64,000 nt of DNA, taken from Vulcanimicrobiota bacterium (GTDB lineage Bacteria; Vulcanimicrobiota; Xenobia; Xenobiales; JADMJV01). The notes under the pieces were generated by a model. The model was not told the origin of the DNA. It saw only the letters and a program-made list of their open reading frames with translations, and did not search any database. Numbering within the stretch: the first letter of the stretch is position 1; each line of letters begins with the position of its first letter. Where the stretch lies: NCBI GenBank assembly GCA_050250895.1, contig JBFWNU010000002.1:192001-256000 (forward strand). The letters are read 5' to 3'. Of this stretch, positions 1 to 64,000 are shown in pieces. A program made the translations under genes and the position numbers.

Positions 1-698
1 CTGCCGTTCGAGGCCAGATCGGGTGGGGCGGCCAGTTGGAGCGGATCGCCGTTGGCCGCCAGGCCAGTCGATTGGTAAGCCCCCTCCACCACCCGAATGA
101 CGCCGGTCGGAGAAACCAGCACCGTCATCGGATCACCCGCGGCGCTGGCCTGGAAGAAGCCTGAGGGACCCGGGCTGGCCGTGAGCGAGTTGACCACCAA
201 CAAGGCCACCTCGCCGTTGATGGTCGGCAAACCGTTGCTCACCATCGACCCGTCGGGACCGAAAATCAAGCTGTATTCCGGGCTGTCCCCCAGCCACACG
301 GAGGGTACCAGGCTATCCGTGGCGGTAAGGTTCTTGGCCTGGCTTGGAGCCATCGGCACGGCGCTCGGCCAGGTGCCGACGAAAACGGCCGAGTCGAACT
401 CTCGCTCAAGCCGATGGACCCGGGTCGTGTGGCCCGCCTCGATGCCCTCTTTGACCACGTAGGAGCCAGAGGTCGGGATGGTCTGGCCTTCGTTAGGAAA
501 GCCGATCGAGACAAACTGATTCTTGGATTGGGCCAGGGCCCGGGCCGACCGCAAATCGGAGGCCAGAATCTGAGCCATACCGCGGGAACCCTGACGGGCT
601 AGCGTCTGGCGAAAGCTGAGGAGGCCGACTCCCACCAGCAGGCCCACCACGGCCAGGGCTACCATTGTCTCTGCCAGGGTGAATGCTCTCTTGCCCAC
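1..698 (-). CDS. Prepilin-type N-terminal cleavage/methylation domain protein (3' end runs off the window)
   Basis: Not in the ORF track. Manual translation from GTG at 698 gives VGKRAFTLAETMVALAVVGLLVGVGLLSF (class III signal: basic leader, F+1, E+5, hydrophobic helix). AGGAG RBS at about 708-712. Confidence 0.8.
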   Translation of the reverse strand, partial: MGKRAFTLAETMVALAVVGLLVGVGLLSFRQTLARQGSRGMAQILASDLRSARALAQSKNQFVSIGFPNEGQTIPTSGSYVVKEGIEAGHTTRVHRLEREFDSAVFVGTWPSAVPMAPSQAKNLTATDSLVPSVWLGDSPEYSLIFGPDGSMVSNGLPTINGEVALLVVNSLTASPGPSGFFQASAAGDPMTVLVSPTGVIRVVEGAYQSTGLAANGDPLQLAAPPDLASNG

Positions 699-783
699 GT
701 CCGACCCCTCCTCTTAGTTCAGAGTTGGTCAAAGAGGCGCTCAAGTCCTTTCGAACGAGCATCTCGAGGAAAGGAGCGGCTGG

Positions 784-2322
784 TCAGGCGAGCGGTAAGG
801 TTACCTGAAACATCGCTCCGCCGCCAACCCGGTTGGTTGCAATGACGCTGCCACCCTGGTCCTCGACCAGACGCAGGATGATGGCCAGACCCAGACCGAT
901 GCCACCGCTCTCGGGCCGGGTGGTGAAAAACGGGTCGAAAACTCGTCCCATGGCCTCGGGAGGAATGCCCGGTCCGTTGTCCGCCACCGTAAAGATGGCC
1001 CTGCCGCCGGAAGAGGTGACCGACCACTCGACCTTCGGCTCGTCGGCTCCTTTGACGGCTTGCAAAGCGTTGGTCAGCAAGTTCAGAAAGATCTGAATCG
1101 ACTGCTCCATGTCGGCCCGGACCATCAATTCGGGAGCGCCCGGCTCGGTCACCAGGGTCACCTTCTGAGAACGGAATTCAGCTCCGACCAGGTCACGCAC
1201 GCGGGCAAACATGCCGGCTACGGATACATCGGATAAGGTCGTTTTGTCGCCGCCCCGGGCCGCCCGTAACAGATCTTTGATGAGGCGCTCGCAGCGCTTG
1301 GCCTGTTGAAAAATGATGTCGTGGTCGCCGGGCTCGCCCTCGCCGGTGCGGCCCATGTCGGCCAGATTGATGATGGCGTCGAGAGGGTTGCGCAACTCGT
1401 GGGCCAACCCGGCCACCAGCGTGCCCAGCGCGGCCAGTTTTTCACCGTGGAGCAGTTTGGTGAAGACCTCAGCCCGCTCCACCGCCGAGGCGGCCAGATC
1501 GGCCATGATGGTGGCAAGTTCCAGGTCGGCCCGCTTGAAGTGGCCCGACTTCGAGCTGCTGTCGAGATAGATCAAGCCCATGTTGCGGCCCCGGGCCCGC
1601 ATCGGGATACACAGGATAGAGATCGTCTCGAGGGTGCGCAGGCTGTCTGAGCTGCTCAGCATATGGTCGCCCTCGACATCGATCGACAACAACGGTAGCC
1701 CCTTTTCCAAGACCTCTTCGACCACCATCAGACTAAACTCCAGGCCGCGGTGGCTGCGGGCGGAGGTGCCCATTCTTACCACCACCTCGGGGACGCTCCC
1801 GCCCCGGTCGAGCAGCACCAGCCCGCGGTCGGCCCGCAGGGTCTCCATCAAGACCTCGATCACGGTGCGCAGGGTGCGCTCGTATTCGTGACTGGCGTTG
1901 AGACTGTAGCTGACGCGAGCCAGCAGGGCCAGCCGCTCGAGCTCGGGATCGGAGAGGCTACGCAGTGGTCCCTTGGCCAACTCGCGCTGCTGCTGGGTGT
2001 TGAGCCTGGCCACGAAGTGCTCGAGATGCTCGGCATCGCTGGGCGAGGCGAACTTAGAGAACTCATAGCCGGCGTGGTGCATGTTGGGACCCAGCGACTT
2101 GGACCAGCGCAACTCGGCCTGGACGCGCACCTGCCCCTCGGGCAGGTGGAGGTCGAAGCTGCCTCGTTCGGCCGGAGGCTCGTAGGCGGTGGCGCCGAAA
2201 CCAGTGGAACTGAGGTCGACCACGAAGATGGGCTTGGAGGCGAAACTGCCTCCGATCACGGTCCGGTTACGGAAGGCCCTCCGCCGCTCGAGTTCTTTTT
2301 CGACCAAAGACACGACTTGCAT
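784..2322 (-). CDS. Sensor histidine kinase, PilZ-like + GAF + HisKA + HATPase
   Basis: RRAFR and DLSSTG PilZ motifs; GAF (ILCIPM..GLIYLD); H-box AHELRNPL; N-box NLLTNA; DNGPG; GIGLGL. Confidence 0.9.
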   Translation of the reverse strand: MQVVSLVEKELERRRAFRNRTVIGGSFASKPIFVVDLSSTGFGATAYEPPAERGSFDLHLPEGQVRVQAELRWSKSLGPNMHHAGYEFSKFASPSDAEHLEHFVARLNTQQQRELAKGPLRSLSDPELERLALLARVSYSLNASHEYERTLRTVIEVLMETLRADRGLVLLDRGGSVPEVVVRMGTSARSHRGLEFSLMVVEEVLEKGLPLLSIDVEGDHMLSSSDSLRTLETISILCIPMRARGRNMGLIYLDSSSKSGHFKRADLELATIMADLAASAVERAEVFTKLLHGEKLAALGTLVAGLAHELRNPLDAIINLADMGRTGEGEPGDHDIIFQQAKRCERLIKDLLRAARGGDKTTLSDVSVAGMFARVRDLVGAEFRSQKVTLVTEPGAPELMVRADMEQSIQIFLNLLTNALQAVKGADEPKVEWSVTSSGGRAIFTVADNGPGIPPEAMGRVFDPFFTTRPESGGIGLGLAIILRLVEDQGGSVIATNRVGGGAMFQVTLPLA

Positions 2323-2398
2323 GCGTTACACCCTGGACGAGCCTTGTCCTCCAAGGATCGTTCAGAGAACTTTGAGGCCTCACCCCTAGACTCACAGG

Positions 2399-2920
2399 GT
2401 GAGGATCCGCCCCGCCATCCATACCCCCCGGCCGCGCCGTCAACCCCCCGTCCCGGCGCCGTTCGATCGCTTGACGAAGACGTCGCACGTGGTCGAAGGA
2501 GTGGCTGACGGGGTCAATCGGGCGGCGGGAATGGCGGGTCTGGGCCTGGCCGGACTGTTCGTCGGAGGACTGCTCTCGGGCTCTCTGCTCTCGGCCATGG
2601 GAGCCACTTCGGCCACCGCTTCTTTGCCGGTGGCTATCGTCACCGGCACCGCCGTCATTGGCACCGCCGTGGGGGCGGGTCTACTGGGCCTGAAGGTGGG
2701 GAGTTTTGTCAGTGACAAAGCCGGCGCCCTGGCCGGACTGGCCAGCCAGAAGTTGGGCTTCGAGTCTCACTGGGGGCGCACCCTGGCCAAGACCGCTCTG
2801 GCTACCGGTGTCATGGTCGCTGGCGGAGAACTCATCTTGCGCGGCTCAGCCGTGGCTGGCGCGGTGCTGTTGGCCGGGGCGGCCGGTCAATGGGCCTGGC
2901 ACAAAATCAGCGCCAGTTGA
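2399..2920 (+). CDS. Hypothetical Gly/Ala-rich membrane protein
   Basis: 173-aa ORF with a Pro/Arg-rich N-terminus and several Gly-rich hydrophobic helices; -10 TAGACT 6 nt before the GTG. Confidence 0.65.
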   Translation: MRIRPAIHTPRPRRQPPVPAPFDRLTKTSHVVEGVADGVNRAAGMAGLGLAGLFVGGLLSGSLLSAMGATSATASLPVAIVTGTAVIGTAVGAGLLGLKVGSFVSDKAGALAGLASQKLGFESHWGRTLAKTALATGVMVAGGELILRGSAVAGAVLLAGAAGQWAWHKISAS

Positions 2921-4082
2921 AGAACTCGGCCATCTCGCGATAGACGGCCGAGTCGTTGGGCAAGTTCCCGTGTTGTTTGTAACCTTTGCCGGGGAGCACG
3001 TCGACCTCGACGCCGGGCATGGCCAGGCTGTTCGACTCGACCATGCCGTCTCCACCCACAAAAGACGAGCGGCCCATCGAAGGAGTCCACAGTCCGTCCG
3101 AGCCCACGATCTTGACCCCCTCGGTCCGGGCTAGCTGATCTGTCCAGGTCCGGTTCAACTCTTGTAGGCGCGGATTGTTGGCCTCGGAAGCCATCCAGCG
3201 CATGGCGGGCAAATGAGCGGCGTTGAGTTCGGCCAGGTTCATTGCCCACGACACATCCTTCTCGATGAGCCGGGTGGCCAGTTCGGCAAAGCGCGTTCCG
3301 TGGTTGCCGGTGCCCAGGATCATCAGTCGTCCCATCCGCTCGCCGCCTTGCTCGAGATAGACGCGGCTGGCCAGGCCTCCCAGGCTGTAGCCCAGGGTGT
3401 CGATCCGGTCGGAACCGGTGGCCCTGGCCACCACCTCGAGAGCCTCGCCGATCTGCGGCGCCGACTGGTCGGGAGTGTCCAGGACATCGTCGAATACGAC
3501 CACGAACACCCGGGCTCCGGCCTCGACCTGGGTGGGCTGGGTGCAGTCCTTGTCACTAAAGACCTGGCCGTGGCGCACGTAGTAGGCCTGCCCGCCGTTT
3601 CTTCCACCCTCGGTGAGCCGGGCCACCAGGTGGTCGAACTTTTCGGCTTTGGTGGTCCAACCGGGCACGATCATCACGGGCCGGTCGATGGTCACCAGCG
3701 GAACGTCCTGCAAGGGGTCGGCGGTCTGCATCAGCTGCTTGGCCGCGCTGGCTCCGTCGGCATAGAACTTGCCCGCCAGCATCAGGTGCGACAGGCTCGA
3801 GACGGTGTCGACATAGTCCCCCACGGTCTCCATCACCGACAGGCTGGGAGTGGCGGGAACCAGAAACTGGTTGGCTCCTATCAGCACCGAGAGGCCGCCC
3901 AGAGCCATCAAAGTGCCCCAGGCGGTTTTTTGCCCGCCGGCTCGCAACTGCTCGGCCGCAATCGTCGGCTTGGGACCGAGTTCGACCGTCTCGACCGGCT
4001 CGTTCGACTCCTCGGTTGGCGGCGCCGCCCGCCGGGGCAAAGCCCGGACGGGGTCGCATTGTGGCGTGAAACAGACCCTCAC
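2907..4082 (-). CDS. Alpha/beta hydrolase (lipase/PGAP1-like)
   Basis: IVPGW oxyanion loop, GYSLG nucleophile elbow, GTGNHGT, GDGMV, C-terminal His. Start placed at GTG 4082, 6 nt behind TGnCACAAT. Confidence 0.8.
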   Translation of the reverse strand: MRVCFTPQCDPVRALPRRAAPPTEESNEPVETVELGPKPTIAAEQLRAGGQKTAWGTLMALGGLSVLIGANQFLVPATPSLSVMETVGDYVDTVSSLSHLMLAGKFYADGASAAKQLMQTADPLQDVPLVTIDRPVMIVPGWTTKAEKFDHLVARLTEGGRNGGQAYYVRHGQVFSDKDCTQPTQVEAGARVFVVVFDDVLDTPDQSAPQIGEALEVVARATGSDRIDTLGYSLGGLASRVYLEQGGERMGRLMILGTGNHGTRFAELATRLIEKDVSWAMNLAELNAAHLPAMRWMASEANNPRLQELNRTWTDQLARTEGVKIVGSDGLWTPSMGRSSFVGGDGMVESNSLAMPGVEVDVLPGKGYKQHGNLPNDSAVYREMAEFFNWR

Positions 4083-4486
4083 CCCTTGATTGTGCCACCC
4101 GGGGCCGAAAGAATCCTGAAGAGGGTCAGCGGGTTCTTGTGGACCGTGCATTGGGCCAGGGAAGCATACGGGGACAGGGCCACGGCCAGGCCCAGCGACA
4201 GGGCTAGTCCCAGTCGCTTGAATCCTGAGGGGACGAAGGTGGGTTGGCTGAGTTCCACCCGTTCCGCGGGGCGGCCGGTTCCTGGGTCAGGACAGGGGCG
4301 GCTCGGCGAACGAGCGGGGCCGGGGCGAGGCGAAGGTTGGTGTTGATCATGAGACAAGCCTATCCCACCAGCCTTGGACAGGCCTTGACCGGTCTGTTTC
4401 ACCCCCCCCATGTCACCCGCCGGTCCGACTCCCGAATCAGCCGTAGGCAGGATGTCTGCTTTGGATTCATGTGCTACACTCGGGGG

Positions 4487-4912
4487 GTGAGGGGACATCG
4501 TGGGTTCAATTTAGCTGAAGTCGCTTTTGCGGTGGCGCTGATCGCGCTCACCATGATTTTACTCATCGGGCTGATGTTGACCGCCCATAACGGCAGTGCC
4601 TCGAACCACGAGGCGGCCGTGGCTGCCTCCCTGGCCGAGGCTCATCTCGACGAACTCAAACGCGGTGACTTCAACACCCTGGTCGGGCTGATCGGGGTCG
4701 GTGAGGTGGTCACCATCGAGACCGACGGGCGTCCCCATACTCTGACCACGCAGGTCGAACGGCTGGGTTCGACCCCGGGCACCCCTGACTATCAGGTGCT
4801 CAACCTGACCTGTGTGGTGACCTGGGAGAGCCGCAGCGTCGATCCCGAGAGCAAGCAACGACAGGCACGATTCCAACTGCAGACTCAGGCCGCTGCGGTG
4901 GCTCGCTACTGA
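4487..4912 (+). CDS. Minor pilin-like protein (PilV-like)
   Basis: VRGHRG/FNLAEVAFAVALIALTMILL prepilin motif; extended -10 TGnTACACT 6 nt upstream. Confidence 0.8.
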   Translation: MRGHRGFNLAEVAFAVALIALTMILLIGLMLTAHNGSASNHEAAVAASLAEAHLDELKRGDFNTLVGLIGVGEVVTIETDGRPHTLTTQVERLGSTPGTPDYQVLNLTCVVTWESRSVDPESKQRQARFQLQTQAAAVARY

Positions 4913-4921
4913 GGAGGAGCT

Positions 4922-6778
4922 ATGAAGAGAAAACGCGGTAGCGTGCTGATCATGACACTGGTGCTCATCGCGCTGGTGGCTATGTATACCACCGCAATGG
5001 TGGCCACCAATCAGCGTCTGTTCGGCATGAGCCGGCGCAGCGAGGATCTCACGGCCGCCCTTTCTCTGGGGCAGGGCGGGCTCAACCGGTTGATCCAGCA
5101 GTTGACCTTCGACTCCAACTTCAGTTCCGACCTGACCTACGGCGATGCTCAGACTGGCTACCAGATCACGTTCAACCCGGGCTCGCCCACGCGCTCGGTC
5201 AATAATTTGAACAACGCCTCGGCTTCGGTTGCTACCAACTACCGGGGGCAAACGGTGCCTGCCTACACGGCCGATGTCATCGTGGTAGCCCAGTCGAGCG
5301 GAGTAACGCGACGGCTGCGGTACGTATTGACCAGAGGCCTGGCTTATCGTGGTGCCATGGGTGCCAATGGCAAGATCGAGTTCGGAGCCGATGCCACCCT
5401 CAGAAGCTATACCAGTCTCACCGACCATACCCCGGTGGCCTGCCAGTTTCACGCCAACGACTCCAACAATACCGGGATGGGCGTGCTCTGGGCCGGCCCG
5501 CCCAGCACCTTCAGCATCGGCAATCAGTGCGAACTGACCTCGGCCAGTGGTCTGGATGGGGCCATCGAGGCCGCCAATCCCGGCAAGACGCAGTCGAACG
5601 TGCCCAAGGTTCCCATCCCTCAGGTCGATGTGGCCACCATGGTGTCTATGGCCAGCAGTTCACCACCACCCACCACCATTGCCACGGGTGGCATTTACTG
5701 CGATACCCAGACTTATCTAGCCGGCGACCAGACGATTGACGGCGATATCAACCTGCAGAACGGCAGCCTTTTCGTCGACGGCGACCTGACCATCAACGGA
5801 GGCCTGTTGGGCTTTGGCTCGGTCTATGTGACTGGCGATATCCACATCGTCGGCGGCAACGCCACCGTCATCACCAATCAGCCCAACGGCGCGGCCGTAT
5901 TGGCAGGTGGAGACATCCTGTTCGAGGGCGCCGACGCCAGCGGCTATCTCGAGACTCTGGCCGCCCTCCACCCGGCCACCATCGGCGTGACCTGGAGTCA
6001 GGCCAAGAACGTGGTGAACTTGCTCGACCAGATCACTCTTCAGTCGCCGGCCAGCTATGCCCGGCCTGGCGGCTTTTCCGGGTTGGTGGGAAGCGTCGAC
6101 ACCTGGCTCACCGTACCGGCCTTTACGGCCTTTCCCCAGCTCGTCGACGTGTGGTGGGTCAAGTATCGTCTGGGCAACGCCACCGCCCTGGGCGGCAACA
6201 CCGAAGCCATGCGCATTCCCAATCCTGATGGAACCTTTGCCGTCTGGAACGACGCGGCCATGCTGCGCCAGGTACGCGATGCGGTCGAGGCGCTGCCCAC
6301 CTACAGCAGCGACTCCCGGGCCCAGCAAGTGACCCACGCGCTCGACCAGATGGGTTACTTCTATCGACACAGCTGGAACGGAGCCTGGCATGAAGGCAGC
6401 ATGGGCGATCCTTACTTCAACCTCGACCACCAACTGTGGACGGTGCGGGGAATGACCGATCCGAGTGGCTCCCCCTACACCGGCTTCTGGTATAGCGGCG
6501 ATCCCATCGTCGACCAGGCCAAGACCAACACCTACGTGCAGGACTATCTCGAGCTGAACCCCAGCCTGCCCGCTCTGGGCCGCGCCTACTTCCAGGGCGT
6601 GCTCTACGCCAACGGGTCGGTCAGCCTGGCTAACGACGCGGCCGTGATCGGCTCGATCGTCTCAGGGGGCGATCTGACCATCGCGGGCGAGGCCAACTTT
6701 ATCTACAACCGAGAGTACGACGCCCTCACCAACAGCCTTGTCGGCCCCGTCAAGGTGGCGAGTTTCAACGAGTTATGA
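4922..6778 (+). CDS. PilX-like pilus assembly/tip protein
   Basis: MKRKRG/SVLIMTLVLIAL PilX-type N-terminus lacking E+5; GDLTI/GDIHI beta-repeats; FQGVLYANG; GAGGAGG RBS. Confidence 0.75.
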   Translation: MKRKRGSVLIMTLVLIALVAMYTTAMVATNQRLFGMSRRSEDLTAALSLGQGGLNRLIQQLTFDSNFSSDLTYGDAQTGYQITFNPGSPTRSVNNLNNASASVATNYRGQTVPAYTADVIVVAQSSGVTRRLRYVLTRGLAYRGAMGANGKIEFGADATLRSYTSLTDHTPVACQFHANDSNNTGMGVLWAGPPSTFSIGNQCELTSASGLDGAIEAANPGKTQSNVPKVPIPQVDVATMVSMASSSPPPTTIATGGIYCDTQTYLAGDQTIDGDINLQNGSLFVDGDLTINGGLLGFGSVYVTGDIHIVGGNATVITNQPNGAAVLAGGDILFEGADASGYLETLAALHPATIGVTWSQAKNVVNLLDQITLQSPASYARPGGFSGLVGSVDTWLTVPAFTAFPQLVDVWWVKYRLGNATALGGNTEAMRIPNPDGTFAVWNDAAMLRQVRDAVEALPTYSSDSRAQQVTHALDQMGYFYRHSWNGAWHEGSMGDPYFNLDHQLWTVRGMTDPSGSPYTGFWYSGDPIVDQAKTNTYVQDYLELNPSLPALGRAYFQGVLYANGSVSLANDAAVIGSIVSGGDLTIAGEANFIYNREYDALTNSLVGPVKVASFNEL

Positions 6779-7398
6779 GGCGCCGAGCGTTTAGCCTGTT
6801 GGAGGTTTTGGTGGCCATGGGTATCTTTGCCCTGGTGACCACGCTGCTGGTCGGCCTCATCACCATGAGCGGAAACTGGATTCGCCGCACTAATGCCCGC
6901 CAGGACTCCCAGCAGGATCTCCTGGTGGCGGCCAACCAGATCGCAAGATCCCTGGCTCAAGCACCGGCGAGCAGTGTGCTCCTTCAATATCCCTCGGGAA
7001 CGCCAGCCACCGGCGATCTGATTCTGTCGTTTCAAACGGCCCAGGACGCCACGGGTGCTTACTTCGAAGACCCCAATACCTTCGAACCGAGCTATCAGGG
7101 TTACACGGTCATTTACTGGGATGCTGGCAGTCGTCGCCTGCTGCAAGCCTTTCTACCCCAGCCTCCCACCACCACCATCGCCCCGGCCAATCCGGCCGCG
7201 GTGCTCGCCGCCCGCAACCCGGCCAGTGACCGGGCCCTGGCCAGTGAGGTCGACCGTTTTACGGCTCTCGATCCCAGCGACGATTCGCCGACGGCCCTGG
7301 TAACGAATCCCTTCCGCTTCCGCCTGGAAGTGGGTCAGGCCAAGCGCGACCAGGTGGTGTCGCTCGAGGCCGTCCGCAACGTCAGGCTCTATCGCTAG
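6775..7398 (+). CDS. Prepilin-type protein (PilW-like)
   Basis: MRRRA/FSLLEVLVAMGIFAL; ATGA overlap with the upstream gene. Confidence 0.85.
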   Translation: MRRRAFSLLEVLVAMGIFALVTTLLVGLITMSGNWIRRTNARQDSQQDLLVAANQIARSLAQAPASSVLLQYPSGTPATGDLILSFQTAQDATGAYFEDPNTFEPSYQGYTVIYWDAGSRRLLQAFLPQPPTTTIAPANPAAVLAARNPASDRALASEVDRFTALDPSDDSPTALVTNPFRFRLEVGQAKRDQVVSLEAVRNVRLYR

Positions 7399-7500
7399 AA
7401 AGGCCCCGACCGGGGCCGATAAAAGTCATCCACGGAGATTCCCCCGGGTCAAGGCCTTTCCAAGGCGGACTGGCTATGCTCGAGTCAGGAGGTCCCACCC

Positions 7501-7785
7501 ATGGATGAACTTCGCGCCAATCTCTATCACGTCGCCCGTTGTTTGTGTTCGACCGACTTCGACCAGGAGGCCCTTTCGGTCAGCGTCGAGGCCGACCAGC
7601 TAGCCCACGAACTACTCGCGAGCGAATCCTGTCCTAGCACTCTCGAGACCTTGACCTGGGCACGCGAGTTGCTGGTGGAAGGCCAGCAATTGGTATTCGA
7701 GGCCCTGGCTGATAACGGCTGCGGAACTCAGGCCCGTTGTGTCCTCCAGGAAGCCGCCTGGTTACTCTTGGCCGCCCTGCTTTGA
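7501..7785 (+). CDS. Small helical hypothetical protein
   Basis: 94-aa ORF with AGGAGG RBS. Confidence 0.55.
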   Translation: MDELRANLYHVARCLCSTDFDQEALSVSVEADQLAHELLASESCPSTLETLTWARELLVEGQQLVFEALADNGCGTQARCVLQEAAWLLLAALL

Positions 7786-7864
7786 TGGACTGTCTGTGTT
7801 AACAGTTTTACGATGAGAAGGACCTCGGCGAGTCCTGACAAACCCTCCGGTATCGGGAGGTTAT

Positions 7865-9415
7865 ATGCATCCATTCTTTCATCATTTTCGTCTGCTGTTG
7901 GCGTCGTTGCTTTGTTTGGCCGTGGTGGCCTGCAATGACTCCGACAGCGATATCAACTTCTCTTCGGGCACTAACGGTGGAGGTCAACCAGCCCAACAGA
8001 ACGCTGTCTTCCGAGGCCGCGTCACGGGGACCGTCATCGTGGGCATCGACCAGATTGGTAACCTGTTTTCGGTCGAGGCCGACAACGCTGGCAACTTCGC
8101 CCTGACGCTGCCGGCTCCGGGCACCTATCGTCTCTATCTCATCGAGCAGTTTTCCACGGCTCCGCTGGTGGTCAACGGCAGCAACGTGTTCGTGGTCGGC
8201 CAGCCTGTGGACTTTGACCTGGGCAACGTCACCATCGTCAATGGGGTGGCCGTGTCGAGTAATTCCATTCTGACCGCCGCTGGCGTCACCGACGGTGGCA
8301 CCAACACGGCATTCCCAGCCGCGCTTACCAACCCGCCCACGGCAGGTCTGTCCCTCGACCAGATCTTTGACCTCGGTTTTCTGGCCCTCAAGAACGGCGG
8401 GTTCTTGCTGGCCCGAGGCTACTTCAAGGCGGCCGCCGACCTGACCGCCGGCCAGACCGGCAACGATGCCGACACGGCCAACTTCTTTTACGGCCTGACG
8501 CAACTGGCCGCCTTGCTCGATAACATCCAGAGCGACGGCACCGACAACGGTCTCAACAATCTTGGTGACATCCTCGATGCGGCCGGCTACGACCCGTTGC
8601 GGCGCCCTAACCTCGGCGCTCTGATCCGGCCTGTGCCGTTTGCCAACACCACGCCCAACGGCGAGGCTTTGCGCCAGTATCTGGCCGGACCGGCCCGGAT
8701 GGAGTTCGAATCGGCCATCGCCAGTCTCGAGAAGGTCAGCCCGAGCTTCCAGCGCAGCTGGGAACTCTTTGATGTGGCCGATCTCTTCCCCGGTCCTCCC
8801 GTGACCACGGTCGAGAGCGACTACGGAGACGTGCTGGCCTTGTTGAGTCTGGCCAAGCAGGAATTGGCCTTCGTTCTTATCGTCAGTTCCTACGACCTGA
8901 GCGGCGATGTGGGGTTTGTCCTCAACAATCCTCAGTTGGTGACCCTCCAGGCGCTGGCCACCGGCAATCCCAACTTGCTCAACCACGTCACCGGCGCCAA
9001 TCTCACCCCGGTCGGCCAACAACTCGACTCGGCCTATGACCTGCTGGGTCAGGCCATCGCCTTTATGCAGAACGAAGCCGACGACCAGACCAACGACTTC
9101 ATCAACCTGCGGGGCTTGACGGCCATGCAACTACAACCGTTCCTGCAGCAACTGGCCGGCGCCCGTCAGGCGCTGGTCAACCCGATTGCGCTCAACCAAC
9201 CCGACATGTCGATGGGCACCCTGACGGCCTCGAATTTCTTCGACGCCAATGGGCTCAATCTGCATCAATTCTTCCCGACCTTCGCGGGCGATCAGGTCAC
9301 CAGCCTGTTCGCTGGCACACCTTTCGGCGACGTCTACAATGGCTATGGTGGAGGCACTCTGGCCGATCCCAACCACGACACCAATATGAACATGGTTCCC
9401 GACATTCTCGAGTAG
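7865..9415 (+). CDS. Secreted lipoprotein of unknown function
   Basis: Lipobox LAVVAC followed by a Ser/Gly linker; GGAGG RBS; terminator downstream. Confidence 0.75.
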   Translation: MHPFFHHFRLLLASLLCLAVVACNDSDSDINFSSGTNGGGQPAQQNAVFRGRVTGTVIVGIDQIGNLFSVEADNAGNFALTLPAPGTYRLYLIEQFSTAPLVVNGSNVFVVGQPVDFDLGNVTIVNGVAVSSNSILTAAGVTDGGTNTAFPAALTNPPTAGLSLDQIFDLGFLALKNGGFLLARGYFKAAADLTAGQTGNDADTANFFYGLTQLAALLDNIQSDGTDNGLNNLGDILDAAGYDPLRRPNLGALIRPVPFANTTPNGEALRQYLAGPARMEFESAIASLEKVSPSFQRSWELFDVADLFPGPPVTTVESDYGDVLALLSLAKQELAFVLIVSSYDLSGDVGFVLNNPQLVTLQALATGNPNLLNHVTGANLTPVGQQLDSAYDLLGQAIAFMQNEADDQTNDFINLRGLTAMQLQPFLQQLAGARQALVNPIALNQPDMSMGTLTASNFFDANGLNLHQFFPTFAGDQVTSLFAGTPFGDVYNGYGGGTLADPNHDTNMNMVPDILE

Positions 9416-9434
9416 CCTTTCTCGTTGGGAAAAT

Positions 9435-9465
9435 GGCCCGCTACCGCGAGGTGGCGGGCCTTTTT
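9435..9465 (+). terminator. Rho-independent terminator
   Basis: GGCCCGCTACC-GCGA-GGTGGCGGGCC hairpin followed by TTTTT. Confidence 0.85.
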
Positions 9466-9576
9466 GCATCCGTTTTGCAAACCCGGCTTCGAAGCGCTCA
9501 CTTAGGTCAAAAAGAGTTACAAACCCTCAACAATAGATCGGGCCTTCTGGCGACCTGGATGATCAGGAGGTATGTG

Positions 9577-10131
9577 ATGAAGAAGACTCTGCTAGTAACC
9601 CTGATTACCCTGCTGGCTTTCGCCGGCCTGTTTGTTGAACGATACTATCAAAGCCGCGAATTCGTCGTGATCGGAGAAGTCAGTCAACCCACCGTGTTGT
9701 GGCTCGAGAAATCGGGCTGTGACCTCGTGCGAGCAGACAACCAGCTACTGGTTCGCGTCCACGACCGCGAGAAGACCCTCCAGGGACTTCGCTATGCTCT
9801 GGAATACAACCAGCTCAACCGCTCGCTCCATCATTTTACTATGGGTATGTTCATCGAAGGCATGGGACCCGAGTCCGACCCCCATTACAAGGCCGTCGAG
9901 ATCGGTCCCGACGGCCGGGCCGTGGTGGTGGAGCGAACCCGAGAGGTTCGATGGGTCTACGACCCTACCAGCGCGATGGCTCACAAGTCAGGGAACTACG
10001 CGGGTTATCGGCGCGACCTCGCTCCCATCCCCGAGGGCATCGGCCCCGACGAGGCCGAAGCCAGAATGATCATCGGATGGATGCGCCAGCTGAGCGACCA
10101 GGAGTTGCTGTTCTCAGAATTTGTCTTGTAG
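9577..10131 (+). CDS. Hypothetical membrane-anchored protein
   Basis: AGGAGG RBS; MKKTLLVTLITLLAFAGLF N-terminal anchor. Confidence 0.65.
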   Translation: MKKTLLVTLITLLAFAGLFVERYYQSREFVVIGEVSQPTVLWLEKSGCDLVRADNQLLVRVHDREKTLQGLRYALEYNQLNRSLHHFTMGMFIEGMGPESDPHYKAVEIGPDGRAVVVERTREVRWVYDPTSAMAHKSGNYAGYRRDLAPIPEGIGPDEAEARMIIGWMRQLSDQELLFSEFVL

Positions 10132-10174
10132 CGGACCGCGCGCCCGCCCACTTCGTGGGGGGCGGGCCGCCTGT

Positions 10175-10819
10175 CTAACCCCGAAGAGCCGAGGCCGAGA
10201 GGCCCAGGCCGAGCAGACCCAGCAGGCTGCCGGCGGCCATCACGCCGAAGGCGTATCCGCCCGAGCTGGGTTGGCGACCCTCCTCGAAGAGAACACAGTT
10301 GTCGACATCGAGCTTGGCAAAGTTCTCTTTGAGCAGCTTTCGCTCGTCGCCCTTGAGCGAGTCGATCTCGTTGACCACCATCCCCGTCACTTTGGTGGGA
10401 AATTTGTCCTCGTCGATGGCCTTACCCAGCGCAGTCTTGGTGCGCCAGCGCTTGGTCTTGACAATGACGTGCGGGGTCAACACGGTGAAAGCCTCGGCGA
10501 AGGTGATCTGGTCGGCATCGCCGCCGTGCTTGGGAGCCAGTGTCTCGACGGCCTCCGCGACTTCGGCGTCGGTGAAGATCGGATAGTAGGCGTAGTCGAT
10601 CGAGTCGCTCTCGAGTTCACCATAATAGATGCTGCCGGCGCCCATCGGCACGTGTTCGTCGATGGTGCGGTAGGGGTTGGCAGGGACCCCTTTTTCGAGT
10701 TCTTCTAGACTGATCACTTCAGGCGTGGTGCTGACGCCCTTGGAGAGCTTGTACTCGCTCACTCCGTGGAAAATCAACATCCCAGCCCCGACAAAAATGA
10801 TCAAAACAAGGCGTAACAT
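10175..10819 (-). CDS. Hypothetical protein with N- and C-terminal TM helices
   Basis: 214-aa ORF with hydrophobic termini and a soluble middle. Confidence 0.65.
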   Translation of the reverse strand: MLRLVLIIFVGAGMLIFHGVSEYKLSKGVSTTPEVISLEELEKGVPANPYRTIDEHVPMGAGSIYYGELESDSIDYAYYPIFTDAEVAEAVETLAPKHGGDADQITFAEAFTVLTPHVIVKTKRWRTKTALGKAIDEDKFPTKVTGMVVNEIDSLKGDERKLLKENFAKLDVDNCVLFEEGRQPSSGGYAFGVMAAGSLLGLLGLGLSASALRG

Positions 10820-10875
10820 CGGAAACCCCCTCAGGTTGATAACGGCATAAATTCGGGCTTGGTCGAAAAGGCCCT

Positions 10876-11208
10876 CTAGGGAATGACCTCGACCTCGACC
10901 CGGATGACTCCGTCGCGAAGGAGATCGAGTTCTTCCGCTGCTCGTCGCGATAGGTCGATGACCCGCTCAGGGTTGTGGGGACCCCGGTCGTTGACCACCA
11001 CCTCCACCGATTGGCCGGTATCGAGCCGGGTCACCCGCAGCCGGGTCCCGAAAGGGTGGGTGCGATGGGCTGCCGTGAGGGCCTCGCGGTCGTACGGCTG
11101 ACCGCTGGCCGTCGGTCGACCCTGGAACTTGTCGGCGTAGTAGGAGGCCAGTCCCTCTTCGGCCCACACCGGAGCCGTCAGCAGCATGATCAGCAACAGC
11201 CAGCGCAT
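10876..11208 (-). CDS. rlpA: RlpA-family (DPBB) lytic transglycosylase
   Basis: GLASYY, TAAHRTHPFGT, VNDRGP, RVIDLS motifs; signal peptide. Confidence 0.9.
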   Translation of the reverse strand: MRWLLLIMLLTAPVWAEEGLASYYADKFQGRPTASGQPYDREALTAAHRTHPFGTRLRVTRLDTGQSVEVVVNDRGPHNPERVIDLSRRAAEELDLLRDGVIRVEVEVIP

Positions 11209-11395
11209 CTCTCTAGCTTCGGGCCGCGCTCGCCGGGTCCTTGCAGATCCAACCTCGAGGCGGGAATGACTCGGGAGCAGGCTCTGGAGTTCACCGGGCT
11301 GTAACCAGAAGACCTTGATGGCTGAGATCGATTGGCTCGGTCCACGGTTTACCTGGCGTTAAACCTTGCGGCCGGTCGAGCCCTGATAATGAGGT

Positions 11396-12064
11396 GTGCA
11401 GATTTCCACGCCATCCGTCCGTTCTCGGCCGGTGGATCGGCTGTTTGAGCCTACGCCACCGAAGGAGCCGGTCAAACCCGAGCCGACCCTCGGTTATCGC
11501 CTTGACCAGGTCCTCGATCAGGCCTGGCTCGGAGCCGGTGCTCTGGGCCTGGGCGCGGGCCTGCTGGCCGGACCCACCGCCGGCTGGCTCGGCACCACCT
11601 CGGGCCTCGTGGCCGGAGCCCTGGCGCTGCCTCCGCTAGTTTTGGGCGGGGTCGCTGTCGGCCTGGGTGCATCCAATCTGTTCGGGCTCGATGACGACGG
11701 AGTGCCGGCTGTGGTCGGAGGGGTCATCGGCGGCATCGGGGCGCTGGCCGGCGGATACCTCATTGGTCACGGCGCCCATGGCTGGCTGTTGAGCGCCGCC
11801 CTGGCCATACCGGCCGCCGTGGGGGCGGGTGGATTGGCCGCCCTGGCCCTGGATGGCCGGGACCACCTCGAAGCTTACTACCAGCACCAGGACCGCTTGT
11901 TCGAATATGAGTCGGCCCGGTTGGGCTATCAAGACCAACTGAGCGAGTATCAGAAGAAGCTGGCCGCCTATCGCAGCACCCTGGCGCGCCGCGAACTCGA
12001 CCTGGAACTCACCGATCAGCGTCTGGTGGTAGGTGATGTCGAAGTCGAGGTTTCGCCCCAGTAA
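11396..12064 (+). CDS. Hypothetical glycine-zipper-like membrane protein with coiled-coil tail
   Basis: Gly/Ala-rich hydrophobic core, heptad C-terminal region, -10 GATAAT 5 nt upstream. Confidence 0.65.
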   Translation: MQISTPSVRSRPVDRLFEPTPPKEPVKPEPTLGYRLDQVLDQAWLGAGALGLGAGLLAGPTAGWLGTTSGLVAGALALPPLVLGGVAVGLGASNLFGLDDDGVPAVVGGVIGGIGALAGGYLIGHGAHGWLLSAALAIPAAVGAGGLAALALDGRDHLEAYYQHQDRLFEYESARLGYQDQLSEYQKKLAAYRSTLARRELDLELTDQRLVVGDVEVEVSPQ

Positions 12065-13355
12065 CGCGCTCGACATAGGCGTCGGGGTCGCATTTGCGCT
12101 CTAGCCCTGAACGGGTCATACAGCGCACTTTGCCAAAGATCGCCCGCTCCTTCCAGGGGCGATCGTGCAGGCCGAACAGCCATCCGATGTTGGCGAACGA
12201 GTTGGGGTCGCGTCCGTCGAGAAGATAGCGATTGTTGAGTTCGAGGGCCACCCGGTAAGCATATTCTGGCGTGTTGGTCCAGGTCAGTATCTGCTTGCCC
12301 CAGTACATCCGCATGTGGTTGTGCAGATAGCCGCTACTCACCATCTGGTGCTGGGCGGCGTTCCAATATTCATCGTGAGTCTGGCCGCCCTCTAACTGCT
12401 TGGCCGTGTAATAGACTTCCCGCTCGTCGTCTTTGTGCTCGAGCAGCGTGGTGCGTGCCCACTCGGGCAGACAGCTGAACTGATCGTAGTTCGGAGTGTA
12501 GAAAACGAAATTCTGGGCCAGGCTGCGGCGCACCGTCAATTCTTCGATGAACGCCTCGTTCTTCGTCTGTAGGGCCAGCCACACCGGGCTGATCTGCCCG
12601 AAGTGTAGATAGGGGCTCATCATCGACACCACCGGGTCCTCGGGGTGGGCTCGTTGCTGGTCGTACCGATCGATCTGGTCGAGAAAGGAGCTGAAGCGAC
12701 GCCGGGCGGCCACGGTGCCCGAGACGAGTTCTACCGGCTGGACCGTCTTGGGCACCTTCAGCTCGAGGTTGAAGTTAACGTCCTGGCAGGGATAGGAATT
12801 GGCTTGCTGCGTGATGGTGGGAATCTCGTCAAGATATGGCTCAAGCCACCTCTTCACTTTCGGGCGGAGGGTGCGAGCGGCGTATTCAGCCTTGTCCGAG
12901 ACCCGTTCGACCGGTATGACCGCCTCGCCCTCGATCTGGTAAACCCTCCCGTCAAAGGTTTGGGCCACTTCGCGGTACAGGGCTCGGAGCTCGCGAAGAT
13001 AGCCACGATCGAGCACCACTTCGGCAGCCTCTCGAGTGAGGCGAACGAATTCTCGAAGCGGCTCGCCATGAGCCAGGCTGAAGGCCAGGTTGCGACGACG
13101 CAGGGCCCGGGCCGTCTTCTCCAGCCCTCGCAGCATGAAGTCGAAGTGGCGCCAGTTGGCCTCGGGAAAGTCCTCCCACACGATAAAAAAGACCACCACG
13201 GGCAGGCCCAACTGGTTGCCCCGCCAGATGGCGAACTCCAGGGCCGGATTTTGCTCGGCCCGCTGAGCCGACTGCATCCAATAGGCCACGAACTTGCCGT
13301 CACGCTGCTTGTCACTGAGGGTCTCCAGACGCTTCTCTAGAGCGGAGAGGTCCAT
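12009..13355 (-). CDS. phr: Class II CPD DNA photolyase
   Basis: VAYWMQSAQRAEQNPAL, SPYLHFGQIS, HNHMRMYWGK, LDGRDPNS, HDRPW motifs. Confidence 0.93.
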   Translation of the reverse strand: MDLSALEKRLETLSDKQRDGKFVAYWMQSAQRAEQNPALEFAIWRGNQLGLPVVVFFIVWEDFPEANWRHFDFMLRGLEKTARALRRRNLAFSLAHGEPLREFVRLTREAAEVVLDRGYLRELRALYREVAQTFDGRVYQIEGEAVIPVERVSDKAEYAARTLRPKVKRWLEPYLDEIPTITQQANSYPCQDVNFNLELKVPKTVQPVELVSGTVAARRRFSSFLDQIDRYDQQRAHPEDPVVSMMSPYLHFGQISPVWLALQTKNEAFIEELTVRRSLAQNFVFYTPNYDQFSCLPEWARTTLLEHKDDEREVYYTAKQLEGGQTHDEYWNAAQHQMVSSGYLHNHMRMYWGKQILTWTNTPEYAYRVALELNNRYLLDGRDPNSFANIGWLFGLHDRPWKERAIFGKVRCMTRSGLERKCDPDAYVERVTGAKPRLRHHLPPDADR

Positions 13356-13549
13356 CCTCTCATTAGAGACCAGCTCGCTTCCCGGAGGGAACCTTCCTTG
13401 GTGTCTCGAGCCCCTATACGATCCCTGCGCAGGTAGATAAGCAGGCTACCAGCCAGAGTGCCATCAGTCCCGCCAGAAAGACGAGAGCGACTTTGCCGAA
13501 GACGCGGGGTGGCGGGCGGCGCGAGAGTTGGCCACTTCCGGACGGAAAG

Positions 13550-15046
13550 TTACTGGTCGAGGGGAATGACGCGAATGGCGTGCTCGCCGGGTACGGCGAC
13601 GTAGAGGCGCTGCAGCACGGGGTCGACGGCCAGACCGCCAATGACCGTCCAGAAGACAGGCTCTTTGGCCACCAGGGCCCCGGGAGCCACCGTCAGTAGC
13701 GGCACCACGGCGCCATCGGCCGACAGCCGCACCACCCGGTCGGCCCCCGCTTCGACCACCGCCAGATCGCCGTCAGGCAGGGCCTCGACAGCCGTCGGCC
13801 GGGACAGACCGGAGGCCATCACCAGGGGAGCCCGCTGGCTCAGCAGCACCACCCGGCCGGTGTCGCGGTCGATCACCACCAGGCCTTTGCCCGGCAGGCG
13901 GGTCACATCCACCGGCTCGGACAAGCCGGTCAGGACCGGCACCAGGCCTCCGTTAGGTAAGACCGCCACCACCCGCGAGCGGCCCAGTTCGGCTACATAG
14001 AGGGTACCCCCGGCACTGGTCAGGCCGGCCGGATCTTTGAGGCCCTCGGCCACCACCCGGGCCCGTTCGCCCCAGCCAGAAACGATCTGGCCGTTGCGGG
14101 TCAAAGAGTAATAGACCGTGCCATCCTCGCCCAGGGTCGAGTCGACCACGCCCACCAGTTGCTCGGGGCGAGCGAAGAAGGCTCCTAGCAGGGGAGCGTG
14201 GACGGGGGTCTGGCCCTCATCTAGCTCGACCGCTGTCAAGCCAGCGGCAAAGAGGCGGTTCTCTAGCTCAAAGCGCAGGCTGCCACCGGACTGGCCCCCC
14301 GCCAGGCGAACCGTGGTCTGGCCGCTCTCGAGGTCGAGTTCGCTCAGCGAACCGTCGAGCAGATTGCAGGCGACCAGGGTATTGGGCCCTTCCCGCGCCA
14401 GGGCGCACAGGCCAGTGTGGGTCTCGCCGACCATCCGTTGACCGGGACGGTCCAGAGGCAATTCCCAGACCGTGCCCGTTAGAGCCTCGCCTACATAGAC
14501 GTGGCCCGGCTCGGCCACCAGGCCCAGAGGGGTGTTCAGGCCAGCCGCCAGTTCGCTCTGGCCCGAGCCGTCTAGCTTGATGCGCTCGACGCTACCCTGG
14601 TTTGGCAAGCTCACGAACAGTTCGCCTTCGCCGGCCGCCAGATCGCCCACACCGTCGAGGCCGAAGGCCACCACCTTGCGTATTCCACCTGACCGGGGAT
14701 CGAGTTCGAGCACCCGGCCGAACTTTTCGGCCAGAAACAGGCGACCACCGCGATAGGCCAGGGCCGTCGGAGCTTTGACTTCGAGTTCGAACTCGGTCCA
14801 GCCGGTGGCGTCTAACCGGCCGACTCTGTCGTTGAGGGGATCGGCCAGCCAATAGGCGCCCTCGCCTTCGGCCACCGACCAGGGCCGCAGGCCTTTGGGG
14901 CACCCTTCCAGGCCGTGTAGTCGGCCGGCAGCGAATTCGGCCACCACCAGACGTCCCTGGCTGAAGACCAGATCCGAGGGCCCGGCCAAAGGCTCGGCCA
15001 GGGCGCCGCAGCACCACAGCAGAACCAGCAGCCAGGCCTTTCTCAC
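13550..15046 (-). CDS. Secreted NHL/SGL-like double beta-propeller protein
   Basis: Signal peptide; repeated GLxxPxGL...LYVAE blades; GTGA overlap with tyrS. Confidence 0.75.
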
Positions 15047-16251
15047 TCGAGAACCACCTGGACGTAGCGGCGACCCACTTTGAGGATGGGCGAACCCGTC
15101 AGGTCGAGGTCGACCATCTCGGTCACCTTCTCGCCATCGACGCTCACGCTGCCTTGCTCGACCAGGCGCCGTGACTCGCGATTGGATGAAGCGAGCCCTA
15201 CCTGCGTCAACAGCTTGACGATAAACAGCTTGCCGTCGCTGGTCTCGCCGCGGGGCACGGCGGCCTGGGGCATGTCGGTAGGAATCTCTTTTTGCGAAAA
15301 GACCCGCACGAATTCGTCCTGGGCGGCCTGGGCCTCGGCGGCGCCGTGATAAATGGTGATGATCTCGCGGCCCAGCCAGAACTTCACGTCCCGGGGGTGG
15401 TCCTGGCGCAGGCGCCGGTCCACCTCATCCATGGGCACGGTCGTGCACAGCTCGAAATAGCGGCGCATCAGGTCGTCGGGGATCGACATCAGCTTGCCGA
15501 ACATCTCGTTAGGAGGCTCGGTGATGCCGACGTAGTTGCCCAGGCTCTTGCTCATCTTCTTGACCCCGTCGAGGCCTTCCAAAATCGGCATGAGCAAGAC
15601 GATTTGGGGCGGCTGGCCGTACTCTTTTTGCAGCGTGCGACCCACCAGGTTGTTGAACTTCTGGTCGGTTCCGCCCATCTCTACATCGCTCTTGAGAGCT
15701 ACCGAGTCATAGCCCTGCATGAGGGGATAGATCAGCTCGTGCAAGCCGATGGGAACTCCTTCGCGAAAGCGCTTTTCGAAGTCGTCTCGCTCCATGATGC
15801 GGGCCACCGTGTAGCGCGAACTCAAGGTCACCACGTCGGCAAAGCTCATCGGTCCGAGCCATTCTGAATTGAAGCGCACTTCGGTCTTGTCGGGGTCGAG
15901 AATGCGTGAGAACTGTTCGGCGTAGGTGCGCCCGTTCTCTTCGATCTCTTCGGGGGTCAGCACCTTGCGCGTCTCGGAGCGTCCGCTGGGGTCGCCCACC
16001 CGGGCGGTGAAGTCGCCGATCAAGAGCACCACCTGGTGGCCCAGGTCCTGAAACTGGCGCAGCTTGCGCAACACCACCGCAAAGCCCAGGTGAATGTGAG
16101 GCGCGGTGGGGTCAAGACCCAGCTTGATGCGTAGAGGGCGCTTTTGCTCGGCGCTCTCTTTAAGGCGAGCCTTGAGGTCTTCCTCTGAAATGATTTCGGC
16201 GGTGCCGCGTTTGAGCAGCTCGAACTGCTCTTCCACAGGCAAGAAAGTCAT
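15043..16251 (-). CDS. tyrS: Tyrosine--tRNA ligase
   Basis: [12 protein letters not shown] (HIGH-like), KMSKS, C-terminal S4 domain. Confidence 0.97.
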
Positions 16252-16256
16252 CGATG

Positions 16257-17792
16257 TCACTCCCATTCGATCGTTCCCGGCGGCTTCGGAGTAATGTCGT
16301 AAACCACCCGGTTGACCCCCTCTACTTCGTTGACAATGCGGGTCGCGATGCGATCCAGAAGGTCCCAGTCAAGACGAGCCACGTCGGCCGTCATGGCGTC
16401 CTCAGAATGAACCGCCCGCACGGCCACCACGTCGGCATAGGTGCGGGCGTCTCCCATCACCCCCACGCTCTTGACGGGGAGCAGGGCGGCGTAGTACTGC
16501 CAGGGATGTTTCTCCATGGTGGCCTGAAAAATCTCGCTGCGAGCGATGTGGTCGGCGGCCCGGGCCGTGTCGAGGCGGGTTTTGTCGACCGGACCGAGCA
16601 CCCGCACGGCCATTCCCGGGCCGGGGAAGGGCTGGCGCTCGAGGATGTCGCGGGGCACGCCCAACTCGGCTCCCACCCGGCGCACCTCGTCTTTGAACAG
16701 GGTCTTGAGGGGCTCGACCAGCTTGAGCTTCATGTCCTCGGGCAGCCCGCCCACATTGTGGTGGGTTTTGATGGTGGCCGCTTTGCCTTTGCCGCCGTGG
16801 CCGCTCTCGACGATGTCGGGATAGAGCGTGCCCTGGACCAGATATTCGATGTCGGGCTCTTCGTGCAGGGCCTGCTCGAAAACGCGGATGAACATCTCGC
16901 CGATGATCTTGCGTTTTTTTTCGGGCTCGGCCACTCCGGCCAGCGCCTGTAAGAAGCGCTCTTCGGCCTCGATTTTGCGCACATGCAGACCGGTCTCGCG
17001 CAGGCTCTCCATCACCTGGTCGGCCTCGCCCTGGCGCAGCAGGCCGTTGTCGACGAAAAGACAGATCAGCTGGTCGCCGATGGCTTTGCCCACCAGGGCC
17101 GCGGCCACCGTTGAATCGACTCCGCCCGAGAGGGCACAGGCCACCCGGGCCGAGCCCACCTGCTGGCGAATCTCGCGCACCGTGGCCTCGACGAAGCACT
17201 CGGCGTTCCACTCGAAGCGGCAACCGGCCAGCTCGAGAAAGTTCTTGAGCAGCTTGGTGCCTCCAGGAGTGTGGCTCACCTCGGGATGAAACTGCAGACC
17301 GTAATAGTTGCGGTCGGGGTCGCCCATCGCAGCCATGGCGCTGTCGGTGACGGCCAGTTCGCGAAAGCCCTGGGGAAGGCGCTCGACCCGATCGCCGTGG
17401 CTCATCCAGCAGGCCTGCTCGCCCTCGAGTCCGGCAAAGAGCGGGTTGTCGCCTTTCATCTTGAAGCGAGCCGGGCCGTACTCGCGCACGGTGCCGCGCA
17501 CCACCTCGCCGCCCAGGTGGCGGCTCAACAGCTGCATGCCGTAGCAGATGCCCAGAATGGGCACGCCGCTCTCGATCAGGCCCGAGGGCAAACCGGGAGC
17601 CCCCTCGTCATAGACGCTGTTAGGCCCGCCCGACAAGATGACCGCCCGTGGCGAGGAGCGGCTCAGTTCGTCCCAGGGATGGTCCGGGTCGACCAGCTCG
17701 GCAAAGACGCCGCACTCGCGCAGGCGGCGCGTGATCAACAGGTTGTACTGCGAGCCGTAGTCGAGCACCAGCACGTTTTCACTCGGTTGCAT
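16257..17792 (-). CDS. guaA: GMP synthase (glutamine-hydrolysing)
   Basis: [35 protein letters not shown]. Start trimmed to ATG 17792. Confidence 0.97.
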
Positions 17793-17864
17793 AGCCTGCC
17801 TTTCGCAGCCCGGCGAAAGCCTTCCTGGCTGGTATGGTGACTCTCGGGGTGTTAGAATACTCGG

Positions 17865-18461
17865 ATGAAACGACCCCGCCGCACCGGACCGACCAAAAAG
17901 TTCAGCCAGCACCTGTTGCTGACCGTCGAGCCTCCTCGCTTCTTGCGCGAGGCTCTGGTGCGCGAGCGCAAGACCTGGCGCAAACAGCTCGACCAGGACG
18001 CGCGCTGGGTTCCGGCTCTGGCCCTGCATCTTACTTTGCGCTATCTGGGCGAGCTCGAGGTCGCTAAGAGCAAGCTGCTCAGCAAGAAACTTGCGGCTGC
18101 GGCGCGAGACATCGAGCCCTTTCAGGTTAGTCTGGCCGGTCTGGGTGGCCACCCCTCGCTTGAGGAGGCCCGCACCCTCTATCTTTCGGTGGTCAAATCC
18201 AAGCCTCTCAAAGCCCTGGTGGCCTCCGTCGAGGACTGCTGCAAGGAGCTCTCGTTGGCCAAGGACAAGAAGCCTTTCGAGAGTCATATCACCCTGGCTC
18301 GCTGCAAAGAGCCGCAATCGTTCTCCGAACTCGAGTTGCCCGAAGAACTCAAAGGTTTCACCGTGCGCAGTTTCTCGCTGCTCGAGAGTCGCTCGGGACC
18401 CGGTGGTTTGAGCCTGCATCCTTTACGTCGATTCGAACTGGCGGCAACAAGCCCGGGCTAG
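17865..18461 (+). CDS. thpR: RNA 2',3'-cyclic phosphodiesterase (2H family)
   Basis: Two HxT motifs: LHLTLRYLG and SHITLAR. Confidence 0.88.
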   Translation: MKRPRRTGPTKKFSQHLLLTVEPPRFLREALVRERKTWRKQLDQDARWVPALALHLTLRYLGELEVAKSKLLSKKLAAAARDIEPFQVSLAGLGGHPSLEEARTLYLSVVKSKPLKALVASVEDCCKELSLAKDKKPFESHITLARCKEPQSFSELELPEELKGFTVRSFSLLESRSGPGGLSLHPLRRFELAATSPG

Positions 18462-18501
18462 ATCCAGCAATCCACCAATCAGCGCTTGCTAGAATCCAAC
18501 C

Positions 18502-19515
18502 GTGAGGATTCTGCCCGGACTAAATACCATTGCACGGCAAGCCGAGTCGCTCAAGGGGCGACTCGAGGATGCCATCGACGCCCTGCGGCCCCCAGACCTG
18601 CCCGCTTACAAAGAAGAGCGCGGTCCCTATCAGGTCAAGACGACCAAGCAGGGCTTTGTCGACGAAACTCGCGACCGTAAGATTCCCCTCAAAGTCTATT
18701 CGCCCGAGGGCGGCGACCCCAACGAGGAACACCCCGTGGTGGTCTTCTCGCACGGATTGGCCGGCAACTCGCTGACCTATGACTACATCGGCAAGCATCT
18801 GGCCAGCCACGGCTATCTGGTGTTGCAGCCCACCCATGTGGGCTCGGACACTTACTCGGTGCTGCGCCACGGCCCTCTGTCTACCTTCCAACAACGCGAG
18901 CTGGTCGATCGGGGCAAAGATGTCAGCTTCTGTCTCGACCGCCTCGAAGAAGGCAAGATCGAGACCGACGCCAAGCCTGACCTGGAACACGTCGGGTTGG
19001 CCGGGCACTCGTTTGGAGCCCTTACGGCCCAGGCCATGGCTGGTCTGCCGGTGCAGGCCCACGATGGCCACCACTTCAATCTTGGCGACGAGCGCATCGA
19101 TGCGTTTGTGGCCATGTCGCCCTACGGCGACTCGGCCCCCAGCCGCTTGCTCGGGCTCGATGTCAACGGCTACGACCACATCGACCAGCCGATTCTGTAC
19201 ATGAGTGGCAGTCGTGACACGCTCTTTACCATGGGTCGAGGGGCCAAGACCCATCTGACGCCTTACTACCGCACCCCGGGCCCAGACAAATACCACGTGC
19301 TGGTGGGAGGAGCCCGCCATGAAGAGTTCGCCCAGGTCCTGGGTCAACTCGACCGCAACCTGGCCACCATGGTCAACAGCAGCACCACCGCCTTCTTCGA
19401 TGCCTATCTACGGGAGGACCCGGCGGCTAGCCGCTATTTGCACGACGACCTGGGCGAGGTTGCTCTGGCCCATCGCTCGACGGCTATGGTGGGAGGCTGC
19501 AACCAGGACGCGTAG
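18502..19515 (+). CDS. Alpha/beta hydrolase (PAF-AH/chlorophyllase-like)
   Basis: FSHGLAG, LASHGY, GHSFG nucleophile, GSRD, ARHEEF. Confidence 0.85.
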   Translation: MRILPGLNTIARQAESLKGRLEDAIDALRPPDLPAYKEERGPYQVKTTKQGFVDETRDRKIPLKVYSPEGGDPNEEHPVVVFSHGLAGNSLTYDYIGKHLASHGYLVLQPTHVGSDTYSVLRHGPLSTFQQRELVDRGKDVSFCLDRLEEGKIETDAKPDLEHVGLAGHSFGALTAQAMAGLPVQAHDGHHFNLGDERIDAFVAMSPYGDSAPSRLLGLDVNGYDHIDQPILYMSGSRDTLFTMGRGAKTHLTPYYRTPGPDKYHVLVGGARHEEFAQVLGQLDRNLATMVNSSTTAFFDAYLREDPAASRYLHDDLGEVALAHRSTAMVGGCNQDA

Positions 19516-19526
19516 AATCCCCCCAA

Positions 19527-20477
19527 ATGCACGTTCTGGTGGTGGGCGACAAAGAGGCAGAGCGAGCTGTCTTGCGTGAGGCTGTGCTTCGACTCGGCCA
19601 TGAGCTGAGCGTAGCCGCCGATGGCGACCAGGGCTGGCAAGCCTATCTCGAGCACGCTCCCCAGATCATCCTCAGCGATTTCATCATGCCCGGCAAGAAC
19701 GGTCTCGAGCTTTGCCGGGCCGTGCGCGAACAGCCCTTTGAGCACTACACCTATTTCGTGTTGCTTTCGACTCTTTCCGAGCGCGGGCACGTTCTTGACG
19801 GGCTGCGCTCAGGGGCTGACGACTATCTGCCCAAACCGGTCGATGTCGAAGAACTCGAGCTGCGCCTGCTGGCCGCGCGCCGGGTGACCGAGCTTCACGC
19901 GCGATTGGCCCAGCAACGCAACGAACTCGAGGCGTTGAGCCAGAAGCTGCTGGATGAGTCGCGCAAAGACACCCTCACTCAGGTAGGCAACCGTCTCAAG
20001 TTCAACGACGACTCGCGCGGCCTGCTCGACGCCTATAGCCGCTACGGTCACGCCTACACGCTGGCCATCTGTGACATCGACTACTTCAAGCAGTACAACG
20101 ACACCTATGGTCATCTGAAAGGAGACGAGATTCTTTGTCTGGTGGCCAGCCATCTCGAAAGTGCCACCCGGGCCAGCGACCACGTCTATCGCTTCGGGGG
20201 CGAAGAGTTCTTAATCGTCTTTGCCGAGCAGGGTCCCGAGGTGGCCCAGGTCGCCGCCGAGCGCCTGCGTCGCGAGATTGAGGGCCTCGATGTGCCCCAC
20301 GCCGGCAACCCCCAGACCGGCAAGTTGACCATCACCTTTGGCCTGGCTCCGCTCTGCGGGGCCGATCAGAAAGATCTCGAGCGAACGTTACAGGTGGCCG
20401 ACGAAGCCCTCTATGCGGGCAAAAGCGCCGGCCGCAACCAGGTCGTCGTCCACCGGCAGGTCGTGCCGGTCGATTAG
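19527..20477 (+). CDS. Response-regulator diguanylate cyclase (REC-GGDEF)
   Basis: ILSDFIMPGKNG and GADDYLPKP receiver motifs; RASD I-site; GGEEF active site. Confidence 0.93.
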   Translation: MHVLVVGDKEAERAVLREAVLRLGHELSVAADGDQGWQAYLEHAPQIILSDFIMPGKNGLELCRAVREQPFEHYTYFVLLSTLSERGHVLDGLRSGADDYLPKPVDVEELELRLLAARRVTELHARLAQQRNELEALSQKLLDESRKDTLTQVGNRLKFNDDSRGLLDAYSRYGHAYTLAICDIDYFKQYNDTYGHLKGDEILCLVASHLESATRASDHVYRFGGEEFLIVFAEQGPEVAQVAAERLRREIEGLDVPHAGNPQTGKLTITFGLAPLCGADQKDLERTLQVADEALYAGKSAGRNQVVVHRQVVPVD

Positions 20478-22687
20478 GCCTGGCCCCGTCCGAGCAGGGC
20501 GGCCAATTCCTTATACTGCATCCACCATTGGTTGCGGGGGCGATGATGGTCGCGCTCGATGAGGCGGGGGAAATCCTCCATCTCCAAAAAGCCCTCGCGG
20601 CCCAGGAAGAAGGCGCCCGTCCCGCCGCTACTCAGCTCGTGGTGTAGCTGCTCGACGCAGTGGACGGCAAAGCGCACGGCCAGCAGCCGATCGAAAGGGG
20701 TCGGGTCGCCCCCCTGTTGCAGATGCCCTAAGATGGCCTGACGCACGTCGAACAGGTCGCCTCCCTCTTCTTCGAAGAGCGCGCAGATAAAATCTGTGTC
20801 GTAAAGGGGATGAGCCTTTTCGTTGCGGATCACCAGCCCCAGCCGGCGGCCCAGGCGAAAGCCGTCGGAGAGGCGCGAGAGGTCCCCCAGCAGATCCGAG
20901 ATAGAAATGCTGGTTTCGTTGAGATAGACCTGTTCGGCCCCCGTGGCCAGGCCGCTGGTCAGGGCCAGGTAGCCACAGTCGTGGCCCATCACGTCGACCA
21001 CAAAGCAGCGATTGGTGGCTACCGCCGATTGCTTGATGCGGTCCACCGCCCATACGATCGAGTTCAGCGCCGTGTCGGCCCCGACACTGAGTTCGCAGCC
21101 TGGCAGGTTGTTGTCGATGGTGGCCGGCATGCATACCATGGGAATGTTGAACGCCGGAAACTGGCTGCGCTCGCTATAGATTCGAAAGACGCTCTCGTAG
21201 CCGGCCCATCCCCCGATCATCAGAATGGCGTCGATGCTGTGGTTCTCGATACTACGGGCCAGGTGGTAGAACTCGCCGGGCAAGACCGTGACCGGATGGG
21301 TTCCCAACTCGGCCCCGCCCAGGTGAGACCAGCCGGTGACGCTCATCCAATCCAGTTCTTTCAGATGGCCATCGCCCAGGCCGCGAAATCCCTGAGTGAC
21401 GCCCAGTGGAGTGTGGCCTCGATCGAGCAGCAGGCGCACGCTCGCCCGCACCGCCATGTTCATGCCGGGAGCCGGACCGCCGCAATGCAAGATGGCCACC
21501 CGCTTCGAGCCCCGCTCCTGGCGCGGACGGGCCTGCACCAGTGTGCTCCAGGTGCGGTGCAAGCGCGCAAACGACCCACCGCGCAGCTTCATGGCTCGCT
21601 GGTAGTCGCCTTGCTCGACGGCCAGGGCTACCTCCTGGCAACGCTCGACGCACTCAGGCAGGGGCAGTTTCTTGGGGCGATTGGCCACCAGGCCGACGAA
21701 CCAGGCGCCCCCCCTGGATTCTTCCGCCAGCGCCTCGCGGGCAGCCGCCTGGCCCAGAAAGGTCCCGAGGTTGCGGTCAAACGCACTGGGAGCCCCACCG
21801 CGCTGGACGTGCCCCAGAATCGTGACCCGGGCATCTTCGCCCAATTCCTCGACCATGGCCTGGCGCACGTCTTCGGCGGTGATGCGGTTGCCCTGGCGGT
21901 CGCAGGCGCCCTCGCTGAGAATGACGATGCTGGCTCGGCGGCCGACTTCCCGACCGGCCTGCAGGCGTTGGGCCATCTCCCTTTTCCAGGTGGCACCGTC
22001 AGGAGCGTCCTCGGGGATCAAGATCCACTCCGCCCCGCAGGCGAGCCCCGAGGTCAGGGCCAGATAGCCGCAGTTGCGGCCCATCACCTCGATGACAAAG
22101 GCGCGCCGGTGGCTCGAGGCGGTGCTATAGACCGCGTCCACGGCCGCCACGATGCGATGGAGGGCGGTGTCCGTGCCGATGGTCACATCGGTGCCAGCGA
22201 AGTCGTTGTCGATGGACCCGGGCAGTCCGACGACGGTGAGATTGGGCAAAGCTTCGGCCTCTTCGTTTGTGACCGTGCCCGATTCTATCAGGCGGGCTTT
22301 GAGCTGACCCCATTCCTTGCGCAGTACGTTGGCCCCCGTCAGGCTGCCGTCGCCGCCCACTACGATGAGGCGGTCGATGCCCCGCTCGACCAGGTTGCGA
22401 GCCGCCTTGAGGCGGCCCTCGGGCGTGCGAAAGTCGGCGCAGCGGGCGCTGCCCAGATGGGTTCCCCCCAACTGCAAGATGCCCGACACCGAACCCCAGT
22501 CGAGAGGCTCGATGGATCGACCACCATCCACCAGACCCTGAAAGCCTTCATGCACCCCGTAGACCCGGGCTCCGTCGAACAGGGCAGTGCGCACCGCCGC
22601 TCTGACCGCAGCGTTCATCCCCGGGGCATCACCACCACTGGTGAGGATGGCTAATTTCACGTTAGCATTGCTCATGGGCGGGGCCAT
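20474..22687 (-). CDS. pfkA: 6-phosphofructokinase, tandem-duplicated eukaryote-type
   Basis: N-half: GGDAPGMN, GGDGS, GSIDND, VMGR, LGHVQRGG. C-half: GGPAPGMN, GGWAG, PATIDNN, LGHLQQGG. Confidence 0.93.
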   Translation of the reverse strand: MAPPMSNANVKLAILTSGGDAPGMNAAVRAAVRTALFDGARVYGVHEGFQGLVDGGRSIEPLDWGSVSGILQLGGTHLGSARCADFRTPEGRLKAARNLVERGIDRLIVVGGDGSLTGANVLRKEWGQLKARLIESGTVTNEEAEALPNLTVVGLPGSIDNDFAGTDVTIGTDTALHRIVAAVDAVYSTASSHRRAFVIEVMGRNCGYLALTSGLACGAEWILIPEDAPDGATWKREMAQRLQAGREVGRRASIVILSEGACDRQGNRITAEDVRQAMVEELGEDARVTILGHVQRGGAPSAFDRNLGTFLGQAAAREALAEESRGGAWFVGLVANRPKKLPLPECVERCQEVALAVEQGDYQRAMKLRGGSFARLHRTWSTLVQARPRQERGSKRVAILHCGGPAPGMNMAVRASVRLLLDRGHTPLGVTQGFRGLGDGHLKELDWMSVTGWSHLGGAELGTHPVTVLPGEFYHLARSIENHSIDAILMIGGWAGYESVFRIYSERSQFPAFNIPMVCMPATIDNNLPGCELSVGADTALNSIVWAVDRIKQSAVATNRCFVVDVMGHDCGYLALTSGLATGAEQVYLNETSISISDLLGDLSRLSDGFRLGRRLGLVIRNEKAHPLYDTDFICALFEEEGGDLFDVRQAILGHLQQGGDPTPFDRLLAVRFAVHCVEQLHHELSSGGTGAFFLGREGFLEMEDFPRLIERDHHRPRNQWWMQYKELAALLGRGQA

Positions 22688-22715
22688 TTCGCTCCCGCCC
22701 CCCCGCCTGCCTCTA

Positions 22716-23843
22716 CTACAGGCTCTTGATCACGTTCATCATGGGGGTCATGGTGGAAATCACCAGCACCCCCACCACTCCGCCCATAAACAGCATCACC
22801 ATCGGTTCGAGCAACGAAGTGAAAATCTCCAGGGTATTCTCGAGTTCGAACTCGTAAATGTCGGCCATGCGGGTCAGCATGTCGGCTAGCGCCCCGGATT
22901 CTTCGCCCGCTTTGACCATGTGCAGGACCATCGGCGGAAAGAACCCGCAGGCGGCCAGCGATTCTTCCAGATGAGAGCCGTCTCGCAGAGCCCCAACCGA
23001 GGTCTCGATCAGCTCCTCCAAGACGGCGTTGTCAGAGGCTTTGGCGGCCAGGCTCAGAGCCACCAGAGGAGCGATGCCGACCCCGAGTTGCACGGCCAGC
23101 GCTCGCGAAAAGCGCGCCACCGCCACCGTTCTCAAGGTCTCTCCCAGCAGGGGCAGCTTGAGTAGCAGATGATGGACATGATAGCGCACCTCTTCGCGCT
23201 GCCACAGTTTGGGCAGCCCGATCGAGAGACCCACCAGGGCCAGCACACCGAAGAGATAGAACCAGCCGCTGCGCAGCACCGAGCAGACCACCATCACGCA
23301 GCGAGTCAGCAGAGGCAGTTCCTGGCCCAGACCGCTCACCATCTGGAAGATGCCTTCCATGAGATAGGGTGGGATGAGGATGAGCATGAGAAAAGCCACT
23401 GCGAAGGTGAAGGCTGGATAGGTGATGGCGCTCTTGACCTTCATGACCATGGCCCGATGGCGTTCCTCGTAGAGGCTCAGCTGCAGCAGGGTATCATCCA
23501 TCGTGCCCGCCGATTCGGCGATGTGGATCAGACGGAGCTGCAGACCGGTGAAGGCTCCCTCGCATTGGCTCATGGCGTTAGAGAGATAATGCCCACTGCG
23601 AACCTTGGTGGCCACGAAATCGCAAACCTGGGCCATCTGAGGATCTTCAATCTGTTCGGACAACAACATCAAGGACCGCTCGACAGGAACACCGGACCGA
23701 AACATCACGGCCAACGAGCGGAAAAATACGACGCGAGCCTCGGACGATGGCCGAAATCGGCGGCCGGGTGCGACGCCCTGTGTGTTGCTTACTTTCTGCA
23801 GTCGTCCTCCATAGGTGCGGACGGACGGGGTTCCGGCGGACAT
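22716..23843 (-). CDS. Type II secretion/type IV pilus platform protein (PilC/GspF family)
   Basis: Two T2SSF repeats (AESAG; AGEESGAL); YPAF; LLEPMVML. Confidence 0.9.
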   Translation of the reverse strand: MSAGTPSVRTYGGRLQKVSNTQGVAPGRRFRPSSEARVVFFRSLAVMFRSGVPVERSLMLLSEQIEDPQMAQVCDFVATKVRSGHYLSNAMSQCEGAFTGLQLRLIHIAESAGTMDDTLLQLSLYEERHRAMVMKVKSAITYPAFTFAVAFLMLILIPPYLMEGIFQMVSGLGQELPLLTRCVMVVCSVLRSGWFYLFGVLALVGLSIGLPKLWQREEVRYHVHHLLLKLPLLGETLRTVAVARFSRALAVQLGVGIAPLVALSLAAKASDNAVLEELIETSVGALRDGSHLEESLAACGFFPPMVLHMVKAGEESGALADMLTRMADIYEFELENTLEIFTSLLEPMVMLFMGGVVGVLVISTMTPMMNVIKSL

Positions 23844-23965
23844 AGCACTCCCATCCCACCAGCTCGGTCCGTCGGAACTGAATTTCTCTCAGTTTCTCGA
23901 GGAACCTGCGTGGCGGGGCCACGTCCCAGAACTAAAGTATAGCATACCCCCACGCAGCCGACCAA

Positions 23966-24391
23966 TTAGCCAAAGACTTCGGGGTGCTTCACCAGTTGGG
24001 TCAGGGACATGCCGGTGGCGGCGCGCAGAATCTCTAGCGGCAGGGTGCCCGGGATGCCGGGGGCAAACTCGGCTCCATAGGTCTTGCGCAGGGTGTCGAT
24101 GCTGGTGTCGCCGCGTTTGGCCCGGATGCGACCGTCTTGATTGCGGTGGCGTCCGTTGAGGCCAGGCTTGTGGGTAACCTCGGGCTCGGCCTTGACCATC
24201 TGCGAGAGCGACATGCCGCGCAGGTGGCGCAAAGTCTCTAGATGAGTGTCGCTGCGGCGGTCGGAAATCTCGCCATAGCGGTCCTCGAGCGTGGCCAGAT
24301 GGGTGTCGCCGCGTTTCTGGCGAAGACGGCCATCGGAATGGTTGCGGGCACGTTCGCCGCGCATGCTCGGATCATTGGATAGGATACGCAT
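23966..24391 (-). CDS. Small basic protein with two ~65-aa internal repeats
   Basis: RARNHSDGRLRQKRGDTHLATL..YG and RHRNQDGRIRAKRGDTSIDTL..YG; AGGAG RBS. Confidence 0.75.
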   Translation of the reverse strand: MRILSNDPSMRGERARNHSDGRLRQKRGDTHLATLEDRYGEISDRRSDTHLETLRHLRGMSLSQMVKAEPEVTHKPGLNGRHRNQDGRIRAKRGDTSIDTLRKTYGAEFAPGIPGTLPLEILRAATGMSLTQLVKHPEVFG

Positions 24392-24461
24392 CGTTGCTGT
24401 AGACTCCTGAGTTTTGTGTGTGTCCGCGGTTAACATGCCATTCGCTATCGAAAGAATACTG

Positions 24462-24489
24462 AAAAAAAAGAGACCGCCGAAGCGGTCTC
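24462..24489 (-). terminator. Rho-independent terminator
   Basis: GAGACCGC-TTCG-GCGGTCTC followed by T8 on the minus strand. Confidence 0.88.
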
Positions 24490-24910
24490 AGACCATGGAA
24501 TTGAAGAACAGGTAGATCATGCCGATGACCACGAGCGCGTAGAGCGTCGCGACCAGGATGTCGGTCGGACTCCATTTGGGAGCCCCGGGCCTCACCGGAA
24601 ACTCGCCAGGACTGTTCTTTACCGCACCGGCGCAGGGGTGACCGAACACCACCATCGCCAGCCCTACCGGCAACAACAAAGCCAGAGCGGGAATCTTGAA
24701 CATCATCGGTCCGGCCAGCCCCCAGAAGATCAGGCAGTAGCCCAGAATCAAGCACTGGCGAATCGCCTTCTGGAGGTTCTCTACGGCCCAGGCGTTGCCC
24801 CGGGCTACGCCAGAGCCGATCAGGAACAGGCCGAACTCAGGTCCAAAAGAGGCACCGATTTTGGCGCCGCTGTGCCAGACGATCAGCACTGTGGTGGGCA
24901 GAGCCACCAT
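24488..24910 (-). CDS. Hypothetical membrane protein
   Basis: Multiple hydrophobic segments; ends at the terminator; start uncertain. Confidence 0.55.
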   Translation of the reverse strand: MVALPTTVLIVWHSGAKIGASFGPEFGLFLIGSGVARGNAWAVENLQKAIRQCLILGYCLIFWGLAGPMMFKIPALALLLPVGLAMVVFGHPCAGAVKNSPGEFPVRPGAPKWSPTDILVATLYALVVIGMIYLFFNSMV

Positions 24911-25088
24911 GAAAAATAGGCCGACTGTTCTTAGATAGAGTGAACAACGCTGAGTCCAAAACGTTCTCCCATTGGCGGGTCCTCGCTTTCTGCAATACCT
25001 GAAATTATACTATAGTGCATGTTTTTGCGCAATATCATTTCTCGCAGACATGGGGCTTGGCCTTGCCTGACCGAGTTCGTCAAGCCGA

Positions 25089-26318
25089 CTAGCCAAGGCG
25101 AGCCCGAGCCGCGCGGGCGTGGCCCCGCAGGCCCTCGAGTTCGGCGAAGCTGGCGGTGTCGGCGGCCAGCAGGGTAGGGGAGTCGATGGTCTGCATCCAG
25201 CCCTGGGGCCGAAGGAACGTGAGGGGAGACAGTCCGCCGGAGAAGCGGGCCGTGCCCCCGGTCGGCAAAGTGTGGTTGGGTCCGGCCAGGTAGTCGCCGA
25301 AAGGCACGGTGGCCTGGTAGCCGAGAAACAGCCCGCCATAGTGCCGCAGCTGCGTCCGGAATTCTGACGGGTCGGCCACCGCCAACTGAAGATGCTCGGG
25401 CGCGATGCGGTTGACGACCTCCAGACAGGTCGAACGCTGCTCGAAGACCAGCAGCGCGCTCAGGGCCAGCGAGCTCGCCAGAAAGGGAGGGTAGTCGCCC
25501 GAGCCCAGGGCCGCGTCGATGGCAGCTTTGACTTTGATGGCCAGAGCCTCGTCCCAGGTCACCAGGGCCACTCGCGAGTTGGGGTCGTGCTCGGCCTGGG
25601 CTAAAAGATCGAGGGCCACCCACTCAGGATTGGCTCCCTCGTCGGCCAGAATGACCACCTCGCTGGGCCCGGCCAGCATATCGATGCCGATCACCCCCTG
25701 CAGTTGGCGCTTGGCCTCCGTCACATAGGCGTTGCCGGGCCCGACCACCATGTCGACCCGCTCGATGGTCTCGGTGCCAAAGGCCACCGCCGCCACCGCC
25801 TGAGCCCCGCCCATCAGATAGACGCGTTCGGCACCCACCAGATGGGCCGCATAGAGCACCGCCGGGTGGGGCGAGGGACAGACGAGGGCGATGTGAGGCA
25901 CCCCGGCGGCCCGGGCCGCCAGGCCCGTCATCAGGGCTGTCGAGGGCAGGGGATGGCGCCCGCCCGGCACATAGCACGCCACCCGCTCTACCGGGCGAAA
26001 GTCCATGCCGGCGATCACCTCGTGATCCTCGACCCGCACCGAACCGAGAGCTGCCATGACCGCCTGGTTGTAGGTCCGCAGCCGTCCGGCGGCGCGTTCG
26101 AGCAGGGCCCGAACATCGGTCTCGAGTTCGACCTCGGTGGACACGACCCGGGGGGCTGGATCGCCCAGGGCAGAAGCGATCGAAGCGACAGCCTGGTCGC
26201 CGCCGGTGCGCACCCGCTCGAGGATGGCGCTCACTTGCTCGCTCACCGTCGAGTCGTCGCGCAGGTGAAGGCGTCCTACCCACTCGTGGGCGGCCGCCTC
26301 GGTCAGAATCGGGATCAC
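25089..26318 (-). CDS. hisD: Histidinol dehydrogenase
   Basis: YVPGG, GPGNAYV, AGPSE, QAEH, APEHL, GPNHTLPT; GTGA overlap. Confidence 0.95.
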   Translation of the reverse strand: MIPILTEAAAHEWVGRLHLRDDSTVSEQVSAILERVRTGGDQAVASIASALGDPAPRVVSTEVELETDVRALLERAAGRLRTYNQAVMAALGSVRVEDHEVIAGMDFRPVERVACYVPGGRHPLPSTALMTGLAARAAGVPHIALVCPSPHPAVLYAAHLVGAERVYLMGGAQAVAAVAFGTETIERVDMVVGPGNAYVTEAKRQLQGVIGIDMLAGPSEVVILADEGANPEWVALDLLAQAEHDPNSRVALVTWDEALAIKVKAAIDAALGSGDYPPFLASSLALSALLVFEQRSTCLEVVNRIAPEHLQLAVADPSEFRTQLRHYGGLFLGYQATVPFGDYLAGPNHTLPTGGTARFSGGLSPLTFLRPQGWMQTIDSPTLLAADTASFAELEGLRGHARAARARLG

Positions 26319-27535
26319 TTGTGACGACCTCCTAACTCGGCCTCGATCTCGCCCCACTCGATGCCCTCGTCCACAGCCAGAGCGCTCAAGAAAAAGATGG
26401 CGTCGGCCAGTTCCCAGACCAGTTCGCGGCGATCGGCATAGGTGATCACTTCGAAAGCCTCTTCCATGATTTTGCGCTGGAGCAGACGGCGATCGGCGAA
26501 CAGGCTGGCGGAGTACGAACCTTCGGGGCTGGTCTTCTTGCGCTCTTTGAGAATCTCGAAGAGCCGCGGCAGCGAGAAGCTAGACGAGCCGAAGCAGCTG
26601 TAAGAACCGGTATGACAGGCCGGGCCGGTCTGCTCGACGGTGAACAACAAAGTGTCGCGATCGCAGTCGGTCCGGCAGCTGATCAGGCGCTGGGTGTAGC
26701 CCGAAGTGAGGCCCTTCTCCCACAGTTCGTTGCGCGAGCGGCTGAAGTAGATGCCTTTACCTTCGTTCAGGGCCCGCTGCAGCGACTCTGGGGTAGAGTA
26801 GGCCAGCATCAAGACTTGCTTTCCGTCGCTGACCACGGTGGGCATCTGGGGGCACTTCTCCCAGTCCAGGCAGTCGCTCACTACCGCCGCCGGCACCAGG
26901 GCCCCGGTGTAAAGCGCCATGCCCACCTGCACGTCGTGGCCCAGGCGCGACACGCCCACCACATCTTCGGCCGAACGCACTCCGCCGGCGAAGGTGACCG
27001 GGCGGGGCAGTTCGCGGCCCAGCCGCTCGACTTCGGCCAGGTTGATGCCCTGCATGCCTCCCTCGTCTTCCACGAAGGTACACAGGAAGGCTCCGCAATG
27101 GGGAGCCAGCCGGTTGGCCCGGGTTAGCAGGTCTTCGCCGGTGGAGGCGGTCCAACCGTGGTCGACCACCTGGCCCCCCACGTGGTCGATGGCCACCGAT
27201 ACCCGCTCGGCCGGCAGCTTGGCCAGAAACTCGGGGGTGGCGGCCGTGCCGATGATCAACTGGCGGGCCCCGGCTCGCAGCAGGCGCTTGGCCCGGTCAA
27301 GATCACGAATGCCGCCACCGACGCGAACGTCGGCCACCCGGCAAAGTTCGCACAACAACTCGAGATTGTCGCCCTGGCCAAGAGCCGCATCGAGATCGAT
27401 GACGGCCACTTCGCCATAGCGGTTGAACTCGCGGGCCAGCTCCAACGGTGGAGTAGGGCTGGTCAGCACGTGTTCCTTGCCCTGGCGCAGCTGCACGGCT
27501 GCCCCGTTCATGATGTCGATACTGCAAACTAACAT
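26315..27535 (-). CDS. Fusion of HisA-like (beta/alpha)8 isomerase with HisI and HisE
   Basis: N-term [26 protein letters not shown]; HisI SRSR..LWEKG, DCDRD, CHTG..SCF; HisE KIMEEA, ELAD. Confidence 0.9.
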
Positions 27536-28293
27536 GGATACCTCAAGGCGATCTGGGGGTCTTGTTCGAGAATGGCTTGCTTGAGGGCGGCCACCGTCCA
27601 CTCTCCGTCGTGAAAAATGCTGGCCGCCAGGGCCGCGTCGGCCCGGCCCTCACCGAAAGCCTCCACGAAACACTCCACCCCGCCGGCTCCTCCCGAGGCG
27701 ATGACGGGGATGGAAAGCTGAGAGAAAGCCCGGGTCAGAGCCAGGTCGAAACCGCTGCGGGTTCCGTCTTGATCCCACGAGGTCAAGAGCACCTCGCCGG
27801 CCCCCAGACTGGCCGCCCGGGCTCCCCACTCCAGGGCGTCGATTTCGGTGGTCTTGCGTCCGCCGTGGGTGACCACTCGCCAACTGTCGCCCTGGCGGCG
27901 GGCGTCGATGGCCACCACGCAACACTGCGAACCGCACTCCTGGGCGATCTCTGCCACCAGTTCGGGCCGCTCGACGGCAGCCGTGTTGACGGTCACCTTG
28001 TCGGCCCCCCGGCGCAACAGCCGCTTGACCTGCTCGAGGCTCGCCACGCCGCCCCCCACCGAGAACGGGATCATCAGCTCGTGAGCTACCTTCTCGACCA
28101 CCTCGAGCATGGTGGTGCGGCCTTCGTGGGTGGCCGAGATGTCGAGAAACATCAGCTCGTCGGCCCCCTGCTCTTGATAGACCCGACCCAGTTCGACCGG
28201 GTCGCCGATGTCGCGCAGATTCTGGAACTTGATCCCCTTGACGGTGCGGCCGTCGGCCACGTCAAGGCAAGGAATGATGCGTCGGCACAACAT
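27529..28293 (-). CDS. hisF: Imidazole glycerol phosphate synthase cyclase subunit
   Basis: [32 protein letters not shown]. Confidence 0.97.
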
Positions 28294-28866
28294 CTAGATG
28301 GCCTCCTCGGCCCAGCGCAGCAAGAGCTGATGGCCGAATTCGCCGCTTTTTTCGGGATGAAACTGAAAGGCGCACAGGTTGTCACGCTGGACGGCGGCAC
28401 AGAAGCGACCTTCGTAGTCGGCTTCATAGAGCACGTCCTCGCCGCGGGTGGGAACGGCGTAATAACTGTTGACGAAATAGACGAACCCCTCCGGCCAGCC
28501 CTGGGGCGAGGTAACTTTGTTCCAGCCGATCTGGGGCACCTTGCGGGCCTGGAATTTGACCACCTGGCCGGGCACGAGACCCAGGCCGGGGACGCCCTGC
28601 GACTCCTGGCTCGCGTCCAGCAGAATCTGAAGTCCCACGCAGATGCCGAGAAAAGGAACGCCGTCGGCCACGACCGCTTTCACCCGGGCGTCAAGACCCC
28701 CCTGAGCCAACCCCCTGGCCACCGCTCCGAAGGCGCCCACGCCGGGCAAGACCAGCGGCACCTCGCCGCTGGGGGTGTCGGTCAGGCGATAGGCAAGCTC
28801 GAGACGCTGCAGGCAACGCTGCAGACTGCCCAGATTGCCCCCGCCATAGTCGACCACTTCAAGCAT
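28294..28866 (-). CDS. hisH: Imidazole glycerol phosphate synthase glutaminase subunit
   Basis: DYGGGN, LPGVG, GICVG, QFHPEKS. Confidence 0.95.
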   Translation of the reverse strand: MLEVVDYGGGNLGSLQRCLQRLELAYRLTDTPSGEVPLVLPGVGAFGAVARGLAQGGLDARVKAVVADGVPFLGICVGLQILLDASQESQGVPGLGLVPGQVVKFQARKVPQIGWNKVTSPQGWPEGFVYFVNSYYAVPTRGEDVLYEADYEGRFCAAVQRDNLCAFQFHPEKSGEFGHQLLLRWAEEAI

Positions 28867-29446
28867 CGATCATCCCTTTGGTGCTCAGGGTCTGGCCGCC
28901 TTCGAGGGGAGTCACGGCCCGACGCAGGGCCCGGCCGAACCCCTTCATGGCCGACTCGATCAGGTGATGGTCATTGTCGAAGGCCACCGGATGCACGTGA
29001 ATGGCCGCCCGGGCCGAGTCGGCCAGACCTTTGAAGAACTCGCGAAACAGGTTGGGATCGAGATTGCCCAGCGGAAAGGGCCCGAACTCGAGTTGCCACA
29101 CCAGCGTGCCCCGACCGCACAGGTCGAGAGCCACATTGGTCAGGGTTCCGTCCATGGCAAAACTAAAGCAGCCGGCCCGCTCGATGCCGCGATAACCCTC
29201 GCCCAGCGCCTGGGCCACGGCCTGGCCCAGCACGATGCCGGTGTCCTCCACCAGGTGGTGAGGGTCGACCTCGATATCGCCCCTGGCCCGCACCCACAGA
29301 CCGAAGCGGCCGTGACAGGCGAAGGCCTCGAGCATGTGGTCAAAGAAGGGCAGACCGGTGGCGATGTCGACCTCGCCGCCATCGAGATTTAGCTTCAGCT
29401 CGATCTGGGTCTCCCGGGTTTCACGTTTGACGCTGGCTTCACGCAT
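28859..29446 (-). CDS. hisB: Imidazoleglycerol-phosphate dehydratase (monofunctional)
   Basis: RETRET, FFDHML, DPHHLVED, NDHH, STKG. Confidence 0.95.
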   Translation of the reverse strand: MREASVKRETRETQIELKLNLDGGEVDIATGLPFFDHMLEAFACHGRFGLWVRARGDIEVDPHHLVEDTGIVLGQAVAQALGEGYRGIERAGCFSFAMDGTLTNVALDLCGRGTLVWQLEFGPFPLGNLDPNLFREFFKGLADSARAAIHVHPVAFDNDHHLIESAMKGFGRALRRAVTPLEGGQTLSTKGMIDA

Positions 29447-31109
29447 CGCTTTCCTCCATCATGAACAGTTGCTCGAGGCCGGCCACCGACTCCACCACCC
29501 AGTCGGCCCCGGCCCCACGCAGAGTCTCTTCGCTCTGGTTGGTGGTCACGGCCAGGGCTGTTAGGCCGGCGGCTTTGCCGGCGGCGATATCGTCCACCGA
29601 GTTGCCCACATAGTAGCCGCCCGCCAGGCCGTGGCGCGAGAGAAGGTCGAGCAACCCGTCGGGAGCCGGTTTGGGGCGCCCCGGGCGGTCGCCTTTGCAG
29701 AGCACTTCCTCAAACAGCCCGTCGAGGCGCTCGCCCCACACCGGAGCATACTCGGGGCGAGGCCGTCCGGTATAGACAAACAGCCGGTGGCGGCGGGCCA
29801 GCCGAGATAGCGATTCAGGCAAAAAGAGGGCTTTCTCGACCTGAGGAGCCAGTTCAAGATAGTGGGCCTGACCACGCCGTTCTACCTCGGCCAGCTCCAC
29901 GGGCGTCCCGCGGCGGCGCAGCAGTTCGGCGGTGGCCTCCCAGTCGTCGTTGAAACCGCCCTCGCGACGCAGGGCCGACAGCTCTGCGGCGGTCGCTCCC
30001 GAAAGCTCGAGGATGCAGCGGTCATAGCTCTCGGAGGTATCCACCAGCGTATCGTCCAGGTCGAATATCAGAGCCATGCGCCGGCCGAATTCTTCGAGCA
30101 CGCCGAGAAACTTCTCCATCTCGGCCGGGCTGCCCACCGACACCCGCACCGAGCCGCCCATGCGGGCCAACTGCGATCGGTCCCTGACCAGAATGCCGTG
30201 GTCGCGCATGAAGGCCTCGAGCTTGGGGGCGTCGGGGCCGGCCCAGAGCACGAAGAAGTTGGCCTCTCCCTCGGTCACCCGATAGCCCAGTTCGCGCACC
30301 CGAGCCAGCACTCGCTGCTTGAGCTGCATGGTCTGCTCGGCATAGCTGACCACCCGCTGGCGGTGGGGCAGCATCTCGAGCAAGGTCTTGACGGCCAGGC
30401 TATTGACCGAATAAGGCGAGCGCACCCGCCGCATCCATTCGATCACCTGGGGGTGGCCCACCAGATAGCCCAGGCGCAGGCCGGCCAGGCCCCAGGCCTT
30501 GGAGAAGGTGCGGCTCACCACCAGGTTGTCGGCCTCGAGCTCGAGGGCAGTCTGACCGCAATACTCGAAATAGGCCTCGTCGATGACGAACAACGTCTGC
30601 CGAAAACGCTCCAGCCAGCCGGCCAGCCGGGCCTGGGGCAGCATGGCTCCGGTGGGGTTGTCGGGCGAGGCCAGGATGGCCATCTTGGCGCCGGGTAGGG
30701 CGGCCTCGAGGCCGTCCAGGTCAAAGGTCAGGTCGGGGCACACCACCACCTCGGCCAGTTCGGCCCCGCATAGCTGCAGCGAGTGGGGAATGAGCGAGAA
30801 GGTCGGAGCCGACACTACCGCTTTTTCGCCTGGCTCGACGAAAGTAAAAGCGGCCACGAACAGTCCTTCGTCGCTGCCGTTGGTGATGAGCAGGCGCTCC
30901 TGGTCGAGGCCCAGCCAGCTGGCCAGGTGGTCGAGCAGCAACTGATATTCGGGATAGGCGGCTAAAAGCGAACTCTCGAGGCCGGGCAAAAGCTCGGGAA
31001 AGCCGGCGGTGTTCTCGTTGAAGTCCAGCCGAATGGCCTGGCGTCGTCCTTCGAGGGGCGGCCGGTAGGCCTTCATCGCCTGGACGGTGGCTCGAGCCTG
31101 GGGAATCAA
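29439..31109 (-). CDS. hisC: Histidinol-phosphate aminotransferase fused to a C-terminal HAD phosphatase
   Basis: LDFNEN, PDNPTG, DEAYFEY, RTFSKAWGLAGLRLG; then HAD motif I FDLDDTLVD, KPAPD and GNSVDD. Confidence 0.92.
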   Translation of the reverse strand: MIPQARATVQAMKAYRPPLEGRRQAIRLDFNENTAGFPELLPGLESSLLAAYPEYQLLLDHLASWLGLDQERLLITNGSDEGLFVAAFTFVEPGEKAVVSAPTFSLIPHSLQLCGAELAEVVVCPDLTFDLDGLEAALPGAKMAILASPDNPTGAMLPQARLAGWLERFRQTLFVIDEAYFEYCGQTALELEADNLVVSRTFSKAWGLAGLRLGYLVGHPQVIEWMRRVRSPYSVNSLAVKTLLEMLPHRQRVVSYAEQTMQLKQRVLARVRELGYRVTEGEANFFVLWAGPDAPKLEAFMRDHGILVRDRSQLARMGGSVRVSVGSPAEMEKFLGVLEEFGRRMALIFDLDDTLVDTSESYDRCILELSGATAAELSALRREGGFNDDWEATAELLRRRGTPVELAEVERRGQAHYLELAPQVEKALFLPESLSRLARRHRLFVYTGRPRPEYAPVWGERLDGLFEEVLCKGDRPGRPKPAPDGLLDLLSRHGLAGGYYVGNSVDDIAAGKAAGLTALAVTTNQSEETLRGAGADWVVESVAGLEQLFMMEESDA

Positions 31110-31981
31110 AGAACGATCTTCTCCAGTTGGTATTCGAGGATGTCGGTGGCTCCCAGGGCCAGCAGCCGTGGAATCAAGCTGGGAGTCTCTTTCTTGGGCA
31201 CGGCCACTTTAACGGCAAAGCCTTTCTCGCCGTAGAGCGGTGAAACGGTGGGGCTGCGCATGGCCGGTAGCTCGGCGATGAGCTGCTCCATCTTGTCGGA
31301 GGGCACGTTCATCTCCAGCAGCACGCGCCGTTCGGCCTCGAGGGTGGCCTTGATCAACATGGTCAAGCGCTCGAGCTTATCCCGCTTGGCCGCGTCTTCG
31401 TAGAGGCCGCGATGGGCCACCAGGCGGGTGGTCGAGCGCAGCAGGGTGTCGATGATGACCAGGCGGTTGGAGACCAGGGTGGCTCCGGTCGAGGTGTTGT
31501 CGACGATCATGTCGGCATCTTCTGGCGGCAGCGCTTCGGTGGCCCCGAAGGTCTTGACGAAGACGGCTTCCAGCTTCTTTTGCTCGAGGTAGCGTTGCGT
31601 CAGCCGCTCGTATTCCGAAGCCACCACGATCGGCGAGGGGGCGCGCAGTTCTCCGTCCACCAGCAGGGCTTCGGGCACGGCGGCCACCAGACGCACCGGG
31701 TTAAAGCCCAGGTCCATCACTTCGATCAGGTTCGAGTCGGGTCCATCCAGGCCCAATTCGACCATCCAGTCGTGACCGACAAATCCGACGTCGTGGCGAC
31801 CGAGGTTGACCAGAGCCGCGATGTTCTGGGGTTTCAAGAACTTGGCTTCGACTTCGGGGTCCGAACAGGTGGGTCGGTAAGAGCGGGACCCAAACGAGAA
31901 TTCAACTCCCACCCGGGCCAGCAGCGCCAGCACCTTGTCCTGCAGCCGACCTTTGGGCAACAGCATCTGCAAACAAGTCAT
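31106..31981 (-). CDS. hisG: ATP phosphoribosyltransferase, long form
   Basis: LPKGRL, GATE, IVDNTSTGATL; C-terminal regulatory domain (PAMRSPTVSPL). Confidence 0.95.
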   Translation of the reverse strand: MTCLQMLLPKGRLQDKVLALLARVGVEFSFGSRSYRPTCSDPEVEAKFLKPQNIAALVNLGRHDVGFVGHDWMVELGLDGPDSNLIEVMDLGFNPVRLVAAVPEALLVDGELRAPSPIVVASEYERLTQRYLEQKKLEAVFVKTFGATEALPPEDADMIVDNTSTGATLVSNRLVIIDTLLRSTTRLVAHRGLYEDAAKRDKLERLTMLIKATLEAERRVLLEMNVPSDKMEQLIAELPAMRSPTVSPLYGEKGFAVKVAVPKKETPSLIPRLLALGATDILEYQLEKIVL

Positions 31982-32074
31982 ACCGTCACGCGTTCGCTCA
32001 CATCGCCCACCCACCCCGCCAGCATAGGGCAAAATTTAGGGGTGTTTTCAGGCCGGGGCGGTAGGCTCGCAGGC

Positions 32075-33112
32075 ATGAAGGTGCAGGGCTCTGTTCGGTT
32101 ACCCTCGGGAGCGAGGGTCTGGGCAGAGGATAAAGGGACGATGGTTGGCAACGATCAGGGTCAGCAACGGCTCGACCGGGTCGACTTGAAGCTCGCGGAT
32201 GGGCGGTCGTTCATCGTGGGCAAACGCCAGCAGATCGAGGTCCTCGGTCGCGGGCAACTGGCCATCGGCCAGCCGGGAGCCGCGCCCGAATACCACCTTA
32301 TCAATGGCCGACTGCTCACCAGGATGGGAGAGCTGGCCATCGAGTTCGCGCCCACCCAGCACCAGACATTTCGAGGTTTTGACCGCGAGGTCGCCCCGCT
32401 GGTGCCGGCTCCCTATTTGCCCGTCCACGCCGGAGAAGTGAGCTATGCTTCGACCGCGTCCAATTTGACTCGGCTGGCCGGCAAGGGCCTGGGATACATC
32501 GGCATGGCCCGCTTCCCCCTGGCGGCCGCGGCGGGGGCGCTGACCTGGTATCAGACCGATTTCGTGCCGGGCCTGGTGGTTGCCGCTGGCACTGTCCTGG
32601 CCGCCTCGGCCCTGACGCTGGCCGGTCAGACGATGGTCGAGCGAACGCCGGGAACCACCATCGAACTCAAGCTGCACGGACTGCCGGGCACGCTGGTTCG
32701 GTCCGGCCACGGTCGCTGGGAACAGTGGACCGCCGCCGCGCCCTCGGCCGGCCATACCCGCAACATCGACAATCGCCTGCTCGAACTCGAGTTGAACCTG
32801 GTCAACGGCGTGCGGCTGACGGGTCATCCGAACGGTGTGACCATTTCGGACGGCCGCCGGCAGGTCGAGGTTCCCGAAGGCCGGCTGGCTTTGCAAGACG
32901 GCAAGCCCGTCATCACCGAAGACCTCTGGACTATTGGTTTTGCCAACGATGGTAAGCTCGAGGTGCCCAAAGAGGCACCCGAGAACCTGAAGTTCCCTAA
33001 CTCCTACAAAGTGCTCTCTCTGAATGCCTCCCGCCCGCCTGACGGGTCGCTGGAAGGAACAGAGGAGGAGGTTCTGGTCAACGAGTTCTCGGTGGCCATC
33101 CGACCCGATTGA
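32075..33112 (+). CDS. Hypothetical protein with two central TM helices
   Basis: 3' part of the long ORF; ATG 7 nt after TAGGCT; divergent from hisG. Confidence 0.65.
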   Translation: MKVQGSVRLPSGARVWAEDKGTMVGNDQGQQRLDRVDLKLADGRSFIVGKRQQIEVLGRGQLAIGQPGAAPEYHLINGRLLTRMGELAIEFAPTQHQTFRGFDREVAPLVPAPYLPVHAGEVSYASTASNLTRLAGKGLGYIGMARFPLAAAAGALTWYQTDFVPGLVVAAGTVLAASALTLAGQTMVERTPGTTIELKLHGLPGTLVRSGHGRWEQWTAAAPSAGHTRNIDNRLLELELNLVNGVRLTGHPNGVTISDGRRQVEVPEGRLALQDGKPVITEDLWTIGFANDGKLEVPKEAPENLKFPNSYKVLSLNASRPPDGSLEGTEEEVLVNEFSVAIRPD

Positions 33113-34500
33113 TGAGCATCGTCCGATTTCCCCCCCTGGCCCTGCGGGCTGCCGTGGCCGCTCGACCCACGCCGAGTTTCAACGATGACGAGGGAGACCT
33201 CACTCTCGAGCGCCTGGCCAACAGTGCGCCGCCCACCATCTCGGCCAGCGCTCCCATCGCCCGAGCCGAACTGCCGTCGATGGGTGGGCGGGTCGAGTTT
33301 GACTCCAAAGCTTCGAAGCCCGGCTGGAGGACCCTGGCTATCGCCGGGGCGCTGCTGGGGCTGGCCACCGCCGGTCAACTGAGTGGACTGACGCCGGCCC
33401 CCGAGATTAGCCGAATGCTTGGCGACGAGTTGATCCACTCCTACGACGAGTTGGCCTCGGTGGGTCAGTTCGACCTGCGCGATCCCCTCGATGCCAACCA
33501 GGCCTTTCGCAAGATTCACTGGAGCGAGAGCTACTACAGCCGCGTCGGCTACACTCCCGAAGGATTTGAGCGAGTCCTACTGAGCGGTCACGAGCAGGTG
33601 CGTCAGGCGGCCGACTATCTCTTGCGCGCAAAGACCAGTCTGACTGCCGATCAGCTCGAGGTGGTGAAGCGGGTGGCTTCGACCCAGCCCGCCTGGTCCA
33701 AAGACGGCCTGGCGGCCGTGCTCGCCCTGCAAGCGAAACAGGCTATTCGTTATCAGCTCGACCAGACTGGTAACCAATACGTAGACTTGCGCAATTTCGA
33801 GGACTTCGAACTGGCCGACGCCCTCTTCCTCAACACGCCCAACGGGCGAGTCGATCCCGCCCTGGCCAGGGCCCTGGTGACCCTCCAGCGCGGTTCGTCG
33901 AGCACCTACTATAACGGTGCCTTCTATAATCTCCAGCGGATCGAGCGCGGTGAGGGCATGTATTACTCTTACCGCGGTGGGGCCTTCAACCTCGATTACG
34001 AGTTCCGTCCGAAGACCGCCGAGGAAGTGATCGACCTGGCGCGCCGGTTCGAACAGCAGGCCGAAGCGGACCGCTATCGCCCTTCACCCGAGCGGATCCA
34101 AAAGGTCATCGAGCCGCTTTTCGAGTCGACCAACTCGGTCTATCGAGCCACCTCGCAGCAGTTGGACGCTCTCGAGGGCGTGTCCGGATTGCCGGCCGAC
34201 AAGCTGCAGCAGGCCCGCCAGACGATGGATGAGCTCGAGGCCAAGCTCACCGAACTGCGCGGCCTGTTTGACCGGCAAGAAGAGGGGACCCAGACGCGCA
34301 TGCACGAGTTGATCCTGCAGTTGACCTCGACCAAGATTCCGGGTGAGAGCGAGTGGTGGAACCCCTGGAACGAAACCCGCAGTCGCTCGGCCGCCCGCAG
34401 TCTCCAAACCCTGGACCGGCTGTCCGAGAGCCTCAAGCGTCCCGAGGCTCCGGCAGGCTGGCGGCCGGCACCCGACTTGATCGAGTTCGGAGGGCGCTAG
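33109..34500 (+). CDS. Hypothetical protein (one TM, helical/coiled-coil)
   Basis: 463-aa ORF overlapping the upstream stop codon. Confidence 0.7.
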   Translation: MMSIVRFPPLALRAAVAARPTPSFNDDEGDLTLERLANSAPPTISASAPIARAELPSMGGRVEFDSKASKPGWRTLAIAGALLGLATAGQLSGLTPAPEISRMLGDELIHSYDELASVGQFDLRDPLDANQAFRKIHWSESYYSRVGYTPEGFERVLLSGHEQVRQAADYLLRAKTSLTADQLEVVKRVASTQPAWSKDGLAAVLALQAKQAIRYQLDQTGNQYVDLRNFEDFELADALFLNTPNGRVDPALARALVTLQRGSSSTYYNGAFYNLQRIERGEGMYYSYRGGAFNLDYEFRPKTAEEVIDLARRFEQQAEADRYRPSPERIQKVIEPLFESTNSVYRATSQQLDALEGVSGLPADKLQQARQTMDELEAKLTELRGLFDRQEEGTQTRMHELILQLTSTKIPGESEWWNPWNETRSRSAARSLQTLDRLSESLKRPEAPAGWRPAPDLIEFGGR

Positions 34501-34524
34501 TCGCCGCTGGGGGAATGCCCGGCC

Positions 34525-35916
34525 ATGGTCTTCGCCAGTGACGAGTTTCTGCTGTTCTTGCCGCTGGTGTTTATCCTCCACTGGCTGCTTCGCTCGGCTC
34601 GAGGCCAGAATCTCTGTCTGCTGTTCGCCAGCTATGTCTTCTACGGTTGGTGGGACTGGCGCTTTCTCGGACTGCTGCTGCTGAGCTCGGTGGGCGACTA
34701 CCTCATTGGTCGGCGACTGGTAACAACCGCCCAGGACCAGCGCAAACCCTGGCTGCTGGCCAGCCTGGCCCTCAACCTCGGCATCCTCGGGTTCTTCAAG
34801 TATTTCAACTTCTTCATCGACTCGGCCGCACGTTTACTGGGGGCGCTCCACCTTCAACCGAACCTGCCGCTGCTTTCCGTGGTGCTGCCGGTGGGGATCA
34901 GCTTCTATACCTTTCAGACCCTGAGCTACACCATCGACCTCTACTATCGCCGTTGCGAACCGGCCGAGAACCTGCTCGAGTTCTGCACCTTCGTAGCCTT
35001 CTTTCCCCAGTTGGTGGCCGGCCCCATCGAGCGGGCGCGCCATCTGCTGGGCCAGTTCCGCCAGCCCCGCACCTTCGACTACCATCAGGCCGCCGAGGGC
35101 TTTCGGTTGATGCTATGGGGCTTCTTCAAGAAGTTGGTGGTGGCCGACAATTGCGCGGTGGTGGTGGATCAGGTCTTCGCCGATTCGACTTTGCACGGGG
35201 GGCCACTGGTATTGGGCGTGGTGCTCTTCGCCTTTCAGATCTACGCGGATTTTTCTGGCTATTCGGATCTCGCCATCGGCACGGCCAGACTCTTTTCCAT
35301 CGACATCTGCACCAATTTCCGCAGTCCCTACCTGGCTCGCGACCTGCATGAGTTCTGGCAACGATGGCATATCAGCCTGTCCACCTGGTTCCGCGACTAT
35401 GTCTACATCCCCCTGGGAGGCAACCGCCAGAGCAAGAGCCGCAATCTGGTGCTGACCTTCTTGCTCAGCGGTCTCTGGCATGGCGCCAACTGGACCTTCG
35501 TGGCCTGGGGACTGCTCCACGGCCTGGCCTATTTGGCCTGGCCTGCCCGCGACCCCCAGAGGGCAGTCCAAGGGCGCGATCTGCCGGCCATCTTGGCCAC
35601 CTTCGCCTTCGTCAACCTGGCCTGGGTTTTCTTTCGCGCCGAGAGCCTGCCCGAGGCCTTGAGCTATCTGGCTCGCATCACCCTGGCCGGCGGGCAGTTC
35701 ACCCCGCTGCTTTCCGAGACGCTCAACTGCGCGCTGATCGGAGTGGTCATCCTGTGGCTTTGCGAATGGCTTACACGGCCTCGCACCTATCCGCTGGAAG
35801 GCCTGGACCGGTGCCATTTTACCGTGCGCTGGCTGGTCTATCTGGTGCTCATCAACGTCACCTATCTGGTCGGTAACCTGGGTTCTTCCTATGACTTCAT
35901 CTACTTCCAGTTTTAA
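34525..35916 (+). CDS. MBOAT family O-acyltransferase (AlgI/DltB-like)
   Basis: PVGISFYTFQ, FFPQLVAGPI, DFSGYSD, FWQRWHISL, GLWHGA, C-terminal FIYFQF. Confidence 0.95.
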   Translation: MVFASDEFLLFLPLVFILHWLLRSARGQNLCLLFASYVFYGWWDWRFLGLLLLSSVGDYLIGRRLVTTAQDQRKPWLLASLALNLGILGFFKYFNFFIDSAARLLGALHLQPNLPLLSVVLPVGISFYTFQTLSYTIDLYYRRCEPAENLLEFCTFVAFFPQLVAGPIERARHLLGQFRQPRTFDYHQAAEGFRLMLWGFFKKLVVADNCAVVVDQVFADSTLHGGPLVLGVVLFAFQIYADFSGYSDLAIGTARLFSIDICTNFRSPYLARDLHEFWQRWHISLSTWFRDYVYIPLGGNRQSKSRNLVLTFLLSGLWHGANWTFVAWGLLHGLAYLAWPARDPQRAVQGRDLPAILATFAFVNLAWVFFRAESLPEALSYLARITLAGGQFTPLLSETLNCALIGVVILWLCEWLTRPRTYPLEGLDRCHFTVRWLVYLVLINVTYLVGNLGSSYDFIYFQF

Positions 35917-36799
35917 GCCGGTTCTCTATCGCGGTCTGGTGCTGGCCCTTCTCTTCGGACTGGCCAACGGGCTGGCCTATGGGCCCGTGCGCCGGCTCGT
36001 CATCCTGCCGGTCGAAGGCCGCCAGCAGATGATGCAGCGTTTCAAGCCGCGTCGCATCGCGCTGGGCGATTCGCACTTTGCGGCCCTCAACCTCAGCGGC
36101 GAGGGGATGCTCAATCTCGCCCAGGCAGGCGATAGTTTTGCCGAGATGCGGGCTAAACTCAACTACTGTCTCGAGCAGGGCTTTCCCCTCGAGGCTGTGC
36201 TCTTGCAGGTCGACTACCACAGCTTTTCGGGAGGGCGTTCGATCCGCAACAACCTGCAGCAGGGCGTCCTCTACACCAATCCTGATTCCTATCACAAGAT
36301 CTACGGAGGAGGTCCTTTGGAGTATCTCAAGGCCACCCGGTTTTATCCGGTGGTTCCACTGGCCAACCCCGTCAATGCCCGGTTGACCCGCCGCTACTTC
36401 ATCAATAAGCTCGACCCCGAAGTGATCCCCGTCTGGGAAAGCGCTGCTCCCGAGGTGCGGCGTGAGTTTGCCGAAGCTCGCTTTCGGGTCAACTTCAGCC
36501 GACCTTTCGATCCCGCTCAAAAAGCGCAATTCCTGGGATTGGTGGAGGATTGTCGCCGGGCCAATCTGAGGGTGGTGGGGGCAACCTGCCCTTTAAGCCC
36601 CTATTATCGCCGGTTGGTCGAGGGTAGCGACGAGCTGGTTCTAGCTCGCCAGGCCATCGCCGAGAGCGGCCTGGAGGTCATCGACCTGATGGCCCGCTAC
36701 GACGACCCGGCCGCCTTCAACGATCCGGACCACCTGCTCGGCCGAGGCGAACCGGCCCGCGAGGTTCAGCAACTCTTGCTGCAAAGGCTCTCTCCCTAG
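35891..36799 (+). CDS. SGNH/DltD-like partner of the MBOAT
   Basis: N-terminal TM; GDSH and DPDHL motifs; overlaps the MBOAT 3' end. Confidence 0.7.
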   Translation: MTSSTSSFKPVLYRGLVLALLFGLANGLAYGPVRRLVILPVEGRQQMMQRFKPRRIALGDSHFAALNLSGEGMLNLAQAGDSFAEMRAKLNYCLEQGFPLEAVLLQVDYHSFSGGRSIRNNLQQGVLYTNPDSYHKIYGGGPLEYLKATRFYPVVPLANPVNARLTRRYFINKLDPEVIPVWESAAPEVRREFAEARFRVNFSRPFDPAQKAQFLGLVEDCRRANLRVVGATCPLSPYYRRLVEGSDELVLARQAIAESGLEVIDLMARYDDPAAFNDPDHLLGRGEPAREVQQLLLQRLSP

Positions 36800-37626
36800 C
36801 CTTCGAGCTGGCGCAGTCGTTCTTCCAGACGGCGCCGTTGGCGTTCAGCGTCGGCCAGAGCGGCATCCCTGTCAGCCAGAGCCTCGTCCTTCGCGGCTAG
36901 GGCCTGTTCTTTAGCGGCCACGGTCGCTCCAAGTTCGGCCAGAGCTTCGTCCTTCTCGGCCAGAGCCTGATCCTTCTCCGCCAGAGCCTGCTCCTTCTCC
37001 GCCAGAGCCTGCTCCTTCTCCGCCAGAGCCTGTTCTTTGACGGCCACGGTCGCTCCAAGTGCAGCCGCTCGCTCGGTGGGAGTCGCCAATAAACTGCCGT
37101 TAGGCCCCATCAGGCGCAACTGGTCGTCCATGATTACCAACTCCAGGCCGAGAGTCTCCAAAACGAGCTTGCCGACCACCGGCACGTAGGTCTCGCCGGC
37201 CAGGCGCAACAGACGCAGGCGCGGTTCGAGATACTCCTGGCGAGGGTCAAACAGCACATACTCCTGCACGCCCATCGAGGCGTAGAGGCGGTGCTTTTTG
37301 CCCAGGTCTTCTTTGCGCGTCGAGGCCGAGGTGACCTCGAAGACCACATCGGGTGCTTTGCCTTCGCGCCAGAGCAGGTAGTGGTTGCGCACGCGCTTGT
37401 CGATGCCTTTGACCACCAGCACGTCGGGAGCGAGGTGCTTGCGTTTGTCGCCCTGCTGATAGAACAGCAAGATGTTGCCCGACACGTAGACCTGGGGGTC
37501 GTCGCCAAAGTGGTCGGAGAGGGTCTGGATCAGCAAAACCATCTGGTCGCGATGGAGGTCAGTCTCGGCCATCGGCTTGCCGTCGCTGGTCGGGTATTGG
37601 AGATCTTCTGGATGGATGTCTAGCAT
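36796..37626 (-). CDS. Uma2-family PD-(D/E)XK endonuclease with coiled-coil tail
   Basis: SDGKPMAETDLH, APDV, EVTSAST..D..K, EYVLFDP. Confidence 0.9.
   Translation of the reverse strand: MLDIHPEDLQYPTSDGKPMAETDLHRDQMVLLIQTLSDHFGDDPQVYVSGNILLFYQQGDKRKHLAPDVLVVKGIDKRVRNHYLLWREGKAPDVVFEVTSASTRKEDLGKKHRLYASMGVQEYVLFDPRQEYLEPRLRLLRLAGETYVPVVGKLVLETLGLELVIMDDQLRLMGPNGSLLATPTERAAALGATVAVKEQALAEKEQALAEKEQALAEKDQALAEKDEALAELGATVAAKEQALAAKDEALADRDAALADAERQRRRLEERLRQLEG
36938..37040. repeat. 21-bp coding tandem repeat (about 5 copies; ALAEKEQ heptads)
   Basis: GCCAGAGCCTGCTCCTTCTCC units, flanked by duplicated CGGCCACGGTCGCTCCAAGT at 36915 and 37041. Confidence 0.85.
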
Positions 37627-37770
37627 CGCTCTTCCTCACTCTGGTTGGTCTCATCCTACCACAGTAGGGGCCGGATGGCGAAAGAGTCTGGCCTCAAAGG
37701 CGATCGAGTTGCAAACTCATGGACGGTCGAGTTTCGAACTGCCGCACGAGGGCGTGTTGGGCCTAAACGA

Positions 37771-39456
37771 TCACTCGATGGCGCCTTTGAGAGCCTCGTA
37801 GGCAGCCTGGATGTTCTTATGGCGCGAACTCGGCTCTTTGGCAATCATCTTTAACACGGCCGCGTCGAGTTCTTCCGAGAGGTTCGGCTTCCACTCGCGC
37901 ACCGATACGGGGGGTTCGTTGAGGTGCTTCATGACCAGTCCCATCGGGTCACCGTCGCTCTCGAAGGGCAGCCGCCCCGACAGCATTTCGTAGGCCATCA
38001 CGCCCAGCGAATACTGATCGGCATAGGGGGTTACCACTCCGCCCGTGAATTGCTCGGGCGGCATGTAGGCGAGCGTCCCCAGGGCGTCGCCGGTCTGGGT
38101 CACTTTGTGGTCGGAACGGTCGCCTTTGGCCAGACCCAGGTCCATGATCTTGATGAGGCCGTTCTTGGTGACCATGATGTTGGAGGGCTTGAGGTCGCGG
38201 TGGACGATGCCCTTCTTGTGCGAGTGGTTCAGGCCCTGACAGATGCCCTCCATATAGGTGAGGAACTCTTGGGGTTCGAGGGCCTTCTGTTCGTCGAGGA
38301 TGTCGCCCAGGGTCTGACCGTCGACCAGTTCCATCACCATGTAGAGAGCTCCGCCCTCCTGCCCCCAGTCGACCAGACGCACCACGTTGCGGTGGTCGAG
38401 TTCTTGGCAGACCTGCACCTCGCGGTCAAAGCGCCGGCGAAAGTCGGGGTCTTCGGTGTATTCCTGGTTCATCAGCTTGATGGCTACCGCCGCCTTCTCG
38501 GCCGCCTCAGGCCCATTGGCCAGTTCGCTTTCGGGGATGGCTTTGTAGACCACGGCCATACCACCCGCTCCCAGGCGCCCCACCAGACGATAGGCCCCCA
38601 GCACCTTGCCCAGGTTGGGGTCCTCGCCGGTGAATTTTGACTCGTAGCCGTCAATGACGGCCAGGCGGGTTCGCTCGCGCTCGCGCTGGCGGCGAGCCGG
38701 GATGGCCCAAAGGGGAATGGCCACAAGAACGCCGAGGATGATGGCGTCGAGGGTGAACATGAGTCCAGGCTTGTACTGGTGCCAGTACAGAAATTGTTGA
38801 AGTCGAGCCGCCGGTGAACCCTGCGGCACCAAGTTCACGGCGGCCTTCTTGTAGGAGTAGCGCTCGCCAGAATTGTCCTCTGCCTCGAGTTCGCTGGTCG
38901 AGCCCGTATTCACGTTGACCTCGAGGTGGCCAGGTTGGTATCCGGAGCGCTCGAAGCGTAACTTGAGCGGAAGAAAGGTTCCGTCCGCCTGCTGTAGGTC
39001 TAAGCGATCGACCAACAAAGGGTTTTTCGAGAAACCCAGATTGGCCGTGTCCCGCGTCTTGTCTGAGGAAAATTCCTCGCGGTAGATTCGGGAATCCTCC
39101 GGGAACAGGTCGAAAGTAAGGCTGATACGACGGGGAAGAAGAGAGCATTTGAACTCTGTTTTTCCCAGGTCGTCTCGGCGCCAGCCAGTCAGGTAGGCGG
39201 GAAGCAAGAATTCGCGTTCTCCCGGACCTGGACGAACGATCAGCGTATAACGCTCCGGGACCGTCTCGCTGGGGATGACGAGTTGTTGGTCGGTGGTGCC
39301 GATGCGTTGCTCGCGAGTAGAGCCCTCGGGCAGTAGCAACACTGTAGCCGGCTCTCTCGTTCCCGAGACCTCTACGTCGACCGAGACCTCCTCTGCCCCC
39401 GCAGACGAAGCGACACAAGCCAGGCAAAGAAGAATTACGAGTAGCTCACGGCGCAT
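37771..39456 (-). CDS. Membrane Hanks-type Ser/Thr kinase with extracytoplasmic N-terminus
   Basis: Signal peptide, TM, GAGGMA, AIK, HRDLKPSN, DLG, GTLAYMPPE. Confidence 0.93.
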   Translation of the reverse strand: MRRELLVILLCLACVASSAGAEEVSVDVEVSGTREPATVLLLPEGSTREQRIGTTDQQLVIPSETVPERYTLIVRPGPGEREFLLPAYLTGWRRDDLGKTEFKCSLLPRRISLTFDLFPEDSRIYREEFSSDKTRDTANLGFSKNPLLVDRLDLQQADGTFLPLKLRFERSGYQPGHLEVNVNTGSTSELEAEDNSGERYSYKKAAVNLVPQGSPAARLQQFLYWHQYKPGLMFTLDAIILGVLVAIPLWAIPARRQRERERTRLAVIDGYESKFTGEDPNLGKVLGAYRLVGRLGAGGMAVVYKAIPESELANGPEAAEKAAVAIKLMNQEYTEDPDFRRRFDREVQVCQELDHRNVVRLVDWGQEGGALYMVMELVDGQTLGDILDEQKALEPQEFLTYMEGICQGLNHSHKKGIVHRDLKPSNIMVTKNGLIKIMDLGLAKGDRSDHKVTQTGDALGTLAYMPPEQFTGGVVTPYADQYSLGVMAYEMLSGRLPFESDGDPMGLVMKHLNEPPVSVREWKPNLSEELDAAVLKMIAKEPSSRHKNIQAAYEALKGAIE

Positions 39457-40099
39457 TGCGAAGCTGCACAAATCGAGTCATCTCGACCGTAGCTTTGCGT
39501 GCCGTATGGGGGATTTCCTTTTCGAGAGTCAAGTCGATGCGGAGCAGCCCTTTGATCCCCGGGTCGGGATCGGCATCCTCCACGGAGAAAGAGGTAACAT
39601 CGCGGGCCAGGGTATGCTCGCTGCCCCCGGTTTGGATGGCGATACTCTGCAGGTCGCTGGGAGTGATGATGGCGGGGCGGGCGGACGTAAACGTCACAGG
39701 AACCGAGGGTGGGGTGGGCGGATAAGTCTCCCAGTGCAGTTCTTTACGGACATCGTCGTACCAATAGACCTGCATCTCGTCGTCCCAACTGGGAAAGCCG
39801 TCACTCCCGATCTTTTCGATTCGCACGATCCCGACCGTCACCGGCGAAGTCAGGGCCAAGGTCACGCCGGTGGCATTGGTTCGTTGGAGATCGGAGACCA
39901 GACGGTTAATTGCCAGGATGGCTCTCTGTTGGAGATCCACTTTCATGTTGCCCTCAGCCGAATAGCGCATCGCTGGGATGAGGAACTGGGTGATAAGCCC
40001 CAACAATAGTAGCGTGATGGTACCAGCTACCAGCACTTCAGGCAAGGAAAAACCCTTATCGGTGGAGGGCGCTGACCAGCGTTTCTTGGGTGACTGCAT
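39446..40099 (-). CDS. Prepilin-type protein (PilW-like)
   Basis: DKG/FSLPEVLVAGTITLLLLG. Confidence 0.85.
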   Translation of the reverse strand: MQSPKKRWSAPSTDKGFSLPEVLVAGTITLLLLGLITQFLIPAMRYSAEGNMKVDLQQRAILAINRLVSDLQRTNATGVTLALTSPVTVGIVRIEKIGSDGFPSWDDEMQVYWYDDVRKELHWETYPPTPPSVPVTFTSARPAIITPSDLQSIAIQTGGSEHTLARDVTSFSVEDADPDPGIKGLLRIDLTLEKEIPHTARKATVEMTRFVQLRNAP

Positions 40100-40448
40100 A
40101 CTGCTGACCCTTAACCTCCCATTGGACTTGGACGCGAAGACCCATCGTAAAGTCGCTCCCCGGCGTCGTATCGGGGTCGAAGATCGTGACCGTCGGCGTA
40201 TAGGTTGTTCCGTCGTGGGTCTCGGCTGCGAAAGCCGGTCCAGGGCCCGGGGCTAGACTGTCGTAGTTCTCGGTTCGCATCCTCTCGAGCACCGACTGGG
40301 CTAGCAGGTTGGCCTGGATTCTTCCCTCACTGCGCTTCACCGCCACCATCGCGGCCGGGTAGAGATTCATGATCGCCAACACCACCAGCGAAATAAATAA
40401 CGCCGAAAAGATGGTTTCGACGAGTGTGAAAGCTCGCTTATTCACCAA
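40056..40448 (-). CDS. Minor pilin-like protein (PilV-like)
   Basis: KRA/FTLVETIFSALFISL. Confidence 0.85.
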   Translation of the reverse strand: MVNKRAFTLVETIFSALFISLVVLAIMNLYPAAMVAVKRSEGRIQANLLAQSVLERMRTENYDSLAPGPGPAFAAETHDGTTYTPTVTIFDPDTTPGSDFTMGLRVQVQWEVKGQQYAVTQETLVSALHR

Positions 40449-42315
40449 CCCGTTGTTCTTTCCAATAGAGCACTCTCAGCTTTTCCGACAGGTTGAGGAA
40501 GTCACTCAGGCGCACCGAGAAGAGGGTGGTGGTGGTGGGACCCCCGCCACCACCACCGCCGCCCCCGCCACCGGGGTCGACTCCGGCGTCGCCACCACCG
40601 ACTCGAAAGTCCTTGTAGTCTTTCGTCAGGCCCTGTCCTGGGGCCCAGAATAGTTGTTTGGCGGCCATGTCTAACTGAAGGGATTCTCCGGGTGACGGTG
40701 GGTGACCAAGTTCGACCTCGAGCGCGGCACGGATCTGTGCTTCGGTGGTCAGGTTGGTATGGCTGGCGATGGTGATGGGGAATTGGGCCGCGCTGACACT
40801 GTAGGTGCCGACGCCTGCGGCCTCGAGGGTGCCCGCGCCGGTCACCGGGTCGGTGAGCACGAAGCGCACATGGGGATTGCCATAGCCAAAGGACAATTCG
40901 CCGCCAGTATAGAGAAAGTTGTTGGGGTCGAGCGGGGCCACAGGTGGACCGATGCTCCAGGTTGGATTTCCAAAGGTAGCCAAACTAATGGGCGGCTTGT
41001 TAGGAATAGCGTTGGGGTCGAAATAGGAGCCTGAGCCTGAGGTGCTGGTAACGGTGAAGTCGCTGAATTCTTCTACCTGGTAGAGATCCACGTTGGTGTA
41101 GCTCGACGACGTTGTGGCCGTCGAGACGGCTGTGCCAGATAGCGTGATGTTGCTAGCATTTACCGGTCCGTGGGAGTAGACCAGCCCTTCGAAACGTGCG
41201 GCGTTTTTGTTCGTACCCACCAGATCGATGCCCGTGCCCGAGAGCAAGGCAGCTCGGTTGTCGGAAGTTGCCGAGCTATTGCCGCTAATCCCGATATGTC
41301 CGGTAGCCACCACCGCGCCCTTCCCTTTGATGCCTCCATTGACGGTCAGGTTTCCCTGGACGTAGAGCACGCCGCCGTTGAGATCGAGGTCATTGGCGAT
41401 GGTAAGGTCACCGTCGGAACGAGTGACTCCGCTGAGGGTGAGCGAGGGTTGGGTCGGAGGATTGGTCATCGTGGTCACGTCGGGATCACTCGAGTTTGGC
41501 GCATAGCTCGTCAGGTCGATGTCGGGGAGGTCGACCTGATCTGCTCCCAAACGCGTCTCGCCTTCTACAATGGAGGCCCAGTCGGCGGGCGTCGCCACGG
41601 CCCCGTTCAAGCTCGCCCCGCCTCGAGATTGCAGGTCACCCTTGATGGAGATATTGCCGACGGTTGTCTTGAAATCGATCGAGGTGGTGGCGTCGGTTGC
41701 ATTGGTGGCCACGTTCCCCGGTAGCAGCTGATCGTCGGGGATGGGGTAGCCGCCGTCGAGGACGCTGGCATCAGCGACCTCGGCCACCAATAAACCGCCT
41801 TCGCTGTTGATGGGCCCGTTGGCAGCCAGTCCGTAAGGGAAGCGGGGTACATAGATGACCGCCTCCACCTTTCGTTCCACGCCGTTGCATCGACCGGCCG
41901 CCACCAGATGGACCGCCTCAGGCGGAACCTCTCGACCATCTCCGCTGGCTGAAGTGTCAGAGTCCAGATTATTGAACGAGTAATTGATTCCCAGGCCATC
42001 GGCTTCGGTCTCGTCGAAGCTGAGCACGCCTACCGCATCGGCTGGCGCATTGGGGAGGGTTACTTGCACCAGGGTGCCGGAGCCAGAAGGGGTTCCGAAG
42101 TCCTCGTCGAGGATGATCTCTTCGATCGCCTTGGCAATGGCTGAATCCGCAAGATTCGACGCATATTGAGCGTTGGTGAGGCGGGCGCTGACGTTTAGAT
42201 GATTAAAGCCCATGGCCACGACAGTGAAGCCTAGCGCCAACATCAGGGCGGCGATCATCATGGTGGTGGGCAAGCCAGACCCACGTTTTGCTTTCGACTT
42301 CGACGTTCCCGACAT
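40438..42315 (-). CDS. PilX-like pilus assembly/tip protein
   Basis: KRG/SGLPTTMMIAALML; GDLTI/GNLTV repeats; FEGLVYSHG; poly-Gly linker; paralog of 4922-6778. Confidence 0.75.
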   Translation of the reverse strand: MSGTSKSKAKRGSGLPTTMMIAALMLALGFTVVAMGFNHLNVSARLTNAQYASNLADSAIAKAIEEIILDEDFGTPSGSGTLVQVTLPNAPADAVGVLSFDETEADGLGINYSFNNLDSDTSASGDGREVPPEAVHLVAAGRCNGVERKVEAVIYVPRFPYGLAANGPINSEGGLLVAEVADASVLDGGYPIPDDQLLPGNVATNATDATTSIDFKTTVGNISIKGDLQSRGGASLNGAVATPADWASIVEGETRLGADQVDLPDIDLTSYAPNSSDPDVTTMTNPPTQPSLTLSGVTRSDGDLTIANDLDLNGGVLYVQGNLTVNGGIKGKGAVVATGHIGISGNSSATSDNRAALLSGTGIDLVGTNKNAARFEGLVYSHGPVNASNITLSGTAVSTATTSSSYTNVDLYQVEEFSDFTVTSTSGSGSYFDPNAIPNKPPISLATFGNPTWSIGPPVAPLDPNNFLYTGGELSFGYGNPHVRFVLTDPVTGAGTLEAAGVGTYSVSAAQFPITIASHTNLTTEAQIRAALEVELGHPPSPGESLQLDMAAKQLFWAPGQGLTKDYKDFRVGGGDAGVDPGGGGGGGGGGGPTTTTLFSVRLSDFLNLSEKLRVLYWKEQRVGE

Positions 42316-42441
42316 GCTATAGCCTCTCTTCTCGCTTGAGCACCCCGCCGCCTACTCTTTAGCGGTAGGCTGGCGCGGCTGTTCGGGGCACGCCACTCCC
42401 ATCCAACAGTCTATCAGAAAAAATGCTATGTTGCCAGGTTG

Positions 42442-43218
42442 TTAAAGGTGGTTGGCTATGGTTTCTGTCATTTCTTTGTGCAAGTAGGTGTTGCTCGCCA
42501 ACACCTGGCCGCCGGTCAGCTCGAGGCTGCCCCCGGTAAGATTGGTGACGGTGCCCTCGGCCCCCTCGACGATCAGGGCGGCTGCGGCCATGTCCCAGCT
42601 GGCCAGCTGCCAGTCCCAGAACCCGTCGGCCCGACCGCAAGCCACAAAGCAAATATCCAGGGCAGCGCAGCCGTCTCGCCGGATACCATGGGTCGCACGT
42701 TGCATCGCACTGATCAGAGCCACCTGGCGTTCGCCTCCGGCAAAGCCGGTAATCAGCAGTGCCTCCTCCAGGCGTCGCCGGTGGCTCACTTTGATGGGCT
42801 GACCGTTGAGCCGGCTCGGTCGACCGCGCGCCCCGGTGAAGAGCTCGTCACGCAAAGGGTCGTATACCACCCCGACCTGACAGGTTCCGCCGGCCAACAG
42901 AGCCACCGTCACCGCCACCAGCGGATAGCCGTGGGTGAAGTTCGTGGTGCCGTCCAGAGGGTCCACCACCCAACAAGGCGCGGGGGACGGGGCCCCTCGG
43001 CGGCCACCCTCTTCGCCCAGAAAGCCGTAGTCGGGAAATTCCTGGGTGAGGGCGTCATACAAGAGCTTTTCGCAGGCCAGATCGGTCTCGGTGTAGAGGT
43101 CTTTCGGGCCCTTGGTGCCGGCGACGACGGCCTGGCCAAAATCGGCGCGAATCCGTTGGCCGGCCAGGCGGGCAGCGCGGCAGGCCGCGTCGAGATGCTT
43201 GTCGTCTTGGCGCCCCAT
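42442..43218 (-). CDS. Inositol monophosphatase family protein (SuhB-like)
   Basis: LGEE, WVVDPLDGTTNF, WDMAAA. Confidence 0.9.
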   Translation of the reverse strand: MGRQDDKHLDAACRAARLAGQRIRADFGQAVVAGTKGPKDLYTETDLACEKLLYDALTQEFPDYGFLGEEGGRRGAPSPAPCWVVDPLDGTTNFTHGYPLVAVTVALLAGGTCQVGVVYDPLRDELFTGARGRPSRLNGQPIKVSHRRRLEEALLITGFAGGERQVALISAMQRATHGIRRDGCAALDICFVACGRADGFWDWQLASWDMAAAALIVEGAEGTVTNLTGGSLELTGGQVLASNTYLHKEMTETIANHL

Positions 43219-43281
43219 AGGCGCCGGGTTCGTCGCTCGCCCGAAGAGGCCTCTCCCAGGGCGCGCCGAAGGTGCTTGGCG

Positions 43282-45309
43282 GTGGCCAGTCCTGGGACTC
43301 TGATAGAGTATGTCCAACAGAAGAGGGTGCTGTGCGCTCTCTGTTTGAAGGTTGATAACAAGGGGACGCTCTTCGTTCAGACCGAAGAGAACCGCCAGGG
43401 TAAAGTCCCTTCTTCCAAGGTGCTCTTCTCGGTGCCGGATAGCCTTTCCCCGGGCTCGGCCCCAGAAGCCATCACCGAGCATCTCAAGAAGGCCTCCGAG
43501 CAACGCGACCAGATCGCGGCCGAAGTGCCGTTGGAGGAACTCTGGGAGCTACTGGTCGACGACGAAGAGGCTGAACTCGAACTCGACGAGCTGGCCGAAC
43601 TCTACTTCGGCGAGGCTCGGGTCGAGCAGCTGTCTGGCCTGTATCGGGCCCTCTCGGACGACAGCATGTGGTTTCTACGCAAGGGCAACAGCTATCGGCC
43701 CCGCCCTCGCGCCCAGGTTGAAGAGATTCAGCAGCGGCTCGAGACCGAACAACGCAAGGAGCGCGAACTTGCGGTGGTCGGAGAGTGGCTCCAACAGCTG
43801 TGGAAGGGGCCCAACGCCGAGGCTCCCGTCGACTATCCGGCGGAGGCCCCCGAGGCCGGGGCTTATTATCTCGACCGTATCAAAGAAGTGGCGGTCCATG
43901 GGCCCGAGGCCACCAAATTCAAGGAGATCAACAAGCTCCTCAAAGACCTCGGTATCACTCGCAAAGACGCGCCCTTTGCCCTGATGCAGAAGGCCGGGCA
44001 CTTTCACCCCGACGAGAACCTGTTGCTCCATGCCTTTCGCACACCCATCGACTTTCGCGACGAAGTCGAAGAGGCTGCTCGCCAGGCGGCCAGCCGGCTC
44101 GACGAGGTTCTGGCCGAGCCGCGCCGCGACCTGACTCATCTCGAGTGTTTCACCGTGGATGACGCCTATACCACCGAGATCGACGATGCTCTTAGCCTGG
44201 AAGAGACCGCCCAGGGCTTTCGCGTGGGTATCCACATCGCCGATGCATCGGCCTTTGTCGAGCCCGGCGGTGTGCTCGACGAGGAAGCGTCGATTCGGGG
44301 CACGGCCGTCTATCTACCCTCACGCAAGATTCGCATGCTGCCAGAGGTGCTCGGTGATGAGGCTGCCAGTCTGATCGCCGGTCCTGTCCGCCCTGCGTTT
44401 TCGTTCTTGCTCGATTACGACCACGATTTCCAACCGCTCGGCGTCGAGATGACCCCCAGCCGGGTGAAGGTGAGCCAGCGGTTGACCTATGACCAGGCCG
44501 ACCAGATGCTCGCCGATGGTTGCGCCTTCTCCCAGCTCTACGACATCGCGGCCGCCCTGCGCGCTCGCCGCCAGGAACAGGGCGCCGTCACCGTGCCTTT
44601 TCCGCGCATCAACGTGCGAGTCGAAGGAGAGCGCATTCTCATCGAGCGCGAGAATGCCCATTCGCAGTCGCAGGTCATGGTCAGCGAAATGATGATCCTG
44701 GCCAATCGCACGGCTGGCGAGTATTTCGCGGCCCACGATGTAGCCGGCCTCTATCGAGGTCAGCAGCCGCCCGAAAAGCCCATCCCACCCGACACCAAAT
44801 TCACTCCCGACGTGCTCTTCCGTCTGCGACGGATGTTTCGCAAAGGCGAAAGCAGCTACAAGCCGATTCGGCATAGCGGTCTGGGGCTCGACGCTTACAC
44901 CCAGGTTTCATCCCCGATTCGGCGCTACAGTGACCTGCTGATGCAGCGTCAGCTCAAGGCTTGCCTGGCCGGGGCACCCTTCTACGACGAAGAGTCTCTG
45001 GTGGCTCGCTGCGCCCATCTGGCTCAGGCCGTCTCTCAGGCCGACCAGATGGAACGCGACCGCAAAGTCTATTGGAGCCTGCGCCACCTCGAAGAGCGCC
45101 GGTTCTCGGAAACGCCAGCCGTGGTGTTGGCCAATCTGCCTGATCGGCATCTGGTGCAGTTGACCGAGGTCCTATGGGAGACCGAGTGTCCCCACATTCC
45201 TGGCAAGCCCCTTCCCCCAGGCTCGCAACTTTCGGTTAGAATAGAGTTGGTATTTCCCAGGGAAAGATTGGTTCGTGTCACACCAGTATCCGAAGACGAC
45301 GAAGGGTAA
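43282..45309 (+). CDS. RNase II/R family (RNB domain) exoribonuclease
   Basis: TVDDAYTTEIDDA, HIAD, EMMILAN, SPIRRYSDL. Start trimmed to GTG 43282. Confidence 0.9.
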   Translation: MASPGTLIEYVQQKRVLCALCLKVDNKGTLFVQTEENRQGKVPSSKVLFSVPDSLSPGSAPEAITEHLKKASEQRDQIAAEVPLEELWELLVDDEEAELELDELAELYFGEARVEQLSGLYRALSDDSMWFLRKGNSYRPRPRAQVEEIQQRLETEQRKERELAVVGEWLQQLWKGPNAEAPVDYPAEAPEAGAYYLDRIKEVAVHGPEATKFKEINKLLKDLGITRKDAPFALMQKAGHFHPDENLLLHAFRTPIDFRDEVEEAARQAASRLDEVLAEPRRDLTHLECFTVDDAYTTEIDDALSLEETAQGFRVGIHIADASAFVEPGGVLDEEASIRGTAVYLPSRKIRMLPEVLGDEAASLIAGPVRPAFSFLLDYDHDFQPLGVEMTPSRVKVSQRLTYDQADQMLADGCAFSQLYDIAAALRARRQEQGAVTVPFPRINVRVEGERILIERENAHSQSQVMVSEMMILANRTAGEYFAAHDVAGLYRGQQPPEKPIPPDTKFTPDVLFRLRRMFRKGESSYKPIRHSGLGLDAYTQVSSPIRRYSDLLMQRQLKACLAGAPFYDEESLVARCAHLAQAVSQADQMERDRKVYWSLRHLEERRFSETPAVVLANLPDRHLVQLTEVLWETECPHIPGKPLPPGSQLSVRIELVFPRERLVRVTPVSEDDEG

Positions 45310-45318
45310 TGTGAGACC

Positions 45319-46938
45319 ATGGATTTTCGAAATGGACTAGGAGTCTGGCTGCTCGAGCACAAGGTGGCCAAGAGGCGTGTCCTGGAGGATGCGGCTCGCG
45401 AGGCCAAGCGCAGCGGACTTTGGCTCGAGCAGGTTCTGGTCGAGCAGGGGAATGTGGACCGAACCATCCTTCTCCAGGCCCTGGCCGAGTTGAGCGGCGT
45501 GCCGTCGGTCGATCTTGAGAGCTATCCCATCGATCCGGCGGTGGGGCAACTCATCCCCCGCGAGATGGTCGACCGCTTTCGGCTACTACCACTAAAAGAA
45601 AAGCCCGGCGCTCTCGAAGTGGCCATGGTGGACCCCACCGACACCTTCGCCCGCGAATTCATCAAGATGCGGACCGGTCTCGAGGCCGAGCCGCGTACCA
45701 CCATGATTACCGACCTTAAGGCCGCCGTCGAGCGGGCCTTTGCCACCGAGGTCACGCGAGCCCCGGTTCGCCCTAGCGACCGCTATCGCCAGTTGAGTCT
45801 GCCCATGCACAATATGATTCCGGGCAGCCAGGTCACGCGCAAGTCGCGCGAGATTCAGGCCATTACCCTCGAGAAGCCGGTGCCGGTGGCGGTCTCGTCC
45901 GAGCATCCTCAGGACCAGGTGTTGCGCGCTTTGCTCGAGGTTGCTCGCGACCTTGCCTCGACGCTCGAGCCTCAAGTGGTCATTCGCAAGATTCTCAGCA
46001 ACGCCATGGCTATCGCCGACTCGGAGGGAGCCTCGCTCATTCTGATTGGCGAGAGCGGCCACGATCTCTACTTTCGCGAGTCGGTCGGACCGCGCAGTCA
46101 AGAGGTCAAGAACCTGCGTCTGCCGCTCGATGACAAATCAGTGGTGGGTCTGGTCATCAAGAATCAAGCCTCCCAGACCATCAACGACACGGTCGCCGAC
46201 CCCCGCCACAGCAAAAAAGTGGACGAGGCGGTCAGTTTTCAGACCCGCTCGCTCGTCTGTTGCCCGGTCAGTTGGCGTGGCACCCCGGTGGGTGCCCTCA
46301 CGGCCGTCAACAAACGCCATGGAAGTTTCACCGCCGAAGATCAGAGCTATCTCGAACTGCTGGCCGCTCAGGCGGCGGTGGCCCTCTCGAATAGTTCGGT
46401 GCTCGACCAGTTGCGTGGCTTTCACCACGAGATCGTCGGAATTCTGGTCGATGTGCTCGAGGTTTTCGACAACATCTCGCGAGACCACATGGTCGACGTG
46501 GCCCGGGTGGCCACCAAGCTGGCCAGGAAGCTACAGTTGAGTGAGCCCGAAATCGAGTTGCTCTGCTACGCGAGCTTGTTGCACGACATCGGCAAGGTGA
46601 AATGCCCGGATCCCCACGACCCTCGCCATGCGGAGATCGGCGCCACCATGCTGGCCCGGGTCAAGCTGCTGGAAGGGGTCAGCCCGATCATTCGCCACCA
46701 TCACGAGTGCTACGACGGCAGCGGGTTTCCTGATGGTCTGATGGGCGAAGAGATCCCCCCGCTGGCTCGCATCCTGGCTCTCTCTGAGGCCTGGGTCGAA
46801 GAGGTGGCCCTGGCCAAGCCCGAGGCCCAGCCAGAGGCCCTGGCCACTTTGATGCGCGAGTTCGGAGGGCGCTTTGACCCGGCTCTGCGAGAGGCGTTCG
46901 AGTCGGCGGTGGCGGCCACCACCTCCACTCCAGCTTGA
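45319..46938 (+). CDS. GspE/PilB N-terminal (MshEN-like) + GAF + HD-GYP protein
   Basis: LGVWLLE..LEQVLVEQG..LQAL and VAMVDP; GAF (FQTRSLVCCP, NKRHG.F); LLHDIGK and HHECYDGSGFP. Confidence 0.85.
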   Translation: MDFRNGLGVWLLEHKVAKRRVLEDAAREAKRSGLWLEQVLVEQGNVDRTILLQALAELSGVPSVDLESYPIDPAVGQLIPREMVDRFRLLPLKEKPGALEVAMVDPTDTFAREFIKMRTGLEAEPRTTMITDLKAAVERAFATEVTRAPVRPSDRYRQLSLPMHNMIPGSQVTRKSREIQAITLEKPVPVAVSSEHPQDQVLRALLEVARDLASTLEPQVVIRKILSNAMAIADSEGASLILIGESGHDLYFRESVGPRSQEVKNLRLPLDDKSVVGLVIKNQASQTINDTVADPRHSKKVDEAVSFQTRSLVCCPVSWRGTPVGALTAVNKRHGSFTAEDQSYLELLAAQAAVALSNSSVLDQLRGFHHEIVGILVDVLEVFDNISRDHMVDVARVATKLARKLQLSEPEIELLCYASLLHDIGKVKCPDPHDPRHAEIGATMLARVKLLEGVSPIIRHHHECYDGSGFPDGLMGEEIPPLARILALSEAWVEEVALAKPEAQPEALATLMREFGGRFDPALREAFESAVAATTSTPA

Positions 46939-46943
46939 CAAAC

Positions 46944-46974
46944 GAAAAAGGGCCCGGTCAGCCGGGCCCTTTTC
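46944..46974. terminator. Bidirectional intrinsic terminator
   Basis: AAAAAGGGCCCGG-TCAG-CCGGGCCCTTTT between convergent genes. Confidence 0.85.
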
Positions 46975-46989
46975 TCTATGGTTTCGCGA

Positions 46990-48117
46990 CTAGCGCGAAG
47001 CCTGGTATTTCTGCAGGTTGAACTTATTGAGTTCTGAGGCGCTCGGCCACCAGTCATACATTTTGAAGGCGTCGCCGTTGCGCACGAAGCGGCCCACGAA
47101 CTTCTGGTGGTTGACGGCCAGACTGGTGATGCCCAGGTCTTGCACCGAGGTGACCTCGCCCTGGTCGGGATAGGCGTTGCCGTTCTTGTCCTGCCAGACC
47201 ATCAGGCCGGCCAGTTCATCGCCAGAAATTTGACCATCATTGCTGTTGTCGAGCATCGAGAGGGCTTCGTAACCATCCTCGTAGCCGGTCGAGGTGCCAA
47301 AGAGGCAGGTGCCGTCGATGCGGCCGTCAGCTTTGGGGCGGCAGAGCAAGCCGTCATTGGGGCCGACCCATTCGGTCAACATCGGAAAACCGTTGCCACG
47401 CAGGTCGAAGAAGGCCAGTCGCTTCTTGTAGACGGTGGTGTGGGGCATCCAATCCCCGTTGGAGGCTTCGATTTTGCCGTCGCCATCGAGGTCGAGCACG
47501 ATGGGGCTGACGCACTTGTTGACGACCAATTGGTAGTTCGAGGTCACGCTTAGATTGTTGGTGGTGATGTCGGTATAAAACTGGGTGGTAGTCTCGGTGT
47601 CGGTCGTGATGACATTGATCTGACCAGACTCCACGATAATGCTCGAGATATTGTCGAGGTCTCCGATGAACACGGTTCCAGGTTGCACGATCACCTCGGT
47701 GTTGGTCTCGGTGACCACGGTCTGTCCGTCGTCACGCCGTTCGAAATCCTGGGATAAGACCACCGTGCTGTCCCCCAGATAACTCGTGTTGGAGTAAAAT
47801 TGACCGTTTCGGGCTACGCCGTTGATGTCGGCCCGGAGTTGTGCGTCGAGGGCCGCTATTGCGCTTGCATATTCGGGGTAGGCCACCGTCGCTTCGCGGT
47901 TGAAATGGGTCACGCCGTTGACCTGGCCGATCCCCATGATGTGGGCGAGGTGTTCTTGAATCACGTTGCGGGTCACTGTCGTGATGTCTTCTTGATAGAC
48001 CTGTTCAAAATTGAACTCGAAAATGAGCCCACCATCCCCCTCGCCAGCCACGCCAGCAAGGGCCGGAGACCAGAGAAATAGCGCAAACAAACTCGCGACC
48101 AGTAGACGTTTCACCAT
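46990..48117 (-). CDS. Secreted Ca-binding protein (SPIVLDLDGDG/EF-hand-like domain)
   Basis: Signal peptide; SPIVLDLDGDG, WVGPNDGLL, LDNSNDGQI, VWQDKNGN; AAGGAG RBS. Confidence 0.78.
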   Translation of the reverse strand: MVKRLLVASLFALFLWSPALAGVAGEGDGGLIFEFNFEQVYQEDITTVTRNVIQEHLAHIMGIGQVNGVTHFNREATVAYPEYASAIAALDAQLRADINGVARNGQFYSNTSYLGDSTVVLSQDFERRDDGQTVVTETNTEVIVQPGTVFIGDLDNISSIIVESGQINVITTDTETTTQFYTDITTNNLSVTSNYQLVVNKCVSPIVLDLDGDGKIEASNGDWMPHTTVYKKRLAFFDLRGNGFPMLTEWVGPNDGLLCRPKADGRIDGTCLFGTSTGYEDGYEALSMLDNSNDGQISGDELAGLMVWQDKNGNAYPDQGEVTSVQDLGITSLAVNHQKFVGRFVRNGDAFKMYDWWPSASELNKFNLQKYQASR

Positions 48118-48304
48118 GACAACTCCTTATAAATCTTTGGCTATCATAGCACGGACATCGATGTCTGGGGAGCTTTGCGAAGAAATCCTAAAGGTTGGGC
48201 TCGCTCGAATCTGGCGGTTTGTTAACAAAAGTTAACCTAAATTTGCGTTTGCCAGGGAATAGTGTCTGCACGACAATCGCTCAAAGCGATTTCAAGGAGA
48301 TAGT

Positions 48305-48667
48305 ATGTCAATAGCTCTTCTTACCCGCCCCGTTCCGGCTGTGACCGGCGGCTATCGCTATACCTCGCGCGGCCTGGTCGACGCCAGTATGCTCGACAAC
48401 CTGCGCCAGCGCGGCATCGATGATCCCATCTGCTCGATTAAAGACCCCCGTCTCGACTACCCCGAGTTGCTCTTGCTTGACGGCTTCCGCTGGGAGTCCA
48501 CCGACAACGGCTCGCGCTACATCCGCGAGGTCGAAGACAACCCCAGCTGCCAGCAGGTGGTCGAGTTCTGCGCCAACGATGTGCGCAAGGTCACGACCCG
48601 CTGCGGCTATCGCTTCCAAGAGCTGACCCTTCATCCCGACGGGACCTGTATCGAAGTCCACCGCTGA
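48305..48667 (+). CDS. Hypothetical protein
   Basis: 120-aa ORF with AAGGAG RBS. Confidence 0.65.
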   Translation: MSIALLTRPVPAVTGGYRYTSRGLVDASMLDNLRQRGIDDPICSIKDPRLDYPELLLLDGFRWESTDNGSRYIREVEDNPSCQQVVEFCANDVRKVTTRCGYRFQELTLHPDGTCIEVHR

Positions 48668-48685
48668 GTTGGCCAGAATCGCCCC

Positions 48686-49111
48686 TCAGTCGAGGACCGT
48701 GTGGGCGAGACCACCCACCCTGCGGAAGTCAGTGTCAAAGGTGACCAGATGAGCCCCCGCCTGAGCGGCTGCCGCGGCGATCCAGATGTCGTTGGTAGGG
48801 ATGGGAGTTCCGTTCTTGCGAAGCTCGGCGAAGAGCTTACCGTAGAGACCGCTCACCGGCTGGGTAATCGGCTGTGAAAAGACGAACGGCTCGGCCAGAA
48901 AATCTTGCAGAGTGGCCATGTTCTCGCTATAGCGAGCCCCGAGCCGAAAGCCAGCTTCGAGTTCCCCGATCACGACCGTGCACACGTCCACTCGCTCGGC
49001 GGCGGCAAGCCAACGTAGCACGGTGTTGTGTCCGCGCCTCAGTTGCGAATAGGCTGACGTGTCGAAAGCGAGATAGCCCGCCGGTGGGTTATTGCCAGAG
49101 GGCATCGTCAA
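48686..49111 (-). CDS. vapC: PIN-domain toxin
   Basis: FDTSAYS, VIGEL, PIPTNDIWIAA, LVTFDTDF. Confidence 0.92.
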   Translation of the reverse strand: MTMPSGNNPPAGYLAFDTSAYSQLRRGHNTVLRWLAAAERVDVCTVVIGELEAGFRLGARYSENMATLQDFLAEPFVFSQPITQPVSGLYGKLFAELRKNGTPIPTNDIWIAAAAAQAGAHLVTFDTDFRRVGGLAHTVLD

Positions 49112-49343
49112 CCGTTCTTTGGGCGGCCAAGGACTGCTGAAACTCTTCGAAGTCGTCCTGCGTCCAGGTTGCGTATCGTTGCTTTAGATGTTCGTAGCGC
49201 TGATCGTGGTCCATCGCCTCCTCTAGAAGGTTCAGGATTAGCGAGTTCAGGCTGGTCCCTGCCAGCAGGGCGCGATTCTTGAGCTTACGTGCCAATTCCG
49301 GCGAGACGTTGCGCAAAGTGATTCTTTGGGATCGTGACTCCAT
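49089..49343 (-). CDS. Ribbon-helix-helix antitoxin (FitA/VapB-like)
   Basis: ITLRNVSPEL..LK.RA...G.SLN; overlaps vapC. Confidence 0.85.
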   Translation of the reverse strand: MESRSQRITLRNVSPELARKLKNRALLAGTSLNSLILNLLEEAMDHDQRYEHLKQRYATWTQDDFEEFQQSLAAQRTVDDALWQ

Positions 49344-49374
49344 GATGTCACCATCTTAGCGTCGTGATGTCACC
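49343..49374 (-). promoter_or_regulatory. Probable antitoxin operator and promoter
   Basis: TGATGTCACC repeated at 49343 and 49365 (22-bp period) around a minus-strand TAAGAT -10. Confidence 0.6.
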
Positions 49375-49382
49375 CTGTCGAG

Positions 49383-49835
49383 TTATTCGAGAAATCGACG
49401 CAACTGTTCCACATCGGCCAGATCTTGGAGCCGACCCACAGCCTCTTTGTTGGTGATCAGGTCGCGGGCGGACAGAAAACCCACCTCGAGTCCGTCGAGT
49501 TCGACCACCAGCCGGCGCGGATAGCAAGAAGTGAAGTCGAGACCTTTTAGACTGGTCAGTAGCCCGACGCGATTGGGTTCATAACCGAGTTGGATGATGC
49601 GGTCCTCGGCTGTGAAGTCAGGCTCCTCCAAGCCGAGCCCGCCGAAGCCGAAGTCGGTTAGGGCGGCCAGTGTCCGGTGGGCGTTCTCAGGAGTGGCCTC
49701 CAACCAGATGTCGAGGTCTTTCGTGTAACGGGGAACCGAGTGCACCGAAGTCGCATATCCCCCGGCCACCAGGTAGCGAACGCCGTGATTGTTCAGCAGT
49801 TCGAGCAGGTCTCGAAAATCGGCTCCCAGCTTCAC
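49383..49835 (-). CDS. Nucleotidyltransferase-fold protein (DUF6036-like)
   Basis: YLVAGGYA..H..PRYTKDLD; NK...GR.QD..D; GTGA overlap with the upstream small ORF. Confidence 0.82.
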   Translation of the reverse strand: MKLGADFRDLLELLNNHGVRYLVAGGYATSVHSVPRYTKDLDIWLEATPENAHRTLAALTDFGFGGLGLEEPDFTAEDRIIQLGYEPNRVGLLTSLKGLDFTSCYPRRLVVELDGLEVGFLSARDLITNKEAVGRLQDLADVEQLRRFLE

Positions 49836-50014
49836 TTGACAGTTCGCCGAGTCACGACCCTGGCCATCGGTTGATCCGGATCGCCGAATCGGGCGATGAA
49901 CATCCTGCGCAGTTCCTCCAATTGAGCGATCGCCTGCTGGGGCGTCCGGCGGTGGAGGGGCTCCTGGTCGCCCTGGGTCCGCCGATGTACGACTCTCTTG
50001 ATGGCTCTCTCCAT
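49832..50014 (-). CDS. Small partner protein upstream of the nucleotidyltransferase
   Basis: 60-aa ORF (TPQQAIAQLEELR), translationally coupled. Confidence 0.6.
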   Translation of the reverse strand: MERAIKRVVHRRTQGDQEPLHRRTPQQAIAQLEELRRMFIARFGDPDQPMARVVTRRTVK

Positions 50015-50119
50015 AGAGTGTGTTTCGAGCTAGACTTCGGCGTCCCTCGAAATCGACGAGGCCAGGGCTGCTGGCTGTATTGACATCGGCCCCGAATGCC
50101 AATTGCTCTGACTATAGTC

Positions 50120-50365
50120 ATGACCAGGGTCGAACCGCGCAAAATGTCCAAAAGCAAGCTGAAGGCTCACATGCTCGCCGTGTTTCGCGAACTCGAAGAG
50201 AGCGGGGAAGAGTTGGTGGTCACCGACAACAATCGCCCCGTCCTGCGTATCGTCCCGTACATCGCGGCCACCTCTGTCGAGCAGGCCTTCCAGGCAGTGC
50301 GCGGGCGGCTGGTGTTGCACGAGGACCCCGACGTTCCGACCGTCGACGAATGGGACGAAGTCTAG
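50120..50365 (+). CDS. Phd/YefM-family antitoxin
   Basis: KSKLKAH...GEELVVTDNNRPV; 12-bp palindrome TGACTATAGTCA at 50109-50120 as a likely operator. Confidence 0.85.
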   Translation: MTRVEPRKMSKSKLKAHMLAVFRELEESGEELVVTDNNRPVLRIVPYIAATSVEQAFQAVRGRLVLHEDPDVPTVDEWDEV

Positions 50366-50368
50366 CCA

Positions 50369-50533
50369 GTGGTGGTCCTGGACCCCTCGGCCCTGCTCTA
50401 TTGGACCTTATCGACCGACCGGCTCTTCGAGCCCGCCCGGCTCACCATGGAGGCCACGGCCAGCCTGAGAGGCTGTTCGCTGGTGACCTCGGATCGGGCG
50501 ATCGCCGACTTCTACTCCAAGACCGTCTGGTAG
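50369..50533 (+). pseudogene. Internally deleted PIN/VapC toxin (54 aa)
   Basis: Manual translation VVVLDPSALLYWTLSTDRLFEPARLTME-ATASLRGCSLVTSDRAIADFYSKTVW joins a PIN N-terminus directly to a PIN C-terminus. Confidence 0.75.
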
Positions 50534-52026
50534 CCCAATCTCTGAAAGAGGCGGGTGCCGAGGCGGGCGAACACCAGCGTGACCACCAGATAGAACACGC
50601 AGCAAAGCCAGAAGAGGTGGCTGTGGTTGGTTTCCCACAGCAGAGTGGCAAGAGCCATGACCGGGCTGGTCAGGCTGAACATCAGGAAGTCGCGGCTTGT
50701 GCCCAGCACCGTGAAGACCAGGTCCAGCACAGTGCTACCCAGGAAAGCCGCCACGCCAGCCGCCATCACCCATTGGCCGGCCTTGCTGGTGGACATCGTA
50801 CGCGTCGAGGCCCACAGGCCAAAGGCCGAGATACCACCGATCACCAGCGCCGTGAGTCCGACTAATAGCAATCCGTTCCAGAGCGAGCCGTCCCGGACCT
50901 GAGCCACGGCCAACAGAAACAGGGGCGAGAAAACCGCCAGTTCCATCAGCAGGGGCATGGTGACGACCCCCAGTTTGCCGAGATAGATCTCGCCGGGAGT
51001 CATTCTGGTCGAGAGCAGACTCTCGAGGGTGCGTCGCTCGCCTTCTGCGGCCATGGCGCGAGCAGACTGATTGCCCGCCCGGGTGGCGAAGTAGATCAGA
51101 TGCAAGAACAACGAGAGGGTGGCGGCCTCTTCTAATCGCCAGTCCAGCGCCAGCGGCGCCCCGACCAGCGTAGTCAGCATGATCGCCGGATAGAGCCAGG
51201 GCTTCGAAAAGCTCAATTCGCGATAGAGTAGGGGATGGCGGTCGAGGCCGGGAAGACGGGGGCGAAACGGCTTGCTGCGCTTCCACTGGCGGGCCCCTTC
51301 GAGCGTGCATGACTGATAGGCGACCAGGGCAACCAGCAAGTGGGCTACGAGGAAGCTGCCGATGGAGTTGCTTCGGCAGGCGAAGCCGAATTGGGCCGCC
51401 GCAGCCACTACGGGGTTGACCACCTGCGACCAGGCCAGTCCGCTGCTGTTGCCGATGGCATCGAACAGGAAGCTACCGAGGAAGGTCGTTCCCAGCAAAG
51501 CATAACCCCACTGAGAAGCCTGGAAGTGCCCGGGGCAGCGGCTCGAGACGAAGAGTCCCAGGCAGGTGTAGCAGATCACCACCACCAGGGTGATCAGCAC
51601 GCACTTGAGCCAGAACCAGGGCGGCGCTTCGACCTGGTTATAGAAGAGCGGCACCAGGGGCAAAAAGACGAACTCGCGCAAGCGCTGCCACAGACAGATG
51701 CCCAGGTGGCCCCGCAAGACCTCGGTGGCGCTCGTCGGGGTCGAGGCTAGCACGTCGAGGGTCTGCGCATCGCGCTCTTTGGCGAAGGCGCCTAGCGCCC
51801 CGAACAGCGAGCGGGCGGCAAAATAGAGAAAGTGGGCCATCGCTGTCAGGGTCAGGGCCAGGCTGGGGCCGTCGTAGTGGTCGCCGGCCCAGGCCGTGAC
51901 CAGCAGGCCCGGTGTCAGCACTACCAGGGGGTAGGTCAGCCACTGGACCAGGCTTTGGGGGTTATTGCGGGCCGCCCGTTGGGCGCGATAACAGATGGCG
52001 TTCTCGTGAAACATGATGGCCTCCAC
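50512..52026 (-). CDS. ABC-2-type permease with internal duplication
   Basis: Two repeats: KERDAQTLDVLASTP and AEGERRTLESLLSTR..GKL. Confidence 0.8.
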   Translation of the reverse strand: MEAIMFHENAICYRAQRAARNNPQSLVQWLTYPLVVLTPGLLVTAWAGDHYDGPSLALTLTAMAHFLYFAARSLFGALGAFAKERDAQTLDVLASTPTSATEVLRGHLGICLWQRLREFVFLPLVPLFYNQVEAPPWFWLKCVLITLVVVICYTCLGLFVSSRCPGHFQASQWGYALLGTTFLGSFLFDAIGNSSGLAWSQVVNPVVAAAAQFGFACRSNSIGSFLVAHLLVALVAYQSCTLEGARQWKRSKPFRPRLPGLDRHPLLYRELSFSKPWLYPAIMLTTLVGAPLALDWRLEEAATLSLFLHLIYFATRAGNQSARAMAAEGERRTLESLLSTRMTPGEIYLGKLGVVTMPLLMELAVFSPLFLLAVAQVRDGSLWNGLLLVGLTALVIGGISAFGLWASTRTMSTSKAGQWVMAAGVAAFLGSTVLDLVFTVLGTSRDFLMFSLTSPVMALATLLWETNHSHLFWLCCVFYLVVTLVFARLGTRLFQRLGYQTVLE

Positions 52027-52070
52027 CGGCTCTGGTCGTCTTTACCCCATGTTTTCTTCCTCGGCCGGGA

Positions 52071-52099
52071 TTGACCTGGGGGGGGAAGGTGCTTATAAT
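52071..52099 (+). promoter_or_regulatory. Sigma70 promoter of tRNA-Trp
   Basis: TTGACC-17 bp-TATAAT. Confidence 0.88.
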
Positions 52100-52110
52100 G
52101 GGGACCGCAT

Positions 52111-52186
52111 AGGGGTGTAGCTCAGTTGGTAGAGCGCCGGTCTCCAAAACCGTAGGTCGCGGGTTCGAGTCCTGTCACCCCTGCCA
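52111..52186 (+). tRNA. trnW: tRNA-Trp(CCA)
   Basis: 76-nt cloverleaf: acceptor AGGGGTG/CACCCCT, anticodon loop CTCCAAA, TTCGAGT T-loop, G73, encoded CCA. Confidence 0.97.
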
Positions 52187-52211
52187 AAGCCCGTTCGTTC
52201 GGGCTTTTTTT
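52186..52211 (+). terminator. Terminator of tRNA-Trp
   Basis: AAAGCCCG-TTCGTT-CGGGCTTT followed by a T-tract. Confidence 0.85.
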
Positions 52212-52339
52212 GTTGGGTGAGTTGGACGGTAACCGGACACTAAACCGGACACGAGGGTCGGAAGACCTTTGGCGACAACACGTTCGGAAGGAGCCTTCCA
52301 GCGTGAATCCAATTCAAAGCAGGTGAAGGACCACCCCGG

Positions 52340-52639
52340 GTGAGCGACGATGACAAGTTGCACCTCTTCCTCGATGAAACCGGCCAGCACAGCCAGGGCG
52401 AGTATTTCATCTTGGCCGTCGTGGTCATTGGGAAGGGTAGGCTGCAAGCCGCCCGTCAGGAGATAGAGGCCCTCGAGCAAAAGACCAATCGTCGGGGCGC
52501 GAAATGGTCCAAGACCAACGGCAACGAAGCGCTCCTGCGCCTCGCGGACGCCCACGCAGGCTACCAGGGGGACAAGCATCGCATGAAGCGCTACGCCCAC
52601 GGTTGGACCGACTTGGACTGTCATCTTGTCGAGATATGA
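52340..52639 (+). pseudogene. DUF3800-family gene, apparently internally deleted (99 aa)
   Basis: N-terminal LFLDETG...YFILAVV and C-terminal LLRLADAHAG family-like motifs with little between them. Confidence 0.65.
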
Positions 52640-52775
52640 AAAAGTCAGGCTGTCGTTGGCCTGACTACCCAGCGATTTCGCTGGCTGCCCCTAGACTCGA
52701 CGGGAATGTCGAGACACCGCCCATACGGCGCGTATTCGGGGGCCCGATTCCGGGCACGAGACGGGTTTCGATCCG
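52639..52775 (-). ncRNA. Candidate structured RNA convergent to the DUF3800 gene
   Basis: Minus-strand TACAAT at 52781-52786, five hairpins, and a terminal AGTCAGGC/GCCTGACT stem followed by T5. Confidence 0.55.
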
Positions 52776-52978
52776 GCTCCATTGTATCCTACCACAACCT
52801 GAGGAAGACGAGAATGGTTTCGCCATCTTGACCGCAACCGGACTCGAGGGACGGAAGACGGCGCGGCAATTGCACATCAGATGAAGAGACGACCCCGAAG
52901 CCATGAAAGAGGCGTTGGCGGAGACGCTATTGCGTCTCGCCGCCGAGCGCCTTTACCTGGCCAGGTGGACCCAGCAAA

Positions 52979-54202
52979 TCAGGGCGTTCTACCACGACGC
53001 CCGATGAGCCGATCGAAGGTGATAGCGAGGATTGTACCGCCGCGGTCGTCCTGCGCGTTTCTGGCTATCACGAATGCCGGCTCCACATAGTTGAACGCTA
53101 GGCCATTGCGCCAGAGGACGGCGTCGGCAACCAGTCGCGCTAATCTTGCGTTTCCATCCGCGAAGGGGTGGAAGAAGCAGCAGTCGAGATACGCCATCGC
53201 TGCTCTCCAGATTGGGTGAAGCGCGGTGTCATTCGCTTCTGCCAGCTTTTGGTCAAACAGCGAAAGATTCGCTACGCCATAACGTTCCCGGCCATTCTTT
53301 GCAAAGGCGTCGGTTTCTCGCAAGTGGACTCCGTTCTTGTTTAAGACGAGCTTTTGCCACGCTGTGAGGACTTCAAACGTGAGGGGCTGGGTGGAATCAG
53401 CCCATTTGCGGCATGCCGTCAAAGCGGCCAGCATGTGTTCGTCCTTCTCAGTGCGTTTAATGTACATGACATGTCCATCTGAGCGAAGTGGATTGTGTTG
53501 TCGCCAAAAGTGGCTCCATTGCTCATTCGGAGGCTCGCGCACGTTGAGCCAAACTTCCAGGCTGTCCTCTTGGGTGATCATGGTGGCGCCCACCACCTCG
53601 CCCACCCGCCTGGAAGCTTCTTCTATTTGTGCTTTGGTTGGCTCGGTCCAGCTATGGAAGTGGCCCGAAAAGATTTTCTCGACCAGCGCTCTGGTGTGTC
53701 GGTCGCTGTGAGCGCTCGCCTCCAGGTACCAGTTGAGCGTCAGGGCGCAAGTCCTGTACCAGGCATCCGAGGTCTCGGTCCTCCGAATAATCATGGGCAC
53801 TAAGCGGGCGGCAACTGTCTCGATCTGGGCGGCCGCGTTTGACCCGGTCTTCATTGGTACTTCTGCTAGAATTCCGTCGAACTCCTCCAGAAATTCTCGC
53901 CACTGCTGTACAGCCGCGAGCACCGTTGTGACAATGTTTTCGCCTGGACCTTCCGGGTCAATTTCACTGACCACGGGGCCGCCGTCCTCGCTTGAGCGCC
54001 AACCGGCTATCCAGATTCCGAACTCTTGGATCAACAGCTGATCAAGACAGCCCTCGAGATAGTAGTCGTCGTTGTCTTGGTTGGAGTGCCAATCGTGAGT
54101 TGACAAGAAACCTTCGACTATAGCGCGGGCTCGGTCTCGATCAAAGTGTCGGCTCTCGGGTAACACGTCGTTCCACCGTAACCTATACGAACAGATGTCC
54201 AT
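52979..54202 (-). CDS. Fic-domain protein
   Basis: HPFADGNARLAR Fic motif; visibly more AT-rich codons than the flanks. Start trimmed to ATG 54202. Confidence 0.85.
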   Translation of the reverse strand: MDICSYRLRWNDVLPESRHFDRDRARAIVEGFLSTHDWHSNQDNDDYYLEGCLDQLLIQEFGIWIAGWRSSEDGGPVVSEIDPEGPGENIVTTVLAAVQQWREFLEEFDGILAEVPMKTGSNAAAQIETVAARLVPMIIRRTETSDAWYRTCALTLNWYLEASAHSDRHTRALVEKIFSGHFHSWTEPTKAQIEEASRRVGEVVGATMITQEDSLEVWLNVREPPNEQWSHFWRQHNPLRSDGHVMYIKRTEKDEHMLAALTACRKWADSTQPLTFEVLTAWQKLVLNKNGVHLRETDAFAKNGRERYGVANLSLFDQKLAEANDTALHPIWRAAMAYLDCCFFHPFADGNARLARLVADAVLWRNGLAFNYVEPAFVIARNAQDDRGGTILAITFDRLIGRRGRTP

Positions 54203-54323
54203 TGTGGTGCGCTTTCTCACCAGCAGAGAGTTAAGCCTTCGTGAACTCACGTTCCACCAGTTCACCAGTACCCCGATCCGGGCCTGAGACAGGACTGTGC
54301 CCGATGGATACCAATCCAACCAG

Positions 54324-54361
54324 GCTTGTTCAGACGGCGGAATTCCGCCGTCTGAACAAGC
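54324..54361. repeat. Perfect 38-bp palindrome with no spacer
   Basis: GCTTGTTCAGACGGCGGAA|TTCCGCCGTCTGAACAAGC. Confidence 0.95.
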
Positions 54362-54506
54362 TCTCTTCTGGGGGTCTTCGGCCGGAGGCCGCAGCCGGGG
54401 CGCGCAGACGACCTTAAGGGCCTTGAAAGAGGCGTTGGCGGGGCGCCCCATTCACGTGATCAGAGGGGTTAGTGGGGGTGAAAGAGGTCGATGGCCGCGA
54501 TCTCCG

Positions 54507-55139
54507 TCAAAAAGGTCCACTGTATTCGGACTCAACTCGAGGAAGAGGGTAGGGTGGCGTGGTCTCTCGCACCTCTTCGATGAGTTCCCCGTCGGGGGGC
54601 GGAAAAACGTCCTCCAGCCTCAGACACAGGTCAGGGAAGGCCGGGCTTCGGAGGGTCTCCGCCTCGGTGTAGGTGCCGGCGATGCGATAGCTGTCACCAT
54701 CCAAAGACAGCACCTCGGCCAGGGCCGGATAGGGCCGCAGGATCCAGTATTCTTTCACGCCCGCCGTGGCGTAGAGCCTGAGCTTCCGGACCCGGTCGTG
54801 GCGCTCGGTGCTAGGCGAGAGGATCTCGACGGCCAGGGTGGGCGCCCCTTCGATATGGGTCGGCGTGATCTGAGCCCTGTCGCAAACCACAATCAGGTCA
54901 GGCTGGACCGCGTCATACTCCGAGAGACGAACGTCGATTGGGGACACGAAGACCCGGCAGGGACGGCCTTTGAAATGCGCGTGAAGCAGTGCGAGTAGCT
55001 CTGTGAGAACGGCCTGATGGGCGACTCGCGGCGCCGTCATCGCATAGGGCCGGCCGTCGATGATCTCCCAGCGAGACTCGTCGTCCCAGGTGCGGTACTC
55101 GGCCCAACTGACCTTGCGTCCGCTTCGCGATGACTCCAT
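54507..55139 (-). CDS. Uma2-family endonuclease
   Basis: RWEIIDG, VQPD, EILSPST..D..K..Y, EYWI; TATAAT 6 nt upstream. Confidence 0.92.
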   Translation of the reverse strand: MESSRSGRKVSWAEYRTWDDESRWEIIDGRPYAMTAPRVAHQAVLTELLALLHAHFKGRPCRVFVSPIDVRLSEYDAVQPDLIVVCDRAQITPTHIEGAPTLAVEILSPSTERHDRVRKLRLYATAGVKEYWILRPYPALAEVLSLDGDSYRIAGTYTEAETLRSPAFPDLCLRLEDVFPPPDGELIEEVRETTPPYPLPRVESEYSGPF

Positions 55140-55237
55140 CGTTGGATTATAGCCGATTTTCTCTGAGCGGTGTATCGGGCGGTGGCGGGGCAAACGGCTC
55201 CAAAGGACACCGGCCCGAGCGAACGAAACCCTCCACT

Positions 55238-55570
55238 ATGCCTGATCACCGCGACTGGGAGTTGGCCAAAGAGTTTCGGCGCCGCCTCGAGCCCCTGCTC
55301 GGAGAGCGCCTGCTCGAGGTCAGGATGTTTGGCTCGCGAGTGCGGGGCGACCACCGGCCCGACTCTGACCTCGACTTGTTCGTCAAGGTCGATACCGCCC
55401 CGGTCAAGACGCGATGGGCCATCTACGACGTGGCTACGGACATCAACGCAGAAACCGGCTTTGCCATTCCGCTGGCGCCGTTGGTGATGGCCGAGGCCGA
55501 GTTCGAGCATCTTCGCAATCGGGAACGGCGACTGGCTCGCGACATCCTCGAGGAGGGCGTGGTCGTTTGA
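55238..55570 (+). CDS. Minimal nucleotidyltransferase (MNT) antitoxin
   Basis: MFGSRVRGD...DSDLDL motif. Confidence 0.9.
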   Translation: MPDHRDWELAKEFRRRLEPLLGERLLEVRMFGSRVRGDHRPDSDLDLFVKVDTAPVKTRWAIYDVATDINAETGFAIPLAPLVMAEAEFEHLRNRERRLARDILEEGVVV

Positions 55571-55977
55571 CCGACGAGAACCGGCGCCGCAACGCGCGCG
55601 ATGAGTGGGCCCTGGCCGAGTCCTCCTGGGCCGCCGCCGAGTTGTTGGGTCAGAATGGCTTCCATCGGGACGCCGTGGCCCGCTACTACTATGCCGCCTT
55701 GCATGCTGCTCGGGCAGCTTTGTTGACTCACGGAGAGGAGCCCCGCACCCACCTGGGCGTGTCCTCGCGATTCAACGAGCTCTTCGTTCGGGGCGACCTG
55801 ATGCCAACCAGCAGTTCGCGGGTGCTGGGCCGGTTGCAGCGCGAGCGGGAACAGGCCGACTACCATCGCGATGTCATCTTTCGCGAGGCGGACGTCGAGG
55901 AGGCGCGGCAGAGCGTCGAAGCGTTCCTGGAGGCTTTGCGGGGCCTGTTGACCCAGGGCGGGTGGCTCGAGTCGTAG
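55567..55977 (+). CDS. HEPN domain protein
   Basis: RYYYAALHAARAAL, PRTH.GV, R.QADY; TTGA overlap with the MNT. Confidence 0.88.
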   Translation: MTDENRRRNARDEWALAESSWAAAELLGQNGFHRDAVARYYYAALHAARAALLTHGEEPRTHLGVSSRFNELFVRGDLMPTSSSRVLGRLQREREQADYHRDVIFREADVEEARQSVEAFLEALRGLLTQGGWLES

Positions 55978-56263
55978 CCAAAGAGAAAGCCACCTTCACG
56001 AGCGGGGGGGTGACTTGTCGTGAAGGTGGCTATCAGCCATTCGGCTGATTCGCTCTATATCCCTGTCAGAAGCCATTATTAAGTTTCTAGGTTTTCTTTG
56101 GTGTGGTTTACATTGCTCAATGTTGCATATATGGAATAAATGTCCTATAATGGGACCCGTTGGGTTGTCAAGTATCGGGAAAGTCCCGAAGCTGTGACCC
56201 GGTACAGTGTTCTTCAGACTCCAGGGCCGTCGTAAGCTAGTGCAGCCCGCGGAAGGAGTCATC

Positions 56264-56647
56264 ATGAAGAAGGTCTTCTCACCCGTTTGGCTGGTCCTGA
56301 GCCTGGTGGTCTTTGTCGCAATTCAACTGGTCTTTGGCGCGCTCGCCGGCAAGTTCTTGTTGGGCGGGCACACCGCCCAGCACACCCGCTTTCTGATTGA
56401 AGGTCTGGTGGTGCTGATCAGTTACTTCGTGGGAGCCTTTCTGATCGGGGTCGTCTCGCCTGATGTGCGCCTGGTCGAGCCGGTCGCGGCGGCCTTTCTG
56501 GCCACTCTGGCCGTGATGTCGGTGGCCCTGATGGTGCCGAGCTGGTTCTTGGTGGCCAGCCTCGGACGCCTCATCGCCTGCAGCCTCATCGCTTGCGGGA
56601 CCGCCCTGGTGGGCGTGCTCACCGGCGAATTGGTCAGCAATCGCTAG
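56264..56647 (+). CDS. Hypothetical four-TM protein
   Basis: AAGGAG RBS; four hydrophobic helices. Confidence 0.7.
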   Translation: MKKVFSPVWLVLSLVVFVAIQLVFGALAGKFLLGGHTAQHTRFLIEGLVVLISYFVGAFLIGVVSPDVRLVEPVAAAFLATLAVMSVALMVPSWFLVASLGRLIACSLIACGTALVGVLTGELVSNR

Positions 56648-58290
56648 CGTAGCAGCGAGAGCAAGGTGGTGGCCACCACGATCTTGGTGATCATCGCCAC
56701 CGAGAACACCGAGGAATAACCGATGTTGACGCCGTCACTCTTGACGAGAGAGTTGGCGTAGGCCAGGCAGGCCGGCTGGGTGTGAGCTCCCGAGATCACA
56801 CCCAGCAGCGTCACCAGATTGACTCCCAGGTGGCGCCCGCCCAGGCCCAGAATCAGAGCCGAGGTCAAGGTGATGATGGCCCCACAACCCATCAGCAGCA
56901 GACCATTGGTCTGCATGGCGCCGACGAATTGCCCACCCGCCTTGATTCCCACCGAGGCCAGAAAGAACAACAGGCCAATCTGGCGCAGAGCCAGATTGGC
57001 CTCCAGGGACAAGGTCCACACGATATTGCCGGTGCGGCGCAGCTTGCCCAGGATGAGCGCCACCACCAGACAACCACCGGCCACCCCCAGGGTGGGGTAG
57101 GGCTGGCTGCCAACCGGAATGGGTATGCTCCCGATGAGGACTCCCAGCACCATTCCGAGCGATACCGAGAGATAGTCGGTGTGGGCAATCTGCTCTAGCG
57201 AGTCGCCTAAAAACTTGCCGGCGCGCTCGAGGTCAGGGGCTCTTCCCACCACCCGCACTACATCGCCCTCTTCCAGCAGCCAGTGGGAGGAAGCGGGCAC
57301 CTCGACATCGCCGCGGCGGATGCGGGTCGCCGTCACCCGATAGGCGGCCTCGAGGTGCAACTCCTCGAGCCGCTTGCCCACCAGGTCCTGGTTGGACACG
57401 AAGAAGCGTCCGTAGGTTACCTGGCCGTGCTGTTGCTCGAGGTGCTCGTCGGTGGGTTCGCCCAAGATTTCGAGCGCCTGGGCGTGCATCTCTTCGTTGC
57501 CCACCGCCAGCACGATGTCGCCCACGGCCAGGACCGTCTCGGGCTCGACCGTGTCCAATCGGCCTTCGTGCAGTCGCCGGGCCACGATCAGCCCGCAATG
57601 TTCGGCCACCCAGCCCACCTCCAGCTGGTTGGTGTTCGGCTTGAGCCTGGTTACGCGATAGTTGCGGGCGGTCACGGGGCCTCTTCCCCCGCCACTCTCC
57701 TGGTCATACGAGGCGACCTCTTGCTCCGGGTTGGTCGAACGCAGCAGCAGCGCCATCACCGCAAACACGCCCAGCACCCCGAAGGGATAGGCTACCGAAT
57801 AACCCACCGCCGGTCCTTCCAGGTCGACCGAGTCGCTACTCACTTTGGCCAGTCGTTGTTGCATCTCGAGCTGGGCCGCCAGGGCCGGGGTGTTGGTGGT
57901 GGCCCCGCAAAAGAGCCCGGCTGCCTGGGCTCCCGGCAAATGGGCCAGGCTCGTCAACCCGAGCGTGGCCCCCGCCGCCGCCAGCACGGCCACGGCCGTG
58001 AGCAGGCTCAGGCGCAAACCCTGGGAAGTCTGCAAGGCTTGAAAGACCCCCGGACCTGAGGCCAGTCCGATGGTGTAGACGAACAAGGCCAGGCCGATCC
58101 CCGAGACGACGGGTGGGATGTCGAAAGCCTGGGGGTCCCAGGCGCCCAGGCCAAGCCCTACGAACAGCACCGCCGCCACGCCCAGCGAAAAGCCTCGGAT
58201 GCGCCAGGCTCCGACGACGTACCCCAGTCCGATGACGGCGAACAGGCGCAGGGTGACGCTGTCGGCCAGAAAGTCGTGTAATGTCTGCAC
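56644..58290 (-). CDS. AspT/YidE/YbjL-family antiporter with two TrkA_C domains
   Basis: LFVYTIG, GATTNTPAL, YPFGV, LFFLASVG, GAHTQPACL. Confidence 0.9.
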   Translation of the reverse strand: MQTLHDFLADSVTLRLFAVIGLGYVVGAWRIRGFSLGVAAVLFVGLGLGAWDPQAFDIPPVVSGIGLALFVYTIGLASGPGVFQALQTSQGLRLSLLTAVAVLAAAGATLGLTSLAHLPGAQAAGLFCGATTNTPALAAQLEMQQRLAKVSSDSVDLEGPAVGYSVAYPFGVLGVFAVMALLLRSTNPEQEVASYDQESGGGRGPVTARNYRVTRLKPNTNQLEVGWVAEHCGLIVARRLHEGRLDTVEPETVLAVGDIVLAVGNEEMHAQALEILGEPTDEHLEQQHGQVTYGRFFVSNQDLVGKRLEELHLEAAYRVTATRIRRGDVEVPASSHWLLEEGDVVRVVGRAPDLERAGKFLGDSLEQIAHTDYLSVSLGMVLGVLIGSIPIPVGSQPYPTLGVAGGCLVVALILGKLRRTGNIVWTLSLEANLALRQIGLLFFLASVGIKAGGQFVGAMQTNGLLLMGCGAIITLTSALILGLGGRHLGVNLVTLLGVISGAHTQPACLAYANSLVKSDGVNIGYSSVFSVAMITKIVVATTLLSLLR

Positions 58291-58368
58291 CGCCCGATGG
58301 CTTACTGCCTTGCTGGGGAGCTTCCCTGCCGGGTTGGCCCGCCGGTCAGATTATGGTAGGCTGGTGCG

Positions 58369-58725
58369 ATGAAGTATCTCGCTACCTTCTTGCTGACCCT
58401 CAGCCTGACCATGCCCCTCTGGGCCGATGGCAAAGCCCCTGCTGACGACGCCTCGCTGGCCGTCGGGGCCAAACTGTTCAAGCGCACTTGCGCTCCCTGT
58501 CATGGCAAGGAAGGAAAAGGCGACGGCCCCGCCGCCGCTGGGATCAAGCCACCGCCTCGCGATCTCACCACCGCCCCGCTGCTCCAGGGCGACAGCGACC
58601 AGGACATCTTCAACACCATCAGCAACGGCGTGCCGAAATCGGGCATGGCCGGATTTGCCAAGCAGCTCAAAGAGGAAGACCGCTGGAAAATCGTCTCTTT
58701 CGTCAAGAGTCTACGCAAGAAATAG
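58369..58725 (+). CDS. Monoheme c-type cytochrome
   Basis: Signal peptide, CAPCH, PPPRDL, GMAGF distal Met. Confidence 0.92.
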   Translation: MKYLATFLLTLSLTMPLWADGKAPADDASLAVGAKLFKRTCAPCHGKEGKGDGPAAAGIKPPPRDLTTAPLLQGDSDQDIFNTISNGVPKSGMAGFAKQLKEEDRWKIVSFVKSLRKK

Positions 58726-58746
58726 CCGAGAAGGTGCCGGTGCACC

Positions 58747-60273
58747 GTGCACGAACCACCTCCGATGGTGCGATGGCTATTGGTGGGTCTAGTTTCGGCA
58801 CTGCTGCTCTCCGGCGCTGCCCAGGCCCAGAGCAGACTTCCCGAGGGCTCGCCGGTGCGCACACTGTGCATCGCCTGCCACACTCCCGACGAGACCGGTC
58901 GCATTCCGACCATCGAGTCGATCCGAACTACCCCTGAGGGGTGGCGACGCATTGTCGACCGGATGAACCGCAACTACAAACTCGACCTCGACGAAGAGTA
59001 CGCGGCCGAGATCGTGGCCGACCTGGCCAACTCGCTCGCCCTGTCGCCGGCCGAGATGGCCGACCTGGAGGGCTATCTGCGCACCCGCGCCCTGCCCACC
59101 GACGACCCGGCCCTGCCCGAGACCTTCGCCCGCAGTTGCGCGTCTTGTCACGGCTACGAGGTCATCGCCAGCCAGCGCCGGACAGAGGCCGCCTGGATGC
59201 GGCTCGAGGGCTTTCACCGAGGCTATTTTCCGATCATTCCGATGATCTACCGCGACCTGGATTGGCCCACCGCGGCTCAGGCTGCTCTCACCGCCCTGAC
59301 GGCGCGCTTTCCCTTCGAGACCGACTGGACGCCGGGCGAGCCGGTGACGGGCGAGTTCCTGGTGGCCGGGCATCAAGCCGGTAAGGGCCAGTATACCGGC
59401 CGCCGCACGGTGGCCGAAGACGGCTCGACCTACACCGAGACGCTCACCTTTGAAGACGGAACCACCGTCGAAGGCAGCGGCCAGGGTCAGGTCACGGCCG
59501 GCTATCACTGGCGCTTCGAGGGGGCGACCCGCAGCCTGGTCGGCTCGGCCACCCCCGAGGGCTGGTTCGACTTTCGTTGGCAGGGCCCCCTGGGGGCCAC
59601 CGGCAGCGAGCGGGCCGTGGCCGCCAATCAACCGGGGCTTTTGGCGGTGAGCCCCGAGGCTATCGTCACCGAGGGCGGCGAAGTCACCGTCACGCTTTAT
59701 CGCAGCGGGTCGGGCAAAGAGGTCAAGTCGAGCTTGCCGGTGGCCGGGGTAGAAGAGTCCGGCCCGGCGCTGAAGGTAAAGCTGAAGGTGCCGCGTCTGA
59801 CCCGACCACAAGAGGTCAAGCTGAGCCTCGCCGACACGCCGGGCGAGGTTACCCTCAAGCTAGCTCCGCGCGTCGACGGCATTCGTATTAGCCCCGAGGA
59901 CCCGGCCGCCCGCATCGGCGGGGGCAAGATTCCCCTGGTGCCCTTGCAGTTCGAGGCCCGCGCGCTGAGCTTCGGAGCCGACGGCAAACCCAACACCGAC
60001 GACGACATCAGCCTCGGCCTGGTCCAGCCAACCTGGTCGCTGGAGGATTATGCCGGCACCGACATGGCTGACGACCCCTCCTACATCGGCACACTCGACG
60101 CCAGCGGCCTGTTTGCTCCCGCCACCCTGGCCCCCAACCCCGAGCGAGTGCGCCGCAACAACACGGGCGATGCCTGGGTGGTAGCTCGCTATCGCCCCAC
60201 CGGTGCGCTCAAGACCTATCGGGCTCGAGTGCTGCTCAAGGTGGTCGTGCCCGAATATCGAGGTAACGTCTGA
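58747..60273 (+). CDS. qhpA: Quinohemoprotein amine dehydrogenase alpha subunit
   Basis: CIACH and CASCH; R.TPEGW...V.RM; ARIGG; G.FAPA...PNPER...NNTGD. Confidence 0.9.
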   Translation: MHEPPPMVRWLLVGLVSALLLSGAAQAQSRLPEGSPVRTLCIACHTPDETGRIPTIESIRTTPEGWRRIVDRMNRNYKLDLDEEYAAEIVADLANSLALSPAEMADLEGYLRTRALPTDDPALPETFARSCASCHGYEVIASQRRTEAAWMRLEGFHRGYFPIIPMIYRDLDWPTAAQAALTALTARFPFETDWTPGEPVTGEFLVAGHQAGKGQYTGRRTVAEDGSTYTETLTFEDGTTVEGSGQGQVTAGYHWRFEGATRSLVGSATPEGWFDFRWQGPLGATGSERAVAANQPGLLAVSPEAIVTEGGEVTVTLYRSGSGKEVKSSLPVAGVEESGPALKVKLKVPRLTRPQEVKLSLADTPGEVTLKLAPRVDGIRISPEDPAARIGGGKIPLVPLQFEARALSFGADGKPNTDDDISLGLVQPTWSLEDYAGTDMADDPSYIGTLDASGLFAPATLAPNPERVRRNNTGDAWVVARYRPTGALKTYRARVLLKVVVPEYRGNV

Positions 60274-61631
60274 TGCAAGCGATCCCGGTCCACTTTATCG
60301 ATCCCTCCCACATCTTCCATCCCGAGCACGGGGGCGTGTTCGAACTCTCCCCCGAGGCTCTCGAGCTTTACCAGAAGGCCATCGACGGCGAGGTGGCCGA
60401 GGGGCCGGCGATGCAAGAACTGCTGGCGGCCGACCTGCTCAGGGCGGGCGAGGCTCCGGCTTTTCCGCCCCCACCCAAAGACCTGACTCTACGTTCGCTG
60501 GTGGTCAACCTGACCCAGAACTGCAACCTGGCCTGCGTCTATTGTTATGCCGACGTGTTGCCCACGGCCAAGAAAAAGCGCCAGATGGAGCCCGAGACGG
60601 CTCGGGCGGCTATCGACTTTCTCCTTCGCCAGTCGGGCTCGGTGCGCACTCTCAACCTGACCTTCTTCGGCGGCGAGCCGCTGCTGAACTTTCCTCTGCT
60701 CAAGCAGTCGGTGCTCTACGCCGAGGACGAGGCTCGCAAGGCGGGCAAGAAGCTCCGCTACTCCCTGACCACCAACGCCACCCTGGTTACCGAGGAGATG
60801 GCCAGGTTTCTCGATGAGTACCGCATCGGCGTCTCCATCAGCCTCGACGGGCCGCCCGAGGTACAAGACGGCCAGAGGCCCTTCGTCAACGGTCGGGGCT
60901 CGTCCAATCGGGTGCTCAAAGGGGTCGAGACCTTGCTCACCCACGTGCGCTCGCGGCCGGTGGGGGCCAGGGTGACCCTGACGCGTCAGAGTGGCTCGGT
61001 GGTGCCGATCTTCGATTATCTGCACGAGCTGGGCTTTTTCGAGGTGGGGCTGGCGCCGGTCACCGACCCGCGGGCCGAACTGCACCTGGGCGACGAAGAG
61101 ATGGAGCGCCTGCTCGACGACTTTCGCATTTTGAGCGAGCGCACCGTGCAAGAAGCCCGGGCCGGACGCTACCTCGGCTTTTCGAATCTCACCAATATGC
61201 TCAGCAGCATTCACGCCGGCCGCAAACGCGTCTATCCGTGCGGGGCCGGCCTGGGTCTGTTCGGGGTCGATTACACCGGCAAAATTTCCCTGTGTCATCG
61301 TTTTCAAGGGAACGAGGACTTCGTGTTGGGCGATGTCTGGCAGGGCCTGGATGCCGAGGCGGTTCACCGCCTGCGCCGGGAAGTGCACCCGGTCAACAAG
61401 CTGGGCTGTCACACTTGCTGGATTCGCACCCTGTGCCGAGGCGGCTGTTATCACGAGGCGCTCGAGCGCCACGGCGACCATCGCAAGCCCAACCTGCATA
61501 CCTGCGATTGGCTGCGTGCCTGGGTGAAGCTGGTGCTGGAAGTTTATCTGACCCTGGCCCGCGAGGCCCCCGGTTTTCTCGACCGGCTCTCGGGCTCTCG
61601 AGCCAGAATGACGGAGGGTGTAGTGGTATGA
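60273..61631 (+). CDS. qhpD: Radical SAM/SPASM thioether-forming maturase
   Basis: CNLACVYC, FFGGEP, YPCGAG, LCHRF, CHTCWIRTLCRGGCYH, HTCDW; located between qhpA and qhpC. Confidence 0.93.
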   Translation: MQAIPVHFIDPSHIFHPEHGGVFELSPEALELYQKAIDGEVAEGPAMQELLAADLLRAGEAPAFPPPPKDLTLRSLVVNLTQNCNLACVYCYADVLPTAKKKRQMEPETARAAIDFLLRQSGSVRTLNLTFFGGEPLLNFPLLKQSVLYAEDEARKAGKKLRYSLTTNATLVTEEMARFLDEYRIGVSISLDGPPEVQDGQRPFVNGRGSSNRVLKGVETLLTHVRSRPVGARVTLTRQSGSVVPIFDYLHELGFFEVGLAPVTDPRAELHLGDEEMERLLDDFRILSERTVQEARAGRYLGFSNLTNMLSSIHAGRKRVYPCGAGLGLFGVDYTGKISLCHRFQGNEDFVLGDVWQGLDAEAVHRLRREVHPVNKLGCHTCWIRTLCRGGCYHEALERHGDHRKPNLHTCDWLRAWVKLVLEVYLTLAREAPGFLDRLSGSRARMTEGVVV

Positions 61632-61906
61632 GCGAGCATGTGCGACGACTCAACGGAGGCGGCGAGGTGGAGGGGCAAACCCTCGAAGAGCTGGGCTGCA
61701 CCACGGTCTTCGAGCCCGGCTGGGAGACCGACGGCGACGGGGGGCAGCAGAGTCTGTGCCGACCGATGTATCGCGACCTCTACGGCTGCGCCGGCGACTG
61801 CTGGTGGCCGGCCCAGGTGCCCGACGAGATGTCGCAATACCCTTCCTGGGTCGAAGACTGTCAGGCCATCGAGCAGGACTGGAAGGACATCGACTTCATC
61901 AAATGA
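61628..61906 (+). CDS. qhpC: Quinohemoprotein amine dehydrogenase gamma subunit (CTQ precursor peptide)
   Basis: GCTTVFEPGWE..LCRPMYRDLYGCAGDCWWPAQVPD; ATGA overlap with qhpD. Confidence 0.95.
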   Translation: MSEHVRRLNGGGEVEGQTLEELGCTTVFEPGWETDGDGGQQSLCRPMYRDLYGCAGDCWWPAQVPDEMSQYPSWVEDCQAIEQDWKDIDFIK

Positions 61907-62940
61907 GATGGCTACTGGTTTTGCTGGTCTTGCTGGCGCCGGCGTTTGGCGACGAGAGTCTGGTGGTGGTGGGCCGGGGAGGGGCGGCCATCGTCAACCC
62001 CGCCACCCTGGCCACCGAACTGGCCATTCCCACCCGCGGTGGGGCTCCGGCCTTTCTCTATTCCAACCTCGATCGCTCTCGCCTCTACTTGATCACCGGC
62101 GCCCGCGAACTCGTCGAGATCCTGGATGTCAAAAGCGGCAAGCTGACGCGCACCCTCACCCTCTCCCAGCCCAAAGAACTGCCTTATTTAAGGGCCTTTA
62201 TCTATGGGCTGTGCACCGACCCGCAAGAGAAGTTCCTCTATCTCTACATCCTGCCCAGCGTCCGAGAGCGCGAGTCGATTCGCGCCGAGGATTGCTACGT
62301 AGCCGTGGTCGATCTCGAAAGCGGCAAGAAGGTGGCCACCATTCCCGCCCCCGCCGGCATCAGCATGCTGGCCTTCAAGAACGACGGCAGCGAGATGTAT
62401 TTGCTGGGCCGCGACGTTTATGTGATGGACGCCAGGACGCGCAAGATCACGCTCAAAGAGTCGATACGCCATCCCGAGTATCAGGGCGAGGGCGAGACCG
62501 ACATCATCGCCGAGTGGGTCCACTATCGCGAATGCGACTCGGTGGCCTCACTGCCGATCTTCACCGAGGACCCTTCTACCAAGCGTTGGTTCATCGGCTT
62601 GTTGACCCTCGACCTCAAGACCGGCGAGCTCGATCGTTATGAAGCGGGTCCGCCCCCAGAATCGCTGGTCCCCTTTTCGGCCGTGATCACCCCCGACCGC
62701 CAGAAGGGTTACATCATCTTCAACCACCTGGTCGAGATGAGCCTGGCCGAGCGCAAGGTGACGCGCATGGTTCGCTTGCCCAAGTCGTATAGTATCTTGA
62801 CCGTCTCCGGCGACAGTTCGCGCCTGTTCTTCTGCGGCTCGGGTCGCAGCGTGGCTCGCTACGACATCGCCACCGGCGAGGTGGTCCAGCAGGTCGAGAT
62901 GCCCTGGGATACCACCGACATGATGGTGGTTCCACGCTAG
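61903..62940 (+). CDS. qhpB: Quinohemoprotein amine dehydrogenase beta subunit (beta-propeller)
   Basis: Signal peptide MRWLLVLL; propeller blades; ATGA overlap with qhpC; canonical ADCB order. Confidence 0.8.
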   Translation: MRWLLVLLVLLAPAFGDESLVVVGRGGAAIVNPATLATELAIPTRGGAPAFLYSNLDRSRLYLITGARELVEILDVKSGKLTRTLTLSQPKELPYLRAFIYGLCTDPQEKFLYLYILPSVRERESIRAEDCYVAVVDLESGKKVATIPAPAGISMLAFKNDGSEMYLLGRDVYVMDARTRKITLKESIRHPEYQGEGETDIIAEWVHYRECDSVASLPIFTEDPSTKRWFIGLLTLDLKTGELDRYEAGPPPESLVPFSAVITPDRQKGYIIFNHLVEMSLAERKVTRMVRLPKSYSILTVSGDSSRLFFCGSGRSVARYDIATGEVVQQVEMPWDTTDMMVVPR

Positions 62941-63776
62941 TGGAGCGGGCGATGGTGGCCAACCATCCGCGCCAACTCGAGTGGGACCGCTGGTGCCCGC
63001 CCGAGCTCGAAGGCCTGTTGCGCGAGGTGGTCGAGCCTCTGGCCGCCGGCCTGGAAGAACGCCTCGGTTCGCCCGCCTACAGTCGGGTTTATTTCGGCAA
63101 CGAGTCGTGCGAGATTCGTCTGCCCGAGCCGGCCGCTTTGTCTCGCATGCTAGAAGCGGCCCAGCAGCGAGGTCTCGCCCTCACCCTGTTGACGCCGCAA
63201 GTCAACGATGCCTGCCTGGAGAAGGTCGAGCAGTTGCTGGATCTTCTGCCCAGCGGGACTGAAGTGGTGTGCAATGATTGGGGCGTGCTTGGGCGGGTGC
63301 GCCAACGCCAGCTCAGGCCCGTGCTGGGCCGGTTGCTTTCGCGTTGCCTGCGCGACCCGCGCTCGCCCGAGCATCCGGCCTGGGAGGCCTCGCCTCTGGC
63401 CCACCCTCACTTTCGCGAAGCCCTGGCCGGCTGGGGAGTCGAGCGAGTGGAGGTGGACGTGCCCCTGGGACCGGCCGCCCCCCCCGCTCCGGAGTGGGGG
63501 CTCGAGGCCAGCCTGCGAGCGCCGTTCGTGCATGTGGCTTCGGGCCGCGTCTGTGCGGTGGGGTCGCTGTCGGCCCCGCCCGAAGAGAAGTTTCAGACGG
63601 CCGGAGCCTGCCAGCGCGAGTGCCTGACCTATCTGACGCGGCTGGATTCACCCACCCTCGAGTCGCAGCTTTTTCACCGCGGCAACGCCGCCTTTGCGGT
63701 GGCTGAGGCGACCACCCTGGTGGGTGCCCTTCACGGCTTCTCGCGCCTGGTCTTTGACCCGGAGCTGCTGTTTTGA
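62940..63776 (+). CDS. Peptidase U32-like protein (UbiV-like partner)
   Basis: RVYFGNESCE, LTLLTP, EVVCNDWG, GRLL, GRVC...ACQREC, GNA; 1-nt overlap with qhpB. Confidence 0.7.
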   Translation: MERAMVANHPRQLEWDRWCPPELEGLLREVVEPLAAGLEERLGSPAYSRVYFGNESCEIRLPEPAALSRMLEAAQQRGLALTLLTPQVNDACLEKVEQLLDLLPSGTEVVCNDWGVLGRVRQRQLRPVLGRLLSRCLRDPRSPEHPAWEASPLAHPHFREALAGWGVERVEVDVPLGPAAPPAPEWGLEASLRAPFVHVASGRVCAVGSLSAPPEEKFQTAGACQRECLTYLTRLDSPTLESQLFHRGNAAFAVAEATTLVGALHGFSRLVFDPELLF

Positions 63777-64000
63777 AGATTCTGGCGCCGGCCCGTTCGG
63801 CCATGGAAGTGGAGATGCTGGTCCATCACGGGGCCGAAGAGCTCTATTGCGGGCTGACCCCGCCCGAGTGGCACGAGCGCTTCGGTGGCCTCACCTGGCT
63901 CAATCGACGCTCGCCCCTGGGCGGCAACTTGCAGAGCTACGAAGAGCTGGGAGAGATGGTGCGACGAGCCAGGATTCCGGTCTTTCTCACCTTGAACGGT
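63773..64000 (+). CDS. Peptidase U32-family protein (5' part; runs off the window)
   Basis: Manual translation from TTG 63773: MKILAP...GAEELYCG...LNRR...NL....L..MV.....PVFLTLN, a typical U32 N-terminus; TTGA overlap. Confidence 0.8.
   Translation, partial: MKILAPARSAMEVEMLVHHGAEELYCGLTPPEWHERFGGLTWLNRRSPLGGNLQSYEELGEMVRRARIPVFLTLNG

What the first reader, a model, noticed from the sequence alone, without database searches (positions are those of the whole stretch)
58369..64000. QHNDH operon coupled to a U32 gene pair: candidate O2-independent CTQ cofactor biosynthesis
Seen: cyt c-qhpA-qhpD-qhpC-qhpB continues without gaps (1-nt and TTGA overlaps) into two U32-family genes. The first carries Cys clusters (GNESCE, GRVC, CQREC), and no qhpG is visible. 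Established: in Paracoccus/Pseudomonas, CTQ formation needs the FAD monooxygenase QhpG to hydroxylate the QhpC Trp using O2. U32 proteins (UbiU/UbiV, TrhP, RlhA) are Fe-S proteins performing O2-independent, prephenate-dependent hydroxylation, and UbiU/V work as a pair. Inference: this pair may replace QhpG and hydroxylate a peptidyl Trp anaerobically, which would be a new role for U32 proteins and a new quinone-cofactor route. Leader processing in place of QhpE is an alternative role.
Basis: partly seen in the sequence, partly recalled or inferred. Interest (0 to 1): 0.92.

Follow-up and report, generated by a model that had tools for sequence, protein, structure and literature searches.

The report
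U32 pair replaces QhpG in QHNDH operon
An amine dehydrogenase operon carries, in the slot where related operons keep the oxygen-using enzyme that starts its tryptophan-quinone cofactor, a pair of iron-sulfur proteins of the kind that add hydroxyl groups without oxygen, which points to a second, untested way of making this cofactor.

Summary
The window ends in a translationally coupled operon: cyt c-qhpA-qhpD-qhpC-qhpB-X-Y, continuing beyond the window into qhpF (ABC exporter) and qhpE (S8 protease).

- **Y** is a true U32 protein, nearest UbiU and TrhP.
- **X** matches no Pfam or NCBIfam model. It is a UbiV-like TIM barrel with four invariant Cys, and its best PDB match is the U32 structure 5d88.
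- **Recurrence:** qhpB-X-Y(-F-E) recurs in 16 of 80 X-family genome loci and 5 of 80 metagenome qhpC loci.
- **No QhpG at those loci:** none of these 21 loci holds a QhpG-like flavoprotein. None of the 19 QhpG-type loci holds X or Y.
- **Swaps:** the two types interchange at least three times on a QhpD tree. In Novosphingobium a QhpG-like gene occupies the same qhpB-qhpF slot.
- **Subfamily and transfer:** qhp-linked Y proteins form one clade. qhpC and X are absent from all relatives searched, so they probably arrived together.
- **This genome:** it has no dedicated QhpG.

Caveats:
- One genome (G406) has both X-Y and QhpG.
- Many qhp loci show neither.
- The hosts look mostly aerobic.
- Nothing has been tested biochemically.

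Best reading (about 0.6): X-Y is a UbiV/UbiU-like Fe-S hydroxylase that makes the CTQ precursor on QhpC without O2. I found no paper describing this link.

The parts
58369..58725 (+). Small c-type cytochrome (118 aa), first gene of the operon; probable electron acceptor of the dehydrogenase
   Evidence: PF00034 E 2e-13
58747..60273 (+). qhpA, QHNDH alpha subunit (508 aa)
   Evidence: TIGR03908 277 bits, cut-off 274.35; PF09098, PF09100 and PF14930
60273..61631 (+). qhpD, radical SAM/SPASM thioether-forming maturase (452 aa)
   Evidence: TIGR03906 439.5 bits, the best hit although below its cut-off of 453; PF04055
61628..61906 (+). qhpC, gamma subunit and CTQ precursor (92 aa). It keeps the four invariant Cys and the C-x3-C-W-W site.
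   Evidence: NF037958 114 bits, cut-off 50. In the alignment with 16 other QhpC, C4, C24, C34, C38 and W40 of the core are invariant.
61903..62940 (+). qhpB, beta-propeller subunit (345 aa from MRWLL...)
   Evidence: TIGR03907 134.5 bits, the best hit although below its cut-off of 223; ORF
62940..63776 (+). X: 278-aa UbiV-like, U32-related TIM-barrel protein with invariant C57, C205, C224 and C228. Proposed small Fe-S subunit of the hydroxylase.
   Evidence: No Pfam or NCBIfam family. 1209 representative homologues. Invariant Cys. AF2 pLDDT 93.7. Best PDB match 5d88, Z 12.4. hhalign 85% to the UbiV-like half of this genome's fused U32.
63773..64000 (+). Y: U32-family protein (333 aa). It runs on to window-equivalent 64774 (L002 5774-6775). 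Proposed large Fe-S subunit. qhpF (L002 6754-8379) and qhpE (L002 8373-9002) follow outside the window.
   Evidence: PF01136 126 bits. UbiU 97.7 bits and TrhP 85.1 bits, both far below their cut-offs. Invariant C26, C179, C186, C196, C250, C253, C315 and C321 in 42 sequences. qhpF PF00664+PF00005 and qhpE NF049966 101.5 bits.

Best explanation
X and Y form a two-subunit iron-sulfur enzyme built like UbiV-UbiU. In this operon it does the job that the FAD monooxygenase QhpG does in Paracoccus and Pseudomonas.

Proposed sequence of events:
1. QhpD cross-links QhpC in the cytoplasm.
2. X-Y hydroxylates the CTQ-precursor Trp (the second W of the conserved C-x3-C-W-W site) without O2, presumably with prephenate as oxygen donor as in other U32 systems.
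3. QhpF exports the gamma subunit.
4. QhpE removes the leader.

What is shown and what is inferred:
- Shown: gene order and coupling, family relations, conserved Cys, recurrent linkage, and complementarity with QhpG.
- Inferred: that X and Y bind each other and hold Fe-S clusters, that QhpC is their substrate, that the reaction is Trp hydroxylation, and the oxygen source.
For: 1. One coupled operon, cyt c-qhpADCB-X-Y-qhpF-qhpE, with overlapping stop and start codons.

2. Y is a U32 protein (PF01136, 126 bits; nearest UbiU and TrhP). It has the family's invariant C-x6-C plus further invariant Cys.

3. X has the UbiV-type Cys topology.
- X: C57...C205-x18-C224-x3-C228.
- UbiV: C39...C180-x12-C193-x3-C197 (paper passages).
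- Its confident model is closest to the only solved U32 structure: 5d88, Z 12.4, rmsd 3.9, 191 aligned, next hit 10.9.
- Its profile aligns to the UbiV-like half of this genome's fused U32 at 85%, E 6e-6, with the CX3C motifs in register. Against the UbiU-like half it reaches only 6%.

4. X and a Y-type U32 lie in the same locus in 61 of 80 X-family loci. They are fused in one protein, P0150.

5. qhp-X-Y recurs, always with X before Y and after qhpB where qhpB is seen.
- 16 of 80 genome loci.
- 5 of 80 metagenome qhpC loci chosen without regard to X.

6. Complementarity with QhpG.
- 0 of these 21 loci hold a QhpG-like gene.
- 0 of 19 QhpG-type loci (15 metagenome, 4 plasmid) hold X or Y.
- Novosphingobium has a QhpG-like gene exactly between qhpB and qhpF.
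- A 65-row QhpD tree needs at least 3 switches between the two types.

7. qhp-linked Y proteins form one clade: 19 of 37 rows, SH-aLRT 100.

8. Co-transfer. qhpC was found in 1 of 401 genomes of the phylum sample and X in 1 of 16 genomes of the family, G000 only in both cases.

9. QhpG search in other XY genomes. Nine of the 10 XY-type genomes searched with a QhpG profile have only partial flavoprotein hits: at most 141 bits, none past model position 350 of 423.

10. G000's best QhpG-profile hit.
- It is halogenase-like: 5bva 77 bits against QhpG 7ctq 37 bits.
- It sits among housekeeping genes.
- It has N-terminal or full-length homologues in the 8 genomes of genus g2 and a fragment in the same-genus genome G088. 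In genus g3 only its C-terminal domain matches.
- All 15 relatives lack qhpC and X.

11. Established knowledge.
- UbiU-UbiV carry out three O2-independent ring hydroxylations with prephenate oxygen.
- RlhA and TrhP are linked to O2-independent hydroxylation of RNA bases (paper passages).
- QhpG dihydroxylates the Trp of cross-linked QhpC with O2 (passages).
Against: - No experiment exists. Direct hydroxylase activity has not been shown in vitro for any U32 protein, and no protein substrate is known.
- Genome G406 has X-Y-qhpB' and, about 10 kb away on the same contig, a complete qhpADCBFE cluster with a QhpG-like gene of 248 bits. The two hydroxylase types can therefore coexist.
- 60 of 80 metagenome qhpC loci show neither type. 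Most are short, but L120, L131, L147, L158 and L159 have 6-9 kb on both sides. The hydroxylase can be unlinked, so its absence from a locus proves little.
- In a 23-row flavoprotein tree, G000's C3 protein falls on the QhpG side of a 97/94 split, on a long and unresolved branch.
- G000 has four COX1-family genes, and most XY hosts are Acidobacteriota. No anaerobic lifestyle explains the swap.
- X matches no U32 or UbiV model directly. The X-Y profile similarity is modest: 77%, E 2e-5.
Confidence: 0.6

Rival explanations
1. X-Y is a QHNDH maturation factor for another step. Candidates are oxidation of dihydroxy-Trp to the quinone, formation of the Cys-Trp bond, or electron relay for QhpD. Under this reading an unlinked flavoprotein, such as the halogenase-like C3 protein, hydroxylates the Trp with O2.
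For: - The hydroxylase gene is unlinked or unseen in many qhp loci.
- G406 carries both X-Y and QhpG.
- G000's C3 flavoprotein groups loosely with qhp-linked flavoproteins.
- A halogenase-like flavoprotein sits directly upstream of qhpA in L127.
- The host can respire O2.
Against: - The canonical systems need no such extra factor (gene set qhpABCDEFGR; passage).
- X-Y and QhpG-like genes replace each other at locus level and on the QhpD tree.
- The C3 protein's N-terminal flavoprotein part has homologues in 9 of 15 relatives, all of which lack qhp. It is only 26% identical to the L127 protein.
- G401 has no QhpG-profile hit above 34 bits.
Confidence: 0.2
2. X-Y rides in the operon but acts on something other than QhpC. 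Possible targets are a small aromatic molecule, a quinone or an RNA base, as with other X-Y pairs.
For: - Most X-Y pairs (45 of the 61 loci with both) have no qhp genes. They sit beside B12-radical SAM, FAD/CCG/ETF or other genes.
- All known U32 substrates are a lipid quinone precursor and RNA.
Against: - qhp-linked Y proteins are a separate clade on a long stem.
- The position between qhpB and qhpF is fixed, with overlapping codons.
- X is absent from all 15 family relatives and came with qhp.
- This genome already has a fused housekeeping U32 of 839 aa.
Confidence: 0.12
3. X-Y is a peptidase, as the U32 family's old name suggests, and processes the QhpC leader.
For: The family name only.
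Against: - A QhpE-type S8 protease is encoded two genes downstream here. It is also detected in 10 of the 16 XY genome loci.
- The four invariant Cys of X and the invariant Cys of Y fit Fe-S oxidases.
Confidence: 0.03

Closest known systems
UbiU-UbiV (O2-independent ubiquinone hydroxylase, U32 family)
   Same: - A two-gene pair: a larger U32 protein with C-x6-C and a smaller partner whose first Cys lies far upstream of C...C-x3-C.
- Several hydroxylations on one aromatic ring.
- It stands in for flavin monooxygenases.
   Different: - Y scores 97.7 bits against the UbiU cut-off of 440. X does not hit the UbiV model at all.
- No UbiT-like gene was seen.
- The proposed substrate is a cross-linked protein, not a prenylated phenol.
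- Y has eight invariant Cys.
QhpG (peptidyl tryptophan dihydroxylase, PDB 7ctq)
   Same: Same operon context, and the same slot in the Novosphingobium-type clusters. Same proposed reaction on QhpC.
   Different: QhpG is an FAD monooxygenase that takes both O atoms from O2. X-Y share no homology with it and carry Cys motifs of Fe-S proteins.
Canonical qhp operon (qhpABCDEFGR of Paracoccus and Pseudomonas)
   Same: qhpA, D, C, B, E and F are all present. The CTQ and thioether residues of QhpC are conserved.
   Different: - No qhpG. X-Y is inserted between qhpB and qhpF.
- A cytochrome c gene leads the operon.
- No AraC-type qhpR was seen next to it.
TrhP and RlhA (U32 proteins for ho5U in tRNA and ho5C in rRNA)
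   Same: U32 domain; O2-independent, prephenate-linked hydroxylation of an aromatic heterocycle.
   Different: Y reaches 85 bits against the TrhP cut-off of 534. The context is RNA-free. This genome has a separate fused U32 that is closer to TrhP and UbiU.

Membership tests
Peptidase_U32 / U32 oxidases (for Y) | Match to PF01136 above the gathering score | tested here: met
   126.1 bits against 22.4, residues 89-313
Peptidase_U32 / U32 oxidases (for Y) | Conserved four-Cys motif of the type C-x6-C-x15-C-x3/4-C | tested here: inconclusive
   C179-x6-C186 is invariant. C196, C250 and C253 are invariant in the qhp subfamily, but the spacing differs from the consensus. The motif is taken from paper passages.
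Peptidase_U32 / U32 oxidases (for Y) | Binds a [4Fe-4S] cluster and supports O2-independent, prephenate-dependent hydroxylation | not testable with these tools
   Needs protein chemistry and labelling
UbiU (NF047963) and TrhP (NF011996) equivalogs (for Y) | Score above the curated equivalog cut-off | tested here: not met
   97.7 against 440, and 85.1 against 534. Y is a separate subfamily.
Peptidase_U32 / UbiV (for X) | Match to PF01136 or to the UbiV model NF047965 | tested here: not met
   No hit at E up to 10 (Pfam) or up to 1 (NCBIfam)
Peptidase_U32 / UbiV (for X) | UbiV-type Cys topology C-xn-C-x12-C-x3-C | tested here: met
   C57...C205-x18-C224-x3-C228, invariant in 64 sequences. The spacing is 18, not 12. 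CX3C aligns with that of a UbiV-like domain.
Peptidase_U32 / UbiV (for X) | U32-type TIM-barrel fold | tested here: met
   5d88 ranks first by VIA-align: Z 12.4, rmsd 3.9, 191 aligned, next entry Z 10.9. Foldseek ranks it 4th, TM 0.45/0.50. The margin over other TIM barrels is small.
Peptidase_U32 / UbiV (for X) | Profile-level homology to U32 proteins | tested here: inconclusive
   hhalign 77%, E 2e-5, to the Y family. 85%, E 6e-6, to one UbiV-like domain.
QHNDH (qhp) system | Alpha, beta and gamma subunits plus the radical SAM maturase QhpD | tested here: met
   QhpA and QhpC score above their cut-offs. QhpD (439.5 against 453) and QhpB (134.5 against 223) are best hits below their cut-offs.
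QHNDH (qhp) system | CTQ Trp and the Cys residues of the gamma subunit | tested here: met
   Invariant C4, C24, C34, C38 and W40 of the core alignment, including this QhpC
QHNDH (qhp) system | QhpE protease and QhpF exporter | tested here: met
   NF049966 at 101.5 bits is the best hit, below its cut-off of 165. The ABC exporter has PF00664+PF00005.
QHNDH (qhp) system | QhpG flavoprotein | tested here: not met
   There is no QhpG-clade gene in the operon or window. The genome's best hit is a halogenase-like fusion protein on another contig. Homologues of its flavoprotein part occur in 9 of 15 relatives, all of which lack qhp.

The most novel reading that the evidence does not exclude
A U32-type two-subunit Fe-S enzyme hydroxylates a tryptophan inside a protein without O2. 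That would give an oxygen-independent route to the cysteine tryptophylquinone cofactor and the first protein substrate for U32 oxidases.

Beyond this operon, X defines a large unannotated UbiV-like partner family: 1209 representative sequences, mostly from anaerobic bacteria and archaea. Paired with a U32 protein, it forms a general anaerobic hydroxylase module. That module has been combined with methyltransferases, B12-radical SAM enzymes and FAD/CCG/ETF electron carriers.
Probability: 0.5. Interest if true: 0.9.

Novelty: new variant of a known kind. Interest (0 to 1): 0.8.

Why it matters
- **CTQ biogenesis.** It is thought to need O2 through QhpG. A U32 route would explain how the cofactor can be made next to the O2-sensitive radical SAM enzyme QhpD, or under anoxia.
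- **U32 substrates.** It would extend U32 oxidases from lipids and RNA to proteins.
- **An assay system.** It would offer a compact, genetically defined system (QhpC, QhpD, X, Y) with a mass-shift read-out. Direct hydroxylase activity of a U32 protein has so far not been shown in vitro.
- **A function for the X family.** It suggests a function for a large family that Pfam and NCBIfam do not cover.

Tried and rejected
- **The search for related loci with the wide X alignments** A1 and A2 found no conserved stretch. A six-sequence alignment, A3, worked.
- **Searching the phylum for qhpC** to find related clusters gave nothing but G000: 1 of 401. Comparative loci therefore came from the whole-collection scans.
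- **A three-sequence QhpG profile was too narrow.** The Novosphingobium QhpG-like protein scored only 32 bits. I widened it to 14 qhp-linked flavoproteins (A6). That profile then also picks up generic halogenase-like proteins, so scores alone do not decide. I used coverage, a tree and conservation in qhp-less relatives.
- **The PDB best hit as a test for QhpG** does not discriminate either. The qhp-linked L127 protein is also closest to halogenases.
- **Sequence search of Y against PDB chains** gave no hit.
- **Plasmid check.** The X query matched 8 records, 7 Clostridium and 1 Roseburia. None is among the 20 listed QhpD-bearing records or the ten genera named for the 79 QhpD matches; 11 further records are not named.
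- **The Cys-rich 302-aa gene** convergent on qhpE was considered as another substrate. It has no homologue in any other locus and was dropped.
- **Complex prediction** of X + Y + QhpC core with QhpC as partner gave 'weak support'.
  - Score 0.54 (runs 0.54, 0.58, 0.54); best of 3 controls 0.00.
  - The mark was reached by 58 of 80 solved complexes and 2 of 110 mismatched pairs. Scores of 0.60 or under were reached by only 7 of those 80 and by both mismatches.
  - Runs agree in at least 27% of contacts. The partner's pLDDT was 35-37.
  - I count this as no more than a hint. The X-Y interface itself was not scored.
- **The look-up of sequencing runs** listed no RNA holder, only three DNA runs with small shares of 0.05-0.10.
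- **Supplements** of the papers were closed and not seen. The gene-cluster survey in the QhpG paper's supplements, and the U32 family figures of the UbiUV paper, may bear on distribution claims.

Full report
**What is there.**
- The last 5.6 kb of the window holds seven same-strand genes.
- Profile searches name them:
  - a c-type cytochrome;
  - QhpA (TIGR03908, 277 bits, cut-off 274);
  - the radical SAM maturase QhpD (TIGR03906, 439.5 bits, just under 453);
  - QhpC (NF037958, 114 bits, cut-off 50);
  - QhpB (TIGR03907, 134.5 bits, under 223).
- Two further genes follow, here called X (62940-63776) and Y (from 63773).
- The window is G000:C2:192001-256000. Reading on along the contig (L002) completes Y at 333 aa.
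- Two more coupled genes follow Y:
  - an ABC exporter of the QhpF type (PF00664+PF00005);
  - an S8 protease whose best model is QhpE (NF049966, 101.5 bits, under 165).
  - TAG/GTG share one base at qhpB-X;
  - TTGA at X-Y;
  - the qhpF ATG lies 22 nt inside Y.
- After qhpE comes a convergent, unrelated gene.
- QhpC keeps the invariant Cys residues and the C-x3-C-W-W site of the CTQ precursor.

**What X and Y are: Y.**
- Y is an ordinary member of Pfam Peptidase_U32 (126 bits).
- It is closest to UbiU (97.7 bits) and TrhP (85.1 bits), but far below both equivalog cut-offs.
- In 42 close relatives eight Cys are invariant, including C179-x6-C186.

**What X and Y are: X.**
- X matches nothing in Pfam or NCBIfam.
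- It belongs to a large family: 1209 representatives at E up to 1e-3 and 598 at up to 1e-10.
- Its four Cys (C57, C205, C224, C228) are invariant in 64 sequences.
- The pattern is one distant Cys followed by C...C-x3-C. The UbiUV paper gives that pattern for UbiV (C39, C180, C193, C197; passages).
- With that alignment AlphaFold2 gives a confident TIM barrel, pLDDT 93.7.
- VIA-align puts the only solved U32 structure, 5d88, first: Z 12.4, rmsd 3.9, 191 residues, next hit 10.9.
- Foldseek ranks 5d88 fourth among generic TIM barrels.
- Profile comparisons:
  - 77% (E 2e-5) between the X and Y families;
  - 85% (E 6e-6, 207 columns, CX3C in register) between X and the UbiV-like C-terminal half of this genome's own 839-aa fused U32 protein;
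  - 6% against its UbiU-like half.
- So X-Y looks like a UbiV-like and UbiU-like pair. X fails formal membership by sequence models.

**X and Y belong together.**
- A scan of one genome per species with a six-sequence X alignment returned 80 loci.
- In 61 of them a Y-type U32 gene lies in the same locus, usually abutting X.
- Ten long X-family proteins were scanned:
  - one is an X-U32 fusion (P0150);
  - five carry a C-terminal methyltransferase;
  - two carry a B12-radical SAM plus a glycosyltransferase;
  - two carry nothing recognisable.
- The 64 loci without qhp come mostly from anaerobe-rich groups: Thermodesulfobacteriota, Bathyarchaeia, Dehalococcoidia and Omnitrophota.
- Recurrent neighbours in those 64 loci:
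  - B12-radical SAM, 15 loci;
  - FAD_binding_4, 14 loci;
  - CCG, 8 loci;
  - ETF, 7 loci;
  - DAHP synthase, 5 loci.
- This fits a redox module that needs an electron sink, and in places a shikimate-pathway link. That reading is inference.

**The link with qhp recurs.**
- Sixteen of the 80 loci carry qhp genes with X-Y. They are mostly Acidobacteriota, plus one Planctomycetota, one Desulfobacteraceae and one contig labelled Clostridia.
- X always precedes Y. Where visible, the order is qhpA-D-C-B-X-Y-F-E.
- An independent scan of metagenome contigs with a QhpC alignment gave 80 loci.
- Sorted by phmmer and by HMMs:
  - 5 have X (3 of them also Y; the other 2 end inside or after X), directly after qhpB;
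  - 15 have a QhpG-like flavoprotein;
  - none has both;
  - 60 show neither.
- Most of the 60 are contigs of a few kb. Seven (L113, L114, L120, L131, L136, L147, L158) run from qhpB into unrelated metabolic genes. L159 has qhpADCBFE with 6-9 kb of unrelated flanks.
- Maturation genes can therefore lie elsewhere.

**Complementarity with QhpG: references.**
- QhpG references came from annotated plasmids.
- The Paracoccus pantotrophus protein matches PDB 7ctq, 'peptidyl tryptophan dihydroxylase', at 2e-43.
- None of the 16 genomic XY loci has a QhpG hit.
- None of the four plasmid clusters has X or Y.
- In Novosphingobium the gene between qhpB and qhpF is a divergent flavoprotein. Its only PDB match is 7ctq. 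That is the slot X-Y fill here.

**Complementarity with QhpG: trees.**
- The QhpD tree has 65 rows: 15 XY, 19 QhpG-type and 31 unlabelled. Only rows with at least 340 aligned positions were kept.
- The proteobacterial QhpG-type clusters form one clade.
- The other clade is mainly XY-type. The Novosphingobium-type and a halogenase-like type (L127) are nested inside it.
- At least three switches are needed.
- The Y tree has 37 rows. Only hits with at least 220 aligned positions were kept. The 19 qhp-linked Y proteins are one side of a branch with support 100 and a long stem.

**This genome.**
- qhpC occurs once in G000.
- qhpC occurs in none of 400 other genomes sampled from its phylum.
- X occurs once in G000 and in none of 15 family relatives.
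- A tRNA-Trp gene and toxin-antitoxin-like genes lie 2-6 kb upstream.
- The operon was probably acquired as one piece, X-Y included.
- G000 has four COX1-family genes, so it is not an obligate anaerobe.

**Is there a hidden QhpG in G000?**
- The best QhpG-profile hit is a 765-aa protein on contig C3: 70.6 bits with the narrow profile and 141 bits with the wide one.
- For a QhpG role:
  - in a small tree it falls, on a long unresolved branch, on the QhpG side of a 97/94 split.
- Against a QhpG role:
  - its N-terminal half is closer to flavin halogenases (77 bits) than to QhpG (37 bits), and it is fused to a CxxCxxCC domain;
  - it sits among housekeeping genes;
  - it is only 26% identical to the qhp-linked L127 protein;
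  - it has N-terminal or full-length homologues in the 8 genomes of genus g2 and a fragment in the same-genus genome G088, while in genus g3 only its C-terminal domain matches;
  - all 15 relatives lack qhpC and X.
- I conclude it is not a dedicated QhpG, but this cannot be excluded outright.

**Other XY genomes.**
- With the wide profile, best hits are 34 to 123 bits. None reaches beyond model position 350 of 423:
  - G401: 34;
  - G402: 79;
  - G403: 123;
  - G404: 105;
  - G405: 65;
  - G407: 73;
  - G408: 63;
  - G409: 54.
- The best hits of G401 to G404 group away from qhp-linked flavoproteins.
- The exception is G406. Its contig carries X-Y followed by a qhpB-like gene.
- About 10 kb further on it carries a complete qhpADCBFE cluster with a QhpG-like gene of 248 bits.
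- The two types can therefore coexist in one genome, each apparently with its own cluster remnant. This recalls the coexistence of UbiUV with UbiIHF, but it weakens any claim of strict exclusivity.

**Mechanism.**
- Established, from passages read:
  - QhpG inserts two O atoms from O2 into the Trp of QhpC after QhpD has formed the thioether links, in a QhpCDG complex;
  - UbiU-UbiV are a heterodimer with one [4Fe-4S] cluster each, and they are needed for three O2-independent hydroxylations;
  - the oxygen for those hydroxylations comes from prephenate, and RlhA and TrhP are linked to O2-independent RNA hydroxylation;
  - a 2024 review lists only ubiquinone and RNA substrates for U32 oxidases.
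- Inference: X-Y does the QhpG step on cross-linked QhpC in the cytoplasm, without O2. Export by QhpF and leader removal by QhpE follow.
- A complex prediction with QhpC as partner gave only weak support: 0.54 against 0.00 for controls, partner pLDDT 35-37. It is filed under Tried and rejected.

**Novelty.**
- No paper in the searchable library holds both 'quinohemoprotein amine dehydrogenase' and 'U32'.
- The 16 papers since 2021 that mention cysteine tryptophylquinone were seen as a listing only. None points to such a route by title or abstract start.
- A search for U32, prephenate, hydroxylase and peptide found two papers, neither on proteins.
- The QhpG paper does not contain 'U32'.
- Supplements were closed.
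- I rate this a new variant of a known kind: a known maturation system with its hydroxylase swapped for a member of a known enzyme family acting on a new class of substrate.

**Verdict.**
- Observation: confirmed.
- Interpretation: partly supported.
- Confidence that X-Y is a QHNDH maturation factor: about 0.85.
- Confidence that it is the O2-independent replacement of QhpG: about 0.6.
- Interest: 0.8.

Noticed in passing
window 52111-52186 (+), and 52979-55977: A tRNA-Trp gene lies about 6 kb upstream of the operon. It is followed by a 490-aa gene of no family, an MntA-like nucleotidyltransferase antitoxin gene (55130-55570) and an overlapping partner ORF. Since qhpC and X are absent from all relatives searched, this looks like the edge of an acquired island.
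   Followed up: partly
G000:C6, L092 5947-8466 (-): This genome's other U32 gene is a single 839-aa protein. Its N-terminal half is like TrhP and UbiU, and its C-terminal half is like UbiV (NF047965, residues 593-822). It is a natural U-V fusion.
   Followed up: partly
G000:C3, L091 6923-9217 (-): A 765-aa fusion of a halogenase-like flavoprotein, a CxxCxxCC domain and an unknown C-terminal domain. The CxxCxxCC plus C-terminal part has dozens of stand-alone paralogues across the family's genomes.
   Followed up: partly
L002 8999-9907 (-), window-equivalent 66998-67906: A convergent 302-aa gene with a twin-arginine-like stretch and a very Cys-rich C-terminal third. It has a faint PqqD-like hit (E 0.28) and no homologue in any other qhp or X locus.
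   Followed up: partly
L031 9908-12982 and L178 1-10724 (one contig of G406): X-Y is followed by a qhpB-like gene with no qhpC nearby. It lies about 10 kb upstream of a complete qhpADCBFE cluster that has a QhpG-like gene 3 kb further on.
   Followed up: yes
L127 4904-6451 (+): A flavoprotein that ends 4 nt before qhpA is closer to flavin halogenases (3e1t, 117 bits) than to QhpG (45 bits). It may be a third kind of Trp hydroxylase in qhp clusters.
   Followed up: partly
L018 6471-11930; L099, L100: Some clusters read qhpA-qhpC-qhpB with no qhpD between A and C. L018 continues into X-Y but shows no qhpF or qhpE within 9 kb.
   Followed up: no
L022 1569-2648 and five other loci (L018, L151, L168, L171, L172): A xanthine-dehydrogenase-family FAD subunit (PF00941+PF03450) recurs about 5.5 kb upstream of qhpC. 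Four of the six loci are XY-type (L018, L022, L168, L172); the other two contigs end just after qhpC or qhpB. It may be a molybdenum aldehyde oxidoreductase taking the product of the amine dehydrogenase.
   Followed up: no
L008, L010, L015, L024, L084: A DAHP synthase gene lies 2-3 kb upstream of X in five loci without qhp. This is a possible tie to the shikimate and prephenate pathway.
   Followed up: no
L022: The contig is labelled 'uncultured Clostridia', but its Y and QhpD nest among Blastocatellia and soil-metagenome sequences on very short branches. It may be mis-binned.
   Followed up: no
P0193, P0196, P0199, P0203, P0206, P0212, P0243, P0251, P0284: Proteins named from Bacillus, Schinkia, Aneurinibacillus, Oikeobacillus and Brevibacillus isolates are 45-47% identical to Y over 97% of its length, in the range of the qhp-linked clade. 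Their gene context could not be seen.
   Followed up: no
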